In this document: positions 1-64,000 of the stretch, in pieces
How positions within the stretch are numbered: position 1 is the stretch's first letter
How the letters are laid out: every line of letters begins with the position of its first letter
NCBI GenBank assembly: GCA_041666485.1
Contig: JBAYGW010000003.1
Coordinates: forward strand, 16,415-80,414
Source of the DNA: Patescibacteria group bacterium
GTDB lineage: Bacteria; Patescibacteriota; Patescibacteriia; UM-FILTER-42-10
Direction of reading: 5' to 3'
DNA: 64,000 nt
The notes under the pieces: model-generated
What the model was told of the DNA's origin: nothing
Databases searched by the model: none
Seen by the model: the letters and a program-made list of their open reading frames with translations, nothing else
Position numbers and translations under genes: made by a program

Positions 1-134
1 ATTTCTATATTTAAATGATTCATTACTTATTTACCATTTTTCATTAATTCCTAGTATATTTGCATATTATACAAACATGCGCTAGTCTAATTATACTTAC
101 ATGCTTCAATTTAAGCAAAATATAATACTAAATT

Positions 135-614
135 ATGCCGACACTTCCTGTAGTTACAGAACCAAACCCAATATTAAGAAAAAAAGCGGAAACTATCAAT
201 AATCCGCTATCTTCAGCTGTTCAGGAACTGATCCCAAAACTGACTGAAACCATGATTCAGGAGGACGGGATTGGTATCGCCGCTCCGCAGGTCGGTGAAT
301 CAATTCAAATGATTATTATCAACCAAAAAGACAGCCCAATGGTGATGATTAATCCCAGGATAATCACAAAATCAATCCGCACTGAAATAGCTGAAGAAGG
401 ATGTCTGAGCGTGCCCGGAATATTCGGCATGGTCAAACGTTCTAAAAAAGTTAAAGTGAATGCGATAGATGGTTTGGGTAAACCTTTTACAATCAAGGCC
501 GAGGGTCTATTTGCCAGAGTAATACAGCATGAAATTGACCATTTAAATGGCATACTTTTTATAGACAAGATGGTGAAACAAACTCGGAACCCGGGGGACG
601 ATAATATTCTTTAG
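135..614 (+). CDS. def: peptide deformylase
   Basis: Motifs GIGIAAPQVG, EGCLSVPG, HEIDHLNG. Confidence 0.9.
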   Translation: MPTLPVVTEPNPILRKKAETINNPLSSAVQELIPKLTETMIQEDGIGIAAPQVGESIQMIIINQKDSPMVMINPRIITKSIRTEIAEEGCLSVPGIFGMVKRSKKVKVNAIDGLGKPFTIKAEGLFARVIQHEIDHLNGILFIDKMVKQTRNPGDDNIL

Positions 615-1117
615 CTGTTTTGTACAATTTTTTCTATAAACTCTTCTTTTAATTTCCGATACACTCTGCCGTCGCCTTTAGCCGTTTTCACGGCTTGTTT
701 TTTTATTTTTGAATATTCCATCACCGCTTCCGGATGATTTTTCAGGTAATCACGGAACAAAATAATCCGTCGCCATTCAACTCCCCCCATTTTCACAAGA
801 TGAATATGTACACGTCTGATTTTCTTCTTACTAACGTAATCTCTCCGAAAAAATATCCTACCCGGGACACTGGCAACAGCACGGTACTCATAGCCGATAT
901 TCTCCAGTTTCAATTTTACTTTATGCATGTCCTTTTGTTTAACACCAACAAGAATATCAACAATCCCCTTTCCTCCTAAACCACGGACGGACGTGCTTCC
1001 AATATGCTCCACAAGAGCTTTACTTCCTAATGCTTTTACAATTTTATTTTTTTCATAATTATAAAACCTATTGTAATCTGAGGTATATTTATTAAAAACG
1101 TATTTTTTCATTTCCAT
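611..1117 (-). CDS. GrpB/UPF0157 family protein (nucleotidyltransferase-fold)
   Basis: HIGSTSVRGLGGKGIVDIL resembles GrpB HIGSTSVPGL..PIIDI core. Confidence 0.55.
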   Translation of the reverse strand: MEMKKYVFNKYTSDYNRFYNYEKNKIVKALGSKALVEHIGSTSVRGLGGKGIVDILVGVKQKDMHKVKLKLENIGYEYRAVASVPGRIFFRRDYVSKKKIRRVHIHLVKMGGVEWRRIILFRDYLKNHPEAVMEYSKIKKQAVKTAKGDGRVYRKLKEEFIEKIVQNS

Positions 1118-1126
1118 TGATCTTGT

Positions 1127-1426
1127 TTATTTACTTTTATTGATAGTTTTATAAACTGTGATGATAAAATATGGCAGAACCAACATAAACATATATTCTT
1201 CAATCGGCAGATTGCCAATTTTTATTCCGGTTAAACCAGATGCGCTGTAATCAAAATACCAATGGTGACTATAAACGGCAAAGCTGTCCCATGCAACTCC
1301 TACGATTAGTAAAATTAATACTGTGGAAATTCTTTGTTTCCATGAATTATATAAACCAATTTTGTTTTTCCATTGTAGAAAAACACTAAATATCAATATG
1401 AACGTTAATATGATTAGATAGTCCAT
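1127..1426 (-). CDS. small membrane protein, lycopene-cyclase-domain-like
   Basis: ~100 aa, 3 TM helices, W/PxEE pattern as in CrtYcd-type domain proteins; weak. Confidence 0.35.
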   Translation of the reverse strand: MDYLIILTFILIFSVFLQWKNKIGLYNSWKQRISTVLILLIVGVAWDSFAVYSHHWYFDYSASGLTGIKIGNLPIEEYMFMLVLPYFIITVYKTINKSK

Positions 1427-1503
1427 AAATATGCTTTTATCAATGTAATCATATCACTTTTTTTGAAATGGATAAATATTTGTGGATAAAAAAAGAGCTC
1501 ATT

Positions 1504-1800
1504 TTAGACGCTCTTACTTGCGGTACTTATTTGGTGAGTACCGGTGTAAACACCATGCACGATCAATCCTACCCCGACCAAGATACCGACGACAACGCAG
1601 ATCCTCATGAGCAGTGGCATAGCGCGCCACTCGCCTCTCCAGTACGCAGCACATGCTGCTTCAAACGTCAGGACAGGCTGTTCTGACTCTGTCTTTGTGA
1701 GCGGTTCCGTCATGCGGTTCCCGTTCCCTTCTGTTGGACAGGCTAGTGTTTCGGGGCGAAGAAAATGAGCTTCAAAGAAGTATATCACCTCATTCCCCAT
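1504..1800 (-). CDS. hypothetical small tail-anchored protein in GC-rich island (alternative + strand ORF 1468-1686 not excluded)
   Basis: ORF in locally GC-rich segment; C-terminal hydrophobic helix; no RBS seen. Confidence 0.22.
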   Translation of the reverse strand: MGNEVIYFFEAHFLRPETLACPTEGNGNRMTEPLTKTESEQPVLTFEAACAAYWRGEWRAMPLLMRICVVVGILVGVGLIVHGVYTGTHQISTASKSV

Positions 1801-1818
1801 TTGTCAATACTAGGAATT

Positions 1819-2103
1819 TCAGCTGTAAATTATCACACCGATGACAACCATAATATTGATGATAAATGACACTATATTCGTAAAAATAATCGGCTTCTTT
1901 TTATGTAACTTCCCATAAATAACCCAAAGGATTGAGTTAAACGCGTAGGTAATCCAGGCAATTAGTGAAACACCGTCCGCGTTCTTATTCAGCCAAATCT
2001 TTATTACCTGCGACGAAGTCAATATTGGAATTGCGATGCCCATAATATACATAACCCGATCAAGTAACTGAACTCTGTCTCGCGCTTTTTTATCCATATC
2101 CAA
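1819..2103 (-). CDS. SemiSWEET / PQ-loop sugar transporter
   Basis: ~94 aa, 3 TM, aligns with bacterial SemiSWEET core (…SQVIKIW…WITYAFNSILWVIYG). Confidence 0.55.
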   Translation of the reverse strand: MDMDKKARDRVQLLDRVMYIMGIAIPILTSSQVIKIWLNKNADGVSLIAWITYAFNSILWVIYGKLHKKKPIIFTNIVSFIINIMVVIGVIIYS

Positions 2104-2197
2104 ATAGTCTCAATTCTAGCGGTTAATGTTATATTTCTTGAATATTCTTACTACATAAGTCATACTGTAAACACAGTATATCATTATATCTGCAATT

Positions 2198-3163
2198 ATG
2201 GTTAGTAAAAAAGACGAAGTAAATGACAGCAAATTCAGAGTGGCATTTTTCGGCACGCCGGATTTTGCCGTGCCGGCTTTACAGGCACTGCTCTCCATGC
2301 CGGAAATTTACGTGCTCGCCGCTGTTACCCAGCCCGATAAGCCGGCCGGAAGAAAACAGGAGCTGACGGCCCCGCCGATAAAAAAATTGGCGGAACAATA
2401 TAATCTGCCGGTCTGCCAGCCGGAACGGATAAAATCGGTAAAATTTGAACAGTGCTTACGAAATGTCAATCTAGATCTCGCGATCGTTGTGGCTTACGGC
2501 AAAATCATTCCGGAAAAAGTTCTGGACATACCAAAATACGGCTGGTTGAATATTCACGGATCTTTGTTGCCGAAATACCGCGGTGCTTCGCCGATTCAGG
2601 CAGCAATCTTAAATGATGAAAAAGAGACAGGAATTACGCTGATGAAAATTGATGCCGGTTTGGACACGGGAGCCATAATTAATCAAAAAACCATTCCGAT
2701 CATGAGTGGTGACAATTTTGAGTCACTGCATGACAAGCTTGCTCTGCTCGGAGCAGATATTTTAAAAAGTTCACTACTTGACTACTTAAACGGAAAACTG
2801 AAGCCGGTACCGCAGGACGATTTGAAAGCGACTAAAACGCTGATTATAAAAAAAGAAGACGGAAAAATTGATTGGTCAAAAGATGCGTCCGTAATTGCCA
2901 GACACATTAGGGCATATAATCCGTGGCCGGGTTCTTTTTGCAAGTATTACAATAAGACCCTGAAAATACACTCTGCGGAAATAGCTGACGCAAAAGTTCA
3001 ACTGAGTCCTGGTAAAATTTCATATATTGATAATTCCCTTGTAATCGGCTGCGGAAAGGGTAATTTGAAAGTAACTGAACTTCAATTGGAAGGTAAAAGA
3101 TTGCAAACAGCCAATGAATTTATTAATGGTATTCCAGATTTTAGAAATGCTCAGCTTGCTTAA
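2198..3163 (+). CDS. fmt: methionyl-tRNA formyltransferase
   Basis: VAFFGTPDFAVPAL, NIHGSLLPKYRGASPIQ motifs; C-terminal domain. Confidence 0.92.
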   Translation: MVSKKDEVNDSKFRVAFFGTPDFAVPALQALLSMPEIYVLAAVTQPDKPAGRKQELTAPPIKKLAEQYNLPVCQPERIKSVKFEQCLRNVNLDLAIVVAYGKIIPEKVLDIPKYGWLNIHGSLLPKYRGASPIQAAILNDEKETGITLMKIDAGLDTGAIINQKTIPIMSGDNFESLHDKLALLGADILKSSLLDYLNGKLKPVPQDDLKATKTLIIKKEDGKIDWSKDASVIARHIRAYNPWPGSFCKYYNKTLKIHSAEIADAKVQLSPGKISYIDNSLVIGCGKGNLKVTELQLEGKRLQTANEFINGIPDFRNAQLA

Positions 3164-3328
3164 CCAAGCACAAGCTAAATAAAAAAATTGGCTCCTGCCA
3201 AGAACCCCACGCCTCATCCATTATAAATGTGTAGAGCAATCTCTACAGCTACATTCATTAGAAATGCCGTCCTTGAATTAATTTCTTTTTTTTATTTCCC
3301 CTAATTCCTGACCCCTAACTCCTATACC

Positions 3329-4819
3329 CTATTTCCTAATTTTCTCCGTCACATTAAATCCCATGTATTTACCCAGCATCAGCCGGGTCTGAGCATCAAT
3401 CGCTGGAATTGATCCGAAAAAGATCATTGTTACCGGAAAGAGTACCCATTGTAACAGCATTTCAACAAATTTAATCTTATGTTTTTGCTCGGGCCTTTTA
3501 GGCAGCAATGTCGTACTGAAAACTGCCATCAAAATCAGGCCGATCATTGCCGCGCTCATCAGCCACTCCAATACATAAGGCGCGGTTTGTGCGGCGATTG
3601 ATGAAGACTCCTGGTATCTGGCAACCGCAAGCGGTAGTCTACCTAAGATAAATATCAAAATCGGAGCTGTGGCCCAGGAATAATGTCCCTCCGCCATGTT
3701 CCACACGTAGTGAAATTTTTGTCGCCATTTAATTTTCTTATTTTTTTTGAAAAACCAAAGCATATACGGAAAATGCTCAATACCGTATGCCCAGCGCCTT
3801 TGCTGTTTATATTGATTTTTTAAACTTTGCCACAGGGTGCTGCCCATAACCGTATCCATGGAAACCGGTATGTACATAGGCGTCACAGTATAATCTCCGT
3901 CATATTCCAGAAAACACTGCAGAAATATTCTGGAATCCTCAGTGACAATATCGTTCTGCCAGAAATCAATATCCACCAGTGCGCGGAAACTCATACTGTG
4001 TGATGAAAATGTAAATAATCTTTCCGGCCGTAACTGTTCGGTCATCAACCAGAATGTCGTGCCATTTGCCACCACCCGCATCAGTGCCGGCGAATCCCAG
4101 ATATTATTATTGAACAGAGGCACGGGCTGGAAACTGGTTTTGGTCGGATTCGGATGGTTAAGATACATGTTCGTCAAATACGCAAAATATTCGCTGTGCA
4201 CGCATGTATCAACATCAAACGAGGATACGATAACGTTTTCGTACGGAATATTTTGGCTGTCAATATATTCCTTTGTTTTTCTACCAGCCCAGGCGATATT
4301 TGAACCTTTCCCGGGCATTTCTCCCGGAATATTCGCCGGGTGTTCCACCACCAGCAGTTTATGAAACTTATCACCGAATTCTCTTTGCATAATTTCCGCA
4401 ATACCGCTCGCTCTTTCCCTATCCCGCTCCTCAATCGCAAACGTAACAATAAATTTGTCCTTCGGATAATTGGAATTTACTAAGCTCTGGAATGTTGATC
4501 TTATTACTTCAATCGGCTCTTTATATGTCGGCAACATAATAAAATGATACATGTCCTGCCAACGGGAATTTTTCCTGCATTCTTCCAACCAATTTACCTT
4601 GATCGCTCTTTTGAAACGGCGATACGAGATGATCATATACAACTGTAAATACAGTATGCGCATCAGCCACAGTAGATCAAAGACAATAATAAAATATATC
4701 ACCCAGATCGGCTGGAAAAATGACAGTGAAATTGCGGCAATAAAAGTAGTCCAGGTCAGCGCACCCGGGATTATTTCCAGAATTCTATATTTACGATAAT
4801 CAGACAGTTTATTAAACAT
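3329..4819 (-). CDS. family-2 processive glycosyltransferase, membrane-integrated (cellulose/chitin-synthase-like)
   Basis: Multiple TM helices, D/DxD positions, Q(Q)RRW motif (KQQRRWAYG). Confidence 0.65.
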   Translation of the reverse strand: MFNKLSDYRKYRILEIIPGALTWTTFIAAISLSFFQPIWVIYFIIVFDLLWLMRILYLQLYMIISYRRFKRAIKVNWLEECRKNSRWQDMYHFIMLPTYKEPIEVIRSTFQSLVNSNYPKDKFIVTFAIEERDRERASGIAEIMQREFGDKFHKLLVVEHPANIPGEMPGKGSNIAWAGRKTKEYIDSQNIPYENVIVSSFDVDTCVHSEYFAYLTNMYLNHPNPTKTSFQPVPLFNNNIWDSPALMRVVANGTTFWLMTEQLRPERLFTFSSHSMSFRALVDIDFWQNDIVTEDSRIFLQCFLEYDGDYTVTPMYIPVSMDTVMGSTLWQSLKNQYKQQRRWAYGIEHFPYMLWFFKKNKKIKWRQKFHYVWNMAEGHYSWATAPILIFILGRLPLAVARYQESSSIAAQTAPYVLEWLMSAAMIGLILMAVFSTTLLPKRPEQKHKIKFVEMLLQWVLFPVTMIFFGSIPAIDAQTRLMLGKYMGFNVTEKIRK

Positions 4820-5678
4820 ATAGTTTTTGGCATTTAGGACAAAAGGTTGTACCGCGGTTACTCACTTTGGTCCTGGACAGTTTAGTGTCACAGCGGAAAC
4901 AATTTTGTCCGCTACGCTTATATACTTTTCTCACGTTCTGGTAATTACCTTTTCTACCGAGCGCATCACGGTAATCTGATATGGATGTACCACGATACTT
5001 TACCGCCTTTTTCAGTATTTTAACAATAGCTGAATGGATGGCTTTGCTTTGTCTTACATTCAGACTGTCCGTTTTCTGTTTAGGATTGATCTTCGCTTCC
5101 CATAAAATCTCATCTGCATATATATTCCCGATTCCTGATACAAAATGCTGATCCAGTAAAATAGATTTAATAAAACCTTTTTTATTTTGGAGCCTTGATT
5201 TAAATACACTGTATGTAAACTCACGACTCAGCGGTTCCGGACCGAGTTTTTTCAGCCGCGGCATATCATTCTCTTCACTTGTTTTAAAAAGCTTAATCTC
5301 GCCAAATCTCCTCACATCCGAAAAAGCCAGCTCTTTATTATCATCCAAATAAAAGCGGGTGCGTATAAACTGATTAAAGGAATCGTAAAATGGACTGTCT
5401 TTTCCCTCTTTATTCTTCCAGTCATGATCACGATAAAGCAAATGACCGGTCATTTTTAAATGAATAAGTAATGTTTGATTACCTGTCAGATCAATCAGAA
5501 TATTTTTTGCCCGCCTTCTAACACCGGTCACTTTCCTGCCGACAATACCTTTCCTGACTTTCAAAACAGAAGGATGAAAGCTCTTCGGCCAATCAGTCCA
5601 AATCTTTTGAACAGTATGTCCTTTCAATTTTACATTTAAATCAGAAACAATTGTTTGTACTTCGGGCAGCTCCGGCAT
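4812..5678 (-). CDS. mutM: formamidopyrimidine-DNA glycosylase
   Basis: N-terminal MPELPEV, C-terminal zinc finger CFRC…CPKC. Confidence 0.85.
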   Translation of the reverse strand: MPELPEVQTIVSDLNVKLKGHTVQKIWTDWPKSFHPSVLKVRKGIVGRKVTGVRRRAKNILIDLTGNQTLLIHLKMTGHLLYRDHDWKNKEGKDSPFYDSFNQFIRTRFYLDDNKELAFSDVRRFGEIKLFKTSEENDMPRLKKLGPEPLSREFTYSVFKSRLQNKKGFIKSILLDQHFVSGIGNIYADEILWEAKINPKQKTDSLNVRQSKAIHSAIVKILKKAVKYRGTSISDYRDALGRKGNYQNVRKVYKRSGQNCFRCDTKLSRTKVSNRGTTFCPKCQKLYV

Positions 5679-5679
5679 A

Positions 5680-6078
5680 TTATATTATAATAGTTGATTG
5701 ATAATACTTCTCCTGAAAATTTATCTGCTTCCTTATTTCATCAACGCTGTATTTATTATTGTCAGCAACCACTAGTTTAAATTCATCATCATCTTTTCTT
5801 TCCACAAACGCGATAACAACACCTACATATTCATTAACGGGATTGTTGACACCCACCACATAAGCATCAACCGGCTCTCCGTCTCCCGCCATTGTTCCGG
5901 GGATATATCCGTAATTTATTTTGTATTTGGATTCCGGAAAATCAGGATGGCACGAACCAATTGGCCGGTCAATAATTACTTTCACTTTTTTACCTAACCA
6001 TTTTTTTGAGTCTTGATTCATTGGATTACAGCAATTATACCCTACCCAAGCCATAAAATAAAGAACCGAATTAACCAA
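5680..6078 (-). CDS. short inorganic-pyrophosphatase-like protein (family I PPase core)
   Basis: NYGYIPGTMAGDGEPVDAYVV matches PPase NYGFIPQT..DGDPLDVLVL; only ~130 aa. Confidence 0.55.
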   Translation of the reverse strand: MVNSVLYFMAWVGYNCCNPMNQDSKKWLGKKVKVIIDRPIGSCHPDFPESKYKINYGYIPGTMAGDGEPVDAYVVGVNNPVNEYVGVVIAFVERKDDDEFKLVVADNNKYSVDEIRKQINFQEKYYQSTIII

Positions 6079-6130
6079 AAAGACCCCGCGATTGCGGGAT
6101 CCTTTTTCCTCCTTAGCAATTTCAAATTTA

Positions 6131-6412
6131 TTAGAGAATTGCGTCTTTTGCTGCTTTGGCGACTCTGAACTTCAGCACTGTTTTGGCTTTGATCTGAATC
6201 TGTTCGCCCGTGGCTGGGTTTCGGCCCATGCGAGCTTCACGGTGCTTTTTGATCATCTTTCCCAAACCCGGGAGAGTGATTTCACCGCTTGATTTACATT
6301 CTTTGTAAACCAATTCGTTTAGGTTTTCCATGAAGGAAACAACCTCTTTTTTTTGAAGACCGGTTTTTTCAACCAGCGCTCCAATGAATTGAGACTTGGT
6401 CATTGATGCCAT
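6131..6412 (-). CDS. hup: DNA-binding protein HU
   Basis: 93 aa; [19 protein letters not shown] arm motif. Confidence 0.88.
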
Positions 6413-6670
6413 AGTATTCTCTTTTCTTACTTAATTAGTTATTCACATGTTAATGATTACATGCGTAGTATATACTATTTTGCAATATTTGCATAGATTC
6501 CCCTTTGTTTATAAGTATTTTTTACATACGAAGATATTCGGATCGCAATATTAATTTATAAAAAATGCATAATTATTGGCTAATATAAGCCATTTTCTAT
6601 TACTAAATAAAATGTCGCAAAAGCAACAAACTAATCAGATAAAAACTATTATATCGCCTGATAAAATGGT

Positions 6671-8161
6671 ATGATTGTTATTATGAAAAGACAATCCGGA
6701 ATATTATTACACATCACATCACTGCCCAGTCCGTATGGCATTGGTGATTTGGGAGAAGAAGCATTTAGATTTATTGATTTCTTAAGCAAGTCCGGACAGA
6801 GTATTTGGCAAATTCTTCCATTAACCATACCGGACTCTATCGGTTCACCATACGCGTCTTCATCTGCGTTTGCCGGAAACTGGCTACTAATTAGTCCTGA
6901 TGAATTATTAAAAGCCGGATTGCTGCACAAAAAGTCACTTCCCAAAACAAAGCGAGTCACAGCGATCAAATATTCAAAAGTATTCCAAGAGCGACGAAAA
7001 CTCGTTGAAAAATCATATGAGTATTTCCGCAAACATGCTTCACGTGAACAGAGTAACAGCTTTAATCATTTTATCCAATATCATTCAAAATGGCTCAACG
7101 ATTTCGGGCTGTTTATGGCGCTTAAAGATCACTTCAAGGGTGCGCGATGGTTTAATTGGCCTGAGGATATTGCCAACAGAGAAGAACAAGCCATCAAATA
7201 CTGGCAAAAAAAACTTGATCGCCAAATAAAAGTATATCAATACGGACAATGGATATTTTTTTCTCAGTATGCGAAAATTAAAAAATACGCGAATAAAAAA
7301 GGTATCCGCATTTTTGGCGATATTCCATTCTTTATTATTCACGACAGTGTAAATGTTTGGGTTGATCGGGATTTGTTTTTGCTGGACGATAAATACCAAC
7401 CCCTGGCCAAATCGGGTGTGCCACCGGATTATTTCAGCAAACGTGGACAGTTGTGGGGTGACCCGCAGTACAACTGGGAAAAAATGAAGAAAAATAATTT
7501 CCGTTGGTTTATCAGAAGAATAAAAAAAGCGGAAAACTTTTATGATGATGTTCGTTTAGACCATTTTAGAGGCTATTCAGCAGTATGGCATGTTGATCCA
7601 AAATCCAAAACATCTAAAAATGGCAAATGGGTCCCTGTACCCGGAATTGAAATCTTCAGAGAAGTAAAAAGCAAATTCAAAAATCTTTCTATCATTGCGG
7701 AAGATCTTGGATATATAACTCACGATGTAGTTGAATTGAAAAGGCATTATAAATTTCCGGGTATGCGCGTAATGCAGTTTGGTTTTAGTGGAAAACAGAA
7801 TAATTTTCATCTACCCACGAATTTTTCAACCGATTGCGTCGCTTATACCGGCACTCATGATAACGACACAACCTATGGCTGGATTACGAAATCCGGTAAA
7901 ACGTCGCAAAAGAAATTTGCGCTAAAATATGCGAAAACTGACAAAAAGCATTTTGCCTGGAAGCTTATTGAAATAGGTATGCGCTCAAGAGCCTGTTGGT
8001 TCGTCTTCCCTATTCAGGACGCTCTAAATCTCGGATCAGAGGCCCGCATGAACAAACCGTCAACCAAAAAGAAAAACTGGCAATGGCGTATGAAAAAAAA
8101 CGCATTATCGGACGAATTGGCAATTAAGATAAACAATCTTACCAGATCTGCCAGAAGATAA
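6671..8161 (+). CDS. malQ: 4-alpha-glucanotransferase (amylomaltase, GH77)
   Basis: SGILLHITSLPSPYGIGDLG signature; length ~496 aa. Confidence 0.9.
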   Translation: MIVIMKRQSGILLHITSLPSPYGIGDLGEEAFRFIDFLSKSGQSIWQILPLTIPDSIGSPYASSSAFAGNWLLISPDELLKAGLLHKKSLPKTKRVTAIKYSKVFQERRKLVEKSYEYFRKHASREQSNSFNHFIQYHSKWLNDFGLFMALKDHFKGARWFNWPEDIANREEQAIKYWQKKLDRQIKVYQYGQWIFFSQYAKIKKYANKKGIRIFGDIPFFIIHDSVNVWVDRDLFLLDDKYQPLAKSGVPPDYFSKRGQLWGDPQYNWEKMKKNNFRWFIRRIKKAENFYDDVRLDHFRGYSAVWHVDPKSKTSKNGKWVPVPGIEIFREVKSKFKNLSIIAEDLGYITHDVVELKRHYKFPGMRVMQFGFSGKQNNFHLPTNFSTDCVAYTGTHDNDTTYGWITKSGKTSQKKFALKYAKTDKKHFAWKLIEIGMRSRACWFVFPIQDALNLGSEARMNKPSTKKKNWQWRMKKNALSDELAIKINNLTRSARR

Positions 8162-8321
8162 TAATTCTAAAAACGTTCCGGCTTGAAATAAGCGCCGGGG
8201 CGTTTTTGATTATTCCAGAATCAGATTTCCGACCATGCCCATTTGCCGGTGATTTTGTATACCGCAATAATATTCAAAAATTCCGGTTTTATCCGCTATA
8301 AACTCCACTTAATATTAATAA

Positions 8322-8516
8322 TTAGCCGACCTTTTCCCATGTGGCATCATCGGCAACTTCATCAATGTCTACTTTTTTCTGGGGAATCAGGCACGAAACA
8401 CATTCGGGAAATTTTTCGCCTTTTTCCAATTTTGACTTATAGCCGCACGGCATACATAAATATTCTCCCGTCTCCGGAGCTTTATCACCGGCGTAATAGT
8501 ACTTTTTAATAGGCAT
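8322..8516 (-). CDS. small zinc-ribbon protein
   Basis: CxxC…CxxC in 64 aa; no spurious-frame alternative with better features. Confidence 0.35.
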   Translation of the reverse strand: MPIKKYYYAGDKAPETGEYLCMPCGYKSKLEKGEKFPECVSCLIPQKKVDIDEVADDATWEKVG

Positions 8517-8531
8517 ACCTCCTCCTAATTG

Positions 8532-9098
8532 TTAAGAAGTAATATTTTCTCTGCCCCATTTAAGGGTTTTTGTCATCCAGATTAATTCTGTTAAAAAAGT
8601 ATCAATTCTTACATCGTATGATTCATCTAAAACGTTACCATCATCGTCAAAAAGTGTATCAACCTTTGAGAAGTTCAAGTCAGTCTTAATCATTGATAAT
8701 TGCAGGGCCTTCATAACAGATGCCAAACTTTCAACTGCCCTTGCCCCGCCAAAACCACCGTCTGAAACACTGCATAAGCCCACCGATTTATGCCGGTATT
8801 CCGGTAACAGCATATCCAGGGCCATTTTTAAACTACCCGGGAAACTGTGATTATACTCGGGTGATACAATAATCAAACCGTCCGCTTTTTCTACTAATTC
8901 TTTAAAATCAGAATTTTTTTTACCCAGACCGCGCCCTTCATTACCCGCAAAATTTAATTTTTTTACATCAATGATTTGCGTTACAATCCCCGGTTTCTCC
9001 CTGACTCTTTTTTCCAAATATTTCGCGACTTTTTCACTTTCGCGTCCTTCTCTGGTTGTACCAAGAATAATCGGCAAATATAGAGCATCTTCTGACAT
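8532..9098 (-). CDS. NAD(P)H-dependent FMN reductase family protein
   Basis: LIIVSPEYNHSFPGSLKMALD flavodoxin-like reductase motif. Confidence 0.7.
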   Translation of the reverse strand: MSEDALYLPIILGTTREGRESEKVAKYLEKRVREKPGIVTQIIDVKKLNFAGNEGRGLGKKNSDFKELVEKADGLIIVSPEYNHSFPGSLKMALDMLLPEYRHKSVGLCSVSDGGFGGARAVESLASVMKALQLSMIKTDLNFSKVDTLFDDDGNVLDESYDVRIDTFLTELIWMTKTLKWGRENITS

Positions 9099-9115
9099 AT
9101 AATTATAATTAATTA

Positions 9116-9814
9116 TTAAATATATTGTTGTGGATCAATCCAATTATTCAGTTCTGCTTCTGTCTGGACATATCCTTTGATATTAATTTCAGTTCCTTTA
9201 TGTATCCCGAAATGCAGATGCTTTCTTTCCCCGTCTGTTTCCGCGCTTTTGTCCGCACCCAGTAACCCTATTATATCCCCTTTTTTGATATTTGATCCAA
9301 CTTCAAATTTTACACTAGCTATCATTAAATGACCGTAAATTACAGTAACTCTCTGACCATTCAAATCACATTCCTGGACAATCACTCCCCCATAACCGCT
9401 TGCGGTAGTTTTCATTCTAAGCGATCCGGTACAAAAAGACTTAACCTCCACATCACTGTTTAGTTCGTCAGCAAATACCTCAAAGTCAGCTCCGGTATGA
9501 TATCCGGAAAATCTCTCCGGCTGTACCGGCGAATTAGTCTTCGTTATTTTAATACCGAATGGTTTTTTTATAATTCTTTCTTTTGGTTGATCCAAAGGAC
9601 TCTGATAACCCTCATTACTTACCTGATTATTTAAATTTTGGTTTAAATCGGCATTTGCAATGTTTGTAATTTCGGAATTTACCAATACACTATTATTTAA
9701 AATTGTACTGTTACCAATGTTCTGGTTTTTCTTAATCTGTAAAAAAACAAACACACCAAAAAATATAAACATTATCAGCAAACCATAGAGAACCCTTTTG
9801 AATCCTTTACCCAT
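9116..9814 (-). CDS. M23 family metallopeptidase (LytM-like), membrane-anchored
   Basis: N-terminal TM; HTGADF…HLHFGIH zinc ligand motifs. Confidence 0.7.
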   Translation of the reverse strand: MGKGFKRVLYGLLIMFIFFGVFVFLQIKKNQNIGNSTILNNSVLVNSEITNIANADLNQNLNNQVSNEGYQSPLDQPKERIIKKPFGIKITKTNSPVQPERFSGYHTGADFEVFADELNSDVEVKSFCTGSLRMKTTASGYGGVIVQECDLNGQRVTVIYGHLMIASVKFEVGSNIKKGDIIGLLGADKSAETDGERKHLHFGIHKGTEINIKGYVQTEAELNNWIDPQQYI

Positions 9815-9841
9815 TATCTTCTTATTAATATATTATTAAGT

Positions 9842-9873
9842 AAAACTCCCACCAAATAAATGGAGGGAGTTTT
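9842..9873 (-). terminator. rho-independent terminator after arsR-like gene
   Basis: AAAACTCCC…GGGAGTTTT 9-bp stem followed by T-run on minus strand. Confidence 0.5.
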
Positions 9874-9956
9874 ATCAATTCGGTTAGCAACCGCAATCAG
9901 GACCTGATGTCATTTTATTTACCTTTCATGTTTGCCTGCTTAAAATACAGGCTTAA

Positions 9957-10307
9957 TTAATGAATATGTTGATCTAAATGATTATCCAGCATTTCAACCT
10001 GTTCTTTGTCACTGATCTCAAGCATATAGCAAACGCACTTGCCCATTTTATACTTAGTTACAATCCGGGAGCGCTCTAGCATACTTAGCTGGTGCGACAC
10101 TGCGCTGATACTGATACCGAGCACAGCAGCGATATCTGAAACACAGATCTCTTCATAATGTTTTAATAACAGCAATATTTTTATCCTGGTCGGATCAGAC
10201 AAAACATTGCATAGATCACTTTGGATTTTTATGTGTTTACCGTTTCTTTTCAGCCAATTCTGATTTTTTAATATTTGCTTTTGCGTTAACATACTACGTT
10301 TTATCAT
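9957..10307 (-). CDS. ArsR/SmtB family transcriptional regulator
   Basis: wHTH segment ISISAVSHQLSMLERSRIV. Confidence 0.7.
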   Translation of the reverse strand: MIKRSMLTQKQILKNQNWLKRNGKHIKIQSDLCNVLSDPTRIKILLLLKHYEEICVSDIAAVLGISISAVSHQLSMLERSRIVTKYKMGKCVCYMLEISDKEQVEMLDNHLDQHIH

Positions 10308-10439
10308 TTGCTCAAGTGTCTTAATGATATAGCAATTTGTTACCGCCTGTCAAGTCGGGTCACAACTCCTCATAAAGCCAATCTTGACAATAACGTACTT
10401 TTGTATTACTTTCTTTGTATGTTGATCTTTGAAACAACG

Positions 10440-10660
10440 ATGTAGGTGGGAGGACCGCCGTACCAAAAAGCAAGCAGTAATGCTACCCGCTGGGTGACAT
10501 TGACTGACGGGATTCGTCTCGTCCGTGGGCAGATGTTGCCCTCTGGGATGCTAAAGTGCGCGTCCTCCCACCCCACTTTCTTCTACAAATTGCTTTGTGC
10601 GGACGCTTAAGTCCGTTTGTGATAGTCACCCCACAACCCGATCCTACAGGGAGGTACGCC
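10440..10660 (+). other. GC-rich highly structured non-coding segment (candidate leader/riboswitch-like RNA) upstream of GC-rich ORF
   Basis: 11-13 bp outer stem GGTGGGAGGAC…GTCCTCCCACC enclosing several short hairpins incl. AGCA-GUAA-UGCU (GNRA loop). Confidence 0.3.
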
Positions 10661-10760
10661 AAATGTACTCGTGGAGTTACGCACGCCACGGGTTCGGTTG
10701 ACCTGCGATCTTCTCCGTCTGAGTAGTCAATGCCCACGACTCAAAATGAGGAGATCTCGC

Positions 10761-11126
10761 ATGTGCGACAAGACCCAATGGAACGCGGGGCACGTCCTCG
10801 TCGTCCAGACCGTGTTCCCGACCGACAGCGAATCCCCCGGCGGTTTCTCGCGCAGCGTCATGTTGTGCACCTGTGGGAGCTGCCTGAGCTCCAACAACCC
10901 GATGACGCCCGCAGGGCCCCTGCACAGCTACCTGAAACGGTGCTTTGAGCAGGACGCTGCTGATGCGGTGGCGGGGGGCCTTGAGCCGCCCGTCAACCTC
11001 CTGAGCATGCCGAAGCTTGACCCGCGCACCGGCGCCGAGAAGCCGACCAAGAAGCAGGCAGCCATGCTGATCAAGCAGATCGGTCCGGACGCCTTCGCTT
11101 CCGACATCGTCGCGGCCTACGCCTAG
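10761..11126 (+). CDS. hypothetical Cys-containing protein in GC-rich island
   Basis: AGGAG RBS 7 nt upstream of ATG; strong GC3 bias; followed by clean terminator. Confidence 0.45.
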   Translation: MCDKTQWNAGHVLVVQTVFPTDSESPGGFSRSVMLCTCGSCLSSNNPMTPAGPLHSYLKRCFEQDAADAVAGGLEPPVNLLSMPKLDPRTGAEKPTKKQAAMLIKQIGPDAFASDIVAAYA

Positions 11127-11158
11127 CGTAGGAGAAGAAGTACATCGTTGAAGGACAT

Positions 11159-11192
11159 CGGGCGAATCCACTGGATTCGCCCATTTTTTTAT
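11159..11192 (+). terminator. rho-independent terminator
   Basis: GGGCGAATCCA-C-TGGATTCGCCC followed by TTTTTTT. Confidence 0.75.
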
Positions 11193-11276
11193 TATGAATA
11201 TTGACAGAAGAAGTGGAATACAATACCATTGTTAACGCCCGCTGATTGTAAGACATCCTTCATGGAGGAGGTGGAC

Positions 11277-11573
11277 ATGTCCCAAAGTCGGCTGGTGATG
11301 TTCTTAATGCTCTTTCTCGGACTGACTCTCTCTCCCCTGTTTCTTGTCGTTGCGGCGGTTATGTTCCTTGCTCCCTCGGAGCCGAAGCTCATCCCCCGGG
11401 ATGATGAAGGGAGACGTTGCTGTCCCGTCTGCCACTCCAGACACTATCTCATCTTCCCGACTCGGCAGAAGAGCTACTTCGGCCATTCCTGGATTTCAGC
11501 ATTTTGCAGAAACCAAATGGAATACCGCTACCAGGACTGCACAATGAGCTGGAAAGAATCCGGGGACGGCTAA
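11277..11573 (+). CDS. hypothetical membrane-anchored Cys-rich small protein
   Basis: GGAGGAGG RBS; N-terminal TM helix then CCPVCH…C…C. Confidence 0.4.
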   Translation: MSQSRLVMFLMLFLGLTLSPLFLVVAAVMFLAPSEPKLIPRDDEGRRCCPVCHSRHYLIFPTRQKSYFGHSWISAFCRNQMEYRYQDCTMSWKESGDG

Positions 11574-11623
11574 ACCGCGTTGATGTTCTATCAGCGCTTT
11601 TTTTATATATTTATTTGACGTTA

Positions 11624-11959
11624 CTATCTGAAGATTTTAGACAGAAACCAGTTTACAATAGCCAGTACAATACCAAACAGCAATGCCCACCAAAAGCTTG
11701 CTATGGAAAATCCCGGAACAATTAACGCCATCAGCATAACCAATAATGCGTTAATCACCAGCGTAAACAAGCCAAGCGTCAGAATATTGATCGGCAGAGT
11801 AAAAATTACTAAAACAGGTTTGATAAATATATTAATCAGACCCAATACCAACGCCCCGACAAAAGCGACAAAAAAACCATCAACCGCTACGCCCGGTAGC
11901 AGATAGGCTGTGATCAGGATTGCGACCGTTGAAATTAGCCATTTAATAAGGATTTTCAT
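11624..11959 (-). CDS. DUF360 / holin-family-4-like small membrane protein
   Basis: 111 aa, 3-4 TM, LPGVAVDGFFVAFVGALVLGLIN pattern. Confidence 0.5.
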   Translation of the reverse strand: MKILIKWLISTVAILITAYLLPGVAVDGFFVAFVGALVLGLINIFIKPVLVIFTLPINILTLGLFTLVINALLVMLMALIVPGFSIASFWWALLFGIVLAIVNWFLSKIFR

Positions 11960-12156
11960 ATTGTTTTATTTAATGATTATGAAATCTTAGCTCTCTCTCC
12001 ATCAACCCAAAATAGTTGTTCATTATTAACAAAAGTAGGTATAATTAATGTACAAATATATTTTAGCACAATTCGCATAAAATACTCTATATTGCTGAAA
12101 TACGACATATATTCGTGTTGAAACGGGTTAAGTGAAATTCTAAATCTATTTTACAT

Positions 12157-13206
12157 ATGACAAACCATTACGAACAACAATTACAATTTGCTGCCCGTCG
12201 TGAGCAAGAGTCACTATTTACTGACGAGAATTGGATGGTACGCGTCAACAACGAGCTCCATAGTACGTACTTACCACTAGATAAGGATAAAGAAACACTA
12301 AGACCAGAATATCATGCTAAATTACTGGAAGATGCAGAGGCGTATTACCTGAACATTGGTGACGATTTCAATACATTTCGTCTACGATTGAAAAGAGGAA
12401 ATTTACGGGAAGCTGAACAACTAGCGCAAGTATTTTTATCTAAAACAGAAGAACCTAATTTTTTCGCCCATTACACTTCACACCCAGAGGCAATGGACGA
12501 TGCAAACATTCTTGAATTAAAAAAAACATACGTTTTGAGTGATTTAGCGAGATATAAGAAAGATGAAGAGTTACAAAAACAAGCTGCTGCAAGATTCATT
12601 ACTTACGCGGAAAATCAATCGCAACGTGATGAACTATCTGGCTACGAGGCATCAGCTCTCGGATTCTGGCAGGCACGAAGTCTTGTTACAGAAAACAAGC
12701 GAGCTGATATTTCAAATAATTGCATTGCCCAGTTTCGGAAAGCTGCTGAAGATAGAGCTAAAGTCGGGGATCGCTGGTGGGAAAGCATTGCACTGCGCCA
12801 AATAGGCAAAATCTCACCAGATCCAGCGGATAAGCAGGCAGCCTTACAAAGGTCAGAGGAACTGATTACGGAATATACGCAAATGGGCGATTACAAAAAA
12901 GCAGCCCTCTGGGCTCGCGATGTAAATGATCTCAATCCTTCAACAGAAAATGCTCAAAGAATGGAAGATTTGTGGAATGAAAACATAAGGAGAATGCAGG
13001 AAAGTGGTAATACGCGAGACATAGCTAAATCGCTCTGGTCTTTGTTCAAAAGGGTAAGAAAATACGATAGTGAAAAAGCTGAAGATTGCAGATTAAAGAC
13101 AATAGAGTGGTATGAGAAACTCTTATCCGAGGAAAAGGCTAAAAAGCAACCGAGAGAAGACAGAATACGCGAGTGCTATTGGGTATTCAGTGAGCTCATT
13201 CAATAA
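12157..13206 (+). CDS. hypothetical protein, predicted all-alpha
   Basis: long ORF, coding-like composition, no recognised motif. Confidence 0.5.
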   Translation: MTNHYEQQLQFAARREQESLFTDENWMVRVNNELHSTYLPLDKDKETLRPEYHAKLLEDAEAYYLNIGDDFNTFRLRLKRGNLREAEQLAQVFLSKTEEPNFFAHYTSHPEAMDDANILELKKTYVLSDLARYKKDEELQKQAAARFITYAENQSQRDELSGYEASALGFWQARSLVTENKRADISNNCIAQFRKAAEDRAKVGDRWWESIALRQIGKISPDPADKQAALQRSEELITEYTQMGDYKKAALWARDVNDLNPSTENAQRMEDLWNENIRRMQESGNTRDIAKSLWSLFKRVRKYDSEKAEDCRLKTIEWYEKLLSEEKAKKQPREDRIRECYWVFSELIQ

Positions 13207-13290
13207 ATTCAGAACTTCACACAACACCGCGTATGCGGAGAGTTTAAATCATATAGAAACAATCGGAAAATAATAAATATAGTATAATTT

Positions 13291-13779
13291 ATGACTAAAA
13301 AAATAGTTGGAATAATGGGTCCCGGTAGTAAAGCCACCATGAAGGACCTAAAAAACGCCTACAATATCGGAAAATTTTGTGCTGAAAATAACTGGGTTAC
13401 TTTAACAGGTGGCAGAAACAAAGGAGTAATGAATGAAGCATTAAAAGGCGCGAAAAAGGGTAACGGCTTAACTATCGGAATATTGCCAACTGATGAAAAA
13501 AATAAATTTTCTAAATTCCTAGATATTGCAATCTGCACAAATATGAGATCTGGAAGAAATTATATAAATGTTTTGTCTAGTGATATAGTAGTAGCCTGTG
13601 GTATAGACCCTGGCACATCTTCAGAGATCAGTTTGGCAATAAAACCAAAAAAGAATGTAATTTTAGTAGGACTTAATAAAGAGGCAAAAGACTTTTATAA
13701 AAAACTAGCCCCTAAACAAGTTTATTGTGTAAAAAATTATATAGAAGCAAATAAAATATTAGCTGAAAAACTTGGGTGA
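13291..13779 (+). CDS. LOG/TIGR00725-family Rossmann-fold nucleotide-binding protein (putative nucleotide N-glycosidase)
   Basis: TGGRNKGVMNEALKGA and DPGTSSEISLA approximate LOG GGGxxGxM / PGGxGTxxE motifs. Confidence 0.6.
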   Translation: MTKKIVGIMGPGSKATMKDLKNAYNIGKFCAENNWVTLTGGRNKGVMNEALKGAKKGNGLTIGILPTDEKNKFSKFLDIAICTNMRSGRNYINVLSSDIVVACGIDPGTSSEISLAIKPKKNVILVGLNKEAKDFYKKLAPKQVYCVKNYIEANKILAEKLG

Positions 13780-13785
13780 TTTTTT

Positions 13786-13992
13786 GTGTCATACATCACC
13801 CCCGACCTTGACGAAGCTGGCAAAAAACAACTTGCGGATGTTGTATTAGCTATGAGAAAAGATTTGTTAGGCAGAAAAACTAAATTAAAACATGATGATA
13901 TAAAATATTTCATGTTACTTACGACAAATAGTAATATATTTTACTTCGTACAACACGCATTAGGAGAAATGCATAAACCAATTGAAAATTAA
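13786..13992 (+). CDS. hypothetical small protein
   Basis: 68-aa ORF tightly packed between two related genes. Confidence 0.3.
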   Translation: MSYITPDLDEAGKKQLADVVLAMRKDLLGRKTKLKHDDIKYFMLLTTNSNIFYFVQHALGEMHKPIEN

Positions 13993-14001
13993 ATAAATAG
14001 A

Positions 14002-14418
14002 ATGAAAATTGTAATTTGCGGAAGTATGTCGTCAGCAGTTAAGATGTTAAACGCTGAGAAAGAATTACTTCAAAAAGGCCATAAAGTTGTATTACCAAAA
14101 CATACAAAAGAATATGCAGAAATAGAATCGGAGGCGGACACATCACATGAATCAATCAAGGACAAAATTGAACAAGATCTAATACGAGACTATTTTGAAG
14201 AGATAAAAAACGCTGATGCAGTTTTGATTATTAATGTTGATAAATACGGTATTCAAAATTATATCGGTGGAAATGCTTTTCTGGAAATGGGTTTTGCATA
14301 TGTTCTCAGTAAACCAATTTATATACTCAATCAAATTCCGGAAATATTTTATAAAGATGAGATTTTGGCAATGCAGCCGATTACACTTAACGGAAATTTA
14401 TCTAAAATACATTTATAG
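14002..14418 (+). CDS. nucleoside 2-deoxyribosyltransferase / DNPH1(Rcl)-like protein
   Basis: MKIVICGSM N-terminus and NAFLEMGFAYVLSKPIYIL (catalytic Glu context) typical of NDT/Rcl fold. Confidence 0.5.
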   Translation: MKIVICGSMSSAVKMLNAEKELLQKGHKVVLPKHTKEYAEIESEADTSHESIKDKIEQDLIRDYFEEIKNADAVLIINVDKYGIQNYIGGNAFLEMGFAYVLSKPIYILNQIPEIFYKDEILAMQPITLNGNLSKIHL

Positions 14419-14696
14419 TTAGCAAATTTTTACCATTTTCTTCTATTGTTATATAATAAGAAAACAATAAAAATCAAGCATCGCACCAGCCTTGGCGAGG
14501 CGGGCAACACCGGATATCACCACTACGGTCTAGAACCCTTGGGGGCCTTTTTCAAGGAATTTCAGAGAGTTTTTCAAGAGGTCACCCCGTCATACGACGG
14601 GGCAGGAAATGAGACAAAAGAGACAGTGCAGAGGGGTGTCTTATTCTTGACTCATTTAAATAACAGTAGCGTAATATTTACACGTTTAATTATCTC

Positions 14697-14723
14697 AAAA
14701 GGCACGAATTGATATTCGTGCCC
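14697..14723 (-). terminator. putative terminator hairpin
   Basis: GGCACGAAT-TGAT-ATTCGTGCC 9-bp stem, T-run on minus strand. Confidence 0.4.
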
Positions 14724-14855
14724 ATATGCTATCTATAAGAATTAGACAATTATAACAACTTAATTTGTAAAACAGATACAAGAGACACAATGTCTATTAT
14801 AATTTTTCAACTAAATCATTAACTTCTTCGACATTAATTATGATTAGCTAAAAGA

Positions 14856-15392
14856 TTATTGCGCAGCAGGATAATTGACACGACCCAGATCGCGCGTTAA
14901 TGCCCACCATAAAGACGTCTTTGTAACCGATGGTAGCGATCCGGAAGTATCTTCAGGTATTGATAATACATCGTCCATTAATTGTCCTTGAATATACTGA
15001 CCCGGCACAAAAAGAGAGACTGCGGTCGCTGCGCTGGGATTCGGGTGATTCAACACTGTTAACTGTCCGTTAGTACGCATAACGTCTCTAATCATTAAAA
15101 CTCTTCCAATATATCCATCTGACTCGGTAAATGGATTACTATTTGGCGCGACTGCTGTATATGCATAAAAGCGAAATGAATTTGCAAAAGTCGGGCTAAG
15201 ATAAAAATAAATGCCCAAGAGTACAAATGTAAAACCAACCAAAGTAAAAAAGGAACCGACAATTAAGGAAATCCTTTTCCAAAGACTCCCTTTTGATTTG
15301 ATAATAAATATAATCAAAACAACCACTGCAATTAATATCAGCGGCATAATGACCGCCAAGCTTATGTAGTTTAAACCAAGGTTTGCTTGCAT
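14856..15392 (-). CDS. hypothetical membrane protein (2 TM + extracytoplasmic domain)
   Basis: ORF with N-terminal hydrophobic helices. Confidence 0.5.
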   Translation of the reverse strand: MQANLGLNYISLAVIMPLILIAVVVLIIFIIKSKGSLWKRISLIVGSFFTLVGFTFVLLGIYFYLSPTFANSFRFYAYTAVAPNSNPFTESDGYIGRVLMIRDVMRTNGQLTVLNHPNPSAATAVSLFVPGQYIQGQLMDDVLSIPEDTSGSLPSVTKTSLWWALTRDLGRVNYPAAQ

Positions 15393-15451
15393 ATGTTTTA
15401 TAATAAAGATTTATATGTATATATTATATCATTTTATATAAAAGTATAATA

Positions 15452-15491
15452 GTATAAAAATGGCTCTGACAACGAATTCGTCGCCAGAGCC
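15452..15491 (-). terminator. rho-independent terminator
   Basis: GGCTCTG…CAGAGCC stem followed by T-run on minus strand. Confidence 0.6.
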
Positions 15492-15514
15492 TTGAATGAA
15501 ACAGGAGCGCTATA

Positions 15515-15895
15515 CTACGGACAGCTGCCGATCCACGGGGTCGGACTGCCCGTGTAGTCGAATGCCAGGCAACCGAGATGCGTCGTACCACCACCGAGGG
15601 TCTTCGACGGCCAGGTGTTGGACTGAATGTTGATGTCATTCACCCATGCCTTGCCGATGTAACCGGAACCAGACGGAAGTCCCGAGACAGAGATCAGTCG
15701 TTGCCCGAGCGGGAGCGTGACCATCGTGTTCTGCCAACGGACTGTGCTCCCCTGGATGATCTGCACCGTGTACGTGAATGATGATGGACCTCTCACCGTC
15801 ACCTGAGCAGTGCCGGCATGGGCGACGCTAACAGATCCGATGGACACCATCACGACGAGGACAAACAGCAGGATGACACTCTTGAAGATCTTCAT
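15515..15895 (-). CDS. small secreted protein (signal peptide, two Cys), GC-rich
   Basis: AGGTGG RBS; MKIF…VAHAG signal peptide; GC-rich codon usage. Confidence 0.5.
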   Translation of the reverse strand: MKIFKSVILLFVLVVMVSIGSVSVAHAGTAQVTVRGPSSFTYTVQIIQGSTVRWQNTMVTLPLGQRLISVSGLPSGSGYIGKAWVNDINIQSNTWPSKTLGGGTTHLGCLAFDYTGSPTPWIGSCP

Positions 15896-16459
15896 GATCT
15901 TCCACCTTTCATGCGAGTTTGCCTATGCTGTAATGACCAATGAAGCTACGATGAACTCTTACCTCCTTTCTCAAATAGGAAACGAACGATGAATCATTCC
16001 TGGTGTAACCAAGAACGTTATTAAAAGTATGTATGAGTATCAAAATTATTGCAAGAATAAACTTGCGTTATGAAATCTCGGAATCCAAACTACTTTCTCT
16101 TTTTAGAGTGATGATTGAGTGTCCACCAACATCGAAATCAAGATTTTGATGTATTAATGCGTACAGTTTTTTTATAATATGACCATCTTAGACAAACCCA
16201 GACAATATGATTACCGATAATATCAGACAAAATAAATGCCCTTGGAATGAAGCAGAAATGTAAACACTCACAAATGTGCTGTAAAAAATATTTCAATTTG
16301 TGATTATTTCTGTGGGATTGAATATCTAGATAATGTTTTGTGTTGTTATCCCGATAAAAATACTTTGCTAGATAATAAACAAAACAAATAATTTTATTCC
16401 TTAACGCTCGCTCTGGACGCCGGAATATCCTATTCTGTTAGCTGATTGCCGGATAAATT

Positions 16460-17461
16460 TCAGGCTATCGGGTTATTCTCCATCTTTTCACTTTCATCTT
16501 CAATCTCCCCCACCAACTCTTCCAATAGATCTTCCAGCGTGGCAATACCGACGGCTTTTTGTTGCTTGTCCACAACTACTGCAATGTGAACATGAGTTTT
16601 CTGAAAAATTTTGAACAGGTAATTTATTTTAAAATCCTCATCTACAATAATCGGTTTTTTTGCAACCTGTTCAATACGAGCGTTGCCTTTATTTTTTACA
16701 AGTTCTCTAGCAATATCTTTCACTAGTGCAATCCCCACGATGTCATGCTTGTCAGATTTATATACCGGAACACGCGAATAGCCACTGGTAATAATTTCAC
16801 TCATCGCTTCTGAAATTGTTTTTTCACCTTGGAGCATAAAAACGTTTTTAAAAGGGACCATAATCTCTTTTGCTAAAGTATCGCTGAATATCAAAGCCTG
16901 GTTCATAATATATTGCTCGTGCGGTTGAATTACATTTCTTTCCACGCCAAACTGGATCATTTCCTTGATTTCTGTTTCCGTAATTAATTCTTGATCAGGG
17001 ATTTTTACAATTCTGTGCATTAAATTTGTAATCCATTCCAAAAACCAGACAAACGGATAAATAATTAAACCGAAATAGTAAACCGGCCTGGAAATAAATA
17101 AAGCTATGGCACCGGCATTACGGTTGGCAAATGTCTTTGGCATAATTTCACCAAAGATTAAGATCAACAAAGTCAGAATGCCCGTTGCTAATCCGATCAC
17201 ACCTGATCCAAAATGTTCTGAGACAATAATTGCCGTCATGGAGGCCGCGGAGATGTTTGCGATGTTATTGCCGATTAAAACTATAATAATCATCCGGCGA
17301 GGTCTTTCCTTTAGTTTGCGTAAAATACGCGAGCCGCGCTTATTTTCTTTAAGATACGTACGCACCTTTAAATCTGTTACCGAAAGCAAAGCAACCTCGG
17401 CAGCGGAAAAATATCCGGAGATCAGCAACAGAACAAATAAGATTAAAATGTTGGTCCACAT
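16460..17461 (-). CDS. CNNM/DUF21 + CBS-pair membrane protein (TlyC/CorC-like)
   Basis: N-terminal DUF21 TM region, two CBS motifs. Confidence 0.72.
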   Translation of the reverse strand: MWTNILILFVLLLISGYFSAAEVALLSVTDLKVRTYLKENKRGSRILRKLKERPRRMIIIVLIGNNIANISAASMTAIIVSEHFGSGVIGLATGILTLLILIFGEIMPKTFANRNAGAIALFISRPVYYFGLIIYPFVWFLEWITNLMHRIVKIPDQELITETEIKEMIQFGVERNVIQPHEQYIMNQALIFSDTLAKEIMVPFKNVFMLQGEKTISEAMSEIITSGYSRVPVYKSDKHDIVGIALVKDIARELVKNKGNARIEQVAKKPIIVDEDFKINYLFKIFQKTHVHIAVVVDKQQKAVGIATLEDLLEELVGEIEDESEKMENNPIA

Positions 17462-17462
17462 A

Positions 17463-18041
17463 CTACTTTACTATATTTATGTTGAATTTTTTTAGTGCCC
17501 TGACTAAAGCATAGATGGGCAAACCGACAATGCTAAAGAAATCACCTTCCAACTTGCGGATCAGCACTGCACCATACCCCTGAACGGCAAATGCTCCCGC
17601 TTTATCTAAAGGTTCACGTGTTCCAATATACCAGTTTATTTCCTCTGATGATAGCTTTTTGATGGAGACTTTTGCGGTGCTATAATCAGAATATTTCCTT
17701 TTTGTTCTTGCGTCAACTATAGCAAATCCGGTGATTACATTCACACTCTTCCCGCTGATCATTTTTAACATTCTTCGGGTATCTTCCTTGTCTTTCGGCT
17801 TGCCTAATAGCTTATTACCCAAAACAACAAAAGTATCAGCGCCAATTACTATCCCCTCTGCATGTTTCTTTGCCACAGACTGGGCTTTGTTAAGCGCCAA
17901 AAACTTCGCCAGCCTCACAGGCGACAGATTTATTTTCATATCCTCCGGATATTCGCTGGCTTCCACAGAAAATTTTACTTTCAACATTTTCAGCAATTCT
18001 ATTCTCCTGGGGGAGGTTGATGCCAAAATTATTTTTTGCAT
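17463..18041 (-). CDS. maf: Maf-like nucleoside triphosphate pyrophosphatase
   Basis: ILASTSPRRIELL, ADTFVVLGNKLLGKP motifs. Confidence 0.85.
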   Translation of the reverse strand: MQKIILASTSPRRIELLKMLKVKFSVEASEYPEDMKINLSPVRLAKFLALNKAQSVAKKHAEGIVIGADTFVVLGNKLLGKPKDKEDTRRMLKMISGKSVNVITGFAIVDARTKRKYSDYSTAKVSIKKLSSEEINWYIGTREPLDKAGAFAVQGYGAVLIRKLEGDFFSIVGLPIYALVRALKKFNINIVK

Positions 18042-18054
18042 TTCAGAATTATAA

Positions 18055-18753
18055 TCATCTTATCATCAATTTTTTTACTAAATATAACGGCAATGTCGCG
18101 ATCAGCGCAAGCATTTCCATTAATGCTCCCAGTGACACAACGGGCCCCATATATTTGTTCTGTAGCATATTCAGTGTATTTTTGCCTACATCATAGTATA
18201 TCATCAAACCACCTAAAATTATTAAAAACAAAATTCCCCAAATTGCATTTTTGATATCAACACTGCTCGGTGCAATAGAGGCGGAAATCCCCGTCGCAAG
18301 ATATAAAAACAGCCAGAACTTCCAGTCAGAAGCAAACTCGCGAAAAAAATCAAGAGCGCTTTGAAAAAGACCATTAATATTTTGTAGAAATGTGACGGAA
18401 AAATCAACACTCGGCAAAGTATTGTGATAACCGAAAAGCACAAAAAGTCCCCAGAGCGACAGTGAGCACCCGATGAGCGGAGCCAATCCGATCAGTGGTT
18501 TGCCGATTATCGGTATTCTTGGCTGACCGTGTTCCACCTCTCCCCCCTCCGGCGCAAAAAAACGGATCCTCATTATCTTTGCCCGCATCAGTACACACGC
18601 TATTGCGTGGCTAAGCTCATGGATAATGATTCCCGGCGTGATAAACCACCGATAACCATGGCGGGGGAAAATTCTGCTCCACAAAAAATCTAACAAAAAA
18701 CTGAAAATAATCAGCAGGACAAACCACGTCAGAAATGCCAGATAGTTTGCCAT
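18055..18753 (-). CDS. membrane protein with intramembrane HExxH (site-2-protease/M50-like)
   Basis: IIHELSHAIA in TM helix. Confidence 0.4.
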   Translation of the reverse strand: MANYLAFLTWFVLLIIFSFLLDFLWSRIFPRHGYRWFITPGIIIHELSHAIACVLMRAKIMRIRFFAPEGGEVEHGQPRIPIIGKPLIGLAPLIGCSLSLWGLFVLFGYHNTLPSVDFSVTFLQNINGLFQSALDFFREFASDWKFWLFLYLATGISASIAPSSVDIKNAIWGILFLIILGGLMIYYDVGKNTLNMLQNKYMGPVVSLGALMEMLALIATLPLYLVKKLMIR

Positions 18754-18771
18754 ATGATATTCAGCTAATAA

Positions 18772-19236
18772 TTATTGTCCGATGTATGAACTTTGGACTC
18801 TAAAAGTGCTCGTGCTGGTTGCTCCGGCCGATTCAAAATATTCACCCGACTTATTCACAAGTTTAATTCTTAGAATATAGTTACCCTCATCAACAGTCCT
18901 GACCATCTGGCTGCCGCCTTTACTCAGAACGTTGTACGAACCGGGCACGATTATTATCGTTTCACCATTTTTTATCAATTCCAGGTCAATTCTCTGCACC
19001 GCCTGTGTTTCTCCGGACAGCACATATTGAGCAACCAACGGACCGGGATTCATTACGGCATTATTTGCCGGGGATAATATTTGTACTGATGGCTCCTCGT
19101 CAATTGTAATTTCTGCCTCAACATTTGAGTTACTATTATTTTCTTCCCTAAAATAATTATTTTGCGCAAGCCATGTCCAAATCAAAATTACTGCAGATAA
19201 TAAGGCAATTACAATTACTAATTTTTTGTTGTTCAT
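18772..19236 (-). CDS. hypothetical secreted/anchored protein
   Basis: N-terminal TM/signal, Asn-rich linker. Confidence 0.4.
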   Translation of the reverse strand: MNNKKLVIVIALLSAVILIWTWLAQNNYFREENNSNSNVEAEITIDEEPSVQILSPANNAVMNPGPLVAQYVLSGETQAVQRIDLELIKNGETIIIVPGSYNVLSKGGSQMVRTVDEGNYILRIKLVNKSGEYFESAGATSTSTFRVQSSYIGQ

Positions 19237-19586
19237 TATGACAGTCCTAATTCATCTTTAGCACTTTCCTTTACCATATCCGGTGTCCAGGGCGGATCCC
19301 AGACTAGGTACACCTTTGCACTTTTTATGCCCGGGAGCTTTTCTAGAACTTCCTGCGCCTGTCTGGTAATCGGACCTGCAAGCGGGCACCCCGGGAAAGT
19401 CAGTGTCATTTTTAGGGTCACAGCATTATTGCGTACCGATAAGCTATATATCAGACCGAGATCAACAATATTGATTCCTAATTCCGGATCCATTACTTCC
19501 CTTAATGCATTCTCAGCTGATTTCTTTGTAATTTTGTCCTGAAGCTTTATTTGTGGCTTTTTTTTATTCATAACGCAGAGCGTCAA
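19236..19586 (-). CDS. DUF59/MIP18 family Fe-S assembly protein (SufT-like)
   Basis: DPELGINIVDLGLIYSL motif. Confidence 0.7.
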   Translation of the reverse strand: MTLCVMNKKKPQIKLQDKITKKSAENALREVMDPELGINIVDLGLIYSLSVRNNAVTLKMTLTFPGCPLAGPITRQAQEVLEKLPGIKSAKVYLVWDPPWTPDMVKESAKDELGLS

Positions 19587-20802
19587 TCGGATTTTTTCTT
19601 GCGGCTTTTGATGCCGGCATTATTCCAAATACTATTCCAACAATGACAGATACGCCAAATGCTAATGCTAGTGAAAAAACAGTTATTAGCGCCGGAATGC
19701 CGTAGTATTTGGTAATCAATTGAGTCACTACGTACGCCAGACCAACTCCTATGAATCCGCCCAGTAAACTCAAGACGCTTGATTCAATTAAGAATTGGAA
19801 TAAAATATTTGAGCCGGACGCTCCCAACGCTTTTCTGATTCCAATTTCTCTTGTTCTCTCTGTTACAGACACCAGCATGATGTTCATAATTCCAATTCCA
19901 CCAACAATTAATGATATTGCGGCTATTCCGACGATTGCATTTGTTAATATTCCAAAAAAATCATCAAAGAGATCCAGCATATCGTCAGTTGTTAATACAG
20001 AAAAATCTTTAATTCCCTTATGCCGCTCCAACATTAAACTGTTGACTGTTTCAACACCAGGAGCGACCGCTTCGGTTGAATTGAAATTAATCATTATTCT
20101 AAAAATATTCAGTGCCTCAAGGGTGTCCTCAGCTGTACTGATTGGAATTGTGTATGCTTCATGCAGGTTCGGCATTTGACTCGTCATCATGTTACTATCG
20201 TCACCTCCGCCGCTTAGGAATCCTACATCAGTTTCCACAACTCCGATTACCTCAAATTCCTCTTCTAACACTTTTACTTTCTGCCCGACTGCTGAACCTT
20301 CAAAGTCACGTTTCGCAGCATCACGGCCAACCAGAATTACTTTCGCCTTGTTTTCAATATCTTCGGCAGAAATATACCTTCCTTCAATGGCTTTGATATC
20401 TACTATTTTGTTCATCTGATCATTTGTTGCTAAAACCATCGGAAGATACGGATTGCCTACTGGAGGGGTCACAGCACTTGGCACAATCATGAGCGGCGCA
20501 ACTGCTTTCACATTTTCCACCTCGCTGATTGCATCCACATCCCCCATTGTTAATGCCGACATACTCATAAATGAAGCTGGATTCATTTCGCCATTAGTGA
20601 TATCTCCCGCAATCACAGCCGCTAAATTTCCGCCTAACGAATCAACTGCACCGGTAAATTCTTGTTTTACCCCGTCTCCAATACTGACTAATGTTATTAC
20701 GGAAAACACTCCAATAATTATGCCAAGCATAGTCAATACGGACCGCATACGATTTGCCCAGATTGCCGATAATGCAAAGCGGATACTTTCTAAAATGTTC
20801 AT
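19564..20802 (-). CDS. ABC transporter permease, MacB/FtsX type
   Basis: N-terminal TM, large periplasmic domain, C-terminal FtsX 3-TM bundle. Confidence 0.8.
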   Translation of the reverse strand: MNILESIRFALSAIWANRMRSVLTMLGIIIGVFSVITLVSIGDGVKQEFTGAVDSLGGNLAAVIAGDITNGEMNPASFMSMSALTMGDVDAISEVENVKAVAPLMIVPSAVTPPVGNPYLPMVLATNDQMNKIVDIKAIEGRYISAEDIENKAKVILVGRDAAKRDFEGSAVGQKVKVLEEEFEVIGVVETDVGFLSGGGDDSNMMTSQMPNLHEAYTIPISTAEDTLEALNIFRIMINFNSTEAVAPGVETVNSLMLERHKGIKDFSVLTTDDMLDLFDDFFGILTNAIVGIAAISLIVGGIGIMNIMLVSVTERTREIGIRKALGASGSNILFQFLIESSVLSLLGGFIGVGLAYVVTQLITKYYGIPALITVFSLALAFGVSVIVGIVFGIMPASKAARKNPIDALRYE

Positions 20803-21485
20803 ACATTTGCTCCTTCCAATTCGCCGTCCACGATTCTTATTGTTTTATTCGCCCACTTCGCTATCTCAGGATCGTGAGTCACTATTAATAATGTCGTCCC
20901 CCTCTGATTGGCCGCTTTCAGCAGTTCCATAATTTCCCTTCCTGTTTTAGTGTCTAAATTACCAGTCGGCTCGTCTGCTAAAATTATTTCCGGTTGATTG
21001 ACTAATGCTCTGGCAATTGCCGCCCTTTGCGCTTCTCCGCCGGAAAGCTCATTCGGTTTATGGTGCATCCGCTCGGTAATTCCAACTGATTTTATGGCAT
21101 CCAATACTTTTTGCTTCCTTTCGGCTCTTGGCTCCTTAGCATAAATCAGTGGAAGCTCAACATTCTTATAAACGGAATACCTCGGCAATAGGTTATAGCT
21201 CTGGAAAATGAATCCGATTTTTTTGCCGCGCATTTTTGGAAATTCTCGTTTGGCAATTTCTAAAATATTTTGTCCGTCCAGTTCATACAAACCGTCCGTC
21301 GGCCAGTCCAACAGGCCGATAATGTTCATCAGAGACGATTTACCAGATCCCGATGGACCCATAAATGCAACAAAATCCCCCTTTTCTATTTCAAGGGAAA
21401 CATGTTTAATTACCGGAAGAAGCCTCTTTTTGCCTATCTGATACGACTTGTCAATTTTATCTAATTTAATTACTGATTTTGGCAT
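20799..21485 (-). CDS. ABC transporter ATP-binding protein (MacB/LolD-like)
   Basis: Walker A GPSGSGKSS, LSGGEAQR signature, Walker B ILADEPTGNLD. Confidence 0.9.
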   Translation of the reverse strand: MPKSVIKLDKIDKSYQIGKKRLLPVIKHVSLEIEKGDFVAFMGPSGSGKSSLMNIIGLLDWPTDGLYELDGQNILEIAKREFPKMRGKKIGFIFQSYNLLPRYSVYKNVELPLIYAKEPRAERKQKVLDAIKSVGITERMHHKPNELSGGEAQRAAIARALVNQPEIILADEPTGNLDTKTGREIMELLKAANQRGTTLLIVTHDPEIAKWANKTIRIVDGELEGANV

Positions 21486-21761
21486 TTATTTATTTCTTTT
21501 AGCTATCAAAAAAATAAAACTAATAAACAAAGTTACGAGTGTAATCAATTCGGCGAACATTATTGACACAGAACTGGTCTGCACAAAGAATATTCTTGAA
21601 ATGTAGTATATTGCGCCAAAAACAATCAGATTCAGAATAACCAAAAATGCAAACTTCATAACTAGTGACATATGCCCTGCCGGAAGCATTCTTTCCGGAT
21701 TACTCTCCTGTTTGTTCAATAACGGGGTTGGCTTATTTTTTTCGTTATTTTTTTCAGCCAT
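21486..21761 (-). CDS. small membrane protein
   Basis: 91 aa, 2 TM, contiguous with ABC genes. Confidence 0.35.
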   Translation of the reverse strand: MAEKNNEKNKPTPLLNKQESNPERMLPAGHMSLVMKFAFLVILNLIVFGAIYYISRIFFVQTSSVSIMFAELITLVTLFISFIFLIAKRNK

Positions 21762-21797
21762 TGAATTATTATTAATGTTTAGCCTTAATATTATAGC

Positions 21798-22718
21798 CTA
21801 TTTGTTCAGCAATTTCAATAATCTCTCACCCACGGAATATGGAACAGTTCTATTTTTTGAAATATACCCCAGAGGCAGTCCCGGTATGCTCTTATTATGG
21901 AAATCGCTGCCGCCTGTAATCTGCAGATTATTGCGTTCCGCAAATTTCAGCAGATTTTTAATATCTTTTACATAATGATCGGAAGCATATGCTTCTATAC
22001 CGTCTAATCCCATTTTTTTTAATGCTAGAAGATTTTTTGACCAAGTTCCTTTTACCGGCCACAGAGATAAATCCGGGGAATATCTTCTGCCTAACGGATG
22101 GGAAATAAACGCATATCCTCCCGCGTCATGAATAAGTTTGATCGCCTGTCCGGCGGAGAGATTCTTTTTTTCCGCATACGCGGCCGCGCTTTTAACCAAA
22201 TATTTTGCAATAAATTGTGAACGGTCAGGTATAAATCCGAAATTTTTGATTAATATTTTATTATTCCTTTTATCAAATATTACTTGATCGGCAAGATGCG
22301 GACGACCGATAATTTTTTCCGCTCTGTTTCTCACTCCGATGTAGCTGACCGCGTAGCCCAGACGGTTCAGGTTTATAATCATCTTTTTAATGCGGGTCAC
22401 TCGGCTATTAATATAAAACTGGCTTGCTCTCTTCATTGCGATGTGGTGATAATCAAATCCGTATCCCAACAAATGTAATTCTTCCCCTTTGAATGTGACT
22501 GTTATTTCAATTCCGGAAATAAATGGAAATCCGTATTGCTTAGCCTTTTTTTCAACATCATGCATGCCGATTGCAGAATCATGATCACAGACCACTAAAA
22601 TTTTTACTCCAGATTTTTTTGCCATACGGAAAAGCTCTGATGGCGTCAATGATCCGTCAGAGTGGATAGAATGCACCTGTAGATCCACTAGTTTCTGTTT
22701 CCTTTTCATTATAATCAT
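21798..22718 (-). CDS. PHP-domain phosphoesterase
   Basis: VDLQVHSIHSDGS PHP motif I. Confidence 0.7.
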   Translation of the reverse strand: MIIMKRKQKLVDLQVHSIHSDGSLTPSELFRMAKKSGVKILVVCDHDSAIGMHDVEKKAKQYGFPFISGIEITVTFKGEELHLLGYGFDYHHIAMKRASQFYINSRVTRIKKMIINLNRLGYAVSYIGVRNRAEKIIGRPHLADQVIFDKRNNKILIKNFGFIPDRSQFIAKYLVKSAAAYAEKKNLSAGQAIKLIHDAGGYAFISHPLGRRYSPDLSLWPVKGTWSKNLLALKKMGLDGIEAYASDHYVKDIKNLLKFAERNNLQITGGSDFHNKSIPGLPLGYISKNRTVPYSVGERLLKLLNK

Positions 22719-22839
22719 TATATCCCATTTTACAGAATAAATCCCGTTAAAAGCTTATGTGTGGTATTAAACTCCGCGTTCTCTATACCTTTGTGTATTC
22801 AGCCCGCAGCGAGATGCGAAGTATCCTGCTTCTAATGGA

Positions 22840-22880
22840 ATAAAAAACCTGCCCAACACGTGAGTTGTGTTTAGACAGGG
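22840..22880 (-). terminator. putative terminator after purH
   Basis: imperfect GC stem CCUGUCUAAACAC/GUGUUGGGCAGG followed by U-run on minus strand. Confidence 0.4.
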
Positions 22881-22907
22881 TCCTTTTGAAAAATGTGCAA
22901 ACGCCCT

Positions 22908-24497
22908 CTAGTGCCAGAACATCCGGCGATCGGTAAAGAGCATCGCGATGCCCAGTTTGTCCGCGGACCTGATTGAATCCTGGTCGCGAATTGAACCGCC
23001 CTGCTGGACGATCGTCTTGACGCCGAACGTGTCCGCCAGGCGCACGCAGTCGTCAAACGGGAAGAAGCTGTCGGACACCAGCACAGCATGGTGCAGATCC
23101 ATATTCTGCGCCTCCATGTTGTTCATGGCCTGCTCCAGAGCAAGCCGTGCCGACTTGATCCGGCTGGTCTGGCCGTTGCCGATGCCGATCGTCTGCCCGT
23201 TCCAGACCACGATGACCGAGTTGGACTTGACGTGCTTTGACACATTGCAGCCGAAACTGATATCCGACCAGTAGCGGTCCTTGACACCGAGCTTGGTGAC
23301 GCACCGGAACGACCTGCAGTCAAACAGCTCGGTGTCCATCAGCTGGACCACCATGCCGCCGGTCACCGGCTTGAAGTTCAGCGTGCCGAACGGCATGCTG
23401 CAGGAAAGCTCCCCACCCAGTTTGAACAGCGGGGTCTCTGCCCTGGCGCGCTTCTTGGTGATGTGTTCCATCGCCTCCGGCGAAAAATCCAGCGCGACGA
23501 TCGCGTCCACCTTCTGCACGCAGATGGTTTCAGCGACTTCCTCCGTCACCTGGAAGTTGAGTACCACCACCCCGCCGAAAGCCGATTCCGGATCGCACGC
23601 CAGTGCGTTCTGGAAAGCCTTCAGCGGACTGAAGCTGTCCATCGCCACTCCGCACGGCGTACCATGCTTGATGATCGCGACTGCGAATTCCGGGGACAGG
23701 TCGCGGACCGTCTCAATGCCGGCATTGATATCCAGCACAGTGGTGGCCGAGAGCGGCTTGCCCCAGATCTGCTTGGCGTTTGCCGCGGTGTAGCAGTTCA
23801 GACCCGGCAGTTCGTAGAACGCACCCGGCTGATGCGGATTCTCACCGTAGCGCAGATCACACTTCTTCTGCAGACGCTGAACCATCCGATCCGGGAAGCT
23901 GGGGAACTCAAGGCGTTCAGCCAGCCAGTCGGAGATCGTGGCGTCATACCACGCAGTGTGAAGAAACGCCTTGTAAGCCAGTTGCAGACGTTCCAGCGCG
24001 TTGAACCCGACATCTTCCGAAAGACACCGAATCACAAAGCCGTACTGCTCTGGTGAAGTGACCACCAGCACATGGCTGTGATTCTTCGCGGCCGCGCGGA
24101 TCAGTGCCACGCCGCCGATATCAATCTGCTCAATCGCGTCCCGAAATGCCACGGTCCGATCAGCCACCGTCTCTTCAAACGGATACAGGTTGACCACGAC
24201 CATGTCAAACGGGTAGATGCTGTGATCAAACAGCTCCTGCATGTGCGCGTCGCTGTCCTGATCCGCCAGGATCCCGCCGTGGATCTTCGGATGCAGAGTC
24301 TTCACCCTGCCACCCAGAATTTCCGGGAAACCGGTCACCTCCTCTACCGTTCGCACGGGAATTCCGGCTTCCACCAGGTGTCTGGACGTTCCGCCGGAAG
24401 ATACAATCTCCCAGCCATGTTCAAACAGCACGGTGGCAAGCTCAACAATGCCGCGCTTGTCGGACACGCTGATCAGAGCGCGCTGATTTGCTCGCAT
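22908..24497 (-). CDS. purH: bifunctional AICAR transformylase / IMP cyclohydrolase
   Basis: ALISVSDKRGIVELA (MGS domain), GGTSRHLVEAGIPV, KTLHPKIHGGIL; AAAGGAG RBS at chosen start; gene conspicuously GC-rich. Confidence 0.9.
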   Translation of the reverse strand: MRANQRALISVSDKRGIVELATVLFEHGWEIVSSGGTSRHLVEAGIPVRTVEEVTGFPEILGGRVKTLHPKIHGGILADQDSDAHMQELFDHSIYPFDMVVVNLYPFEETVADRTVAFRDAIEQIDIGGVALIRAAAKNHSHVLVVTSPEQYGFVIRCLSEDVGFNALERLQLAYKAFLHTAWYDATISDWLAERLEFPSFPDRMVQRLQKKCDLRYGENPHQPGAFYELPGLNCYTAANAKQIWGKPLSATTVLDINAGIETVRDLSPEFAVAIIKHGTPCGVAMDSFSPLKAFQNALACDPESAFGGVVVLNFQVTEEVAETICVQKVDAIVALDFSPEAMEHITKKRARAETPLFKLGGELSCSMPFGTLNFKPVTGGMVVQLMDTELFDCRSFRCVTKLGVKDRYWSDISFGCNVSKHVKSNSVIVVWNGQTIGIGNGQTSRIKSARLALEQAMNNMEAQNMDLHHAVLVSDSFFPFDDCVRLADTFGVKTIVQQGGSIRDQDSIRSADKLGIAMLFTDRRMFWH

Positions 24498-24589
24498 TTC
24501 TGCTCCTTTCGTGGCAAACCGTGAAGCTTTCACCGCAAACAACCGTTTGGGAAACGGTTTTTTAACTTATCACTCCGACTGACGCAAGT

Positions 24590-24618
24590 CAAATCAAAAA
24601 CGGGTGACTTTCACCCGC
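24590..24618 (-). terminator. rho-independent terminator after doxX-like gene
   Basis: GCGGGTGA…TCACCCG stem followed by TTTTTGATTT on minus strand. Confidence 0.55.
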
Positions 24619-24641
24619 ATTTAATTATGAATGAATATGTC

Positions 24642-25145
24642 CTATTTTGACCGAATCCATTTATCTAGACTGAACCGATTTTTATGGCTTAAAGTGACCA
24701 GGCCAGCCATAACCATAAACAGCAAATCTCTGACATATGTGCTCCAATCCAGAGCGCTTTCGGAATTGAAACACCCGCAGGCAATCAATCCGCCACGGTA
24801 CAGGGTAATTAGGATGGCGATCATAAAACTAAAAAGCATCAGATTAATAATCGTCACGCTGAATCTCGTAAACAATCCTATAACAACCGCAAACCCGAAT
24901 ATCAGTTCAACCCAGGGCAACGCGTAGCCATACCATGTTTCCAGCGGATCGGGCAGAACATTATACTGCCGGACGGTTGCCATGAATTCATCCGGCGCCG
25001 GAATTTTTGACATAGCCGCCATTATAAATACCACGCCCAGTAATATCCGTAGGATCATAGTTGCATAATCATTCACAAATATTTTATTCATTCCAGCTAC
25101 CACTTTTTGATACATTGACTTTTTTTGTAAGTTTGTTTCTTCCAT
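24642..25145 (-). CDS. DoxX/MauE-family membrane protein
   Basis: 4 TM; CGCF motif. Confidence 0.55.
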   Translation of the reverse strand: MEETNLQKKSMYQKVVAGMNKIFVNDYATMILRILLGVVFIMAAMSKIPAPDEFMATVRQYNVLPDPLETWYGYALPWVELIFGFAVVIGLFTRFSVTIINLMLFSFMIAILITLYRGGLIACGCFNSESALDWSTYVRDLLFMVMAGLVTLSHKNRFSLDKWIRSK

Positions 25146-25171
25146 TAATCCTGCTTTCTAGTGATGAATAC

Positions 25172-25936
25172 TTAATTAATTTTATTGAGCCATTTGATTA
25201 TGCCATTCGCCATTTGTTTTGAATCTCTATCCTGATGAAGCGTGTGCCCGGCATTTTTAATCACTATCCTATTCTTTATTTTAGTATTTAAATCATAATA
25301 AAATTTTCTATTCAATTTCAAAATCCGCGGATCCTCAGCTGAACCGTATATTTGTAATACTGGGCAGTTTATTTTCCTAACATGCATTGGCATATTATAT
25401 TTTTTTGATTCATTATAAACTGCAACCCCTATTTTAACCTGCTTTTTTTGAATTCTGGAGTATTCAAAAGCCCAACCTTGTTTTAATAGCAAAGCAAAAT
25501 TATCTCTCATTTCAAAAACAGCCAGCAAATCGTATGTTGGACTTTGCAGGATCAACCTACTAATGCGCCGATCACGACTTGCAATAATTACTGCGGCTGT
25601 ACCGCCGATTGAATAACCGATAAGAATATATTGCTTTCTTTTTAAATGCTTTAAAACATATGAAACTACCAGCTTAATATCCTGAACGTATCCTCCAACA
25701 GTAAAATCAACCAGCTTTCCTTCGCTTTTTCCTGTACTGTTCGTCGCATCCAAACGAACTGTAGAATACCCTTCTTCTCTTAACTTGCGCGCTACTTTAA
25801 CAACCTGCGGAGTTCCGCCGAATGACCGAAAACCGTGGCAAAGGATTACTAATGGTCCGGGAGACTTACCTCTCCATTCCAAAACGGCATAAATTGTTTT
25901 GCCTTTTTCATTCTTAATTCTGATTTCTTCTTTCAC
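25172..25936 (-). CDS. alpha/beta-fold hydrolase
   Basis: HG oxyanion region, GYSIGG nucleophile elbow. Confidence 0.7.
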   Translation of the reverse strand: MKEEIRIKNEKGKTIYAVLEWRGKSPGPLVILCHGFRSFGGTPQVVKVARKLREEGYSTVRLDATNSTGKSEGKLVDFTVGGYVQDIKLVVSYVLKHLKRKQYILIGYSIGGTAAVIIASRDRRISRLILQSPTYDLLAVFEMRDNFALLLKQGWAFEYSRIQKKQVKIGVAVYNESKKYNMPMHVRKINCPVLQIYGSAEDPRILKLNRKFYYDLNTKIKNRIVIKNAGHTLHQDRDSKQMANGIIKWLNKIN

Positions 25937-25937
25937 A

Positions 25938-26408
25938 CTATGTCCTGTCCAAAATAATTTTTATATCCTCTGATGCCTTCGGTAAAAAACGCGATTGGAG
26001 ATAATGGCAAGTGATTTCCTCATCCAGATCCTGGTTGATGGCACGATTACCCAGACGATGTACGCCGTCCACCACCAAATATATTTCTTTCTCCGGATAA
26101 TATAGAACCAATATATCCCCCGCCGGCACGTCATCGTAATCATAAAAACTTTTGAAGTGGTCTTCATTAACCTTGGTCTGTGCCAGTGCATAAACATCCT
26201 TCAGCCTGACCGGTAAGTACTCATCATCTTTGCCCGCCTCTTCAAAAGCGTTAGTAATAATTCCGCACTTCTGGTATCGTGGCAAATAGTACTCCATAAT
26301 GTCGGATACTTTCTTTTTTTCTGAAAATTCCCGCTTGCCGAAAAACAACCAGGTCTTTTTTATCCGTACACGGATGTCTTTGCTGTATTTTTCCAGAAAG
26401 TCTGACAT
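25938..26408 (-). CDS. ParB/Srx-superfamily (DGxHR motif) protein
   Basis: LVVDGVHRLGN resembles DGQHR/ParB-N motif. Confidence 0.35.
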   Translation of the reverse strand: MSDFLEKYSKDIRVRIKKTWLFFGKREFSEKKKVSDIMEYYLPRYQKCGIITNAFEEAGKDDEYLPVRLKDVYALAQTKVNEDHFKSFYDYDDVPAGDILVLYYPEKEIYLVVDGVHRLGNRAINQDLDEEITCHYLQSRFLPKASEDIKIILDRT

Positions 26409-26537
26409 GCAATAAGTATAGCAATTCCCCGGGTAAAAACAATTCTGGCTTAGATTTTAAAGACCATCTTTGTGTGTTATGCTAGAGGGGTGTAAGGGTG
26501 TAATAGCATTAATTTAAGTAAATCAGAGCAAAAAACC

Positions 26538-27527
26538 ATGAATCTGGATAAGATCTATACAATACTGGCAGACCAGCCGAAATACCGGATAGAACAGGCT
26601 AACGAAGCCATTTTTAAACTACTCATAAACAATTGGGATGGGGCGACAAACTTCCCGAAGGAAATCAGAGAAAAACTGAACCGAGAGTGCCCGCTGGAAA
26701 TAAAAGGTGAACTTTTTGCCTCCAAAGACAATAAAACCAGCAAAGCGCTGATTACACTGGAAGACGGCCAGCAGATTGAAACTGTTCTACTGATTCACAA
26801 AGACGGTCGGCATACAGTATGTGTTTCCACTCAAGCCGGTTGTCCGATGGGGTGCACTTTCTGTGCCACCGGAAAGCTAGGACTCAAAAGAAATCTGAAG
26901 GCGGAAGAAATATTGGCACAGGTACTTTTTTTCTCCAGGATTTTGAAACCGAAGAATGAACGCGTGTCCAACGTAGTTTTCATGGGTATGGGCGAACCGT
27001 TCCTGAATTATGACAATACACTTTCGGCAATCAACTATTTGAATAAAGACTTAGGTATCGGTGCCCGCCGTATCTCCATATCCACCTGCGGAGTAATCCC
27101 GGGGATAGAAAAATTAGCAAAAGAAAAATTACAGCTAAACCTTGCCGTATCGTTGCACGCGCCCAATCAGGAACTGCGTAATAAACTGATGCCGGTCAGC
27201 AAGCATGTTGCTTTAGAAAAACTGCTTTCAGCCGTGGACGACTATATTGCCAAAACCGGCAGACGGGTTATGTTTGAATATTTGATGATCAAGGGTGTAA
27301 ATGATAAAATTGAGTACGCAAAGCAACTGGCCGTGCTGATGGATAAACCTCTTCACATGGTAAACCTGATCGCCTACAACCCTACGGACGTTTTCAAACC
27401 TTCGGACCGGAAAACAATAGAAGCATTCAAAGAAGTTTTGGAAAAAGCGGGTGTTACCGTTACCCAGCGCTACAGTTTCGGTCAGGATATCAACGCTGCC
27501 TGTGGACAGTTGGCTAATAAAAAGTAA
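26538..27527 (+). CDS. rlmN: 23S rRNA/tRNA A2503-C2 methyltransferase (radical SAM)
   Basis: CPMGCTFCATG radical-SAM cluster motif, RlmN-like flanks. Confidence 0.88.
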   Translation: MNLDKIYTILADQPKYRIEQANEAIFKLLINNWDGATNFPKEIREKLNRECPLEIKGELFASKDNKTSKALITLEDGQQIETVLLIHKDGRHTVCVSTQAGCPMGCTFCATGKLGLKRNLKAEEILAQVLFFSRILKPKNERVSNVVFMGMGEPFLNYDNTLSAINYLNKDLGIGARRISISTCGVIPGIEKLAKEKLQLNLAVSLHAPNQELRNKLMPVSKHVALEKLLSAVDDYIAKTGRRVMFEYLMIKGVNDKIEYAKQLAVLMDKPLHMVNLIAYNPTDVFKPSDRKTIEAFKEVLEKAGVTVTQRYSFGQDINAACGQLANKK

Positions 27528-27645
27528 CTCAAGAGAATGATTAATATCTTGAATAAATATTTATTCACATGACTAATTCCATATTTTGTCTAAATTGGGT
27601 AAAATGTAACTATTGGAAAATATATATAATTAATTATCTAATAAA

Positions 27646-28602
27646 ATGATTAAAGAACCAACTCCAGGATTGGAGCAATCAAGAGAATTAATAGAAGAAC
27701 AAGGCCACAACACCAGTGTTCATTTTACATTTGTCCGTCATTCGCAGAAATCATCAGGTCAAGTTTTTGCAGAAGGTGGCAAGGGAATATCGCGATCAAG
27801 TATTTCCGAAGGAGGAAGACAGCGGGCAGAAGTTTATGGACGAGATCAAATGTCCAGTCGAAGAATAAATAAAGCTTATGCTACTAAAGTAGATAGAACA
27901 AAAGAAACATTAAATTATGCTTTTCAGGCAGCAGAAATAAATCCAGATATTCTACAAAAATCAGATAGCTCACAATCTTTCTTCTCACTGCCCGCTTTAT
28001 CGGGCAGTACAGAATTTAATAGACGTTATGATGCTATTATGCTTCCCGAAAGACAAAAATTTATTGACGGGCATTATCCGGGGAGGCAATTTAGTGAACT
28101 GACGCCAGATGAGCAAGAGGTAGCCGCAGAATACGCCGAGGAACCGGCCCTAGAATGGTATCTTTCATATAATAATGAACGACCCGATGAAGAAACACCA
28201 AGCCCGCGTGAACAGGCCGCCTCTGTTGCCTTCAAACTAAATCGACTCGTTAATTTAACGGATTTCATGCCAAATGGCAAAGAATTGGACCTTGTCAGTT
28301 CAGGACATAAAACATCTACTGAAGCATTGCTAAAATATATTATAGAACGACAAGAAAATGGCGAAGTAGTAGTGGGATTTGAAAGCTTGGAACAAATAGG
28401 TGGAAGTTTAAAGATTCTAGATAGCTGGGATTTATATGTTCAAAATGATGAAGGTGGAGAAAAGCATATCATGATGGTGTTGAGACGGGAAAATGGTGAA
28501 ACGCAGGAATATGGACTAAACAGTTCTATTCTAAATGAATTGGCAAAAGAATACATTGAGGCCAGCAGTTTGAAGCCTAAGAAAATAGACTCATTACAAT
28601 AA
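27646..28602 (+). CDS. hypothetical protein, possible histidine-phosphatase (PGAM-like) fold
   Basis: FTFVRHSQ…ISEGGRQRAEVYG and SSGHKTSTEALL resemble RHG…/second His region; weak. Confidence 0.4.
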   Translation: MIKEPTPGLEQSRELIEEQGHNTSVHFTFVRHSQKSSGQVFAEGGKGISRSSISEGGRQRAEVYGRDQMSSRRINKAYATKVDRTKETLNYAFQAAEINPDILQKSDSSQSFFSLPALSGSTEFNRRYDAIMLPERQKFIDGHYPGRQFSELTPDEQEVAAEYAEEPALEWYLSYNNERPDEETPSPREQAASVAFKLNRLVNLTDFMPNGKELDLVSSGHKTSTEALLKYIIERQENGEVVVGFESLEQIGGSLKILDSWDLYVQNDEGGEKHIMMVLRRENGETQEYGLNSSILNELAKEYIEASSLKPKKIDSLQ

Positions 28603-28606
28603 AGCT

Positions 28607-28936
28607 ATGGCAAAAATATTACTTACCGGCATAGGCGCCAGCCCAGGATATGTAGAAGGCACTGCACGACTATTTCATTCTGGCGATGAACTATTATCAT
28701 TTCATGATGGTGATATTTTAGTAACTATAATAACCGATCCAACCATGGTGACCGCGATGGTAAAAGCATCGGCAATAATTACAGATATCGGTGGTATTAC
28801 ATCCCACCCCGCAATCCTGAGTCGTGAAATGGGTATACCTTGTATTGTTAATACGAAGGAGGCAACAAAGATAATAAGAGATGGCATGCATATTAGTGTT
28901 GATGGTCAAAAAGGAGAAATTTATGTCCTGGATTAA
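28607..28936 (+). CDS. standalone PEP-utilising-enzyme mobile (phosphohistidine swivel) domain protein
   Basis: DIGGITSHPAILSREMGIPCIV matches GGxTSHAAIxARExGIPxVVG. Confidence 0.72.
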   Translation: MAKILLTGIGASPGYVEGTARLFHSGDELLSFHDGDILVTIITDPTMVTAMVKASAIITDIGGITSHPAILSREMGIPCIVNTKEATKIIRDGMHISVDGQKGEIYVLD

Positions 28937-29990
28937 TGAGTTTACAAAATCAGCATCAAGTTTGTTTAAAGGTCAGATACTAGCAGGTTTCCAACCGCTT
29001 GATTTTAGTCACTTTCTTCCACTTTGGTATGCTCTATGGATTACTAATATTGCGCATACAATTAAAATACTGGACTTAGAATCAAAACATTTTGATGAAA
29101 TCAATGAAATACTTCCACCACCTTCCAACATGAGGGCAATTCTGGTAAAACTTATTCCCGCTTATTATGCTAATCCCACAAAAAATAAGAAGGATTACAA
29201 CATAGTAGCAAATTTTTTTGCGCGAATGCTTAAAGAATGCTGCCCAAATGATCCATTTGCTCTTAAATCAAATACCATTCATACAAGCACGGAAATTATT
29301 TCCCTTGTATCCAATATAAACTGGAATAATGCCGATATTCAAAGTGCGCGAAAAGTTGGCCAACTTATCACTGCAACCGGGTCACTTGTTCATGGTTTAT
29401 ATAACGACCTTGTAACGGATCTCGGCTGGGAAGTATATGGTCCATATATTTCAACAATAAAGCAAACATTACTAATACGTCTTTTCCCCAATCTCCAACC
29501 AAAAGAGCTATGGCCAGAAAAGTATTTAGCCAGCATGAAAGAAATTACTATCTATGCCACTTATGAAGATGTTGAATGGAATATTTCTTTTGTTGGCTGT
29601 CATACAATTTCTAATGGAAAAAGCCCAGTTGAAGGCATGACAAAATACGCAATTTACGGGGATGGAAAAAAATTAAATCTAATCAATACAGAAAATCTTA
29701 TTGATGAATTATCAAAGAAAGCAACAGATATTTATAGCAACATAAATAGTATGTCCTCTGAGAACCTTAAATTATTGGTTATGAGGCAAGAATGCTATCA
29801 ACTTAAATTATTGTTTGATGAAGCGGGAATCGATTGGCAGCCGACCGCTGAAATGATAGAAGTAGTTAAAAGCAAGCAAATTTTGCATGGAGTATTTCCG
29901 CGTGATAAATTTATTGAATCAACAGAGGAATTTAAGAAAATATTTGGCATTGATGTTTTTGAAAAAGAAATTCTGAATATTTTAAATTAA
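28921..29990 (+). CDS. hypothetical protein (356 aa), translationally coupled to swivel-domain gene
   Basis: AGGAG RBS; 16-nt overlap with upstream stop. Confidence 0.45.
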
Positions 29991-30001
29991 TTTATAAACA
30001 T

Positions 30002-30427
30002 ATGACCAAAGCACAAATCAAGGGACATCAAGTTGTTTGTTCCGCGTTTATAGAAAGAAATAAAAGGTTTTTGATTGTCATGGATCCCAAATTCAAAGTT
30101 TGGCGGGTTCCCGGAGGCAGACCGGAGCACGGTGAAAAGCTTGAAGATACTTTGATACGAGAAATGCAGGAAGAAACAGGTATAACATTTTCCGACCCCA
30201 AATTCATCGGCTTTGGCCAGGATCAGCAGTTTAAAGTGGATGATAAACTGGAAACATCGCGTTTGATTATGTATTTTCATGTGCATACCGACCAGGAACC
30301 GGTGCTTGACCCGAACGAAGCAGAACAGCACAAATGGGTTACGCTTGACGAACTCAAGGAAATAGATTTAGATAACAAGGAAGGGGCGCTTACCGATTTT
30401 TTTAATCGTAATCCGAATTTTAAATAA
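30002..30427 (+). CDS. NUDIX hydrolase
   Basis: Nudix box GGRPEHGEKLEDTLIREMQEETGI. Confidence 0.8.
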   Translation: MTKAQIKGHQVVCSAFIERNKRFLIVMDPKFKVWRVPGGRPEHGEKLEDTLIREMQEETGITFSDPKFIGFGQDQQFKVDDKLETSRLIMYFHVHTDQEPVLDPNEAEQHKWVTLDELKEIDLDNKEGALTDFFNRNPNFK

Positions 30428-30434
30428 AACATTT

Positions 30435-30812
30435 ATGAATGAAAATGTCATAGTCAAAGAGTCAAGTATCAATAATAAAGGCGTTTTTGCCACACGCGAT
30501 TTTAAAAAGGGTGAAGTAGTGCTCCCCTGGCAGACAAATACTATCCTAACCATGGAAGAAGTTAAAAAATTGCCGGCATCAGAAAGAAACTATATCGCCA
30601 ACTATGCGGGGGGTAAATATCTGCATCAACAAGAGCCGGAAAGATATGTTAACCACTCCTGCGATCCGAATACAGAAACTGGTGATGATTGTGACGTAGC
30701 GATCAGAGATATTAAATCTGGTGAAGAAATTACTTCCGATTATTCCAAGGCAAAGTTTAATATGCACTTTGTATGCAACTGCGGGAGTAAAAATTGCCGC
30801 AAGTATATTTAA
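30435..30812 (+). CDS. SET-domain protein-lysine methyltransferase
   Basis: GVFATRDFKKGEVV, RYVNHSCDPNTE, GEEITSDY, post-SET CNCGSKNCR. Confidence 0.75.
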   Translation: MNENVIVKESSINNKGVFATRDFKKGEVVLPWQTNTILTMEEVKKLPASERNYIANYAGGKYLHQQEPERYVNHSCDPNTETGDDCDVAIRDIKSGEEITSDYSKAKFNMHFVCNCGSKNCRKYI

Positions 30813-30838
30813 GTATATATACTTTAAATGATTGAATC

Positions 30839-31297
30839 ATGTCGGATCAACGAAAAGTAATCCCGGGAGTACATCTCATTTTCCAAAAATATAATAATGA
30901 CATCGGCGAGAACGAGTATCTGCTCCACAAGCGCATGAATACCAACTTTTTTGACAAACACTTTTCCGTTCCCGGCGGGCATATTGATGATTATGAAACC
31001 CCTACCGACTGCGTGGTACGCGAAGGAAAAGAAGAACTTGGTGTGGATATTGATCCAAAATACATAAAATTTGCTAATGTACTTTACAGGATTAAAAAAT
31101 CCGATCATGAAGTGCGCATTGACTTTTGCTACATCATTACCAAATGGAAAGGCATATTGAAGGCCAATGAACAGCATAAACACTCTGAGCCGGCCTGGTA
31201 TCCACTCAGCAAATTCCCTACACCCGTAGTTCCTTATGTATTGCAGGCAATACAAGATATTGAAAGTGGAATTGCATACACAAAGACAGATATTTAG
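30839..31297 (+). CDS. NUDIX hydrolase
   Basis: PGGHIDDYETPTDCVVREGKEELGV. Confidence 0.75.
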   Translation: MSDQRKVIPGVHLIFQKYNNDIGENEYLLHKRMNTNFFDKHFSVPGGHIDDYETPTDCVVREGKEELGVDIDPKYIKFANVLYRIKKSDHEVRIDFCYIITKWKGILKANEQHKHSEPAWYPLSKFPTPVVPYVLQAIQDIESGIAYTKTDI

Positions 31298-31351
31298 TGG
31301 GGAATAAGAATCATAATAATAACCTGGGTGCAAGAATTTAATTCAATATAA

Positions 31352-31789
31352 ATGTTTACAATCGGAACATTCGGCATAATCAAAGATGAAAATGAACGGG
31401 TATTACTCTGTCACCGCCGGGATTATGATTTTTGGAATCTGCCTGGAGGCGGAGTAAAAGAAAATGAAACTCCCTGGGACGCTGTAATTCGGGAAATAAG
31501 GGAAGAAACGGGACTGGAAGCTCGGATCACTCACCTCTCGGGCGTGTACAGCAAGCCGGATAAAAATGAAATTGTGTTTTCTTTTGTTTGCGAAATAGCG
31601 GGCGGGGAAACTACTTTAACTGACGAGGCGGACAAAATAGCATATTTTGAAGTTGACCAGATTCCTAAAAATACTTCCCCGAAACAAGTGGAACGGATCA
31701 AAGATTATTTTGCTGATCCATCCAAAACCCACTACAAGGCGCAAACCGGCGCGTCATCAATTGATCTGATCAAAGCGGGAAGACTTTAA
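31352..31789 (+). CDS. NUDIX hydrolase
   Basis: LPGGGVKENETPWDAVIREIREETGLE. Confidence 0.8.
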   Translation: MFTIGTFGIIKDENERVLLCHRRDYDFWNLPGGGVKENETPWDAVIREIREETGLEARITHLSGVYSKPDKNEIVFSFVCEIAGGETTLTDEADKIAYFEVDQIPKNTSPKQVERIKDYFADPSKTHYKAQTGASSIDLIKAGRL

Positions 31790-31854
31790 AATTCAGAATA
31801 AATTTAAAACAGTTTATGCAATAAACTGTTCTTTGTTAACAAAAAAACTTAACA

Positions 31855-33075
31855 TTAAAACTTGCTCTTCCTTAAAATATATACCATCAAAACCAATTGA
31901 CAGATACCGACTGCCAATGGAGCCATTAACAGTCCCGTTTTTTGTGAAGTAATTTGAATTATGAATAATAGTATCAGGACGCTAGATATCCTACCGATGT
32001 TCAAAAACAATTCTTTGTCAAAAATATACATGTATTGATTATTCAGCTTCTCATTAGACTCATCGTCCATGATATCTAATACTAGTGGCTCAATCGTTAA
32101 CCACTGAAAAATAGTGGTAATTCCTGAAAATAAAACAAAAATTAAAATATTCAGTGGATGCTCCAGTAATAACAATAAAACAGAAAATATTATATATGAC
32201 GACAATGATACAAAATAAACCGGCTTTCTATGATTATGTTTTGCTAAACGTCCGTACAGATAAGTAATAACCACCACGAATAATGTTACAATCGTGCTGA
32301 TCGTCCCCAGTACCCCTTCTTCGCCAAGGTAAAACAAAATCAGTAAAGTCGGCAGAAAAAAACCGATTCCTTCCAGGATGCCCATGGCAAAACTGATTAA
32401 TCTTACTTTATTCCATTTTGGAGAGATGTGAAATTGGATTATTTTATTTACTTTAGGCGATACATAATCAGTTTTCAAAACCACCATTCCTGAATATATT
32501 AACACTATCATGGCCAGTAGACTTAAAACCCAATATGCTGTTGTCGGCGTATATAACCCGTTACCTTCACCCAAAACAATCAGCCACCCTACTAAAAATG
32601 TAACAATGAGGGATATTAAAGAATTCAATAAGGAAGCGATACTGTAAAAATAATTCCTATGCTGGGATTTCGCTTCCTGAAATGATAAAAAATTCCGGTT
32701 AGCCCAATAAATTCCGGCGCCGAAACCATAAAACCCCCCGTAAGCAAAAAAATTCCAAACACTACTGCCTGAAAAAAATACTGTGACTACTATTGAAACG
32801 GCGGAAACAATCAAACCGACCAAATACAACCGGGCAATCTTTATTCTTTTTAACATCAGACCGTTGACATAAAAACCAAGCGGCAATAAAACAAAAAATC
32901 CGACATTATAAATTACCACATCCGGCAGCGATGAAGTACTCCGCCAGATAAATGAATTGATGAATAATGATAATAGTGGAGATGCAATACTACGCAGTGT
33001 AAATGAAATCATCAGCAGCCGAGACTTCAGAGGAAGAGTTTGATAATGATTCCATTCACGTAAAATAATATTCAT
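31855..33075 (-). CDS. polytopic membrane transporter (MFS-like, ~12 TM)
   Basis: hydropathy pattern only. Confidence 0.45.
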   Translation of the reverse strand: MNIILREWNHYQTLPLKSRLLMISFTLRSIASPLLSLFINSFIWRSTSSLPDVVIYNVGFFVLLPLGFYVNGLMLKRIKIARLYLVGLIVSAVSIVVTVFFSGSSVWNFFAYGGFYGFGAGIYWANRNFLSFQEAKSQHRNYFYSIASLLNSLISLIVTFLVGWLIVLGEGNGLYTPTTAYWVLSLLAMIVLIYSGMVVLKTDYVSPKVNKIIQFHISPKWNKVRLISFAMGILEGIGFFLPTLLILFYLGEEGVLGTISTIVTLFVVVITYLYGRLAKHNHRKPVYFVSLSSYIIFSVLLLLLEHPLNILIFVLFSGITTIFQWLTIEPLVLDIMDDESNEKLNNQYMYIFDKELFLNIGRISSVLILLFIIQITSQKTGLLMAPLAVGICQLVLMVYILRKSKF

Positions 33076-33191
33076 AAGGCAATGAATGTTTGATAACTTG
33101 AATATAACTGCATTGTAGTGTTTTTCAAAGCTACGGTCAATCTAAAAACTGTCCCTCAATTAATCCGAGGGACAGTTTTATATTAGTTAAT

Positions 33192-34784
33192 TTATTGGAT
33201 GATTCCTCCACCCACCTGAACGCCGTTTCGGTATTCAATTGCATAAGGGAAAAATCCGGCATTGATGATCGGCTGGCCGTAGCGGTTGAAAATTCTGACA
33301 TGCGGTCCTCCGCCCGGCCCGGCACCGGTAATGATTTCATCCCTACCATCCTGATCCAAATCAGCGATTCCGACATTTACTCCCCCTCGGAATGCGGTAT
33401 CATAGGCGAAAAATCCCGGAGTGAACTTAATATTGCCATAGGGGTCAAAAATTCTGACGTGCGCTCCCATTCGTACATTGGTTCCGGTAATTATCTCGTC
33501 CCGTCCGTCTTTATCCAGGTCGCCGGCGGCAACTTTAATGCCGTGCCGGAGATCTTCACGATACGCAAAAAATCCCGGAGAAAATTTCAGATTGCCGTCT
33601 CCGCCAAAAACACGTACATGCGGACCGCCGCCGGATTCTGTACCGGTAATTATTTCTGATTTACCGTCTCCGTCCAGATCGCCGGCTGCAACTTTTACAC
33701 CCAGTAAATAGTTATAATTATAGGCGGAAAATTCCTTTAACAAATAATATTTTCCGTCACGATATTCAAATACTCTTACTAAGTGCCCGCCGACTCCGGC
33801 GCCAGTGATTATTTCTTTTGTTCCGTTACCGTTTACATCCCCAATCGCAACATTGACACCGCCGCCGAAATTTTCGTCATAAGCCATGAAAGAATTTATC
33901 TGTATTCCTTCAATATTAAACAATCTGACTTCCGGTTTTCTGCCGTCCTGCGGACCGACAACGACTTCCGCTATCCCGTCCAGTGTGATATCACCAACAG
34001 CCAGATTTACTCCGCCGAGAAATTCTTTTTCATATACCAAAAATTCTCTGACAAAATTGCCGTCTTTTCCGAAAACTTTAACGTATGGCTCCTCCCATTT
34101 GCTGGTAGCAACAACAATGCCGGTTGATTTTGAGTCACCGATAACCTGAGGAGTTGGAATATTTGTCTGATCATCATCCTTGATCGGGACAGACGGTGTT
34201 GTCCGTGCAGTAATTTTCAGTTTATCCTGATTGCTGAAACTAAACATCATTGATGCTTCATAAGCATTTCTATCAGCATAATAGATATCTACCGTATGTT
34301 TGGATTCTGTTATCGTCTCTATTGCTGTTTTAGTACGTGCGGCATGAACACCGGAATTATCAATCACCAATCTTCCGTCAAAATATACCCATGAATCATC
34401 ATCACTGGTTATGGACAGGACATAGTCGCCAGGAAAATCGGTTGTAACATAAGACTGCCAGTGAACACCGAAATTTCGGTCGTGTCCCAGATTATCCTCT
34501 TCCTTTGCAGAATCAAACGGGAAAAAATTATTACCAAAATTCAAATTATCATCAATTCTGGCAAAACGAAAATACTTATTGTCATACCAGTCAGTATCCC
34601 AAGTGCCTAGCGGATTGCCGTGATTATTATCAGGCCACTTCGCACTGGGAACTGCCATATCAGGATGTAACTCAGAATAGTTATAATACCTGCCATACCA
34701 GCCGGTATCACCTTCCGCACTACGTACCCCGAACGGGATAAATAATCCGACTACTGCCAAAATTAATATTGATTTTTTAATCAT
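33192..34784 (-). CDS. secreted PA14-domain + FG-GAP-repeat (beta-propeller) protein
   Basis: Signal peptide; PA14-like GDYVLSITSDDDSWVYFDGRLVIDN; >=5 repeats of G(D/N)xDxDGxxEIITG. Confidence 0.7.
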   Translation of the reverse strand: MIKKSILILAVVGLFIPFGVRSAEGDTGWYGRYYNYSELHPDMAVPSAKWPDNNHGNPLGTWDTDWYDNKYFRFARIDDNLNFGNNFFPFDSAKEEDNLGHDRNFGVHWQSYVTTDFPGDYVLSITSDDDSWVYFDGRLVIDNSGVHAARTKTAIETITESKHTVDIYYADRNAYEASMMFSFSNQDKLKITARTTPSVPIKDDDQTNIPTPQVIGDSKSTGIVVATSKWEEPYVKVFGKDGNFVREFLVYEKEFLGGVNLAVGDITLDGIAEVVVGPQDGRKPEVRLFNIEGIQINSFMAYDENFGGGVNVAIGDVNGNGTKEIITGAGVGGHLVRVFEYRDGKYYLLKEFSAYNYNYLLGVKVAAGDLDGDGKSEIITGTESGGGPHVRVFGGDGNLKFSPGFFAYREDLRHGIKVAAGDLDKDGRDEIITGTNVRMGAHVRIFDPYGNIKFTPGFFAYDTAFRGGVNVGIADLDQDGRDEIITGAGPGGGPHVRIFNRYGQPIINAGFFPYAIEYRNGVQVGGGIIQ

Positions 34785-34912
34785 TTTCTTTCAAATTATA
34801 TATTTATCAGCAACGTTGGATACTATCACATTTGTATCCCCCTGTCAATACCTGAAGAAAAAACGCTAAATTTAGCGTTAATTAAAGTCTATAATAATTC
34901 ATTATTCAAACC

Positions 34913-36415
34913 TTAGGTAATTGTAAAAATATTGATTTTTTCAATCGCTTTCTTTGCCAGTTCAATTCTTTCCCTGCGATTCGCGTAAAAAGTGAACAGT
35001 TTACTACCCTTTTTAACTTCCTGTCCAACCCTTTTGTGGAGGTAAATGCCGGCCAATTTTTCTGAAGGCGCACCTAGTGTTCTCGCAATTTCGTCAATTG
35101 CTTTATTATCTACTGCGGTTATTTTACCTGACTTTGCGGAAAGTACACGGTAATACTCACCGCCTAAGACCACTGCGTCGGAATCAATTGTAGAATTACC
35201 ACCCTGTTCCTTGATCACCACCTGCATTTTTTTCCACGCCTTACCTGATACCAGAATTTCTTCCGCAACTGATTTTCCCTTACCGCGCGCCACCTGCCCC
35301 GATATTTCCAGAAGTTTTCCCGCCAAAACCAGTGCTTTATCTTCTAAATCTTTCGGCCTGTTACTTTTTTGCTGCAATACCCGGAGAACATCGCGTGATT
35401 CCAAGGCCGGTCCAACCCCTCTGCCGACCGGTTCATTGGCAAAAATTTTTTCAACATGTATTTTAATCCCAAAACGCTTGCCAAGATACATAAACTTTTT
35501 TTCAATCTCATTCGCGGTCTTCATATCCGGAATTTTTGAGGTGATTCCGACCGGCATATCAATCACCAGATACTTGATACCCATGGCAACTTTTTTCGCC
35601 ATAATACTTACCACCATTTTATCAAACGGTTCCAAGGAGAGTGGTTTTGTCACCTGAATAATCAAATCATCCGCCGGAGCAATATTTAAACCACCGCCCC
35701 AGATCATACATACTTTGTTTTTCATCACCATTTGTTTGATTCTGGTCATGGAAAATCCGACCGGAGCCAATACTTCCATAGTATCCGCCGTACCCGACGG
35801 TGAAGTGATCGCCCGGGAGGAGGTTTTTGGAATATATAAACCAAAGGCTGCAACAATCGGAACAACAATCATAGTTGTCCTATTGCCGGCCAAACCGCCG
35901 ACGGAATGTTTATCAACTACAATTTTATTTCCGGAAAATCTCAACTGCTCGCCGGTTTCCGCAATTGATTTTGTAAGATAATACAGCTCCAGTGGAGTAT
36001 AAGGCCTTGCAAAACTAGACGCGACAAAATATGATGTTTCCACCGGTCCGAGTCTGCGGCTGACAATATCTGCTATGATTGAATGAATTTCCTCATAACT
36101 TAAAACACCGCCCTTAATTTTCTTATTAATTGCTTTTACTGATTCCGGACGTTCAACGATTGAAACCTCAATGATTTGATCTTTCTTCATCGGGTACTTC
36201 GCCCAGATCTCTTCAAAAAAACCGATCTCCCCCGGCTTTATTTCATTTTCCGCCAGGTTTACAGTAGCAAATATTCTTTTACGGTTATGCCAGGACAAAC
36301 CGATATGGTCATTAGCATGAATACCAAAATTGAGGGCTTCTTTTTCATTTAAAAGCACCTTCGGCATCTCGCCGGTTTCAATATCAATTTTTTTTGCCCT
36401 TAAATAAAATGCCAT
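34913..36415 (-). CDS. AMP phosphorylase (thymidine-phosphorylase family, archaeal DeoA-type)
   Basis: Near full-length similarity to Thermococcus AMPpase incl. HSVGGLAGNRTTMIVVPIVAA, PKTSSRAITSPSGTADTMEV. Confidence 0.85.
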   Translation of the reverse strand: MAFYLRAKKIDIETGEMPKVLLNEKEALNFGIHANDHIGLSWHNRKRIFATVNLAENEIKPGEIGFFEEIWAKYPMKKDQIIEVSIVERPESVKAINKKIKGGVLSYEEIHSIIADIVSRRLGPVETSYFVASSFARPYTPLELYYLTKSIAETGEQLRFSGNKIVVDKHSVGGLAGNRTTMIVVPIVAAFGLYIPKTSSRAITSPSGTADTMEVLAPVGFSMTRIKQMVMKNKVCMIWGGGLNIAPADDLIIQVTKPLSLEPFDKMVVSIMAKKVAMGIKYLVIDMPVGITSKIPDMKTANEIEKKFMYLGKRFGIKIHVEKIFANEPVGRGVGPALESRDVLRVLQQKSNRPKDLEDKALVLAGKLLEISGQVARGKGKSVAEEILVSGKAWKKMQVVIKEQGGNSTIDSDAVVLGGEYYRVLSAKSGKITAVDNKAIDEIARTLGAPSEKLAGIYLHKRVGQEVKKGSKLFTFYANRRERIELAKKAIEKINIFTIT

Positions 36416-36480
36416 GATTAGTAATTCGTAATTAGCAATTGGTAATTAGTAATTAGCAACGTGTAATTCGCTGTATAATG
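36416..36480 (-). promoter_or_regulatory. tandem AATTAC-repeat array in leader of AMP phosphorylase gene
   Basis: cgAATTACacgttgctAATTACtAATTACcaattgctAATTACgAATTACtaatcATG (read toward gene); near-identical array before guaB. Confidence 0.35.
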
Positions 36481-36516
36481 CCGTATGTACAGGTCTGATA
36501 TTAAGATGTAAAAAAA

Positions 36517-37800
36517 TTACTTATCCCCATCCTTCCAATGTCTGAGCGCAACGGCTAACTCTCCGTGGTCTTTGGCATACTCATCCAGATCAATCCCCGC
36601 AAGCGTCGCGTCTAATGCCTGTTTAACGGCTGTCGCTCCGGCAAATGTTCCTTCCGGATGACCATGGATACCCCCGCCAAAATTCAGAATTACATCTTTG
36701 CCGAATATTTTATAAAGCGAAGGTATTAAATTGGGATACAACCCGCCTGATGCGATCGGGAATGTTGATTTAATATTAAACCACTTACTGCGCAGAAAAT
36801 CATCTATTTCAACTACATCACTTTTTCCACCCTCCATTTTCCCCACAACCGTGCCGGTGTGCAGCTGATCAATACCTGCCAGACGCGCCAATTTTGACAG
36901 CACTAGCATACTCATTCCATGTTTTTGGTTCTTAGTGAACATAGAATGCCCAGCTCTGTGACCGTGAATTATAAGACCTAAATCCCGTTTGCGTAACATT
37001 TGCACATTATCAAGTCCTACGGAAACCATGTCAATCATTACCACTTCACCGCCGAGGCTTTTGACCAGCTGCGCTCTTTTGATCATTTCATCCGGTTGTG
37101 CTGTTACATTAAACACGCACAATTTTTTGCAGCCTGTTTCTTTTTCCGCTTTATCCCTCATTTTAAGAGTAAGCCGGACTCGCTGATCAAATCGGCTGAA
37201 AGAAAGGTCGGTTAAATTTTCATCATCTTTGACCAGATCAATTCCACCGATAAAGACCTGGTAAGACAGTGTGGCATGCTGCAGAGCGGACAAGCCCAGC
37301 TTTGGTTTCAGAATTGATCCCAGTATGGGCCGGTCATAAATTCCCATAATGCGCCTGATCCCTTTTATGCCGAAACGCGGGCCCTGAAAACTTTCAACAT
37401 ATTCTTTCGGAAAGTCTACATCCACTAATCTGAGATTCCTTATGATCTTCATACTAAAAACATTACCCGCCACACCGGATAAAAATTGCGGGATGCTCCC
37501 CTTTTCAAAAAGCGCCAAGGGATAGGCAACTTTGAATGTATGGGCTTTTTTATCAATATCATATGCTTTCGCGCTCAGCTTCGTGAATGTTGCTTTGGAT
37601 AATGTGGCAAGATCCGTCCAGGTTCCAATAGAAGATTCCGCCGCCACTCCGCCCGCCGCATCGTTAAAATCAACATTGGTATCCATATAGAATGAAGCGA
37701 CAAGTTCTGTTTTCTTCGGCTGATAGCTTTTTTTTACAAATTTTTGGTAAAATTTATTCATATTATAGATTCTTGAAAATCCATGGATAATGCTTTTCAA
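36517..37800 (-). CDS. rbcL: ribulose-1,5-bisphosphate carboxylase large subunit, form II/III
   Basis: KPKLG carbamylation site, GGIDLVKDDEN, IHGHRAGHSMF, GGGIHGHP; alternative start at 37761. Confidence 0.88.
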   Translation of the reverse strand: MKSIIHGFSRIYNMNKFYQKFVKKSYQPKKTELVASFYMDTNVDFNDAAGGVAAESSIGTWTDLATLSKATFTKLSAKAYDIDKKAHTFKVAYPLALFEKGSIPQFLSGVAGNVFSMKIIRNLRLVDVDFPKEYVESFQGPRFGIKGIRRIMGIYDRPILGSILKPKLGLSALQHATLSYQVFIGGIDLVKDDENLTDLSFSRFDQRVRLTLKMRDKAEKETGCKKLCVFNVTAQPDEMIKRAQLVKSLGGEVVMIDMVSVGLDNVQMLRKRDLGLIIHGHRAGHSMFTKNQKHGMSMLVLSKLARLAGIDQLHTGTVVGKMEGGKSDVVEIDDFLRSKWFNIKSTFPIASGGLYPNLIPSLYKIFGKDVILNFGGGIHGHPEGTFAGATAVKQALDATLAGIDLDEYAKDHGELAVALRHWKDGDK

Positions 37801-38719
37801 CTAAATAAGCAACATCACGTGGCTTAATAATACCAAATTCACAAATTATTCCTTTGATGAATTTAGATGGAATGCGGTCAAAAGCGAAATTGATTATTTT
37901 TAATCCTTTCGGACCGTTCGGCCAGATTTCTTTGCGATCCCGCAATTCAATGCCAACATATTTGCTGATAAATGTTTCCGGATCGGTTTTTAAAAGTGAA
38001 GCGGCGACATAAACCGGAATTTTTTCGTGGTTAGCAACCTGGGCGATTCCGTAGCTACCGACTTTGTTGATCACTGAGCCGCCGGATGTAACCGAGTCTG
38101 CACCCAAAAAAGCAATATCCACCATCACTTCCCGGCCACTGGTTCTGCTGATCAGAAAAGCGGCAGCTGAATCAGCCACCATTGTGACGTCAATCTTTCG
38201 CTTTAATAGATTCTTAGCTGTTATTCGCCCCTGGAAAAGCGGGCGGGTTTCTGTACAAAAAACATGCGGCATCTTTGAATGTTTATTAGCCTCAGTAATA
38301 ATATGCTCCACAGTTGAAGAATGGCAGTGCGTGAATACTTTCATATCTTGCTTAATCAGTTTTGCGCCGGCTACGGCAATTTTTTGATCATGATATTTCA
38401 GCAAAACTAAAAAAAGATGGCAAGCTTTTTTTAGCAACTTCGCCAACTCAGGCACGGATAAACCTTCTTTATTATTCTCTAAATAATGTAAAACGAATTG
38501 GACTGAATTACGGGACAGCGGTTCGGTCGGCCTTGCTTCCGCCAAGGCTTTGCCACTTTTACGAATAGCAGAAAGAAACTGGCTTTTATTTTTTTTTAGC
38601 AATTGATTACTTTCCAACTGCAACGCGTCCAAAATTACTTTGGTTATCTGCGTTGCACCCTGTATTTCTAAAGATGCTATTTTTGTTACTGTTTTTTGTA
38701 CTGCGCTATTCATAAACAC
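37763..38719 (-). CDS. ribose-1,5-bisphosphate isomerase (eIF-2B alpha/beta/delta family)
   Basis: e2b2-family core …VTMVADSAAAFL…FLGADSVTSGGSVINKVGSYG. Confidence 0.72.
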   Translation of the reverse strand: MFMNSAVQKTVTKIASLEIQGATQITKVILDALQLESNQLLKKNKSQFLSAIRKSGKALAEARPTEPLSRNSVQFVLHYLENNKEGLSVPELAKLLKKACHLFLVLLKYHDQKIAVAGAKLIKQDMKVFTHCHSSTVEHIITEANKHSKMPHVFCTETRPLFQGRITAKNLLKRKIDVTMVADSAAAFLISRTSGREVMVDIAFLGADSVTSGGSVINKVGSYGIAQVANHEKIPVYVAASLLKTDPETFISKYVGIELRDRKEIWPNGPKGLKIINFAFDRIPSKFIKGIICEFGIIKPRDVAYLVEKHYPWIFKNL

Positions 38720-38734
38720 AGTATACCATTTATA

Positions 38735-40558
38735 TCATTCCCATTCAATCGTCCCTGGCGGCTTGTTGGTGAAATCAAAAACAATCAAATCTATTTGTTT
38801 TATTCTTTTTAAGCGTCCGACAACCTGGTCAATAAAAGATCGGGACAACGGGAAATACTTGACCGTCATTGCTTCCTCCGATTGCACGGGGCGCAAAATT
38901 ACTGTGTAGCCGCCCGCAATGGAATATGGGGCCAGGATTACGGGAAATTGCCAGATTTTAGAATCCAGTCGGGCTTTTTTCATTTCAGACTGTACTATGT
39001 CGTCAATATTCTGCAGTAGAGCCACGTTTTTTTTCGTCAGCAGAAGTTTAATATTTTTTCCTCCGCTAATATCTTTTTTCCTGCTAAAAATCACCCAGCA
39101 CACCCGATTTACATTTTGAATCTGATTTGCCACGAGCGGACCGAGCTTTTGCATTTGAATAGTATTCATTTCTCCGGAGAAAACCGCGGGATGGGCGTAA
39201 GTCCGTTCATCGCCCTGAACGCCCACACTTCTGACCGGTAGTACCCAGCCTTTAATATCTGATTTGTTCTCATAATTGAACTGCGAGATTATTATATCCA
39301 AATCGGCATTTTCTTTCTTTACATTTACATGCACCTTATTTCCCCGGGAACAAATTATACGGATTGCCAACCCCGGACCGGGAAATGGATGACGATTGAT
39401 AATTTCTCCAGGCAAGCCGATCTGCTTGCCGAGCTGCCGTACTTCGTCTTTGTACAAGTCTTTCAAAGGCTCAATGACCAACCCGCGTTTTATTAATTCC
39501 AAAACTTCTTTTACCCGATTATGGTGTGTTTTTATTTTATCGGCGTGCTTCGTCCCGCCCGATTCAATTGTATCCGGATAAATAGTCCCCTGCGCCAGAA
39601 TCCATTCCTTTGGATTCAGTTTGAATTTCTTCATCGCAATTCTTTGAACATCCAGATACGTCCTGCCGATAATCTCGCGTTTGCGTTCCGGACTGATAAT
39701 ACCTTTTAACCTCTTATAGAATAGTACGGAAGCATCCATTACTTCCAGATTGGTAAACCCTAGTTTATTGAAACGTTTTTTTATTTCCTCTGATTCATTT
39801 TTTCTCATGAACCCCAGATCAATATGCAGACCAAACACCTTTTCTTTGCCCAAGATCCGATTCAGTAACCCGAAACATACGGCAGAATCAACTCCGCCGG
39901 AAACCAGCAAAAATACCTTGCGACTTCCTACTTTCCTAACTATCTCTTTTTCAATATCAGTTAAGTAATGTTTAATATCCCATTCCTTTTTAGCGCCGCA
40001 GATACTGAAAACAAAGTTATTAATTAATTCCATTCCACGTTCTGTATGTGATACTTCGGGGTGAAACTGGACTCCGTATATTTTCATTATGCTGTTTCCC
40101 ATCGCTGCTACCGGGCAATCAGCAGTCTTTGCCATGACTTTAAATCCCTTCGGCACATTTAATACAAGATCACCATGACTCATCCAAACCTGTTCGTTTG
40201 CACCAAATTTCCTGAACAGCTTGCCGGGTTCAATTACTGACAGGTTGGCAAAACCATATTCTCTCACATCACCCCTGACTACTTTTCCGCCCATTAGATA
40301 GGTGATCAGTTGGTGACCATAGCAAACACCTAGGATTGGTACGCCGCTTTTCAGTATTCTCCGGTCAAATTTTATTTTCCCGTCATAAACGCTGTTTGGT
40401 CCGCCGGACAGGATTATTCCCCAGGACGACCTTAATTCTTCAAGTGGCGTTTCGGGATTGTAAATATTAGCTAAAACACCAAGTTGCCGGATTCTGCGTG
40501 CAATCAGGTGGGTATATTGTGAACCAAAATCCAGAATTGTTATGTGTTTTTGTTTCAT
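38735..40558 (-). CDS. guaA: GMP synthase (glutamine-hydrolysing)
   Basis: GATase ILDFGSQYTHLIARRIR, PP-loop SGGVDSAV, C-terminal …IEWE; 607 aa (longer than usual). Confidence 0.9.
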   Translation of the reverse strand: MKQKHITILDFGSQYTHLIARRIRQLGVLANIYNPETPLEELRSSWGIILSGGPNSVYDGKIKFDRRILKSGVPILGVCYGHQLITYLMGGKVVRGDVREYGFANLSVIEPGKLFRKFGANEQVWMSHGDLVLNVPKGFKVMAKTADCPVAAMGNSIMKIYGVQFHPEVSHTERGMELINNFVFSICGAKKEWDIKHYLTDIEKEIVRKVGSRKVFLLVSGGVDSAVCFGLLNRILGKEKVFGLHIDLGFMRKNESEEIKKRFNKLGFTNLEVMDASVLFYKRLKGIISPERKREIIGRTYLDVQRIAMKKFKLNPKEWILAQGTIYPDTIESGGTKHADKIKTHHNRVKEVLELIKRGLVIEPLKDLYKDEVRQLGKQIGLPGEIINRHPFPGPGLAIRIICSRGNKVHVNVKKENADLDIIISQFNYENKSDIKGWVLPVRSVGVQGDERTYAHPAVFSGEMNTIQMQKLGPLVANQIQNVNRVCWVIFSRKKDISGGKNIKLLLTKKNVALLQNIDDIVQSEMKKARLDSKIWQFPVILAPYSIAGGYTVILRPVQSEEAMTVKYFPLSRSFIDQVVGRLKRIKQIDLIVFDFTNKPPGTIEWE

Positions 40559-40644
40559 ACTTGTCTTTATTGTAAAATATACTTACAATTAAAACAACAT
40601 TTTAACCCTAATCCCTTGTCCCTACTACCTAACTTCGCATATTA

Positions 40645-40705
40645 CCAGGTAGAGATTACGAATTACCAAATTGCCAATTACTAATTACTAGTTCCTAAAC
40701 CCTAA
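40645..40705 (+). promoter_or_regulatory. tandem AATTAC-repeat array in guaA/guaB divergent region, immediately before guaB
   Basis: gagATTACgAATTACcaaattgccAATTACtAATTACtag…ATG. Confidence 0.35.
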
Positions 40706-40711
40706 AAAAAT

Positions 40712-42187
40712 ATGTTTACCCAGTTTGAAGAAACATTAACATTTGATGATGTATTGTTAGTTCCGCAAAAGTCATCAATTCTTCCGAATGAAACCGAGAT
40801 TAAAACCAGGCTGACACGCAGGATAAATTTAAATATTCCATTAATCTCATCCCCGATGGACACTGTAACCGAACACCGGCTGGCGATCGCCCTGGCACTG
40901 CACGGCGGAATCGGGATAATTCATAAAAATATGCCTGCCGACAAACAGGCGCAGGAAGTAAGTTTTGTAAAAAGATTTGAAAACGGCTTTATTGAAAATC
41001 CTGCCACACTGCAGCCGGAAGATCCGATTGATGACGCGGCGGAAATTAGAGACAAAAAAGGATACAAAAAAATTCCGATTGTTGATAAAAACAACAAGCT
41101 GGTGGGAATGATTACCGAGCAGGATTATTTCGTGCCCGACGATTTGAAACTGCCGATAAAATTTAAAATGAAACGTTTGAATGAAATTGTGGTCGCTAAG
41201 CACGGCATCACCCTCCAACAAGCAAATAAAATTATTAGGGAGAAAAAGCTCACCGCATTGCCGATCGTTAATAAGCAGGGAAAACTGGTTAGTATGGTTA
41301 CCAGAAAAGATTTGGAAAAAAACGAGCAGCACCCCAATGCCTGCAAGGATGATAAAAAACAACTGCGGGTCGGTGCCGCTATTTCCGTCGGCCCGGAAGC
41401 TCTGGAACGCGCCAAATATTTGGTTGCCGCCGGAGTAGATGTATTGGTCGTTGATACCGCTCACGGCCATACTAAGGGCGTATTGGATACGGTAAGAGCG
41501 CTGAAAAAAAATAAATTGTTTTCTAATATTGATATCATCGCCGGGAATGTCGCAACAGAAGAAGGAACCAGAGATCTGATCAGGGCTGGTGCGGACGCTG
41601 TAAAGGTAGGGGTCGGGCCGGGATCAATCTGTACCACCAGAGTAATTGCGGGGATCGGTGTACCACAAATCAGCGCGATTCTGGCGGCGGTAAAAGGCCG
41701 GGGTAAATCCAATATTCCCATTATTGCTGACGGCGGTATCCGATACTCAGGCGATATAGTAAAAGCACTTGGTGCTAAAGCGGATTCCGTAATGATCGGC
41801 AGTCTTTTTGCCGGTTGTGAAGAAACACCAGGTGAAATAGAGTATGAAGGTGGCAAAATGTATAAATCCTACCGCGGGATGGGTTCAAAAGAAGCCATGA
41901 TCCACGGATCCAAAGACCGTTACGGACAGGGAGAGCAAAAAGACAGTGAAAAACTGGTGCCGGAAGGTGTATCAGCCAGGGTTATTTATAAAGGGCTGGT
42001 TTCAAGACACATATATCAGTTGATCGGCGGGATTAGATCCGGTATGGGTTATATCGGCTCTAAAACAATTTCGGAGTTGCACAGGAAAGCAAGATTTATT
42101 AAAATCAGCTCTGCGGGACTGCGAGAAAGTCATCCACATGATGTAACAATTACAAAACAGCCGCCAAATTATCATTCGGAAAAATAA
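40712..42187 (+). CDS. guaB: IMP dehydrogenase
   Basis: [13 protein letters not shown] pair, [11 protein letters not shown] catalytic loop. Confidence 0.92.
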
Positions 42188-42231
42188 TAAACAAAAGACG
42201 GATTTCACATCCGTCTTTTTAATTCGCTCTA

Positions 42232-43737
42232 TTAAATTCTTTTTCTCAACTTCATGTGCGCCTGTTGCAACTGCGTCAAAAGACTCGTTTCGTTGATAAA
42301 ATTATGCTTACGATTAGAAATAACAAAATTCCCGTTAATCATCAGATCCCTGATATTTCTACCCCCATACGTAATCATATTACTGACCAATGTCTTCGGG
42401 TCATTTGAATTGTACGGTAAGAATCCGCGATCCTGCAGTTTCCAGAACGCGATATCCGCCCGATATCCCGGCAGTATTTTGCCGACTTTTGGCAATCCCA
42501 ACAGTTTCGCACCTTGTGCAGTAATCATATTGAATAAATCACTATAGGGAACGATTTTTTTGTTTTGATGCATCGTTTTAGTCTGTAGCGCTTCCGTAAG
42601 CAAATCCAGCCTGTTTTTACTGACCACGCTGTCCGTTCCCAAGGCAATCTGTTTGGTTGCTTTAATCTTATGAAATAACGGATAATCAAACTGACCGCTA
42701 CGGTGCAGAAGATTGGATGTCGGCAGATGCACAACCCCGACCCTTCTTTTCTGAATTAATTCTACATCTTCCCTGCCCACATGCACGACATGCGACATCA
42801 TGGTCCTGGGATTTAATAGTCCAAACCGATCCAATACTTTCACCGGATGTTCTCCAAATTTTTTCATTGACTTCTCCAATGACTCCTTAGTTTCCGCGAC
42901 ATGGATCGTAAACAATGCATTATACTTTTTCTGAAGCAATCTAACTTTTTTAAAAATTGCCGGCGATGCCTTGTGCGGTTCATGGATCGCAATTGCGGGC
43001 TCCGTATGATATTTTGCTTTATTCTTCAGATATCTTTCAACCATTGCCGGAGTATTTTCCGGATGCGAGTTGCTCACCGCACTGACAGCATTAATCACTT
43101 CATGACCGGTTAGTTTTCCCGCATCGTCAATCGGTTCAAACACTCCATAGTGGCTAAGCGTTGTTGATATGCCGAACTTTTGTTGTTCAGTAAAATCCCC
43201 TACTGCCCCCAGAAAAAAATCGTCCTCAGTCATTTTCCCTTCTAACCTTGCCATACCTTTCAGTGTCTTTTCTAAATTCGCTTCGGAAAATGTTAATGTG
43301 GATCTGAGTAGATACATCGGGGGATGTGCGTGTGCATTAACTAACCCGGGGGTAACAACTATTCCACCGCCGAGCTCGGCATCATAAATTAGGTCAATCT
43401 CGGTTAAATCAACAAAAGATAATTCAGTTGCTTTTAATACTTTTACTATCACTCCATCCTCAATCAGAATTGATCGTCCGGATACAACCTCTAATTTTTC
43501 ATTCTCATTGATGGTAATTAAAAAGGGAATTCCGTGAATTAGAATTTTTCTCGGATTCCCTTCGCGCAACAAAGTATACCTGTTTTTCCCTTTCTGGCCA
43601 GCAGCAAAATTAATATCTTTCTGCCGATATTCAATCTCGCTTTTAAGTTCGGAAAACTCGTTTCTCATTTGCTTGATATTATAACAGGATTTGCTTTTTT
43701 GCCCAAATTGCGTGAGCTGCGACCATTTCATCCTCAT
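42232..43737 (-). CDS. amidohydrolase (MtaD/SsnA/guanine-deaminase-like nucleobase/nucleoside deaminase)
   Basis: PGLVNAHAHPPMYLLR metal-binding HxH region. Confidence 0.62.
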   Translation of the reverse strand: MRMKWSQLTQFGQKSKSCYNIKQMRNEFSELKSEIEYRQKDINFAAGQKGKNRYTLLREGNPRKILIHGIPFLITINENEKLEVVSGRSILIEDGVIVKVLKATELSFVDLTEIDLIYDAELGGGIVVTPGLVNAHAHPPMYLLRSTLTFSEANLEKTLKGMARLEGKMTEDDFFLGAVGDFTEQQKFGISTTLSHYGVFEPIDDAGKLTGHEVINAVSAVSNSHPENTPAMVERYLKNKAKYHTEPAIAIHEPHKASPAIFKKVRLLQKKYNALFTIHVAETKESLEKSMKKFGEHPVKVLDRFGLLNPRTMMSHVVHVGREDVELIQKRRVGVVHLPTSNLLHRSGQFDYPLFHKIKATKQIALGTDSVVSKNRLDLLTEALQTKTMHQNKKIVPYSDLFNMITAQGAKLLGLPKVGKILPGYRADIAFWKLQDRGFLPYNSNDPKTLVSNMITYGGRNIRDLMINGNFVISNRKHNFINETSLLTQLQQAHMKLRKRI

Positions 43738-44713
43738 TTTTAATTAATAGCTCAATGGAAGGTAGCGCTTCCACACTCCCCCAATTCCCCAGGGCAACCG
43801 CTACATTTCTCATGAATCCGCGATATTTTGTTCTCTTTATCGGGCTGTTTTTGAATCTAGCCATAAAATCCTCTGCAGATAATTTTGCCAAATCTACTAG
43901 AGACGGGGCGATTAAATCTTCATGGGCAGTAAATTCTTGAAATGACGTTGGTAATGATTTGCTGTTCCAAGGGCAAACCTCCTGACAAATATCACAGCCG
44001 TAAATTCTATTTTTCATAAGCTTGCGAAATTCTACTGGTATTTCATTTTTTAATTCTATCGTAAGATATGAAATACAACGCCTAGCATCAAGCACCTTGT
44101 TTGCCACCAACGCTCCGGTAGGACAGCTCTTTCTGCATCGCTGGCAGGTTCCGCATGATCCAATCAGTTTATTTACATAACTGTCTAATTCTATATCTAT
44201 TAATATCTCACCCAGAAATATATATGAACCGGTTCTGTAATTTATCAAATTAGTGTTGTTGCCAGTAAATCCTAATCCTGCGCGCTCAGCAAACTCCCTT
44301 TCCAAAAAAGGCCCCGTATCAACATACATCTTTGCGCTGACATTTTTTTTCATCACAACTGAAATGGCTTCAACATATTTTTCCAGTCTCGTTTTAACTA
44401 TCTTGTGATAGTCGTCAAACCACGCATAGCGGGCAATGATTCCTCTTGAAGGATCATTTAGTAATTCAGCCGGGATATCCTGCGTAAAATAACTTACCCC
44501 AACCATAATAATTGATTTTGCTTGGGGAAATATTTTTCTCGGATCTTCGCGTTTTTCCTGGCCGCGCCGGATCCAATCCATATCCCCCGCCATTCCTAAG
44601 CTTATCCACTGGTCAAGTTGACGTTTTTGTTTGCTGGGCTGTACCGGTATTATTCCAAGCAAATCAAAACCTAGTTTTTTTCCGGCATTATGAATACTGC
44701 GAGTAATTTCCAT
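43679..44713 (-). CDS. queG: epoxyqueuosine reductase
   Basis: Two ferredoxin-type Cys clusters CGTCQRCRKSCP / CDICQEVCPWN. Confidence 0.75.
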   Translation of the reverse strand: MEITRSIHNAGKKLGFDLLGIIPVQPSKQKRQLDQWISLGMAGDMDWIRRGQEKREDPRKIFPQAKSIIMVGVSYFTQDIPAELLNDPSRGIIARYAWFDDYHKIVKTRLEKYVEAISVVMKKNVSAKMYVDTGPFLEREFAERAGLGFTGNNTNLINYRTGSYIFLGEILIDIELDSYVNKLIGSCGTCQRCRKSCPTGALVANKVLDARRCISYLTIELKNEIPVEFRKLMKNRIYGCDICQEVCPWNSKSLPTSFQEFTAHEDLIAPSLVDLAKLSAEDFMARFKNSPIKRTKYRGFMRNVAVALGNWGSVEALPSIELLIKNEDEMVAAHAIWAKKQILL

Positions 44714-44835
44714 ATGAATATTTTAGCAATTAATGGGATATTAGCACAATTGAATTGACACCCGTCAAATTTGAGCCTAAACTCTATATGGCCTGAAAAG
44801 CCATTTGTTCATTGTCACCGGCTCAACACCAGAAA

Positions 44836-45267
44836 GGAGCAGACATGGACTTGAAAAAAGTCCGGCAAATAGTCAGCCTGCTCCAAGAGCATCCAACTAT
44901 TGCCGAGCTGGAAGTAAGGAACACGATGGGATTTGAAAAAATCCTGATCCGGAGGTCTCCTCCGATCATCCCCGAGAGTCAGACACAAGCAACAGTTGTA
45001 CTGGCACGACCGACCTTTTTCATCACCGCTCCGGATGTCGGATGGTACCTGGCCGCTGCCGATCTGGAGAAAAATCCGCCGCTTACCAAGGGCAGTTTTG
45101 TTTCCCAGGGCGAAATCGTGGGTTACATTGAAAACCACGGAATTCGGAATGAAGTCGTTGCGGAATTCGCCGGGACAGTCATGCATGTACATGCTGAAAC
45201 CGGTAAACCGGTGGAGTACGACCAGAAGCTGTACACAATCTTACTTTCCGAACCTTCCAGATGCTAA
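44836..45267 (+). CDS. BCCP-like (AccB homolog) protein lacking the biotinylation lysine
   Basis: N-terminus MDLKKVRQIV…AELEV parallels AccB; C-terminal hybrid-barrel aligns but EAMKM is ENHGI. Confidence 0.6.
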   Translation, partial: GADMDLKKVRQIVSLLQEHPTIAELEVRNTMGFEKILIRRSPPIIPESQTQATVVLARPTFFITAPDVGWYLAAADLEKNPPLTKGSFVSQGEIVGYIENHGIRNEVVAEFAGTVMHVHAETGKPVEYDQKLYTILLSEPSRC

Positions 45268-45364
45268 TTACCTGCTCATTTCGTCAAGCGCAATGCTTGA
45301 TGTTTTTTTTAATTCCAATATGCGATATAATAGCTTAAACAAGATATTACACGTATAATATAAA

Positions 45365-46486
45365 ATGATTAAAGCCATCATATTTGATTTCGGGAACGTT
45401 ATAGCCAGTTTTGACAATGGTTTATTTTTGAAAAAAATTTCCAAATATACCAGTAAATCTATTGACAAGTTGTATGAACTAATCTATAAAAAATCAAAAC
45501 TGCCAAGCCAATACGAACAGGGAAAAATTAACTCCGATGAATTTTACAACCAAGTTGTAAAACTATGTGATCTGAAAATCAGTCAGATACAATTTAGAGA
45601 CGCCTATACTCAGATATTCACACCGATTCCGGAAACAATTGAGCTGATTAATGCACTTAAGCCAAATTATAAGCTGGGGCTTTTATCCAGCACCAGCGAG
45701 TGGGATTTTGAATTTGGATTCAAACCGCTAATTGATGTGTCTATTTTTGATTCAATTACATTAACCTATCAGCTAGGAATTAAAAAACCGGATCCGAAAT
45801 TATTTCACGATGCTTTAAATAAACTGAGTGTTGCCCCAAACGAAACTGCCTATATTGATGATCTCCCGGAAACAATTGAAGTAGCCAATAATCTGGGTAT
45901 TCATGGAATATTATTTACCGGTAATGACACCCTGCAAGCATCACTGCATAAACTGGGGGTTGAAGTTAATAATACCTACCGCCCGAATTATGTGCAAAAA
46001 GTTACGATAGCTGACGAGAATGACAAAAAAATTGGATACAAATACCGGGATCAAATCACAGAGACAGATATTTTTCGGGCGACCGGCTTGTGGATTACCA
46101 ATTCAAAAGGCGAAATACTTTTAGCCCGAAGAGCACTGTCAAAAAAAATGCATCCGGGATTATGGAGTACCGCCGTTGCCGGAACAGTTGAAGAAGATGA
46201 AACATACGAACAAAATGTAATCAAAGAAGCTGAAGAGGAACTTGGTATCGTTGGCGAAACTTTTATTCCGTATGAAAAAACCAGAATCCGAGGAAAACAC
46301 AATTTCTTCATCCAATGGTACACTTTAGTCATAAATAAAAAAGCTGAGGAATTCATGTTGCAACCAGAGGAAGTGGTTGAAGTAAAATGGTTCAAAAAAT
46401 CCGAGCTAAAATTGTTGCTGAAAGAAAAACCGGAAATATTTACGTCTTCGCTGCCTCAGTGGGTATCTTTATTCCTGGCGAAATAG
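45365..46486 (+). CDS. HAD-superfamily hydrolase fused to C-terminal NUDIX domain
   Basis: HAD motif I IIFDFGNVI, motif IV YIDD; Nudix box GTVEEDETYEQNVIKEAEEELGI. Confidence 0.7.
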   Translation: MIKAIIFDFGNVIASFDNGLFLKKISKYTSKSIDKLYELIYKKSKLPSQYEQGKINSDEFYNQVVKLCDLKISQIQFRDAYTQIFTPIPETIELINALKPNYKLGLLSSTSEWDFEFGFKPLIDVSIFDSITLTYQLGIKKPDPKLFHDALNKLSVAPNETAYIDDLPETIEVANNLGIHGILFTGNDTLQASLHKLGVEVNNTYRPNYVQKVTIADENDKKIGYKYRDQITETDIFRATGLWITNSKGEILLARRALSKKMHPGLWSTAVAGTVEEDETYEQNVIKEAEEELGIVGETFIPYEKTRIRGKHNFFIQWYTLVINKKAEEFMLQPEEVVEVKWFKKSELKLLLKEKPEIFTSSLPQWVSLFLAK

Positions 46487-46499
46487 ATTTGTACTATTG

Positions 46500-47420
46500 T
46501 TATATTTTTTTTGGAAACAGAATAGACAGGATAATTGAAGCAAAAAGCGCGAGCATAATGATGCCAAATGAGATTAATGACGATATATGGACACCAAATA
46601 TCCCAGAAAGCATTTTCAATCCGATAAACAACAGAATAAATGCCAAACCTTTCTGCAGATGATGAAAACGATGGAGTACGCTTTCAATCAGGAAGAATAA
46701 TGCTCTCAACCCCAGAATTGCAAAAATGTTTGAAGTGAATACAATAAAGAAATTTTGGGAAATAGCAAAGACCGCTGGAATTGAATCCACCGCAAAAAGG
46801 ATATCCGTCGCCTCAATCAATATCATTATTAAAAATAGCGAGGTAAACACAAACTTTCCATTTTCACGGTAAAAAAACTTTCCACTATGGTGGTTTACGG
46901 TAAATGGCAAATACTTTCGGGCAATTTTGATTATTCTATTATTATTAAAATCAACGTGCTCCTCTTTTTTCTCACGCAAAAGTTTAAAGCCGGTAAATAA
47001 TAATACCGCGCCAAAAATATACAACACCCAGTAAAATTGGTGAATAATATACGCTCCCACCCCGATAAAAATTCCGCGGAAAACAATTGCCCCCATTATG
47101 CCCCAGAACAAAACCCGGTGATGGTATTTTTCTTCTAATTTGAAATAACTGAAAATCAGCATCATCACAAACAGATTGTCAACGGACAACATTTTTTCCG
47201 TTACGTATGCGCTCATAAACTGGGCCGCCAGTTCATTACCCATATACAGAAGAATCAAAAAGCCGAACATTACGGAAATCAATATCCAAAATATTGATTG
47301 ATACAATGCCGGTTTGAATTCAATTCTATGGCTTCTCCGGTTAAAGAATCCAAGATCAACTATCATAAACAAAGTTACAATTATCCCGAAGAGAATAAAC
47401 AGTTTAGCTTGTATATCCAT
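46500..47420 (-). CDS. TerC family membrane protein
   Basis: SVDNLFV and EATDILFAVDSIPAV duplicated TerC motifs. Confidence 0.75.
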   Translation of the reverse strand: MDIQAKLFILFGIIVTLFMIVDLGFFNRRSHRIEFKPALYQSIFWILISVMFGFLILLYMGNELAAQFMSAYVTEKMLSVDNLFVMMLIFSYFKLEEKYHHRVLFWGIMGAIVFRGIFIGVGAYIIHQFYWVLYIFGAVLLFTGFKLLREKKEEHVDFNNNRIIKIARKYLPFTVNHHSGKFFYRENGKFVFTSLFLIMILIEATDILFAVDSIPAVFAISQNFFIVFTSNIFAILGLRALFFLIESVLHRFHHLQKGLAFILLFIGLKMLSGIFGVHISSLISFGIIMLALFASIILSILFPKKI

Positions 47421-47614
47421 AACAGCTGGTGCTTTATTATTTAAATCGTCTCATAAAAAAACCGGCATTCGGCCGGTTATAATTAATGCTAGTTCACTGT
47501 TCCAAAGCGCCCTCTTGTGGAAGGACCTTTTGCTTTTTCACTCCCTAGCATTCAAGGCATATTAATAATATCAAACAAATCACTAGAATGCAAACCTACT
47601 CAAAATACTTTTTG

Positions 47615-48250
47615 CTATTTTTTCTTTTTTGCCTTCGGTTTAGCTTTTACCGCCTTTATTACCTTCTTCTTAACTTCTGCTTTTACAGAAACCTTCTTCT
47701 TTATTTCGGGCTTAGAAACAGGTTTTACTTTTTCTTGTAATACTTCTGGCTCTGCTGCCGATAACTGCCGCAATATTTTATCTAATTTTTCATTAATTGT
47801 TTTTAACTGGCCGTCAAATCGCCCGCTATTGGCATCGCTTGGTTTTCGGTCAGCACTTCTCGGATCCTTCCCAAAACAGCTGGAACACAATACGGGCTTT
47901 TCTCCGGTAGGACGAAAAGGAACTTCACAGCTCTGCCCGCACTTGGAACAGGTAGCACTGAACATTTTTTTCTCATAAAAATTCGGCTTGCCGAAATCCC
48001 TGCCAAAAGAACGACCGGAACTTGATTTATCCTTTGCTTTGAAGCAGTTACTGCAATAAACCGGCTTGTTTCCCGTCGGTTTAAACGGAACTTCACAGCT
48101 TTGCCCGCATTCCGAACAGACAGCTTTATGCATTACATGATGGTCCGAGTCACCTCCCCGGTTATAACCGCCGCTCATAGATTCTCTGCGGTCAAAACTA
48201 GGACCGTTTTTTCGGTCAAATGATTTTCCGTTTCTGTTAAAGTTTTTCAT
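47615..48250 (-). CDS. tandem zinc-ribbon protein with RGG-like N-terminus and lysine-rich (H1-like) C-terminal tail
   Basis: Two copies of CxxCGQSCEVPF(K/R)PTGxKPVxCSxCF; tail KKKVSVKAEVKKKVIKAVKAKPKAKKKK. Confidence 0.6.
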   Translation of the reverse strand: MKNFNRNGKSFDRKNGPSFDRRESMSGGYNRGGDSDHHVMHKAVCSECGQSCEVPFKPTGNKPVYCSNCFKAKDKSSSGRSFGRDFGKPNFYEKKMFSATCSKCGQSCEVPFRPTGEKPVLCSSCFGKDPRSADRKPSDANSGRFDGQLKTINEKLDKILRQLSAAEPEVLQEKVKPVSKPEIKKKVSVKAEVKKKVIKAVKAKPKAKKKK

Positions 48251-48366
48251 AAAAATTTTATAATAATTAATGCGGGTTAAGTCTAGCTGTTTAAGTCATA
48301 AATAGCAAGCTTTTCATTAACATTTTTACGCTTTTGTGCTATAATTACAATAATTACGGAATTATT

Positions 48367-49038
48367 ATGGATCAGAAAGTGATTATCTCGATTAGAAATA
48401 TCGAGAAAACATATAACCTTGGCGAAATAAAGGTTAAAGCACTGAGAAAAATCTCCTTAGATATTCAAGAAGGAGAATTTTTGATTATTACCGGCAGAAA
48501 CGGATCCGGCAAGTCCACCCTGCTCCGACAAATCGGCCTTTTAGACTGGCCGAACCGCGGTCAAATATTTCTGGACGGAGATGAAGTCACCCATTTGAAG
48601 GAAAAACACCGCAGAAAAATCCGCCACAAAAAAATCGGTTATATTTTTCAGGAATACGCTTTGATTCCGGAATTAAACGCAATTGAAAATGTAATGCTCC
48701 CCGCCATGCTGATTGAACCGACAAAATCCTGCAAACCGAGAGCAATTGATTTACTGAAAAAGGTCGGGCTGGAAAATCGGCTCAGGCATCAGCCGAAACA
48801 GATGTCCGGCGGTGAACAGCAGAAGGTAGCCATTGCCCGCGCGCTGATTAATAACCCAAAAATACTTTTCGCTGACGAACCGACCGCAAATCTTGATTCA
48901 ATAGCGGCGGGTGGAATTCTGGAAATATTTGAACGACTACATGCTGAGGGCCATACAATTGTAATGATTTCTCACGAGCAGGATGAAAAAAGCTACGCAA
49001 GCAGGATTATTGAATTAAGAGACGGGGTATTATTATGA
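48367..49038 (+). CDS. ABC transporter ATP-binding protein (LolD/MacB-like)
   Basis: Walker A GRNGSGKST, signature MSGGEQQKVAIARAL, Walker B LFADEPTANLD. Confidence 0.88.
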   Translation: MDQKVIISIRNIEKTYNLGEIKVKALRKISLDIQEGEFLIITGRNGSGKSTLLRQIGLLDWPNRGQIFLDGDEVTHLKEKHRRKIRHKKIGYIFQEYALIPELNAIENVMLPAMLIEPTKSCKPRAIDLLKKVGLENRLRHQPKQMSGGEQQKVAIARALINNPKILFADEPTANLDSIAAGGILEIFERLHAEGHTIVMISHEQDEKSYASRIIELRDGVLL

Positions 49039-50234
49039 AATATGAATTTAAAATTCCGTTTTTTCTGGCATTTCGCCAGATTACCCGTGGTAGTAAGTGG
49101 ACTTTCTTTTTGATAATTTTTTTAATGGCGGCATCATTTATTAATCTAGTTTTTGTTTCTTCTCTTTTCAAGGGCATTATTAAAGGATCAAATGAGCAGG
49201 TGATAAATATGCATTCCGGACATATCATGATTAAACCGAACAGCGGAAAGGACGTGTTTGAAAACCGGGATGATCTAATTGAAGAGATTGAGAAAATCCC
49301 AAATATTGAATCAGCAACTACGCAATTTGAGATTGGCGGAAATCTTGCACTGAATGAAAAAAGCGGTAATTGGATAATCAATGCCATAAACCCGGATGAG
49401 GAGGTAAAAGTTACAAAACTTTTTGACAGTATGATTTCCGGGGAATATTTAAAATCAGGAGACCGGGAAGGAATTATCCTTGGTAAACAGATCGCGGGTG
49501 GTGATGTGGCGGAACTGGATGCTTTTTCCCTACATGCCAATGTCGGAGATACTATCATTGCAAATTTTAACGGCGTGGAAAAAGAATTTGTTGTAAGAGG
49601 AATATTCAATTCCAAATACATGACCGTAGACAATACTGCATTTATCACTTACGCGGGTTTGGAATCTATTTTTCCGGCTTTGGTTAATCAGGCCAATACC
49701 GCGCTTGTCCGCTTGATTGAACCCGGTGAAGAACAGACGGCCATCAATCAGCTGAAGAATGCGGGTATTCATGGAACATTTTATACCTGGGAAGACGCGG
49801 CCGGCATAATGAACTCCGTAACAAGCAGTTTTCTGACAATTGATTTTATACTCAGCTTTGTTGCCACATTAATCGCAGCGGTAACAATTTTTATAGTTGT
49901 CTACATTGATATTTCAAACAAGCGACAACAAATCGGAATATTGCGGGCGATAGGAGTGAAACCATATATTATCCGTTCCGCATACGTTATTATTTCTTCA
50001 ATATATTCCGTAATTGGCGTTGCTGTCGGTGCCGGACTGTTTTTCGGAATTATCATGCCGTATTTTGTTGCACATCCCTTTGTACTGCCGATTGTGGATG
50101 CAACCTTGGCAATTGAGCCTGGAGATTTTATTTTCCGCATGGAATCAATTATTATTGTTTCAATTCTGGTCAGCCTTATCCCCTCCTTCATGATAACCAG
50201 AATTAAGTTATTAAACGCTATCTGGGGTAAATAA
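49035..50234 (+). CDS. ABC transporter permease (FtsX/LolE-like)
   Basis: 4-nt overlap with ATPase gene; periplasmic domain + C-terminal FtsX bundle. Confidence 0.8.
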   Translation: MKYEFKIPFFLAFRQITRGSKWTFFLIIFLMAASFINLVFVSSLFKGIIKGSNEQVINMHSGHIMIKPNSGKDVFENRDDLIEEIEKIPNIESATTQFEIGGNLALNEKSGNWIINAINPDEEVKVTKLFDSMISGEYLKSGDREGIILGKQIAGGDVAELDAFSLHANVGDTIIANFNGVEKEFVVRGIFNSKYMTVDNTAFITYAGLESIFPALVNQANTALVRLIEPGEEQTAINQLKNAGIHGTFYTWEDAAGIMNSVTSSFLTIDFILSFVATLIAAVTIFIVVYIDISNKRQQIGILRAIGVKPYIIRSAYVIISSIYSVIGVAVGAGLFFGIIMPYFVAHPFVLPIVDATLAIEPGDFIFRMESIIIVSILVSLIPSFMITRIKLLNAIWGK

Positions 50235-50265
50235 TTAATACAACTAGAAGGGATATCTAAACAAC

Positions 50266-50655
50266 ATGGAAGAACCTAAGGTAAGTCCAAAACCATTAAG
50301 GCTTTTTTACTTTTGGTCCGGTATCATCGCTACATTCGCCTACCGTGCAATTATTGTAATCAATGACGCGGTCGTCGTGAAGATATTTTGGTATGTCGGC
50401 ACAATCGGTTTTATAATCTATTTTATACACCGGTTTGATATTTCGCAAAAACGCTCTAAATTGATTGTAGATCACAAACTGCGGGAGAAAATGGACACTC
50501 TTGACCATCTGACCGACGATGATAAAAAAGCACTGAGTTATATACTCGGTACCCTAGTATCTTCAAAAGAGAAATGGAACAATTACGCAATCTTTATTCT
50601 CTCCGGAATTGCCCTAATATTGGGAATATTATTTGATTTTATCCTTAAAATTTAA
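50266..50655 (+). CDS. small membrane protein
   Basis: 129 aa, 3 hydrophobic helices. Confidence 0.4.
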   Translation: MEEPKVSPKPLRLFYFWSGIIATFAYRAIIVINDAVVVKIFWYVGTIGFIIYFIHRFDISQKRSKLIVDHKLREKMDTLDHLTDDDKKALSYILGTLVSSKEKWNNYAIFILSGIALILGILFDFILKI

Positions 50656-50658
50656 ATT

Positions 50659-51093
50659 TTGATGGAAATAAAACAATTCACCGCCACCAAAGCGTTTATC
50701 AAATATAACGGTAAAATTCTGATTCTCCGTGAATCAGGAAAATATGAAGACGGAACTAATATGGGATATTATGATATTCCCGGTGGCAGAGTGAAGCCCG
50801 GGCAAAGGTTTGACGAAAGCTTGAGGAGGGAAATTAAAGAAGAAACCGGATTGAATATTGCGATCGGTGAACCGTTTTTTGTGAGTGAATGGCGACCGGA
50901 AAAAAACGGCGAGCAGTGGCAGATTGTCGGGATCTTTTTTGAATGTCAGGCGGACATTGACCGAGTGATTTTAAGCAATGATCACGACAAATACGAGTGG
51001 ATTGATCCAAAAGAATATATCAAATTTAAACTTATTGATAACTTAAAGCCGGCATTTAAGAGTTATAATCAGCGTCAAACAGTTAATCAATAA
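50659..51093 (+). CDS. NUDIX hydrolase
   Basis: IPGGRVKPGQRFDESLRREIKEETGL. Confidence 0.8.
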   Translation: MMEIKQFTATKAFIKYNGKILILRESGKYEDGTNMGYYDIPGGRVKPGQRFDESLRREIKEETGLNIAIGEPFFVSEWRPEKNGEQWQIVGIFFECQADIDRVILSNDHDKYEWIDPKEYIKFKLIDNLKPAFKSYNQRQTVNQ

Positions 51094-52066
51094 GTTTTAA
51101 ATACCGAGAGCGGTTAACCCGCTCTTTTTCTTTTTCAAACGCCAATTTAAATTCGGGATAAATTTCGGAAACTCTAACTAACCTATCTTCAACTATTACT
51201 AGTGGATCAATCACACGCATTTTAGATTTTTTGTGGATGTAATCATAAATATCCGCATCTTCAATAACTTTATTACGATCAAGATTTTTTAATCTCCTAG
51301 TCGCTTCAATGATATCATTGTTACTGCAATTTTCTAATTTCTCAATAACTACGTCATCATCGGTTGCTAAATCTTCTTTCATTAATACCCCTGCTTCTAT
51401 AGCCATAACTATAATATTTTTTAACATATTGTAAGAATAGACACCCCAATTGGAATGCCAGAAATTTCCGCACATCCACAATGACAATTCAGCGAATTCT
51501 TTGGCAATATCTTTATCATGAAAAACAATCATATCATTTTTAACAACCAGATCGTTGATGATTATCTTTGCTTTCTTTTGATCTATCCTATTCGCAGTAA
51601 CACCATCACCTAGGGTATACTGCAAGCGATCCGCACAGATATTCGGCAGTTCATTTTCTGCTAGCGGCCATCTTTTTATATCTTCAACAGCGTCCGTATC
51701 AATTTTATATTTCTTCAAAACTGCACTGATGTCAGTCTGAAAATATTTTTTGTTCACGCTTTCTTGATAATCCTCTTTTTCATAACGGTTATATAAGTGA
51801 TCTATTACATGGGAAAATGTTCCGTGCGATATGTCATGCAGCAAACCGGCAAGCTGTTCTTCAAGTCCCGCACCGAATTGTTTTAATAACCAGTACACTC
51901 CCAATGAATGTTCAAATCGGGTTGTATCAGCTTCCGGATAAAAATAATGGTAAATTCCATATTGATGTATTTTTTTTAACCTCTGCAATTGCGGAGTATC
52001 AATCAATTCCAAAACTACCGGCTCTGTGATTTCAATGTTTCCATAGATTTTATCTGTGAATCGCAT
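51083..52066 (-). CDS. HD-domain phosphohydrolase
   Basis: HSLGV…LLHDISH HD motif. Confidence 0.7.
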   Translation of the reverse strand: MRFTDKIYGNIEITEPVVLELIDTPQLQRLKKIHQYGIYHYFYPEADTTRFEHSLGVYWLLKQFGAGLEEQLAGLLHDISHGTFSHVIDHLYNRYEKEDYQESVNKKYFQTDISAVLKKYKIDTDAVEDIKRWPLAENELPNICADRLQYTLGDGVTANRIDQKKAKIIINDLVVKNDMIVFHDKDIAKEFAELSLWMCGNFWHSNWGVYSYNMLKNIIVMAIEAGVLMKEDLATDDDVVIEKLENCSNNDIIEATRRLKNLDRNKVIEDADIYDYIHKKSKMRVIDPLVIVEDRLVRVSEIYPEFKLAFEKEKERVNRSRYLKLID

Positions 52067-52119
52067 GGATCTATTGTATTAAAAAAAGCGGATGTCGTCC
52101 ACCTTATTGTAATTTCTTT

Positions 52120-52401
52120 TTACTTTTTTATTGCTATCGGCCGTAGTGCAAAATACACAAAGGCAAATACAATGATTGTACCGATCATTCCGGCAAACGC
52201 CACAGCCAAGTAGTCATTGCCGAATATGTTCAATTCATAATCCGGCATTAGCACCTTTGAAGGATAATTTAGCGCTTTTACAATAAAACCCTTATCTTCC
52301 GCGACTTTTTCCAGGCCATCAGGGCTAGAAGAAGCAAACAAAGAAACAACACTTGCTGACAAAATAGATACTAATAATAGTATTTTATATCTTCTGTTCA
52401 T
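52120..52401 (-). CDS. PDGLE-domain protein (CbiN-like partner of CbiM)
   Basis: signal/TM, SSPDGLE motif, C-terminal TM; overlaps cbiM by 17 nt. Confidence 0.5.
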   Translation of the reverse strand: MNRRYKILLLVSILSASVVSLFASSSPDGLEKVAEDKGFIVKALNYPSKVLMPDYELNIFGNDYLAVAFAGMIGTIIVFAFVYFALRPIAIKK

Positions 52402-53089
52402 TGCCTTTTTCTTTTTGCATATACCAAACTATCGCAAACGTAATTATGCCCTCGCCAATGCCGATCAAAGCATGCGTCTTAACCATTGCGGGAATAACTA
52501 AATTCAGTGCAATTGTGTTTGAAATTGCCAGTTCAAGAGATGTCGCAATTGATGCTAAGACAACACTTAACCAACCAGCAATAAAAACAGACAATAGTTT
52601 AAACTTAACAATCTTCCTGATTCCCTTGTAGCAATAAAAACCCGCTATTGTACCAATTATGCCCATATTAAAAATATTTGCACCCAAAGCAACCAACCCC
52701 CCGTCCGCAAAAAAAATAGACTGTATAACTAGAACGGCCGATATCACAATCAAAGCTTCCAGCGGACCGAGCAGTACAGCCGCCAACACTCCGCCCAATA
52801 AATGGCCGGACGTTCCATTCGCCACCGGAAAATTAAGCATTTGTGTCGCAAACACAAATGATGCGATAGTAGCCATGCGTAACAATTTATCCTTTCCATA
52901 TCCAGACAGTACGGATGTTTTTTTTACCGTTGAAAATTGCGCACCTTCGGGCGTAGCTAGCGCAAGAATTTCCTTCTTTACAAAAAACTTTCTTTTTACC
53001 CTGCTAACAGCAAAGCTGACCGCAGCAACTGCTGCAGTAATTAATGAAGCGGACGTATTTGGTCCTAAAAATCCGTCTGGAATATGCAT
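52385..53089 (-). CDS. cbiM: ECF/cobalt-nickel transporter substrate component CbiM
   Basis: N-terminal MHIPDG; 6-7 TM. Confidence 0.8.
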   Translation of the reverse strand: MHIPDGFLGPNTSASLITAAVAAVSFAVSRVKRKFFVKKEILALATPEGAQFSTVKKTSVLSGYGKDKLLRMATIASFVFATQMLNFPVANGTSGHLLGGVLAAVLLGPLEALIVISAVLVIQSIFFADGGLVALGANIFNMGIIGTIAGFYCYKGIRKIVKFKLLSVFIAGWLSVVLASIATSLELAISNTIALNLVIPAMVKTHALIGIGEGIITFAIVWYMQKEKGNEQKI

Positions 53090-53092
53090 AGT

Positions 53093-53842
53093 TTATTCAA
53101 TGAGTAACATTAACGCCATTATTCCAATTCCGAGCATTAAGGACAGTAATTGAAACCACGATTTTCTAAAGTCGGTTTCTTTTTTCATTTCCGGAATTAA
53201 ATCAGCAGCAGCAATATAGACAAAACCGCCGACCGTAAACGCAACAAGAAATTCTTGCGTATTTTCCAAAACTGATCCAACTAATAAGGCCAGGACAGCG
53301 CCCGCTATTGCCGTTAATGCAGACAGAAAATTGAAAAGTAGCGCTTTTTTCTTGCTAAATCCGGCATGCAATAGAATTCCAAAGTCCCCTATTTCTTGAG
53401 GAATTTCATGCAATATTACTGCGACAGTTGTCGCGATACCTAACGGGATATTAACTAAGTAACTTCCGGCTATTATCATGCCGTCAATTAGATTATGAAA
53501 GCCATCTCCTACTATATTATTCACTGCAACAGGATGCGGATGATTTTCAGACGTTGGCACATGGCAATGTCGCCAACATAATATTTTTTCCAAAATGAAG
53601 AATAGTAAGAAACCCAATATAATCATAAAAGGGATCATTGCAATATTATTTGAATCTTTATAGACCTCCGGAATCAAATGAATGAATGCGTCACCTAATA
53701 ATGAGCCCGCGGCAAAACTAACTAAGAACAAAAGGCTCTTTTTTAGTTTCTCCATATCAATTGAAATTGCAACGATTCCAATCAATGAAACCAAACTTAC
53801 TATGAAGACGCTCCCAATTGTATATAGCCAAACTTGTGTCAT
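53093..53842 (-). CDS. ZIP family metal transporter (ZupT-like)
   Basis: HEIPQEIGDFGIL motif; 8 TM. Confidence 0.75.
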   Translation of the reverse strand: MTQVWLYTIGSVFIVSLVSLIGIVAISIDMEKLKKSLLFLVSFAAGSLLGDAFIHLIPEVYKDSNNIAMIPFMIILGFLLFFILEKILCWRHCHVPTSENHPHPVAVNNIVGDGFHNLIDGMIIAGSYLVNIPLGIATTVAVILHEIPQEIGDFGILLHAGFSKKKALLFNFLSALTAIAGAVLALLVGSVLENTQEFLVAFTVGGFVYIAAADLIPEMKKETDFRKSWFQLLSLMLGIGIMALMLLIE

Positions 53843-53863
53843 ATTATTTTCATTATATCATTA

Positions 53864-54838
53864 TTATTCAACGCTCGCATCAAGCTTCTTTAAACGTAAT
53901 ATTGACCAGATAGCGCCAAACACAATTACGGCGCCCAGCCATTGTCCTAAAGATAGCGTTTGATTATGTATAAAGTATTCTAATATTATGGCACTGACCG
54001 GAAAAACCATTTCGTACATTATGGAACGCGTTGCCAAAACTTTTTTTAACCCCCAGTAGTATATAAATATTGCCGTACCGCCGGTGGTCAGCGCAATCAC
54101 CACGAAAGCACCGATCAGGTTCCAATTCACAGCACTAAATCCGGCGAAGCCCTCATAATTAGTATCAATCCCGGAATAATTTAACAGCGAAATCACAGAA
54201 ATTATTACTAGCATTATTGCTGTTGTAATAAAAAACCTCAGGGCAGTTCCCAAACCGTTACTGATTTTAGTAACCGCTCTTTTTGAAAACACAGTTGAGG
54301 ATCCGAACGAAAAGGCGGCCAGAATAGCCAGCATTGCCGGCACAAACATTCCGGTGACTTTGAAATTCGGGCTGTTCAAACCGAATGTCAAAAGATAACT
54401 GCCAATCAGAGCAACTAGCGCCCAGACGTAAAATACTTTTCTTGGCCTTTCTTTCAGCCACAAATATGCAAGCAGTATGGCGAAGATCGGCTGCAGCTTC
54501 TGAAGTAAAAGTACCACGGAAATATTCAGGCCTTCACTATAAACCTGCACGATTGCCGCGATGATCGCCATAGTCCCGATCGCACCACCGAACAAGCCGG
54601 TCAATCCAAATGCCAACCAGTCTTTTTTATCCAGATTTTTCAATTCGGCGGATTTGGTAAACAAGAAATAACTTAAGAATACTGATGAAACAGCATGTAA
54701 CATGAAAACAAATGTCGGTACGTCGGAAAGACCCAGGTCTACCACCCAGGGTGTCAGTACCACTCCGTCAAATGCCCATAAAAAAGCGGCAAACATGATT
54801 GCCAGCGCTCCCATAAAACCAATATTCTTTAATCTCAT
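53864..54838 (-). CDS. EamA/DMT family transporter
   Basis: 10 TM, duplicated EamA-type halves. Confidence 0.68.
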   Translation of the reverse strand: MRLKNIGFMGALAIMFAAFLWAFDGVVLTPWVVDLGLSDVPTFVFMLHAVSSVFLSYFLFTKSAELKNLDKKDWLAFGLTGLFGGAIGTMAIIAAIVQVYSEGLNISVVLLLQKLQPIFAILLAYLWLKERPRKVFYVWALVALIGSYLLTFGLNSPNFKVTGMFVPAMLAILAAFSFGSSTVFSKRAVTKISNGLGTALRFFITTAIMLVIISVISLLNYSGIDTNYEGFAGFSAVNWNLIGAFVVIALTTGGTAIFIYYWGLKKVLATRSIMYEMVFPVSAIILEYFIHNQTLSLGQWLGAVIVFGAIWSILRLKKLDASVE

Positions 54839-54882
54839 ATTAATTTAAAATTTTGTAAAGATATTATATCAGAAAATAATGA

Positions 54883-55653
54883 TTAGCATAATTTTACAGT
54901 TTCATCATGAAGTCTGGTGCCGTTAGTGGCAATAAATATGCTGTTCATGTCATTTTTTTCAATTCTGCCGGAAAAATCCGTAATGCGTGCCCCTGCCTCT
55001 CGGGCAATTAATTTGCCCGCGATATGGTCATATATTTCGCTGTAGTTATTAATTAATATTTCTACTTTCCCTGAAGCAAGCATGCAGAAATCCAGTGAAG
55101 GAGACCAATTGCGTAAAATTCTTTTTACTTTTTTATTTTCAACTCTATCAATGATTAACTTATGCGGCTTGCGGTTCACTGTGTAATGAGTTATGTAGAC
55201 AACGGTTGATTTCTCCAATTCGGATATTTTATTTACTTCAATCTTTTTTTTATTACAGAAAGCGCCATTACCTTTTTCCGCATAATATGTTTTTTCTTGG
55301 ATCGGGTCGTACACTACTGACGCAATTATTTCATCATTTCTTAATAATGCGATGGAAGCAGAAAAATTAGGTATTCCTAAAACAAAATTATTTGAGCCGT
55401 CTAACGGATCAATGATCAAGGTATATTCAGAATTTTTCTTTATCTCTCCCGTTTCTTCGGAGAAGATATTAAAACCGGGTAATTCTTTGGTGACAATATT
55501 TAAAATAGCCGCCTCTGATTCAATATCAGCTTTCGTATAAACATCAGCCGGAAATGTCTTCTGAACAACTTGCAGATCGTGGCCGAAATATTTCCTTAAT
55601 ACTTCCCCGCCGGCCTCTGCCGCTTTGATAATTACCTTTGTTTCTCTTTTCAT
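54883..55653 (-). CDS. inositol-monophosphatase family protein (IMPase/CysQ/FBPase-like)
   Basis: IIDPLDGSNNF metal-binding motif. Confidence 0.8.
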   Translation of the reverse strand: MKRETKVIIKAAEAGGEVLRKYFGHDLQVVQKTFPADVYTKADIESEAAILNIVTKELPGFNIFSEETGEIKKNSEYTLIIDPLDGSNNFVLGIPNFSASIALLRNDEIIASVVYDPIQEKTYYAEKGNGAFCNKKKIEVNKISELEKSTVVYITHYTVNRKPHKLIIDRVENKKVKRILRNWSPSLDFCMLASGKVEILINNYSEIYDHIAGKLIAREAGARITDFSGRIEKNDMNSIFIATNGTRLHDETVKLC

Positions 55654-55810
55654 ACCGTCTTATTGTACCAAATATCAATGTTTCTGGCGACTTGTCATTA
55701 CAGTCACGTAGCAACCCTGACTTGCCAGAGTAAATGAAATATGGTAAAAACAAAACTGTGCCCATCTTCAGGGCGCAAATGACCAAAACCCGTTTTTGGG
55801 AGGTATTGGT

Positions 55811-56923
55811 ATGGACCAACGATTTGTCGATCTGGCGAGAGTCATGGTCGGCCATTCCACAAGGGTCTCAAAGGACGATATCGTCATCGTCAAGAGCACG
55901 GAGGTAGTGCCGCCCGACATGATCTTCGCGGTGATCCAGACCGTGCGCGAAGCGGGGGGCTCCGTGATCCCCTGGCGCTACGATCCGCGCATTGACTTCG
56001 AGGCATTCAGGGGTGGCACCGCTCACCAGCTGCGTGCCTGGGGCGCCGGCCAGTTTACCCAACTGGCTGCCGCCAACTGCTTCATTGAGTTCCGGCCGTT
56101 CAGTAACCAGCTCGACGGCAACGACGTGCCGGCAGCGGACATGCAGCGCCACGGCGAGGTGTTCGTTCCGCTGACGGTTGAACAGCGCGTGGAACGCACC
56201 CGCTGGGTGCTGACCCGCTGGCCGACGCCGGCCAACGCCCAGTTGGCCGGGATGTCCACGACGCAGTTCGAAGAGTTCTTCTTCAAGGCATGCCTCGCCG
56301 ACTACGGCGCCATGGCCAAGGCCGTGAAGCCGCTCGTCGCCCTGATGGAGCGGACCGACCAGGTCCAGATCCAAGGGCCGGGCGACACCGATCTCACTTT
56401 CAGCATCAAGGGAATTCCGATCATCGCCTGTACCGGATCGCACAACATCCCCGACGGCGAAGTGTTCACGGCGCCGGTTCGCGATTCCATGAACGGCGTG
56501 ATCGCCTACAACACCCCCACGGTCAACTCCCGCGGCCAGCGGTTCACCAATCTCCGCTTCGTGGTCAAGGCGGGCAAGATCGTGGAGGCGACCTGCGAGA
56601 CGGGTGACCAGACGGCGCTGGACGCCTTCCTGGACACCGACGAGGGTGCCCGCTACTTCGGCGAATTCGCCCTCGGCATCAACAACTTCGTCACGGGTGT
56701 GATCGGCGAAACGCTGTTCGACGAGAAGGTCGGTGGAAGCCTCCACTTGACGCCCGGCCGGTGCTATGAGCAAGCGCCGAACGGGAACCAGTCGGCCAAC
56801 CACTGGGACATCGTCTGCGATCAGCGCGGGGCTTCCGGTGGTGGGGAGATCTACTTCGACGGCAAGCTGGTCCGCAGCAAAGGGCTTTTCATCCCGAAGA
56901 GCCTCCACGCGCTCAATCCCTGA
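55811..56923 (+). CDS. M29-family aminopeptidase (aminopeptidase T/AmpS-like), GC-rich
   Basis: NIPDGEVFTAP, LDTDEGARYFGEFALG match Thermus aminopeptidase T; GGGAGG RBS; antisense 364-aa ORF has no motifs. Confidence 0.8.
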   Translation: MDQRFVDLARVMVGHSTRVSKDDIVIVKSTEVVPPDMIFAVIQTVREAGGSVIPWRYDPRIDFEAFRGGTAHQLRAWGAGQFTQLAAANCFIEFRPFSNQLDGNDVPAADMQRHGEVFVPLTVEQRVERTRWVLTRWPTPANAQLAGMSTTQFEEFFFKACLADYGAMAKAVKPLVALMERTDQVQIQGPGDTDLTFSIKGIPIIACTGSHNIPDGEVFTAPVRDSMNGVIAYNTPTVNSRGQRFTNLRFVVKAGKIVEATCETGDQTALDAFLDTDEGARYFGEFALGINNFVTGVIGETLFDEKVGGSLHLTPGRCYEQAPNGNQSANHWDIVCDQRGASGGGEIYFDGKLVRSKGLFIPKSLHALNP

Positions 56924-57035
56924 CCGCACAACCGGCGCATTGTCAACTAAGCCGTCTAGCACGGCTATTCGCTCTTGAAACGGACCCGCGAACTGTGACC
57001 TTAACAGTTCAAAGGTCCATTTTTTTTATAATCTA

Positions 57036-57069
57036 AAACCGCTCAAATAATGCATATTGAGCGGTTTTA
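57036..57069. terminator. bidirectional rho-independent terminator
   Basis: AAAACCGCTCAA…TTGAGCGGTTTTA flanked by A/T runs on both sides. Confidence 0.6.
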
Positions 57070-57080
57070 TGAATTAATAT

Positions 57081-58127
57081 TTATTTCACTAGGTTTTTCA
57101 TTTTCATTTTCTGGCTGTAAGAAGTAATATTTTCAATCGTCGTATCCAATATCCTTTCCAACGCCTCTTTGCTGTTGAAAGCGTTATGCGGGGTTACTAC
57201 AACTTTGTCAGACATTAATAGCATATGACCTTCCACGATTGTTTCCAGATTCTCCTTGATATTCTGCTGATTTTTGCTGACAAAATGCGGGGACAAAAGT
57301 TCCGTTTCTTCTTTGAGTATATATTTTTCCTCTTCTAACACATCTAATCCAATACCTGCAAGTTTGCCACTACGTAACCCGTCAATCAAAGCTGTCGTAT
57401 CAATCAGGCCTCCGCGGGCGGTATTGATGATCATTGCCCCTTCTTTAACCAGTTTGATATTTTTCCTGTTGATCATGTGATGGGTTTTCTTGGTATACGG
57501 CGCGTGCAGTGTAATAATATCCGACACACTGATCAGCCGGTTGAGTGTTACATATTGGAACCCCATTTTCTTTGCTAACTTCTGATTCCGATGAACATCA
57601 TACACAATCACTTTCATATTGAAGCCTTGGGCAATTCTTATGACATGTTGTCCGATATTTCCACTGCCAACCACGCCGATCGTTTTGTCTCTGAGATCAA
57701 AACCACGCAATCCCTCCAAACTGAAATTTCCACGTGATGTCCGTTCATAAGCCTGGTGGATTTTCCTGCTAAGCGAGAGAATTAAGGCGAAGGTATGTTC
57801 CGCAACCGTATTTGCTCCGTACGTCGGCACATTTGCTACCTTGATATTCATTTTTTGCGCCGACTTAAGATCAATGTGATCAAATCCGGTTGAACGGGTT
57901 GCTACTAATTTCAGATTTGGTAGTGCCGAAAGAATATCCTTATTTATTTTGGAATAGATAAAAGGCGACAAGATACCGACATTCTGAATACTTTTCAGAT
58001 TTTCCTTATCTATAGTTTTACTGAAAAAACTAAGTTCAAACCCTTTTAATCTTTTTTCTAGATATTCCTTTTCCCACTGCTCAACCTCAAAAAAAGCAAC
58101 GCTTACTTTTCGGTTTTTTTTGGTCAT
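57081..58127 (-). CDS. D-isomer-specific 2-hydroxyacid dehydrogenase family
   Basis: GVVGSGNIGQHV NAD-binding motif; catalytic R…E…H. Confidence 0.8.
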   Translation of the reverse strand: MTKKNRKVSVAFFEVEQWEKEYLEKRLKGFELSFFSKTIDKENLKSIQNVGILSPFIYSKINKDILSALPNLKLVATRSTGFDHIDLKSAQKMNIKVANVPTYGANTVAEHTFALILSLSRKIHQAYERTSRGNFSLEGLRGFDLRDKTIGVVGSGNIGQHVIRIAQGFNMKVIVYDVHRNQKLAKKMGFQYVTLNRLISVSDIITLHAPYTKKTHHMINRKNIKLVKEGAMIINTARGGLIDTTALIDGLRSGKLAGIGLDVLEEEKYILKEETELLSPHFVSKNQQNIKENLETIVEGHMLLMSDKVVVTPHNAFNSKEALERILDTTIENITSYSQKMKMKNLVK

Positions 58128-58375
58128 TATTCTTCTCTCTTGGAACCCTTTCTAGCCTTTATCTTTTTTCTAGTTTTGTTAACTTTCTTTACCGTTGCAA
58201 TGCTGGTTAATATAGCAAAGGCACCGGCCAAACCCAACATTACTTTCTTTTTTGTTTCATCATCCATTGAGCTGTACTTACCTTTTATTTTATTGGTATG
58301 CTCAATCAGTTTGTCAAACTTTTTATGTTCAACGGTTGGTGATGAAGCAGGAACGCGTTTCTTGGTAATTTTCAT
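58127..58375 (-). CDS. small Lys-rich membrane-anchored protein
   Basis: 82 aa, one TM, stop/start overlap with downstream gene. Confidence 0.35.
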   Translation of the reverse strand: MKITKKRVPASSPTVEHKKFDKLIEHTNKIKGKYSSMDDETKKKVMLGLAGAFAILTSIATVKKVNKTRKKIKARKGSKREE

Positions 58376-58396
58376 GGGTTTAATCCTTTCTAGTTA

Positions 58397-58972
58397 TTAA
58401 TAATTTTCTTTAAATATTTCAAAGTGTGCCTGGGGGTGCAGGCAAGCCGGGCAGACATTCGGCGCCTTTGTTCCCTCGTGCAGATAACCGCAATTCCGAC
58501 ACTTCCAAATAATCTTTTCACCGCTGACAAATACTTTACCTTCTTCTAAATTTTGATACAGCTTTCTGTACCTTTTTTCGTGTGCTCCTTCAACTTTTGA
58601 AATATTCCGAAAAGCATTGGCAATTTCTTTGAATCCTTCTTCCTCTGCGACATCAGCAAAGCCAGGATATAGTTCTGACCACTCTTCATGTTCGCCTTCC
58701 GCGGCTGCCTTCAAATTTTCCAAGGTCGTGCCAATTTTTCCGGCAGGATAAGTGGCAGTTATTTCAACCTTATTGCCTTCCAAAAATTTGAAAAATATTT
58801 TGGCATGTTCCCGTTCATTCAAAGCGGTTTCTTCAAAAATACCAAACATTTGTTCCAAGCCTTCTTTTTTCGCCTGCTTGGAAAAATAATCATAACGCAT
58901 TCGGGCCTGTGACTCACCGGCAAATGCTTTGAGCAAATTTTTTTCTGTTTGTGAACCAGCTAAATTTCCCAT
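58397..58972 (-). CDS. rbr: rubrerythrin
   Basis: ferritin-like E…EGAHEK…, C-terminal rubredoxin-like CRNCG…CPAC. Confidence 0.88.
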   Translation of the reverse strand: MGNLAGSQTEKNLLKAFAGESQARMRYDYFSKQAKKEGLEQMFGIFEETALNEREHAKIFFKFLEGNKVEITATYPAGKIGTTLENLKAAAEGEHEEWSELYPGFADVAEEEGFKEIANAFRNISKVEGAHEKRYRKLYQNLEEGKVFVSGEKIIWKCRNCGYLHEGTKAPNVCPACLHPQAHFEIFKENY

Positions 58973-59093
58973 ATCAATTGATGTTAATGATTATTTGTAT
59001 TGGTCTACATTATAGCAGATTTACACGGATTATCAATTAGAGCCAAAATGAAAAAACCAAATTATTCCGGCTCAAAATTGAAGATAAACAATT

Positions 59094-59861
59094 TTACATC
59101 ACAGTCAAATCTACCCCTTTTGATTCATAATATTCTAAAACATAATCGGGTATCTGTATTTTATGATGCCTAAAGCATTGGACCATTTTTGTAATATATC
59201 CCTCTTTATCATCCTCCCATGTATCCCAATGCAACGATTCACGAGCGATCGCATTTAGTTCCTTATCCATAGCTCCGTACTTCAACTGTAAATCCGTTAG
59301 CTCCTTCCACAAAATAAGATGATACAAACGGATACCACTCTGATCAAACCATGATTGACTGTCAAAAACATCCTGATATTTTTCATGAAACCGGTCTATC
59401 TGATATTCCCCATATATAAACACAGCTACCCCGGTTACAATCGCTCCAACTTCTGCCAGTTTTTTTGTGCTTTCACGCTTGGATTTTGCAGCAGCCATTG
59501 AATCATCCACTAATAAAACGCGTGTTCCGGGTTTGATAAAATTCATGCCACCAACGATAACCGGTCGTCCTGCACGTTTTGATTCACCGCGCACAATAAC
59601 CATTGGTTTGCCAGTTGCCATTGAAATCGCCGTCGCAATGGTAACACCGGATAACTCAATACCGGCAATAATATCTACCTGACTAAAATCAATCAGTCGT
59701 TTGAACTCTTCCGCAAGCAATTTCAATATCGTCGGCTCACCAACTACGCCTCTGGTAAAATCCACAGGAATCAAGCCATAACTGGTCATTACTGGTACAA
59801 GTGTAAACAAATTCGGAAACGTTCCCAGTCGTTTGATTAATTCTTGGCTTTGTATGTTCAT
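59094..59861 (-). CDS. type-I phosphoribosyltransferase (OPRT-like) with ~100-aa C-terminal extension
   Basis: PRPP-binding loop GTRVLLVDDSMAAAKS. Confidence 0.55.
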   Translation of the reverse strand: MNIQSQELIKRLGTFPNLFTLVPVMTSYGLIPVDFTRGVVGEPTILKLLAEEFKRLIDFSQVDIIAGIELSGVTIATAISMATGKPMVIVRGESKRAGRPVIVGGMNFIKPGTRVLLVDDSMAAAKSKRESTKKLAEVGAIVTGVAVFIYGEYQIDRFHEKYQDVFDSQSWFDQSGIRLYHLILWKELTDLQLKYGAMDKELNAIARESLHWDTWEDDKEGYITKMVQCFRHHKIQIPDYVLEYYESKGVDLTVM

Positions 59862-60141
59862 AAAGTAATTGTAACGCGCATATATTCTAGGTCAAGGTGC
59901 CTGTATAACTACTGCCCGTTCGAATCCCAATAATTACAAATGTCTTAATTCATTATTTATCCTGAGCACAACAGGAGCGCACAAGGCATAGATTTGACAA
60001 GTCTAGCTAGTCCTCGCCGAGACAGAAAAAAGTGGGGCCCCCGACCCGCTTTTGGCGGGTTGGGGAAAGGGGCACAGACCCGCAACCTAAAACAACCAAG
60101 CTTGCTTGGTTGTGACAGGTGAAGGGTCTGATGACCCGTGG

Positions 60142-60212
60142 CTGGGGAGGAGGGATTCGAACCCCCGGTGACGGGACCAGAACCCGTTGCCTTACCGCTT
60201 GGCTACTCCCCA
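60142..60212 (-). tRNA. tRNA-Gln (anticodon CUG)
   Basis: Hand-folded cloverleaf: U1-A72 acceptor TGGGGAG/CTCCCCA, D-loop AGCGGTAA, anticodon stem ACGGG/CCCGT with loop TTCTGGT, T-loop TTCGAAT; close to E. coli tRNA-Gln. Confidence 0.85.
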
Positions 60213-60221
60213 ATGTTTAGA

Positions 60222-60488
60222 TTAATTTTTATTTTTGATTTCTTCTATGTCTTTCAGTTTTTCATCAAGTAATTTTCTACCTTGACCGGATTTTAAAAAC
60301 TTTTCTCTTTTCATTGCCTCAGATCTACTATTAAAATCTTCCTTATAAATCAATACCCACGGTGATCGTCCCTTAGTATATCTACACTTGCCGCTATTGT
60401 GTTCTTCTAATCTTTTCTCAACATTATCAGTGCTACCAACGTACCTATTCTGGTAATTTATACTTTTTATTACGTAAATTGAATACAT
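60222..60488 (-). CDS. GIY-YIG nuclease family protein (YhbQ-like, ~89 aa)
   Basis: YSIYVIKS…RYVGSTDNVEKRLEEHNSG GIY…YIG…R..E..N motifs; start at internal Met of longer ORF. Confidence 0.7.
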   Translation of the reverse strand: MYSIYVIKSINYQNRYVGSTDNVEKRLEEHNSGKCRYTKGRSPWVLIYKEDFNSRSEAMKREKFLKSGQGRKLLDEKLKDIEEIKNKN

Positions 60489-60564
60489 TGTATTTTTATG
60501 ATTCCTCGCCGGAGGCGAGTGCGCTCGCCTCGCTTTCGCGAGAGCGAAGCGGGCCTCAGGCGCA

Positions 60565-60650
60565 GAACCCCCGGTGACGGGACCAGAACCCGTTGCCTTA
60601 TCCGCCTCGGCTCGACGCCTCGTCGAGACGGGCCGCTTGGCTACTCCCCA
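60565..60650 (-). pseudogene. truncated tRNA-Gln copy (nt 1-56) with 32-nt palindromic insertion in D-loop; no T-arm/3' acceptor
   Basis: 54 nt identical to intact tRNA-Gln split by insert tccgcctcggCTCGACGcctCGTCGAGacggg; diverges after T-loop C56. Confidence 0.5.
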
Positions 60651-60706
60651 ATGTTTTATTTCAAAAAAATAATTCGCCATATATCGCATGGCGATAACAT
60701 TCTTAT

Positions 60707-62356
60707 CTAACCTTCTACCACTTTCCCGCCGAAGGTGTCAAGTGCATCCTTCAGCGCACTACTGTCTTCCTCTTTTTTATTGTGTTCCGGTATCTTTTTA
60801 TCTCGCAACGCATTATCAATAATACAGGTGAAGGTCAGGGGCGTTTCATATACTTCATCCAGTACATTTTCAATTATCTGTTTGTTCTTTGCTTCCCAGA
60901 CCCGGTCCATATAAAATTTAAACCCGAAAGCAATTGTAATAACCTTGCCGTTAATCTCCAATACTTCCCCGACACTTAAGGTAAGTGATAAAGAATGATT
61001 ATGTGCTTTTAGCTTTTTTAAAAAAGTTTTCCATTTTTTTTCAATCTCTGACAGCTTAACAACCGGCGTCTCTTTTACCAATTCATCTGTTTCATCAACC
61101 GCCTTCTTTTCAGCTAGAACTGGCCTAATTACCTCTTTTACTATCTTATGTACTTGAGCAATTGGTCTTACTTCGGGAATATTTCTTCTGTTTGGTGGTT
61201 GAAATTTAGGAGTAAAAGACGGTTGATTCTTTGTAACCGGCTGTGTTATTTCATTCCCGCCCTCAATAATTTCCAAAATTGCAATTTCCAGCGGGAGTTG
61301 GATTATATCCTTTTGCGCTTTGATCATCGGTTCAATTTTAAGAAAAATATTGATCCACCGGATCAGTTCCTGTGAATTGAATTGATTTGAAATTTTAATC
61401 ATTTCTTTCTGCAGTTCATCATCCATTTCATACACAACAAACTTCTCCAATGAACTTGATATATTAAGCAGCATGATTCTTCTTAACACTTCAATCACAT
61501 TTTTAACAAAATTCCTGACATTTCCACCCTCTTCTACCAACCTGTTGACCAGCTCAATAGATGCGGCGGTATTTTCCATCGCAATCAGGCTCAAAAACTG
61601 AATCACTAGTGTATCATCAGAATGCGGAACGATCAGATCAATGTGATCCATTGTAACTTTTTTCTCTCCGAGTGAAAGCACCTGACCCAACATGCTCTCG
61701 GCGTCCCGTACACTACCGTCAGAAGCCATAGCAATTGCCTTCAAGACCGGCTCATCAACCTGCACTTTTTCCTGACTAATAATAGTGTTCAACCGGAGCA
61801 CCAGATCTTTTACTCCCACTTTCTGAAAATCAAAACGCTGACAGCGGGATATAATAGTCTGCGGCACCTTATGTACCTCGGTTGTCGCAAGGATAAACAC
61901 AACATTTTCCGGCGGTTCTTCCAGTGTTTTCAGCAAAGCATTGAACGCGGATATTGAAAGCATGTGGACTTCATCTATTATGAATACTTTGTAGGTGCTG
62001 GATACCGTTGCCACACGCGAATTGTCAATTATATTTTGTCTTACATTATCCACTCCCGTATGAGAAGCAGCATCAATCTCAACCAAATCCAATAATCTTC
62101 CCTTCATAATATCTTTGCAGGAGCTGCATTCATTACAGGGTTCTGCAGAATCTTTTTTTCTTTTCTTACAGTTAAGAGATTTTGCAAAAAGACGGGCAAT
62201 GGTTGTCTTGCCGACACCCCGCGGACCGGTAAACAAATATGCATGGGCGATTCTACCGCTTTCCAATTCATTTATCAGCGTAATTCTGATATGATTTTGA
62301 TCAACCAAATCCTTAAAAGACTGCGGCCGATATTTACGATATAGTGTCTGTGACAT
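60707..62356 (-). CDS. dnaX: DNA polymerase III subunit gamma/tau
   Basis: YRPQSF…AYLFTGPRGVGKTT Walker A, zinc module CxxC, SRC motif. Confidence 0.9.
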   Translation of the reverse strand: MSQTLYRKYRPQSFKDLVDQNHIRITLINELESGRIAHAYLFTGPRGVGKTTIARLFAKSLNCKKRKKDSAEPCNECSSCKDIMKGRLLDLVEIDAASHTGVDNVRQNIIDNSRVATVSSTYKVFIIDEVHMLSISAFNALLKTLEEPPENVVFILATTEVHKVPQTIISRCQRFDFQKVGVKDLVLRLNTIISQEKVQVDEPVLKAIAMASDGSVRDAESMLGQVLSLGEKKVTMDHIDLIVPHSDDTLVIQFLSLIAMENTAASIELVNRLVEEGGNVRNFVKNVIEVLRRIMLLNISSSLEKFVVYEMDDELQKEMIKISNQFNSQELIRWINIFLKIEPMIKAQKDIIQLPLEIAILEIIEGGNEITQPVTKNQPSFTPKFQPPNRRNIPEVRPIAQVHKIVKEVIRPVLAEKKAVDETDELVKETPVVKLSEIEKKWKTFLKKLKAHNHSLSLTLSVGEVLEINGKVITIAFGFKFYMDRVWEAKNKQIIENVLDEVYETPLTFTCIIDNALRDKKIPEHNKKEEDSSALKDALDTFGGKVVEG

Positions 62357-62493
62357 AAATAAATCCCCTTAATCGGGTACCTACTATATTAGCGCGAATG
62401 ATAAAGATTTGCAATCTGCATAACTCATATAAAAAGACCCTTATTCTGTAGGTTTATAGGGTCTTAAAACAGTTATTAAAATTTACTTTGAAA

Positions 62494-63144
62494 TTATATC
62501 TCTAAATCATCAACTGCCTTTTCCTTCTCCATGCCGGGATTTTCTTGTTGGATATTCACAGTACTCGGCACAGCATTAATATTTGGTTGTGACTCGCCTC
62601 CTTTTACAATATTTTCCACAGCGGCCCAATCTGTTTGTTTATCAATTGGAACAAGTATTACCACCTCATCACCGACTTCACCTTTAAAATACGTAATACT
62701 GGCCAAAAGTACCTTATAACTCTTGCCGTTTGCCAGCACCTGGTATTCCCCGGTTGTATCATCCTGATTCAACATGCCGATCAGTCTTTTTCTTTCCACC
62801 GGCCCGATTTGTTTAAAAACAAAAGAACCATCATTGGAAATGGTCAGTTTTAAGATATCGCCTTCAACCAGTTTTGATTTAGAAGCATAGTTCGCCGGCA
62901 CATTGTACTGTTTTCCGTCCGGACCGATCATATTTAATCCATCAAATACTCCTTCCACAACACGCCCGTTGTGATCCACAGAACCGATGGAGCGAGCCTT
63001 TTGTAAATGACTAATCTCATTGGAAACAGCGTCAGCATCCGATTCTAGCGAGTCTCCTTCCAACATAGCTTTAGCAACACGTATCGCATCTTCCGCTGAA
63101 GCAATTAGCTGTTTGATTTGTGTCAGTTTATTTTCGTCAACCAT
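62494..63144 (-). CDS. hypothetical protein
   Basis: 216-aa ORF upstream of dnaX; no recognised motif. Confidence 0.5.
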   Translation of the reverse strand: MVDENKLTQIKQLIASAEDAIRVAKAMLEGDSLESDADAVSNEISHLQKARSIGSVDHNGRVVEGVFDGLNMIGPDGKQYNVPANYASKSKLVEGDILKLTISNDGSFVFKQIGPVERKRLIGMLNQDDTTGEYQVLANGKSYKVLLASITYFKGEVGDEVVILVPIDKQTDWAAVENIVKGGESQPNINAVPSTVNIQQENPGMEKEKAVDDLEI

Positions 63145-63322
63145 TTTATTTTTGCCTCCCCTTTTTATATTGTTTTATCTTTGATTTTAATTTTGATTTA
63201 AGTTTTTGTTTGGTTTTTACTAATCACATTGTATCATATTGAGTTTTCAAATGTAAAGCATAATTTGATTTCTGGCATAAAAATACGGGATAAATCCCGT
63301 ATATTTCGTTTTAGCTATAATA

Positions 63323-63877
63323 CTAGAATTGATATAAATATATGGCAATACTTGATTTGTCTGGCTTACTTACTGCACTTGGAGTAAATGTTTTAAGCGG
63401 AAACACATATGAGATTACTCTGGCGCCTTTTTTCAGTTCCTTGGAAAATTTTGCCTCCAGTTCCTTTATTGATTTTGGCATCAGAAAACATATTACCAAA
63501 TCGGCGTCATTCAAATTTTGCTGGAAAAGATCACGGTATTTGATCAAAACTTTACCTTTCATTTTATGAACAATAATTGTGTTCATCAACCAGGACTTTA
63601 TTTTTGAGAACACATAGGGCATTAGCGAGATTTCAACACCCGTTGCAGACACTTTAAATCGTTTGGCTATTTCAAAAAGTATACGCCCATCCCCGGAACC
63701 CAGCTCATAAACTGATTCACCGTCTTTTATTCCGGCCAGGTTAATCAGCCGGTCAAGATCCTTCTTTTTTGTCGGCACCCACGGAGCACCGCGGTATCCG
63801 GCATATGCCATTGATCCCAATACCACAAAAACAATAACTGCAATAATAAAATAAAAAAACATTCCTGGATCAAACAT
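63323..63877 (-). CDS. class I SAM-dependent methyltransferase with N-terminal membrane anchor
   Basis: VYELGSGDGRIL motif I; N-terminal hydrophobic helix. Confidence 0.55.
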   Translation of the reverse strand: MFDPGMFFYFIIAVIVFVVLGSMAYAGYRGAPWVPTKKKDLDRLINLAGIKDGESVYELGSGDGRILFEIAKRFKVSATGVEISLMPYVFSKIKSWLMNTIIVHKMKGKVLIKYRDLFQQNLNDADLVICFLMPKSIKELEAKFSKELKKGARVISYVFPLKTFTPSAVSKPDKSSIAIYLYQF

Positions 63878-64000
63878 ATTGATTTATATTTAACAAATGC
63901 GAAACTAAACGGTAAATTTTGGAGTTGATGATGTCGGCGGAACCGGCAATGTTGGATTTTTTGGGACTGATGTATTTGGAGTTGATACAGGAGCTGTTGG

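Follow-up and report, generated by a model that had tools for sequence, protein, structure and literature searches.

The window analyzed here, a 64-kb stretch of DNA from a Patescibacteria (candidate-phyla-radiation) bacterium, carries on its plus strand a gene for a 140-residue homolog of the biotin carboxyl carrier protein (BCCP, AccB) of acetyl-CoA carboxylase (ACC) that lacks the biotinyl-lysine. The positions of the gene, its domains, and its flanking signals are collected in Table 1. In the source records, the annotations of family members do not go beyond "biotin carboxyl carrier protein," "biotin/lipoyl-containing protein," or "hypothetical protein." Translation starts at an ATG at position 44845, with an AAAGGAG Shine-Dalgarno sequence just 5' of it; the start at 44836 given by the sequence-only reading is the first G of the Shine-Dalgarno core and had to be moved. 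Among the orthologs, the indels 5' of this ATG are not multiples of three, so this stretch is noncoding and a longer TTG-initiated reading frame at 44812 is not used. The syntenic order comprises AMP phosphorylase, type III RuBisCO, R15P isomerase, GuaA / GuaB / deaminase-family amidohydrolase, QueG, and the lysine-less gene. In the orthologous loci the gene is divergent from queG and the upstream block is constant; two lineages have another gene between queG and the lysine-less gene.

Table 1. Features of the lysine-less BCCP locus, with positions numbered from the first nucleotide of the window
Feature	Position	Strand	Basis
Sigma-70-type promoter, TTGACA-17 nt-TAAACT	44755..44783	+	Consensus scan, 10/12 matches
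Putative structured mRNA element, 5' leader and codons 1-25	44812..44920	+	Codon constraint, RNAalifold
Predicted helix P1, CCGGCUC with GAGCUGG	44818-44824 with 44905-44911	+	RNAalifold
Predicted helix P2, Shine-Dalgarno GGAGCAG with CUGCUCC	44836-44842 with 44878-44884	+	RNAalifold
Predicted helix P3, UGGACU with AGUCCG	44846-44851 with 44859-44864	+	RNAalifold
CDS, lysine-less BCCP homolog (140 codons and stop)	44845..45267	+	Intact in all orthologs; whole-gene pairwise omega 0.14-0.42
N-terminal BCCP-type domain, residues 1-38	44845..44958	+	hhalign 98.7%; AlphaFold2 helix plus beta-hairpin; pN 0.15, pS 0.45, omega ~0.24
Short flexible linker, residues 39-57	44959..45015	+	AlphaFold2 pLDDT <50 (residues 39-54); pN 0.48, pS 0.67, omega ~0.8 (near neutral)
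Biotinyl-domain-like barrel-sandwich domain with thumb, residues 58-134	45016..45246	+	PF00364, Foldseek; pN 0.25, pS 0.70, omega ~0.15
Hairpin tip E96-N97-H98-G99-I100 in place of E-A-M-K-M	45130..45144	+	phmmer alignment, family alignment
Intrinsic terminator, 9-bp stem, 3-nt loop, T8	45282..45310	+	GCTTGATG then T8

The gene is flanked by its own expression signals. The -35 (ATTGACA) and -10 (TAAACTC) elements of the promoter were unchanged in all eight orthologous loci, and only about 40 nt separate the queG start codon from the -35 box. The terminator, GCTTGATG followed by T8, was invariant in the five inner-clade loci that were aligned through it. The gene beyond the terminator differs by lineage, being a HAD-NUDIX fusion in the window, NUDIX alone in L009, and a glyoxalase-SDR-HAD-HAD series in L015; in view of this variability and of the conserved intervening terminator, an operon partner was rejected, and none is conserved. 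The gene is monocistronic: its promoter is close to consensus, its Shine-Dalgarno sequence is strong, and it is followed by an intrinsic terminator of its own. A separate GATATAAT box was noted 3' of the terminator and 5' of the next gene. The possibility that the protein belongs to a defense system was dismissed, as PADLOC gave no hits.

The relationship to BCCP was examined for the two halves of the protein. The Pfam Biotin_lipoyl model (PF00364) matched residues 60-132 with E = 1.3e-7 and 31.8 bits, above the 22.1-bit cutoff, and the best NCBIfam match was to TIGR00531 (BCCP) with 54.4 bits and E = 1.9e-14, a score that does not reach the equivalog cutoff of that model (115.2 bits). When PDB sequences were searched with phmmer, the matches were the E. 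coli BCCP chains 4HR7, 1A6X, and 1BDO; the alignment to E. coli BCCP ran without gaps over residues 59-131, and the thumb has the same length in the two proteins. For the N-terminal half, an hhalign comparison of residues 1-40 of the family to the N termini of 120 canonical BCCPs returned a probability of 98.7% and E = 2.7e-16. The AlphaFold2 model had a mean pLDDT of 74.8, rising to 87-89 over most of the C-terminal domain; it placed a helix at residues 3-15 and strands at residues 21-26 and 29-34 in the N-terminal part, left residues 39-54 of the linker disordered, and was of lower confidence for the thumb segment at residues 71-80 (pLDDT 64). The best Foldseek matches in the PDB were 1BDO, 9A87 (Arabidopsis BCCP1), and 4HR7, all of them BCCP biotinyl domains, with TM scores of about 0.85 normalized to the target. 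The AccB homology that had been proposed for both regions from the sequence is thus borne out by Pfam, TIGR00531, phmmer, hhalign, and Foldseek. The protein keeps the full BCCP architecture, with an N-terminal docking/oligomerization domain, a flexible tether, and a thumb-bearing biotinyl fold; in E. coli BCCP the N-terminal domain docks on biotin carboxylase and mediates oligomerization. The two-domain layout, linker, and equal-length thumb are shared with bacterial BCCP/AccB (TIGR00531; 1BDO, 4HR7), from which the homolog departs in several other respects. It is smaller (140 residues, versus 156 in E. coli BCCP), its short linker is rich in Ser/Thr/Gln, not in Pro/Ala, and varies in length and sequence between orthologs, and its gene does not adjoin accC. 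The family's thumb and the strand next to it (motif VGW[YF]LAA.DLEENPPL) are unlike those of canonical BCCPs and, together with the hairpin, form the best-conserved part of the C-terminal domain.

In the ungapped phmmer alignment, Gly99 occupies the position of the biotinyl Lys122 of E. coli BCCP, and the position of Met121 is taken by His98. The AlphaFold2 model is in agreement, as the beta-hairpin turn that joins strands 91-97 and 100-105 consists of His98-Gly99. The replacement of E-A-M-K-M by E-N-H-G-I was a claim of the sequence-only reading, and it holds in both the alignment and the modeled turn. That reading had also proposed to look for an alternative alignment with a lysine at the tip; residues 94-102 contain no lysine, so no such alignment can bring one there, and other placements of a lysine at the hairpin were rejected. 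We infer from the sequence that the protein is not biotinylated. Across the family, lysine is absent from this column in 8 of 8 other clusters, with glycine in seven and arginine in one (P0014). The hairpin motifs are E-x-H-G-[IL] in P0001-5, ESLGM in P0163, EALGM in P0164, and EALRI in P0014, and in the series that they form, canonical EAMK[ML] comes first, the outgroup motif EAL[GR][MI] next, and the inner-clade motif ExHG[IL] last. Over all 272 BCCP-family sequences that were collected, the column holds lysine in 247 and another residue in 25, the latter being the eight family clusters, P0143, and 16 scattered unrelated metagenomic proteins. As read from these motifs, the loss of the lysine predates the divergence of the lineages of the clade and is old and fixed.

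Searches of large protein cluster collections indicated how far the family extends. Only five close relatives (61-99% identity), all with E-x-H-G-[IL], were retrieved from 5.8 billion protein clusters. When 1.84 billion cluster representatives were searched with a profile, only two matches fell below 1e-30, the next ones, at 74 bits, being ordinary BCCPs. A second profile search, of the 5.8-billion-cluster database, brought in P0163 and P0164 besides P0014, and its scores dropped from 186 bits to 97 bits; P0143, which scored 168 bits in this search, had been among the rows of the alignment used as the query. All eight orthologs, on Patescibacteria contigs and MAGs, lie at the same syntenic position, and this common position identifies the family members as orthologs. 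By these sequence comparisons, the family is narrow and distinct and is confined to one syntenic Patescibacteria clade. One related Patescibacteria contig measures 1.18 Mb. The closest canonical BCCPs belong to lineages other than the candidate phyla radiation, such as Bryobacteraceae, with 38-42% identity over the C-terminal half.

Rates of substitution were compared among the orthologs. The whole-gene pairwise omega of the lysine-less gene exceeds that of the neighboring genes (0.02-0.13). The domains are not alike in this regard (Table 1), and the biotinyl-like domain is under purifying selection. Synonymous sites are near saturation in the C-terminal half and in the neighboring genes, and the N-terminal domain shows unusually little synonymous change.

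The low synonymous divergence at the 5' end was followed at the level of codons. For residues shared by pairs of orthologs, the fraction encoded by the same codon was 0.79-0.83 in codons 1-30, compared with 0.41-0.59 over the remaining codons and 0.45-0.51 for five neighboring genes. Of 13 degenerate codons for invariant residues in codons 1-30, eight were kept as the same codon in seven lineages, compared with 122 of 1416 in the neighboring genes (Fisher p = 3e-6), and the 5' untranslated region is conserved across the orthologs as well. Nucleotide-level constraint on the 5' untranslated region and codons 1-30 is an observation that is new here. Coding in another frame does not account for this pattern, since in L001 and L008 an in-frame stop interrupts the +2-frame open reading frame at 44805-44936, and antisense coding was discarded because the open stretches are inconsistent in frame and extent across lineages; a net 1-nt indel in the untranslated region also shifts the antisense frame. 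RNAalifold predicted three nested helices in the leader (P1-P3; Table 1), and the leader of the window folds at -34.3 kcal/mol with z = -3.0 versus shuffles. The single-sequence minimum-free-energy fold contains an inner helix other than the pairing of the Shine-Dalgarno sequence with its complement. No compensatory pairs were found in the leader helices, for which shuffles score equally well; where pairs vary, the changes are one-sided and mostly wobble-compatible. From these predictions, a leader RNA structure that would sequester the Shine-Dalgarno sequence is plausible. A known RNA family was ruled out for the leader, which had no Rfam match at the gathering score and only chance-level matches at E up to 10, and a repeated regulatory motif was likewise ruled out, the leader motifs being unique in the window. 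The constrained leader/coding element is a candidate new cis-regulatory RNA. The conservation of the N-terminal amino acid sequence is weaker evidence of protein docking because the same codons are nucleotide-constrained, and part of that conservation may be a by-product of the RNA or DNA constraint.

The constrained 5' end also bears on the base composition of the gene, which had been described as moderately GC-enriched and is so (50.6% GC versus 40.5% for the window, and GC3 of 0.55 versus a median of 0.39). In the orthologs the GC content of the gene is 45-53%, compared with 36-41% for their loci. GC1 is high (0.52-0.62). The GC3 of the N-terminal part is 0.55-0.74 in eight of eight orthologs and involves the same codons as the nucleotide constraint; that of the C-terminal part is elevated (0.48-0.57) only in the inner His-Gly clade, the outgroups being at background (0.33-0.42). 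The enrichment is thus the sum of the constrained 5' element, a high GC1, and an inner-clade C-terminal GC3. As a simple signature of horizontal transfer it is ambiguous, given the background C-terminal GC3 of the outgroups, and either a transferred accB or a vertical remnant is compatible with the origin of the gene. The window also contains clearly foreign-looking GC-rich genes.

Partners of a carboxylase were sought around the gene. Pfam scans of the window from 1 to 33 kb and from 42 to 64 kb detected no Biotin_carb, CPSase_L_D2, Carboxyl_trans, or BPL_LplA_LipB domain, and for the interval of about 33-45 kb the Pfam annotation already computed for the syntenic loci was used. Neither an ACC subunit nor a biotin ligase was found in the 64-kb window or the ~20-kb flanks fetched for the orthologous loci, so the proposal that no other ACC subunit lies nearby stands over this range. 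Peregrinibacteria genomes lack fatty-acid and biotin pathways, and Patescibacteria in general lack fatty-acid synthesis (PMC4736985). In a cultured Patescibacterium, Minisyncoccus archaeiphilus, an orphan AccC is retained (PMC12281837), for which reason the absence of a biotin carboxylase-type partner cannot be assumed in the host of the lysine-less protein. The M. archaeiphilus case shows that single ACC subunits can persist in Patescibacteria genomes without complete fatty-acid synthesis (PMC12281837). It differs from the lysine-less protein in that AccC is an ATP-grasp subunit, not a carrier, and belongs to another lineage.

That a lysine-less BCCP is under selection, has strong expression signals of its own, and has no carboxylase nearby argues for a biotin-independent function of the BCCP fold. 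We lean toward the reading that the protein is a functional, non-biotinylatable descendant of BCCP which acts as a binding or adaptor subunit and whose translation is controlled by its leader; this modest preference rests mostly on the protein being non-biotinylated and functional and less on the identity of its partner. Such a protein, with no prosthetic group, could not shuttle CO2, and it would most likely be a non-catalytic binding or adaptor subunit. Its contacts would be made through BCCP surfaces, namely the N-terminal domain and the strongly conserved thumb/hairpin face, with a partner encoded elsewhere that is possibly a biotin carboxylase-like ATP-grasp enzyme. [quoted passage not shown] Initiation of translation is probably controlled by an mRNA structure that pairs the Shine-Dalgarno sequence with codons 12-14. 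In function the protein would parallel the plant BADC proteins. A more specific version, in which the cell is free of both biotin and ACC and the BCCP fold either has been repurposed as an adaptor for a non-carboxylase partner or serves an orphan biotin carboxylase-like ATP-grasp partner, with translational autoregulation through binding of a previously undescribed leader that spans the Shine-Dalgarno sequence and the first 25 codons, we regard as quite unlikely as a whole; such an adaptor might work in the purine, queuosine, or nucleotide-salvage module next to the gene.

Three other explanations were weighed against the adaptor reading. The protein could be regulatory or autoregulatory, with its BCCP-type N-terminal domain binding its own structured leader or the promoter region shared with queG and the carrier domain persisting as a vestigial or sensing module. 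[quoted passage not shown] The E. coli effect has no known mechanism, however, no nucleic acid-binding motif is known in BCCP, and an intervening gene separates queG from the lysine-less gene in two lineages; moreover, an omega of ~0.15 for the C-terminal domain is unexpected in a vestigial module. We consider this explanation unlikely. The same low omega stands against the gene being a decaying relic, that is, a functionless remnant of accB left after the loss of ACC or after transfer of accB alone. A relic would be in keeping with the typical absence of fatty-acid synthesis and biotin-dependent pathways in Patescibacteria (PMC4736985), with a TIGR00531 score well under the BCCP equivalog cutoff, and with a whole-gene omega above that of the neighbors. 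Yet the reading frame is intact in eight of eight orthologs, in lineages whose neighboring genes are synonymously saturated, conservation extends to the promoter, the Shine-Dalgarno sequence, and the terminator, and streamlined genomes of ~1.2 Mb seldom retain dead genes, which makes decay very unlikely.

The third explanation holds that the protein is still a carrier and has exchanged its chemistry, with phospho- or carboxy-histidine, non-covalently bound biotin, or a metal on the hairpin and thumb. In favor of such a carrier, the swinging-arm layout of tether and domain has been kept, the inner clade shows no variation at His98-Gly99, and no part of the C-terminal domain is better conserved than the thumb/hairpin face. 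The histidine is not family-wide, however, as the outgroups have Leu-Gly or Leu-Arg in place of His-Gly, and a conserved Cys/His cluster is absent. We know of no precedent for altered chemistry in a BCCP-like protein and judge this explanation to be highly improbable.

Returning to the adaptor reading, the closest analogs are the plant BADCs, which are BCCP homologs without the AMKL motif that are not biotinylated and that modulate BC-BCCP assembly non-catalytically via protein contacts (PMC11926652, PMC12706156). Like them, the lysine-less protein is a BCCP homolog without the biotinylation motif. The BADCs occur alongside BC, BCCP, and carboxyltransferase and have that complex as their target, whereas none of these components was found in the window or flanks analyzed here, and the host is a reduced Patescibacteria genome rather than a plant. 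The nearest canonical relatives of the family are bacterial BCCPs, which suggests that the lysine was lost independently of the plant BADCs. The likeness to BADCs drawn earlier therefore survives in part: a non-catalytic interaction role is the most reasonable one, as an analogy only, and no biotin carboxylase was present in the window or flanks for such a role to act on. Should the host genome encode no biotin carboxylase, carboxyltransferase, or biotin ligase at all, there could be no BADC-like role on a carboxylase, and a partner of another kind would be required. In the literature that we found, a role for non-biotinylated BCCP paralogs has been demonstrated only in plants (the BADCs). Knowing the partner could show how a process with no previous link to BCCP is regulated in these symbionts and could also explain the persistence of orphan ACC subunits in Patescibacteria. 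The locus is a clean case of a carrier fold outliving its cofactor in a minimal genome, with a candidate cis-regulatory RNA alongside; no long-standing question hinges on it.

Loss of the lysine was also seen sporadically in metagenomic BCCP-like proteins outside the family, which number 17 of the 272 collected sequences (P0143 and 16 others, besides the eight family clusters). In these proteins (e.g., P0143, P0017, P0026, P0085, and P0139) G, R, N, Q, S, or M stands where the hairpin lysine would be. They have the BCCP architecture, yet score only 58-71 bits against the family profile, as ordinary BCCPs do, and their genomic contexts differ from that of the family, one gene following efp and another following a gene for an MGDG-synthase-like glycosyltransferase. 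P0143 (EALGL) comes from a genome that is candidate-phyla-radiation-like and has an AMP phosphorylase gene within 3 kb; its thumb is shortened and its score against the family profile is 58 bits, and on these sequence features we count it as a case apart or a very distant one.

Across seven to eight lineages, synonymous sites are kept in the 5' UTR and codons 1-25 of the BCCP-like gene, which encodes the homologue with glycine in place of the biotinyl-lysine (Fisher p = 3e-6). Nested helices are predicted to be possible in this element, with the Shine-Dalgarno sequence paired with codons 12-14. No Rfam match was obtained for the element, and no covariation was detected in the predicted helices in these 7-8 lineages. 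We consider the element a candidate gene-specific translational control element.

Absence of the biotinyl-lysine was also observed for 16 unrelated metagenomic BCCP-like proteins (P0017, P0023, P0026, P0047, P0057, P0067, P0068, P0070, P0074, P0079, P0085, P0092, P0133, P0139, P0153, and P0156), which carry R, N, Q, G, S, or M at that position. On examination of loci L011 and L012, one of these genes was located downstream of efp, a common position for accB, and another downstream of a gene for an MGDG-synthase-like glycosyltransferase. Lysine-less BCCP paralogues may be a recurrent, undescribed bacterial phenomenon. Besides the protein of the window, a second lysine-less BCCP-like protein, P0143, has a shortened thumb, is present in 27 sample blocks, and belongs to a different genome that is candidate-phyla-radiation-like in appearance; its gene is solitary amid small hypothetical genes, with mnmA adjoining and an AMP phosphorylase gene ∼3 kb away.

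The synteny of the nucleotide-salvage and purine block was kept in every relative fetched. Its amidohydrolase is a deaminase-like member of the TRZ/ATZ family, and its type III RuBisCO scores 512 bits, exceeding the TIGR03326 cutoff. The immediate downstream neighbor of the BCCP-like gene is a HAD-NUDIX fusion, one of four NUDIX-domain genes inside 21 kb; its counterpart in the outgroup locus L009 is NUDIX only, and glyoxalase-SDR-HAD-HAD takes its place in L015. The 211-residue zinc-finger protein is kept beside the BCCP-like locus in most fetched relatives, and in L013 the PF23477 domain forms a fusion with a TrwB/DUF87 ATPase.

Features of the window and of the P0143 loci
Feature	Position	Strand	Description
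~1-kb GC-rich region	about 10400-11500	both open	GC up to 0.66
purH	22908-24542	-	GC 0.59, GC3 0.76
NUDIX-domain gene	30002-30427
NUDIX-domain gene	31352-31789
Nucleotide-salvage/purine block	34913-44713		AMP phosphorylase, type III RuBisCO, R15P isomerase, GuaA, GuaB, amidohydrolase, QueG
5' UTR and codons 1-25, BCCP-like gene	44812-44920	+	synonymous-site conservation
NUDIX-domain gene	45365-46486
Zinc-finger protein, 211 aa	47615-48250	-	two treble-clef repeats (PF23477), Lys-rich tail
NUDIX-domain gene	50659-51093
M29 aminopeptidase gene	55796-56923	+	GC 0.63, GC3 0.84
P0143	L013/L014, 7001-7402		hairpin E-A-L-G-L

Three stretches are strongly GC-rich in comparison to the 40% GC of the window. 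The ∼1-kb region contains open frames at 10671-11126 (+) and 10677-11171 (-), with no Pfam match on either strand. Together with purH and the M29 aminopeptidase gene, it looks like a recent horizontal acquisition from high-GC donors.

Follow-up and report, generated by a model that had tools for sequence, protein, structure and literature searches.

A tandem CxxC-x17-CxxC zinc-finger protein of Patescibacteria with a conserved helix and a lysine-rich tail, possibly an RNA-binding factor linked to the ribosome

Results

Gene and local neighborhood

We analyzed a stretch of 64,000 nucleotides from a Patescibacteria group bacterium (assembly GCA_041666485.1, contig JBAYGW010000003.1, positions 16,415 to 80,414), hereafter the window. 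The gene under study lies on the minus strand and is accompanied by two putative signals. Coordinates are those of the window, and the basis of each assignment is given in brackets.

48257..48285, minus strand: possible promoter, TAGACT and TATAAA separated by 17 nt, with 6 nt between its end and the ATG (found by eye; the scanning tool made no call)
47615..48250, minus strand: complete coding sequence of a CxxC-x17-CxxC domain-containing protein (ORF list, composition, domain matches, homologs)
47460..47478, minus strand: terminator-like hairpin with a U-run, 137 nt after the stop codon (terminator scan, fold)

The gene stands alone in the window. Upstream and divergent from it lie the genes for a MacB-type ABC ATPase and an FtsX permease, and the TerC gene starts 195 nt downstream of the stop codon. 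Farther out, the window encodes a HAD-Nudix fusion, an HD protein, CbiM, and a ZIP transporter; the gene order is common to the window and the close relatives L001 and L085. No homologs of Csp, EngB, or DEAD-box helicases were detected in the whole 64 kb window.

The promoter geometry was the same in L001 and similar in L085. No Shine-Dalgarno sequence was found upstream of the ATG, and the transcript is predicted to be leaderless. The hairpin may mark the end of the transcript or may belong to the leader of the downstream TerC gene. In L085, which is without TerC, a hairpin directly follows the stop codon. The stretch between the zinc-finger gene and TerC is conserved; a yybP-ykoY Mn2+ riboswitch was suspected in it, but Rfam returned only terminator-hairpin look-alikes.

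Organization of the protein

The ORF begins with ATG and encodes a protein of 211 amino acid residues, with a molecular weight of 23.4 kDa and a pI of 9.8. From the N- to the C-terminus, its layout is MKNFNRNGKSFDRKNGPSFDRRESMSGGYNRGGDSDHHV / MHKAVCSECGQSCEVPFKPTGNKPVYCSNCFKAK / DKSSSGRSFGRDFGKPNFYEKK / MFSATCSKCGQSCEVPFRPTGEKPVLCSSCFGKD / PRSADRKPSDANSGR / FDGQLKTINEKLDKILRQLSA / AEPEVLQEKVKPVSKPEIKKKVSVKAEVKKKVIKAVKAKPKAKKKK. The following segments were distinguished.

48134..48250, minus strand: head, residues 1-39, disordered and rich in Gly, Arg, Asn, Ser, Asp, and Phe, with RGG at residues 31-33 (composition, alignment, mean pLDDT of about 50)
48032..48133, minus strand: zinc finger 1, residues 40-73, MHKAVCSECGQSCEVPFKPTGNKPVYCSNCFKAK (Pfam and NCBIfam stretch 40-73, invariant columns, model)
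47966..48031, minus strand: basic linker rich in Ser, Gly, Arg, and Phe, residues 74-95, containing GRSFGRDFGKPNF (RDFxRPSF alignment consensus, low pLDDT)
47864..47965, minus strand: zinc finger 2, residues 96-129, MFSATCSKCGQSCEVPFRPTGEKPVLCSSCFGKD (second domain stretch, regular expression, 68% identity to finger 1)
47756..47818, minus strand: conserved amphipathic helix, residues 145-165, FDGQLKTINEKLDKILRQLSA (alignment, AlphaFold2 helix 142-165, motif counts)
47618..47755, minus strand: disordered tail rich in Lys, Val, and Ala, residues 166-211 (composition, pLDDT of about 40, Lys fraction in homologs)

The CxxC-x17-CxxC motifs, CSECGQSCEVPFKPTGNKPVYCSNCF at residues 45-70 and CSKCGQSCEVPFRPTGEKPVLCSSCF at residues 101-126, are offset by 56 residues. 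In both fingers, the CxxC pairs are exactly 17 residues apart (C45-x2-C48-x17-C66-x2-C69 and C101-x2-C104-x17-C122-x2-C125). Cys45, Cys48, Cys66, and Cys69 are the presumed zinc ligands of finger 1, and Cys52 is a fifth conserved cysteine; Cys101, Cys104, Cys122, and Cys125, together with Cys108, are the cysteines of finger 2. In an alignment of 28 CPR homologs, all eight cysteines of the paired motifs were invariant. The whole architecture was kept in these homologs, comprising a head beginning MKNFNRGG, two fingers, the RDFxRPSF linker, the helix, and the Lys tail. The MKNFNR start of the head was conserved, with M1 invariant and F4 nearly invariant. The finger consensus, present twice in each homolog, was M-H/F-x-A-x-C-x-x-C-G-x-x-C-E-V-P-F-x-P-x-x-x-K-P-V-x-C-x-x-C-F.

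The helix, a conserved element absent from a preliminary description of this DNA that had been made from the letters alone, follows the motif Q-[FL]-x-x-[LI]-N-x-K-L-D-K-I-L-x-x-L, in which K155 and L156 were invariant and N153 and D157 nearly so among the 28 aligned homologs. L149, I152, L156, I159, and L163 form a hydrophobic a/d pattern; this pattern and the invariant N-x-K-L-D would fit self-association or a specific docking contact. Among the 120 best homologs, 111 contained the motif and 115 a Lys tail (Lys fraction of at least 0.3 in the last 30 residues).

AlphaFold2, run with the homolog alignment, predicted two modules of a beta-hairpin and a helix (pLDDT of about 80-85; 80-91 for finger 1). 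Helix 142-165 was the most confident element, with a block pLDDT of up to 90, and everything outside the fingers and the helix was predicted to be disordered. The pTM of 0.22 indicates no fixed inter-domain arrangement. A model of the finger domain only had a mean pLDDT of 83, and the predicted hairpin and helix fold is compatible with a treble clef.

The two terminal segments had been described as an RGG-like head and a histone H1- or AlgP-like tail of about 35 residues. The head contains six Gly, five Arg, five Asn, five Ser, and four Asp residues and a single RGG. The di-/tri-RGG type is defined by at least two close RGG or RG repeats, whereas the whole protein contains a single RGG, at residue 31, and a single RG. 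Of the 120 best homologs, just 37 contained two or more RGG, although RGG abound in the archaeal and multi-finger members. The RGG-like label is thus fair for the family and weak for the ortholog in the window. The tail is indeed rich in Lys, Ala, and Val (18 Lys, 8 Val, and 5 Ala; pI 10.3); its length is 46 residues rather than 35. Its likeness to H1 and AlgP holds in composition only: there was no match to a linker histone or any other family, and the tail is not part of the conserved core. An assignment to the linker histone H1 or AlgP type was rejected, as there was no HMM match and the tail contains no periodic KPAA or AKKA repeats. Beyond a 17-nt pair at 88% identity, no tandem periodicity was found in the tail.

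Family assignment

Both fingers matched PF23477 (zf_Tbcl_2, probable treble clef; two stretches, E = 2.9e-32, 110.5 bits against a cut-off of 27) and NCBIfam TIGR04272 (CxxC-x17-CxxC domain; two stretches, E = 7.4e-33, 112 bits against a cut-off of 36). Every testable defining feature of these families is present in the protein, and membership is near certain. A word-indexed search returned 1943 homologs of about 200 residues. The best homolog, 92% identical and from a Patescibacteria MAG, is already named a CxxC-x17-CxxC domain-containing protein. The tandem zinc fingers of the first description are upheld. The gene is complete, it belongs to this family, its modular architecture is conserved, and its product is a tandem zinc-finger protein that stands alone and has disordered, charged ends. 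It had also been called a protein of an uncharacterized type. This is true of its function but not of its classification, since the domain is that of TIGR04272 and PF23477 and near-identical MAG proteins already bear the name.

Except for the zinc-finger families, the protein had no Pfam match at E up to 10. The DksA/TraR C4 zinc-finger family was not among the Pfam matches at this threshold and was rejected; the sole helix, of about 24 residues, lies C-terminal to the fingers, whereas a long N-terminal coiled coil is the criterion for DksA/TraR. TFIIB-ribbon membership was rejected for want of an HMM match, and RanBP2-type and CCHC-type zinc fingers were rejected because there was no HMM match and the Cys spacing differs. 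PF13451 (zf_Tbcl, probable treble clef), the sister Pfam family of PF23477, is absent from the protein; a fusion of the two occurs in Subdoligranulum (L084, 2809-3111).

Searching the PDB by sequence and by profile, using the full-length protein and profiles of the finger and of the helix, gave no meaningful match. The matches seen were a C2H2 TGEKPY-C linker, eS26, and a 14-residue helix stretch of a "putative surface protein" (E = 0.011). Ribosomal protein eS26 was set aside as noise; the match was not significant, and it belongs to another family with another Cys spacing. Searches of PHROGs and PADLOC for phage and anti-phage defense proteins returned no families at E up to 0.1, and tblastn against plasmids and phages returned four weak single-finger matches, one of which led to the Subdoligranulum fusion of PF13451 and PF23477.

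Repeat at the peptide and DNA levels

The two fingers had been reported as nearly identical repeats of about 45 residues. The repeats are real, and each copy matches PF23477 and TIGR04272, with whole-protein E values (given above) that exclude chance. Near identity is an overstatement, as identity was 68% over the 34-residue domain and 53% over 45 residues. A duplication is also visible in the DNA, as previously noticed, where 65 nt are repeated at 77% identity, 168 nt apart.

47892..47956, no strand assigned: DNA repeat, reference copy, within finger 2 (repeat search)
48060..48124, no strand assigned: DNA repeat copy within finger 1, 77% identical to the finger 2 reference, 168 nt away (repeat search)

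Different codons were used at 11 of the 23 residues that are identical between the fingers. Mean identity to the same finger in other species was 0.74 and 0.68, compared to 0.63 to the partner finger in the same protein. A recent internal duplication is therefore rejected, on the grounds of synonymous divergence and of orthologous finger identity exceeding paralogous identity. The DNA repeat mirrors constraint on the peptide, and the duplication is old.

Distribution and variants of the architecture

A search with a single-domain profile revealed 7101 cluster representatives (50% identity) at E up to 1e-3 and 4243 at E up to 1e-10. The best 150 of the 7101 representatives had two to five fingers and lengths of 124-339 residues. 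A scan of one genome per species confirmed at least 583 loci as relatives among 600 stretches listed, and the family occurs in many CPR lineages, a distribution that the preliminary description had proposed to survey. Among the matches listed, carriers in Patescibacteria were Uhr-, Davies-, Magasanik-, Falkow-, Komeili-, Buchanan-, Peregrini-, Peri-, Dojka-, and Saccharibacteria, Paceibacterota, and WS6. Archaeal carriers among the matches listed were DPANN (Woese-, Pace-, and Nanoarchaeota), Methanocellaceae and other methanogens, and Nitrosopelagicus. CPR-like copies were also present in several MAGs labelled "Gammaproteobacteria"; these labels are to be treated cautiously.

The number of fingers in the family ranges from one to five, and multi-finger representatives have low-complexity linkers of the RGG, RDR, or RS type between the fingers. 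Methanogens carry tandem arrays of genes of about 62 codons, each encoding an RGG run and one finger. DPANN members have either two fingers with RGG linkers or one finger with the same helix and an acidic tail, and in Saccharibacteria a single finger is combined with the helix and a Lys/Ala tail. Because some DPANN members have an acidic tail and methanogens have none, the conserved core consists of the RG-rich segment and the finger. The helix is a frequent add-on, and the charge of the tail varies across lineages.

Neighboring genes in related genomes

Neighbors were surveyed at 80 species-level loci, one genome per species. No universal neighbor and no fixed operon were found across these loci. 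However, Csp, a DEAD-box helicase, ABC-F, BipA, EngB, or YchF was encoded within 5 kb, often directly adjacent, at 22 of the 80 loci, a pattern that was spotted post hoc, with counts that ignore shared ancestry and without a random-locus control.

Csp: 8 of 80 loci, within 5 kb; adjacent in L007 and L049
DEAD-box helicase: 7 of 80 loci; 7 nt downstream in L024
ABC-F: 7 of 80 loci; adjacent in five, of which four are co-directional with gaps of 5-170 nt
EngB: 5 of 80 loci; directly downstream in four
BipA/TypA: 5 of 80 loci; directly adjacent in all five
YchF: 1 of 80 loci

The best NCBIfam match of the ABC-F neighbors was NF000355, at full length, and all typed ABC neighbors of about 485-505 residues were ABC-F. 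In a Pfam scan of 150 immediate neighbors, ribosome-binding GTPases were the commonest, followed by ABC ATPases. Roughly 0.17 BipA or EngB would be expected per 150 neighbor slots, assuming about 900 genes per genome and a single copy of BipA or EngB, and 5 and 4 were observed; this post hoc comparison ignores shared ancestry and is an inference made without a random-locus control. The same families were found in five of eight further contexts that had not been selected by content. Individual arrangements, with ZnF denoting the zinc-finger gene, were as follows.

L003: DEAD-box helicase
L087: EngB-Csp-ZnF
L091: ZnF-GreA-BipA
L092: Csp on both sides and ABC-F
L093: Csp-ZnF-ABC-F-DEAD

Discussion

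The family and its name are known, the family is functionally uncharacterized, and the protein in the window is a further member. A literature search with the PF23477 and TIGR04272 accessions returned no papers, and a single paper that treats the domain in prokaryotes was found (PMC12704099), in which a role in transcription is suggested. As far as the literature could be searched, we found no description of the CPR-specific architecture, the conserved helix, or the neighbor pattern.

The gene had been put forward as a candidate nucleoid or RNA-binding protein. Nucleic-acid binding is indeed the most reasonable function, and we lean towards RNA because of the linkers rich in Arg, Gly, Ser, and Asp across the family and the recurrent Csp, DEAD-box helicase, ABC-F, BipA, and EngB neighbors. 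We give an even chance to the protein being a zinc-dependent, general RNA-binding or chaperone-like factor that is linked to the ribosome. Such a factor would bind RNA without sequence specificity and act on ribosomes or structured RNA, in company with cold-shock proteins, the DEAD-box helicase, and the ribosome-binding NTPases ABC-F, BipA, and EngB. The two zinc modules may contact RNA through the invariant VPF-x-P and KPV[YF]C surfaces, the Arg/Gly head, linker, and Lys tail may confer electrostatic affinity and strand-annealing activity, and the conserved helix may serve for self-association or partner docking.

Across the family, small Cys4 modules are set in disordered regions of the Arg/Gly type, and it is established that RGG repeats bind RNA non-specifically (PMC4275035). 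Eight small CxxC-x17-CxxC proteins were detected with high confidence by proteomics in Methanosarcina mazei, and two of them, A00184 and A01980, whose purification included a heparin column, bound zinc as determined by ICP-MS (PMC12704099). Several observations count against the RNA reading. The neighbors in the window (the MacB-type ABC/FtsX pair and TerC) are unrelated, the neighbor association is seen in only about a quarter of the loci, and the protein in the window has a single RGG. Lys-rich tails, moreover, bind DNA as well as RNA.

The main rival to RNA binding is a nucleoid-associated DNA-binding protein, in which the Lys/Ala/Val tail coats and compacts DNA like that of Hc1, AlgP, and HupB, and the fingers add DNA contacts. 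The 18 Lys residues in a 46-residue tail, the overall pI of 9.8, and the prevalence of such tails among the best homologs (115 of 120) agree with this function, as does heparin binding by the archaeal homologs (PMC12704099). We consider it unlikely, since there is no match to a linker histone or any DNA-binding family, and since the neighbors that recur at related loci encode RNA and ribosome factors, with gyrase, HU, SMC, and replication genes not among them. The linkers of the family are of the RGG, RS, and RD types typical of RNA binders. Archaeal members with the finger and the helix have an acidic or missing tail; the persistence of the finger core where the basic tail is lost or acidic favors RNA or the ribosome over chromatin.

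Even less probable, and in our view doubtful, is a protein-protein adaptor or transcription regulator whose fingers and helix dock on RNA polymerase or another enzyme, as the C4 finger of DksA/TraR and the ribbon of TFIIB do. The DksA/TraR finger has the same CxxC-x17-CxxC spacing. The best structural matches were protein- or lipid-binding treble clefs, the invariant N-x-K-L-D of the helix suggests a specific contact, and GreA is a neighbor in L091. A role in transcription was also proposed in PMC12704099.

A zinc buffer or reservoir, that is, an abundant small protein that stores and releases zinc like zinc-containing ribosomal protein paralogs, is highly improbable. Two Cys4 sites in 211 residues would suit storage but would leave the conserved RG-rich, helix, and Lys-tail parts unexplained. 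The metal-related neighborhood of the window, with the start of TerC 195 nt after the stop codon and those of CbiM and Zip about 4.1 and 4.8 kb away, is confined to the close relatives L001 and L085 and is not found at other loci; FUR is present in L085, and methanogens have multiple paralogs.

A last reading, already refuted, is that the ORF is not an independent gene but either arose by chance or, as the preliminary description had allowed, is the zinc-ribbon part of an enzyme whose gene model was truncated. The ORF opens at the first start codon that follows a stop and closes at a stop codon of its own, its N-terminus is conserved (M1 and F4), and the 1943 homologs have about the same length. 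The best 150 of the 7101 cluster representatives (124-339 residues) include no enzyme fusions, the 10 of them examined carry no further domain, and for the 120 best homologs Pfam listed only a faint PF14599 besides. The gene is flanked by a divergent ABC gene on one side and, beyond a hairpin, by TerC on the other, 195 nt downstream.

Returning to RNA binding, a broader proposal is that the CPR form and the RGG-finger mini-proteins of DPANN and methanogens are very widespread prokaryotic RNA chaperones built of zinc fingers and disordered regions, which would cooperate with ABC-F, BipA, EngB, DEAD-box helicase, and Csp at the ribosome and be a counterpart of eukaryotic RGG zinc-finger proteins. 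We offer this as a tentative possibility that is more likely wrong than right. If true, such chaperones may offset the reduced RNA-handling machinery of ultra-small cells. Should the protein act as a general cofactor for RNA or the ribosome, it would supply a missing piece in the account of RNA folding and ribosome assembly in organisms with minimal genomes. The family is large: it comprises at least 7101 clusters (50% identity) and occurs in hundreds of CPR and DPANN species, and a protein of 211 residues with two zinc sites is a simple, purifiable experimental target.

Comparison with known systems

The tail resembles the disordered, basic C-terminal segments rich in Lys, Ala, Val, and Pro of Chlamydia Hc1, Pseudomonas AlgP, mycobacterial HupB, and actinobacterial TopA. 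It differs from them in being attached to zinc fingers, not to HU or a winged helix, and in having no KPAA/AKKA repeat. Unlike these H1-like tails, it can be exchanged for an acidic tail, as in the DPANN relatives.

FUS, EWS, and TAF15, with a RanBP2-type finger, and plant CSD/glycine-rich proteins, with CCHC knuckles, carry zinc modules within Arg/Gly-rich disordered regions. The likeness to the present protein, which has no RanBP2, CCHC, RRM, or CSD match, lies in such small zinc modules set in Arg/Gly-rich disorder and would be a functional analogy only. In plant cold-shock proteins, the CSD is fused to a Gly-rich zinc-finger part, an arrangement mirrored by the zinc-finger gene adjoining a cold-shock-domain gene in L049, L087, and L093. 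Eukaryotic RGG zinc-finger RNA binders and plant CSD proteins may thus be the nearest functional analogues, by resemblance and not by homology.

M. mazei A00184 and A01980 contain the same HMM domain as the protein in the window. In both the methanogen proteins and the window protein, an RG-rich segment precedes a core of the form EMHKAxCxxCG..VPFxP..PVxCxxC. The methanogen proteins have about 62 residues and one finger, are encoded in tandem gene arrays, and are without the helix and tail, whereas the protein in the window combines two fingers with the conserved helix and the Lys tail, an organization typical of CPR.

Genomic surroundings of the zinc-finger gene

In this lineage the zinc-finger gene lies within a cluster of genes encoding TerC, CbiM, and a ZIP zinc transporter. 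CbiM was accompanied by PDGLE in both close relatives, L001 and L085, and FUR was additionally present in the L085 set. This metal-homeostasis synteny was lineage-specific and not found at the other homolog loci. An ORF fusing a HAD-type hydrolase with a Nudix domain was also kept in L001 and L085.

46500-47420, 52385-53089, 53093-53842 (-), TerC, CbiM, ZIP zinc transporter
L085 1-1135, metal-homeostasis genes of the relative
45365-46486 (+), HAD-type hydrolase and Nudix domain in a single ORF
47479-47590 (-), conserved spacer element, flanked by the stop of the zinc-finger gene (47615) and the start of TerC (47420)
48251-48285 (-), promoter-like pair and start region, from sequence inspection

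Comparison with L001 revealed high conservation over approximately 110 nt of the spacer between the zinc-finger gene and TerC, and no such conservation in the first ~45 nt 3' of the zinc-finger stop. Folding of the conserved stretch gave a long stem (AUGCUAG...CUAGCAU) followed by a terminator-like hairpin at 47460-47478, with a z-score of only -1.85 for the stretch. L085 had neither TerC nor the conserved element. This stretch may serve TerC as a leader or as a riboswitch-like element; it matched neither yybP-ykoY nor any other family in Rfam.

Upstream of the zinc-finger ATG, no Shine-Dalgarno sequence was found within 48251-48285. A promoter-like pair, TAGACT-17 nt-TATAAA, had its 3' end 6 nt from the start codon; L001 showed the same geometry and L085 a similar one. 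The transcript may have no leader, or almost none.

Homologs in bacterial records

Many MAG records titled 'uncultured Gammaproteobacteria bacterium' (loci L009, L014, L018, L021, L022, L024, and others) contained CPR-type copies of the zinc-finger gene with CPR-like neighbors. The taxonomy stated for these third-party assemblies seems unreliable.

L084 2809-3111 (+), PF13451-PF23477 fusion ORF, Subdoligranulum variabile record OY725857.1
L091 281-4356, CBASS-like gene set on a CPR contig

The small L084 ORF, which joins PF13451 (zf_Tbcl) to PF23477 (zf_Tbcl_2), was the only second-domain combination among the family members examined. It carries no annotated feature in OY725857.1, a record labeled as a plasmid with only 4 annotated features.

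In L091, genes for SAVED, a SMODS/DncV-like nucleotidyltransferase, and an SMC-like ATPase were observed just upstream of the zinc-finger homolog. Together they form a CBASS-like defense set.

Short-motif coincidence with a C2H2 linker, and archaeal members

Residues 58-66, PTGNKPVYC, before the second CxxC of the finger
Residues 114-122, PTGEKPVLC, likewise

These segments of the window protein are similar to the eukaryotic C2H2 zinc-finger linker TGEKPYxC. Because of this likeness, a PDB profile search returned PRDM9 and ZBTB matches, which were rejected as spurious short-motif coincidences.

L069 1002-1517; L082 4983-5369, DPANN members with an acidic tail
L070 4920-5708; L078 4926-5411; L056 4938-5558, tandem methanogen finger genes

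The DPANN members retained a single finger together with the N-x-KLD helix of the window protein, with a strongly acidic Asp/Glu C-terminus replacing the Lys tail. The methanogen genomes harbored two or three near-identical genes of ~62 aa in tandem, each consisting of an RGG run and one finger, and the spacers between them were likewise repeated. These tandem genes match the small-protein group of M. mazei (PMC12704099).

What the first reader, a model, noticed from the sequence alone, without database searches (positions are those of the whole stretch)
60142..60650. tRNA-Gln locus with GIY-YIG nuclease gene between an intact tRNA and a truncated tRNA copy carrying a palindromic D-loop insertion
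The intact tRNA-Gln(CUG) lies at 60142-60212 on the minus strand. About 350 bp upstream, 54 nt of the same tRNA (positions 1-56: acceptor 5' strand, D-arm, anticodon arm, variable loop, 5' half of the T-stem) recur. This copy is interrupted after G18 by a 32-nt insert containing a 7-bp hairpin (CTCGACG/CGTCGAG) and diverges into GC-rich hairpins (GAGGCGAG-TGCG-CTCGCCTC) exactly after T-loop C56. An 89-aa GIY-YIG (YhbQ-like) nuclease gene sits between the two copies. This looks like the scar of a homing or integration event in a tandem tRNA pair, or a GIY-YIG cassette that targets the tRNA T-loop.
Basis: seen in the sequence. Interest (0 to 1): 0.65.

Follow-up and report, generated by a model that had tools for sequence, protein, structure and literature searches.

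The report
tRNA-splitting GIY-YIG hairpin cassette
The duplicated tRNA-Gln piece, the GC-rich hairpins and the small nuclease gene are one copy of a widespread and apparently undescribed selfish DNA cassette that sits in tRNA genes of ultra-small (CPR) bacteria and restores the tRNA it interrupts.

Summary
On the minus strand there is a 59-nt copy of tRNA-Gln(CUG), covering 54 nt up to T-loop C56 and then GAATC. It is broken by a 32-nt hairpin insert in the D-loop and a 60-nt insert in the T-loop. An 88-aa GIY-YIG gene follows, then the intact tRNA.

It is not a one-off scar. Among 82 loci encoding close relatives of the nuclease, 63 have a same-strand tRNA just downstream. These are Gln, Tyr, Ser, Lys, Phe or Ile, mostly in Patescibacteria. 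At least 38 carry an upstream copy of that same tRNA, 97.7% identical to it.

The copy is typically split at TTC^GAATCC by a 30-nt double-hairpin module. The module's stems covary almost only by Watson-Crick changes. It often recurs identically on the far side of the cassette, next to a displaced tRNA 3' end. The modules cluster at these loci.

Against the syntenic relative, the nuclease gene has dS 0.34, while flanking genes have 1.5-1.8. The protein is a bacterial Slx1/UPF0213-type minimal nuclease.

Best reading: a homing-like cassette that uses tRNA pieces as homology arms and restores an intact tRNA. The cleavage step and the role of the hairpins are inferred. I found no published description.

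The parts
60674..60694 (-). Terminator-like hairpin of the upstream dnaX gene, which marks the upstream limit of the locus
   Evidence: stem-loop followed by a T-run. dnaX itself is at 60707-62356.
60651..60656 (-). 6-nt leader AAACAT, duplicated in front of both tRNA copies
   Evidence: Part of the exact 24-nt repeat D3.
60633..60650 (-). Upstream tRNA-Gln copy, positions 1-18 (acceptor 5' strand and D-arm 5' part)
   Evidence: Exact repeat of 60195-60212.
60601..60632 (-). 32-nt GC-rich nested-hairpin module inserted in the D-loop (GCGG^...^TAAGG)
   Evidence: It is absent from the orthologous copy in L001. A module with the same outer ends sits at the same site in L027.
60565..60600 (-). 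Upstream tRNA-Gln copy, from the D-loop 3' part to T-loop C56
   Evidence: Exact 36-nt repeat of 60159-60194.
60505..60564 (-). 60-nt insert in the T-loop between TTC and GAATC. It is the family's 30-nt double-hairpin module (60555-60564 plus 60505-60524: TGCGCC-TGA-GGCGCA / CTCGCC-TCC-GGCGAG) with a second 30-nt hairpin module nested inside it (60525-60554).
   Evidence: Alignment to L001 shows an exact 30-nt extra block.
60500..60504 (-). GAATC, tRNA positions 57-61, resuming after the insert. This is the end of the tRNA-derived leader.
   Evidence: The same GAATCC follows the module in nearly all related loci.
60222..60488 (-). 88-aa stand-alone GIY-YIG nuclease gene (bacterial Slx1-like / UPF0213 type)
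   Evidence: Pfam PF01541 at 4e-17. PDB 1ZG2 at 6.5e-11, 1YWL at 2.6e-10 and SLX1 at 1e-5. dN/dS 0.17 against L001. The mechanical 155-aa ORF 60222-60689 is an artefact that reads through the hairpins.
60213..60221 (-). 9-nt spacer TCTAAACAT between the stop codon and the intact tRNA
60139..60212 (-). Intact tRNA-Gln(CUG) with encoded CCA
   Evidence: ARAGORN. Rfam tRNA 60.8 bits.
60010..60138 (-). Conserved GC-rich structured region plus terminator directly after the tRNA. It travels with tRNA-Gln 3' ends in relatives and may belong to the mobile unit.
   Evidence: Almost invariant across W, L001 and L090 (3 sequences: 5 variable columns in about 100; 2 between W and L001), although flanking genes have dS of about 1.5-1.8. 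In L090 it lies in another genomic context.
59912..59928 (-). Remnant (GGGATTCGAACGGGCAG on the minus strand) of the 5' end of a second, roughly 100-nt structured T-loop-inserted element. That element is seen complete in L001, L003, L090 and L034.
   Evidence: (I4).

Best explanation
The locus is one copy of a family of small selfish cassettes that live in tRNA genes.

A cassette has three kinds of component:
- a minimal (79-89 aa) Slx1/UPF0213-type GIY-YIG nuclease gene;
- an intact tRNA gene on the same strand;
- flanking pieces of that same tRNA, broken in the DNA that encodes the T-loop (GGTTC^GAATCC) by a 30-nt module of two GC-rich perfect hairpins.

In the full form seen in relatives the order is: host tRNA 1-56 | module-GAATCC-leader-nuclease gene-complete tRNA-spacer-GGTTC-module | host tRNA 57-76.

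The window holds the left half. That is the tRNA 1-56 copy, the module, the nuclease gene and the intact tRNA, which directly abuts the ancestral downstream sequence. The right junction was probably lost by recombination between the two 57-76 repeats.

Proposed mechanism (inferred, not shown):
1. The nuclease makes a break in or next to the tRNA gene. The likely sites are stem-loop or cruciform structures, or the palindromic TTCGAA core.
2. The break is repaired by recombination with a filled allele, with the tRNA pieces serving as homology arms. This is homing.
3. Because the cassette brings a whole tRNA or tRNA part, the host keeps a working tRNA and a displaced fragment is left behind.
4. 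The ORF is probably transcribed from the tRNA promoter. The downstream tRNA would then be released by normal processing.

The hairpin modules interrupt the T-loop sequence in the dead copies. They also accumulate, often nested, at the tips of the D-, anticodon- and T-loop-coding DNA. They are either the sites on which the nuclease acts or by-products of its breaks.
For: What is shown:
1. Recurrence. Of 82 loci with close relatives of the ORF, 63 have a same-strand tRNA within 160 nt downstream, usually 0-35 nt. These are Gln-CTG/TTG, Tyr, Ser, Lys, Phe and Ile. Nine more have the tRNA just upstream.
2. Upstream copy. At least 38 loci have an upstream copy of that same tRNA, 2250/2304 nt identical to it. 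The copy covaries with whichever tRNA is downstream.
3. Break point. The break lies at T-loop 56/57 with a 30-31-nt module in at least 25 of them. Further modules sit in the D-loop (13) and the anticodon loop (6).
4. Module structure. There are 41 distinct 30-mers. The two-hairpin pairing holds in 99% of cells, with 53 double-sided changes against 12.8 in shuffles (0/500) and only 2 G-U cells of 480. This fits DNA palindromes rather than an RNA motif.
5. Junction modules. The left and right junction modules of one locus are identical in 8 of 13 pairs (mean 1.0 mismatch). Between loci the mean is 6.6 mismatches.
6. Local clustering. Of 203 hairpin units, 129 lie within 400 nt upstream of the ORF and 62 within about 360 nt downstream of it. 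There are none elsewhere in the 64-kb window.
7. Displaced 3' fragments lie next to the cassette (L001, L018, L024, L025 and the Asn-type L014/L017/L023/L041). In L003 the displaced acceptor strand (TTCCGGA) cannot pair with the resident tRNA (TGGGGAG). The whole tRNA there was therefore replaced.
8. Turnover. L036 has an exact tandem 372-bp unit, L067 has three downstream pseudo-tRNA repeats, L044 has a truncated ORF, and some genomes carry two cassettes.
9. Recent exchange. Between W and L001 the ORF has dS 0.34 (13 of 48 synonymous sites). The flanking genes have dS 1.80, 1.57 and 1.46. Fisher p = 8e-8, and dN/dS is 0.17.
10. Recent module gain or loss. Two modules in W are absent at the orthologous positions of L001.
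11. Protein family. It is the bacterial Slx1-like stand-alone GIY-YIG group. Eukaryotic Slx1 is a structure-specific endonuclease (PMC1564403).
Against: - No empty (cassette-free) allele of the dnaX-tRNA-Gln site was found. Only two relatives of this locus exist in the collections searched.
- Nuclease activity and target are untested.
- The protein has no DNA-binding domain, unlike characterised GIY-YIG homing enzymes.
- The intact tRNA inside the cassette still carries the presumed target GGTTCGAATCC. Simple 'target destroyed by insertion' immunity therefore does not hold.
- The unit of mobility is ambiguous. Several configurations exist: ORF before or after the tRNA, and duplicated 5' or 3' parts.
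- The origin of the hairpin modules is unexplained.
- The low dS could partly reflect constraints on the DNA itself.
- All comparison sequences are metagenome assemblies.
Confidence: 0.6

Rival explanations
1. One-off decay product. A tandem duplication of tRNA-Gln, or an old insertion, left a dying pseudogene that randomly picked up hairpin insertions. The GIY-YIG gene merely happens to lie between the two copies.
For: Seen alone, the window locus looks like a truncated duplicate. No empty-site allele was recovered.
Against: - The same ordered architecture occurs in dozens of independent genomes and at six kinds of tRNA.
- The copy is 100% identical to the live tRNA over 59 nt, although synonymous sites of neighbouring genes are saturated between close relatives.
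- The inserts belong to a conserved, covarying module family placed at the same tRNA positions elsewhere.
Confidence: 0.03
2. Host operon with a functional RNA leader. The tRNA-derived, hairpin-decorated 5' leader would be a regulatory or decoy RNA, for example a tRNA mimic controlling expression. The GIY-YIG protein would be a housekeeping factor acting on tRNA or RNA, co-transcribed with 'its' tRNA. The element would not be mobile.
For: - Strict same-strand order and tight spacing suggest co-transcription.
- The hairpins covary.
- The ORF is under purifying selection.
- A fusion of a prokaryotic Slx1-like domain to a TrmH-like tRNA methyltransferase has been reported (PMC1564403).
Against: - Covariation is almost purely Watson-Crick, with 2 G-U cells of 480. 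The module is dyad-symmetric and occurs in both stem orders, as expected for DNA palindromes.
- Tandem arrays, truncated ORFs, displaced 3' fragments with foreign acceptor stems and several cassettes per genome are hallmarks of mobile DNA.
- The ORF's dS is about five times lower than that of its neighbours.
- The leader cannot fold as a tRNA.
- Module number and position differ between close relatives.
Confidence: 0.12
3. The hairpin modules are the primary mobile agents. They would be tiny palindromic elements, like mitochondrial GC clusters or double-hairpin elements, that insert at TTY^RAA or hairpin tips. The nuclease-tRNA unit would spread passively by recombination between modules, through circle excision and re-integration at module-bearing sites, rather than by endonuclease homing at intact tRNA genes.
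For: - Modules are nested in one another and differ between W and L001.
- In L090 a module sits in the TTC^GAA of a different element.
- Identical modules flank full cassettes as direct repeats.
- L018 joins a tRNA-Thr-like 5' piece to a tRNA-Tyr cassette across a module.
Against: - Modules are not dispersed. None lies outside the cassette neighbourhood in the 64-kb window or in the flanks of 81 loci beyond about 800 nt.
- A naive genome has no module-bearing target, so first entry still needs another step.
- This reading partly overlaps the main explanation rather than excluding it.
Confidence: 0.2
4. An intron, or a site-specific integrase island. Either a group I or archaeal-type intron in the tRNA, or the att duplication left by an integrated element.
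For: tRNA genes are classic targets for both. The GIY-YIG ORF weakly matches a 'group I intron endonuclease' model (20 bits against a cut-off of 56).
Against: - No ribozyme or any Rfam family other than the tRNA is found.
- The downstream tRNA is complete on its own.
- There is no integrase or recombinase ORF, and the whole unit is only about 0.5 kb.
- The duplicated part here is the 5' part, not the 3' end.
Confidence: 0.02

Closest known systems
Mobile endonuclease ORFs (mORFs) of fungal mitochondria that carry a replacement gene end (Allomyces macrogynus atp6; Glomus atp6, atp9, cox2, nad3; PMC3630166)
   Same: A free-standing homing-type endonuclease gene (GIY-YIG in atp9) is inserted in a host gene together with a copy of part of that gene. 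An intact gene is kept and the native fragment remains next to it as a displaced duplicate. The inserted part can be foreign, as with the L003 acceptor stem here.
   Different: The host gene here is a tRNA in bacterial chromosomes. A 5' part or a whole tRNA is supplied rather than a protein C-terminus. The nuclease is a minimal Slx1-like domain. The junctions carry a specific palindromic module.
Phage T4 SegB, a GIY-YIG homing endonuclease located in the tRNA gene cluster (PMC2330249)
   Same: A free-standing GIY-YIG gene among tRNA genes that promotes inheritance of its own tRNA-gene region by cutting the related genome.
   Different: SegB belongs to the larger two-domain homing endonuclease group that includes I-TevI and I-BmoI (own knowledge; two-domain architecture of GIY-YIG homing enzymes per PMC3664794). 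It lies between genes in a phage and creates no tRNA partial duplications or hairpin modules. The family here is almost absent from viral contigs (2 weak relatives in 2.9 million).
GC-rich double-hairpin elements of Allomyces mtDNA and GC clusters of yeast mtDNA (Paquin et al. 2000, cited in PMC3787672; PMC4478555)
   Same: Short GC-rich elements that fold into hairpins in an AT-rich genome, are apparently mobile, and insert into structural RNA genes.
   Different: Those elements are dispersed in many copies across the genome. The modules here are confined to the nuclease-tRNA cassettes and sit at the loop tips of tRNA-gene copies.
Non-intron insertion sequences encoding GIY-YIG proteins in rRNA genes of CPR bacteria (PMC11270868)
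   Same: The same bacterial radiation. GIY-YIG ORFs sit in insertions within structural RNA genes that resemble neither group I nor group II introns.
   Different: Those interrupt rRNA, which tolerates fragmentation, and are described as sparse. tRNA-linked cassettes, target duplication and the hairpin modules are not described there.
Slx1 / bacterial UPF0213 (YhbQ-like) stand-alone GIY-YIG proteins (PDB 1ZG2, 1YWL; PMC1564403)
   Same: Sequence family of the ORF: a minimal GIY-YIG domain with no added DNA-binding domain.
   Different: Bacterial members have no established function. An association with tRNA genes or mobile cassettes is not reported in the sources I could search.

Membership tests
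GIY-YIG nuclease superfamily, bacterial Slx1-like / UPF0213 stand-alone group | Match to the GIY-YIG domain model above the curated threshold | tested here: met
   PF01541, 62.7 bits against a cut-off of 22.6, E = 4e-17.
GIY-YIG nuclease superfamily, bacterial Slx1-like / UPF0213 stand-alone group | Closest solved relatives are UPF0213/SLX1, and the protein is a domain-only protein of about 80-100 aa | tested here: met
   1ZG2 at 6.5e-11, 1YWL at 2.6e-10, SLX1 chains at 1e-5 to 1e-3. Length 79-89 aa in 25 aligned relatives with invariant Y16, G18, R26, E29, H30 and N31, and Y5 and E62 conserved in at least 90% of them.
GIY-YIG nuclease superfamily, bacterial Slx1-like / UPF0213 stand-alone group | Endonuclease activity | not testable with these tools
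   Needs biochemistry.
Free-standing homing endonuclease gene (T4 Seg type) | Cleaves the cognate allele that lacks the gene, near the insertion site | not testable with these tools
   The target is inferred only from the junction position TTC^GAA.
Free-standing homing endonuclease gene (T4 Seg type) | Presence/absence polymorphism at one locus among relatives | tested here: inconclusive
   Only two relatives of the dnaX-tRNA-Gln locus were found. L001 is filled. L090 holds only the right-hand remnant, in another context. No empty site was seen. Across genomes, the Thr-Tyr-Thr-Trp cluster carries the cassette in different positions.
Free-standing homing endonuclease gene (T4 Seg type) | Signs of horizontal spread independent of the host genome | tested here: met
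   ORF dS 0.34 against 1.46-1.80 for three flanking genes, p = 8e-8. ORF relatives sit at different tRNAs. Foreign acceptor stem in L003.
Free-standing homing endonuclease gene (T4 Seg type) | Separate DNA-binding domain giving a long recognition site (I-TevI/I-BmoI type) | tested here: not met
   The protein is the catalytic domain only, 88 aa.
Endonuclease mORF with replacement gene part (fungal mitochondrial type) | Endonuclease ORF plus a duplicate of part of the host gene, with an intact gene retained and a displaced fragment adjacent | tested here: met
   Window. Relatives with displaced 5' and 3' fragments.
Group I or other tRNA intron | Ribozyme core or splice motif, and a single tRNA split into two exons | tested here: not met
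   No Rfam family except tRNA. The downstream tRNA is complete. The upstream copy lacks a 3' end.
Integrase-mediated island at a tRNA gene | Tyrosine or serine recombinase gene and a duplicated tRNA 3' end as att site | tested here: not met
   The only ORF between the copies is the 88-aa nuclease. In the window the 5' part is the duplicated one.
Dispersed palindromic repeats (REP/MITE, mitochondrial GC clusters, double-hairpin elements) | Many copies scattered over the genome | tested here: not met
   No further double hairpins above shuffle expectation, and no SCGCC-N3-GGCGS unit elsewhere in 64 kb. Units are confined to the cassette neighbourhood in 81 loci.
Dispersed palindromic repeats (REP/MITE, mitochondrial GC clusters, double-hairpin elements) | Short GC-rich double hairpin in an AT-rich genome, with nested or variable insertion | tested here: met

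The most novel reading that the evidence does not exclude
This is a previously unrecognised class of bacterial mobile element. It would be a roughly 0.4-0.6-kb cassette driven by a minimal Slx1-like structure-specific nuclease, with no DNA-binding domain, that recognises extruded hairpin, cruciform or cloverleaf DNA of tRNA genes rather than a long sequence. The cassette would be bounded by duplicated 30-bp double-hairpin palindromes. It would avoid harming the host by carrying a replacement tRNA. That would make it a vehicle for horizontal replacement of tRNA genes across CPR bacteria and some other phyla.
Probability: 0.4. Interest if true: 0.85.

Novelty: new variant of a known kind. Interest (0 to 1): 0.72.

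Why it matters
If the reading holds, four things follow.

1. The widespread small bacterial Slx1/UPF0213 'GIY-YIG nuclease family proteins' have no established function. Here there are 8,596 cluster representatives at E <= 0.001. At least one large branch of them would gain a concrete biological context.

2. It would show a fourth way for a homing-type element to sit in an essential gene without killing the host. The known ways are self-splicing introns, inteins and intergenic placement. Supplying a replacement copy of the gene was previously documented for mitochondrial protein genes.

3. It would identify a driver of horizontal tRNA-gene replacement, of local rearrangement, and of assembly breaks and mis-called N-terminally extended ORFs in CPR genomes.

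4. It would give a testable substrate set for a minimal structure-specific nuclease: defined 15-nt perfect hairpins at the loop tips of tRNA-gene DNA.

Tried and rejected
- Rfam searches of the region, the whole window and two related loci gave only the tRNA. There is therefore no known ribozyme, intron or sRNA family.
- ARAGORN and Rfam do not call the upstream copy a tRNA, even after the inserts are removed in silico. In 6 of 62 related junctions, removing the module gave a marginal tRNA call. This shows only that some upstream copies extend further into the 3' part.
- Exact-sequence look-up of the window protein found nothing.
- The metagenome scan with the conserved downstream sequence, meant to find empty sites, gave only two loci, one of which is L001's own contig.
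- The alternative fold of the 30-nt module as one long hairpin is not supported. It scores below every shuffle.
- A genome-wide REP/MITE-like distribution of the modules is rejected for the 64-kb window.
- Carriage by phages is rejected. There are 8 weak hits (<45% identity) in 50,697 phage records and 2 weak relatives in the viral contigs. No tRNA was found in the two viral-contig loci, and the phage-record hits were not examined for tRNAs.
- Eight literature searches found no description of tRNA-linked GIY-YIG cassettes. The library lacks most subscription journals, so this is not proof of novelty.
- The neighbour-joining tree of the 80-aa ORFs is too poorly resolved to give more than partial clustering by tRNA type.
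- No sigma-70-like promoter was detected in front of the upstream copy, so the transcription start remains unknown.
Full report
**1. What is in the window**

Read on the minus strand, the region downstream of dnaX (60707-62356) has the following order:
- the dnaX terminator-like hairpin (60674-60694);
- AAACAT plus tRNA-Gln positions 1-18 (60656-60633);
- a 32-nt GC-rich nested hairpin (60632-60601);
- the tRNA sequence from the D-loop to T-loop C56 (60600-60565);
- a 60-nt GC-rich block (60564-60505);
- GAATC, which is tRNA 57-61 (60504-60500);
- an 11-nt A-rich leader;
- an 88-aa ORF (60488-60222);
- the 9-nt spacer TCTAAACAT;
- the intact tRNA-Gln(CUG) with CCA (60212-60139).

Two exact repeats of 36 and 24 nt link the copies. 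With the two inserts removed, 59 nt equal the live tRNA, but nothing is called a tRNA because the 3' T-stem and acceptor strand are missing. The ORF is a GIY-YIG domain (PF01541, E = 4e-17).

**2. The closest relative**

The best homologue of the ORF (88% identity) lies in a syntenic locus, L001, with dnaX upstream and rubrerythrin and a 2-hydroxyacid dehydrogenase downstream. L001 carries the same cassette with these differences:
- It has no D-loop insert in the 1-56 copy.
- Its T-loop insert is exactly 30 nt, TGCGCC-CGA-GGCGCA / CTCGCC-TCC-GGCGAG. The window has this same 30-mer with a further exact 30-nt block nested in it.
- It has an additional older 5' fragment (positions 1-21) with its own 34-nt insert.
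- Downstream of its intact tRNA it has a spacer with a terminator, then a roughly 100-nt structured element, then an orphan tRNA-Gln 3' end (GAATCCCTCCTCCCCAACCA). That orphan end abuts the same conserved sequence that follows the intact tRNA in the window.

The ancestral tRNA-Gln was thus split in its T-loop, and the piece now between the halves carries a complete tRNA. In the window the right-hand junction is missing. Recombination between the two copies of positions 57-76 would produce exactly this state. That step is inference.

**3. A family, not an accident**

A scan of one genome per species with an alignment of ORF homologues confirmed at least 551 relatives, and 80 loci were kept. Together with the window, L001 and L003, this gives 82 loci:
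- 63 have a same-strand tRNA within 160 nt downstream of the ORF, mostly 0-35 nt away. These are Gln-CTG/TTG, Tyr, Ser, Lys, Phe and Ile.
- Nine have the tRNA, mostly Asn, just upstream.
- Most of the rest are cut by a contig end or are the first of two tandem ORFs.
- In at least 38 loci the 100-200 nt before the ORF are a copy of that same downstream tRNA, 2250/2304 nt identical. The copy follows the tRNA's identity: CUG in the window, UUG with different stems in the Kerfeldbacteria locus L003, Tyr in L011, Ser in L044.

Hosts are mostly Patescibacteria. Some are Margulisiibacteriota, Ignavibacteria, Omnitrophota, WOR-1 and Bacteroidetes MAGs. The protein family is large, with 8,596 representatives at E <= 0.001 and 1,032 at E <= 1e-10. 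It is nearly absent from phage and viral collections.

**4. The hairpin modules**

In at least 25 loci the upstream copy is interrupted between T-loop C56 and position 57 (GGTTC^GAATCC) by a 30-31-nt module. The tRNA sequence then resumes with GAATCC for 5-13 nt before the ORF. I collected 41 distinct 30-mers from 55 instances.

The consensus is TGCGCC-AGA-GGCGCA followed by TCCGCC-TCT-GGCGGA. The inner GCC...GGC is invariant and the outer three pairs of each stem vary. The two-hairpin pairing holds in 99% of cells. There are 53 double-sided changes against 12.8 in shuffles (0/500), and only 2 G-U cells of 480. A single long hairpin is not supported.

Three features point to selection on DNA palindromes (hairpin or cruciform) rather than on an RNA motif:
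- The covariation is purely Watson-Crick.
- The loops are dyad-symmetric: the first ends in A and the second starts with T.
- Both stem orders occur.

This conclusion is inference.

Related modules come as 30-32-nt double hairpins or as single hairpins of about 19 nt (CCCGCC-RRR-GGCGG-ACAGG). They sit in the D-loop (13 cases, often between G18 and G19) and in the anticodon loop (6 cases) of the upstream copies. They can be nested in one another. The window's D-loop module has the same outer ends and the same insertion site as one in L027, with a different inner hairpin.

The modules are local. Of 203 perfect 15-nt units in 226 kb of loci, 129 lie within 400 nt upstream of the ORF and 62 within about 360 nt downstream of it. 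None lies further than 800 nt upstream. The 64-kb window has none outside this locus.

**5. Cassette boundaries**

Several loci show a full form (L018 and L024 in full; L049, L053 and L071 to the extent their downstream sequence was read). Its order is: host tRNA 1-56 | module-GAATCC-leader-ORF-complete tRNA-spacer-GGTTC-module | host tRNA 57-76.

In the Asn-type loci the complete tRNA precedes the ORF, between the same two junctions (L014, L017, L023, L041). L025 has a seamless left side and duplicated 3' parts.

The two junction modules of one locus are identical in 8 of 13 pairs, with a mean of 1.0 mismatch. Modules of different loci differ by 6.6 mismatches on average. So the modules flank the cassette as direct repeats that were either made together or are kept alike.

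In L003 the displaced 3' end has the acceptor strand TTCCGGA. It cannot pair with the resident tRNA's TGGGGAG, so the tRNA now in use came in with mobile DNA. L018 joins a tRNA-Thr-like 5' piece to a tRNA-Tyr cassette across a module.

Other signs of turnover:
- L036 has an exact 372-bp tandem unit.
- L067 has three downstream copies of pseudo-tRNA plus terminator.
- L044 has a truncated upstream ORF.
- Four genomes in the sample carry two cassettes at different tRNAs.

A third relative of the window's locus, L090, retains only the module, the 100-nt element, the tRNA-Gln 3' end and the conserved downstream region. These lie in another genomic context between 29-nt direct repeats. There the module sits in the TTC^GAA of the 100-nt element's own 5' end.

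**6. Evidence for function and mobility of the ORF**

Between the window and L001 the ORF has dN/dS 0.17, so it is maintained by selection. Its synonymous divergence is 0.34, from 13 differences at 48 sites. The flanking genes give 1.80 (dnaX), 1.57 (rubrerythrin) and 1.46 (a 216-aa gene). Fisher p is 8e-8. The cassette was therefore shared between the two lineages long after they split, at the same site, as homing through homologous flanks would give. An unusual constraint on the DNA could contribute but is unlikely to act over the whole ORF.

By sequence the protein belongs to the bacterial Slx1-like/UPF0213 stand-alone GIY-YIG group (1ZG2, 1YWL; SLX1). PMC1564403 describes this group as the minimal form of the domain, and eukaryotic Slx1 is a structure-specific endonuclease.

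**7. Mechanism**

Shown: the architecture, its recurrence, the break point, the module structure, the local clustering, the displaced fragments, the concerted identity of the copies and the recent exchange.

Inferred:
- The nuclease makes breaks at the tRNA gene. The candidate sites are the palindromic TTCGAA core of the T-loop DNA, or the tips of extruded stem-loops, which would also explain modules at the tips of all three loops and inside other modules.
- Repair with a filled allele uses the tRNA pieces as homology arms and copies the cassette.
- The cassette's own tRNA keeps the host viable.
- The ORF rides on the tRNA promoter. No promoter-like site was found in front of the upstream copy.
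- Recombination among the repeats gives arrays, half-forms such as the window's, and deletions.

Unexplained:
- how the resident intact tRNA escapes cutting;
- how a domain-only protein finds its target;
- where the modules come from, whether as templated filler at breaks or as tiny elements mobilised in cis;
- what the exact mobile unit is.

**8. Comparison with known systems**

The logic of 'endonuclease ORF plus a replacement part of the host gene, with the native part displaced' matches the fungal mitochondrial mORFs (PMC3630166, including the Allomyces atp6 case). T4 SegB is a GIY-YIG homing enzyme inside a tRNA cluster (PMC2330249). GC-rich double-hairpin elements and GC clusters are mobile in AT-rich mitochondrial genomes (PMC3787672 citing Paquin 2000; PMC4478555). 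CPR rRNA genes hold GIY-YIG ORFs in non-intron insertions (PMC11270868).

None of these combines a tRNA target, a supplied tRNA, a minimal Slx1-like nuclease and junction palindromes. Eight full-text searches found no description of such cassettes. I therefore rate it a new variant of a known kind (homing-type selfish cassettes). There is a substantial chance that the mechanism is different enough to count as a new class.

**9. Caveats**

- The 80 loci are the best matches to this ORF, so the frequencies describe this branch of the family only.
- All comparison sequences are metagenome assemblies. Repeats of this kind often break contigs, and many loci end at the cassette.
- The dS contrast rests on one genome pair and 48 synonymous sites.
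- No empty site was recovered.
- No activity has been tested.

Noticed in passing
window 60010-60138 (minus strand); L001 3531-3665; L090 9933-10065: A GC-rich region of about 130 nt directly after tRNA-Gln folds as a long hairpin of about 70 nt plus a terminator hairpin. It is almost invariant across W, L001 and L090 (5 variable columns in about 100; 2 between W and L001), although flanking genes are saturated at synonymous sites. In L090 it lies in an unrelated genomic context. It has no Rfam match. It could be an unknown small RNA or part of a larger mobile unit.
   Followed up: partly
window 59912-59928 (remnant); L001 3404-3510, L003 2075-2170, L090 9781-9880, L034 1140-1240: A second element of about 100 nt begins GGATTC^GAACGGGCAG and ends ...CTGCCCAGGAC. 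It sits between a TTC and the GAATCC of displaced tRNA 3' ends. Its predicted three-helix structure has compensatory changes in 11 of 22 pairs among only 4 sequences. It has no Rfam match. The window keeps only its first 17 nt, just upstream of the PRTase-like gene's promoter-like site.
   Followed up: partly
window 55796-56923 (+): A 1.1-kb gene with 65-77% G+C lies in a 40.5% G+C window and encodes an M29 (aminopeptidase T-like) metalloprotease (PF02073, 7e-40). Its composition suggests recent acquisition from a high-GC donor.
   Followed up: partly
window 10753-11142 and 22978-24486: Further islands with more than 62% G+C. The second lies within a 544-aa minus-strand ORF at 22908-24542. Neither was examined.
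   Followed up: no
window 60222-60689 (-); proteins P0013, P0086 and many representatives: Mechanical ORFs and database proteins of this family often carry 20-60 extra N-terminal residues that are translations of the GC hairpins and tRNA-derived leader. For example, 'VVGSNPT' in P0086 looks like the translation of a tRNA T-arm sequence (not checked against the encoding DNA). This is a systematic gene-calling artefact.
   Followed up: partly
L035, L039, L045, L020, L065, L082, L064, L070 (ORF 3' ends): In several relatives the last codons and the stop codon of the nuclease ORF are themselves a copy of the first 9-22 nt of the tRNA (for example ...GTCGTCTAA|TCCGGGGTCGTCTAATGG). The conserved U8-A9-G10 or the D-loop TAA serves as the stop. 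So a further short tRNA 5' fragment is fused to the ORF end directly before the intact tRNA.
   Followed up: no
L013, L019, L024, L070, L088 (second ORFs): A more distant GIY-YIG paralogue, 37-42% identical to the window protein, lies within a few hundred nt of the first ORF in these loci. In L013 it lies directly before tRNA-Trp. The tRNA association may therefore extend to other branches of the family.
   Followed up: no
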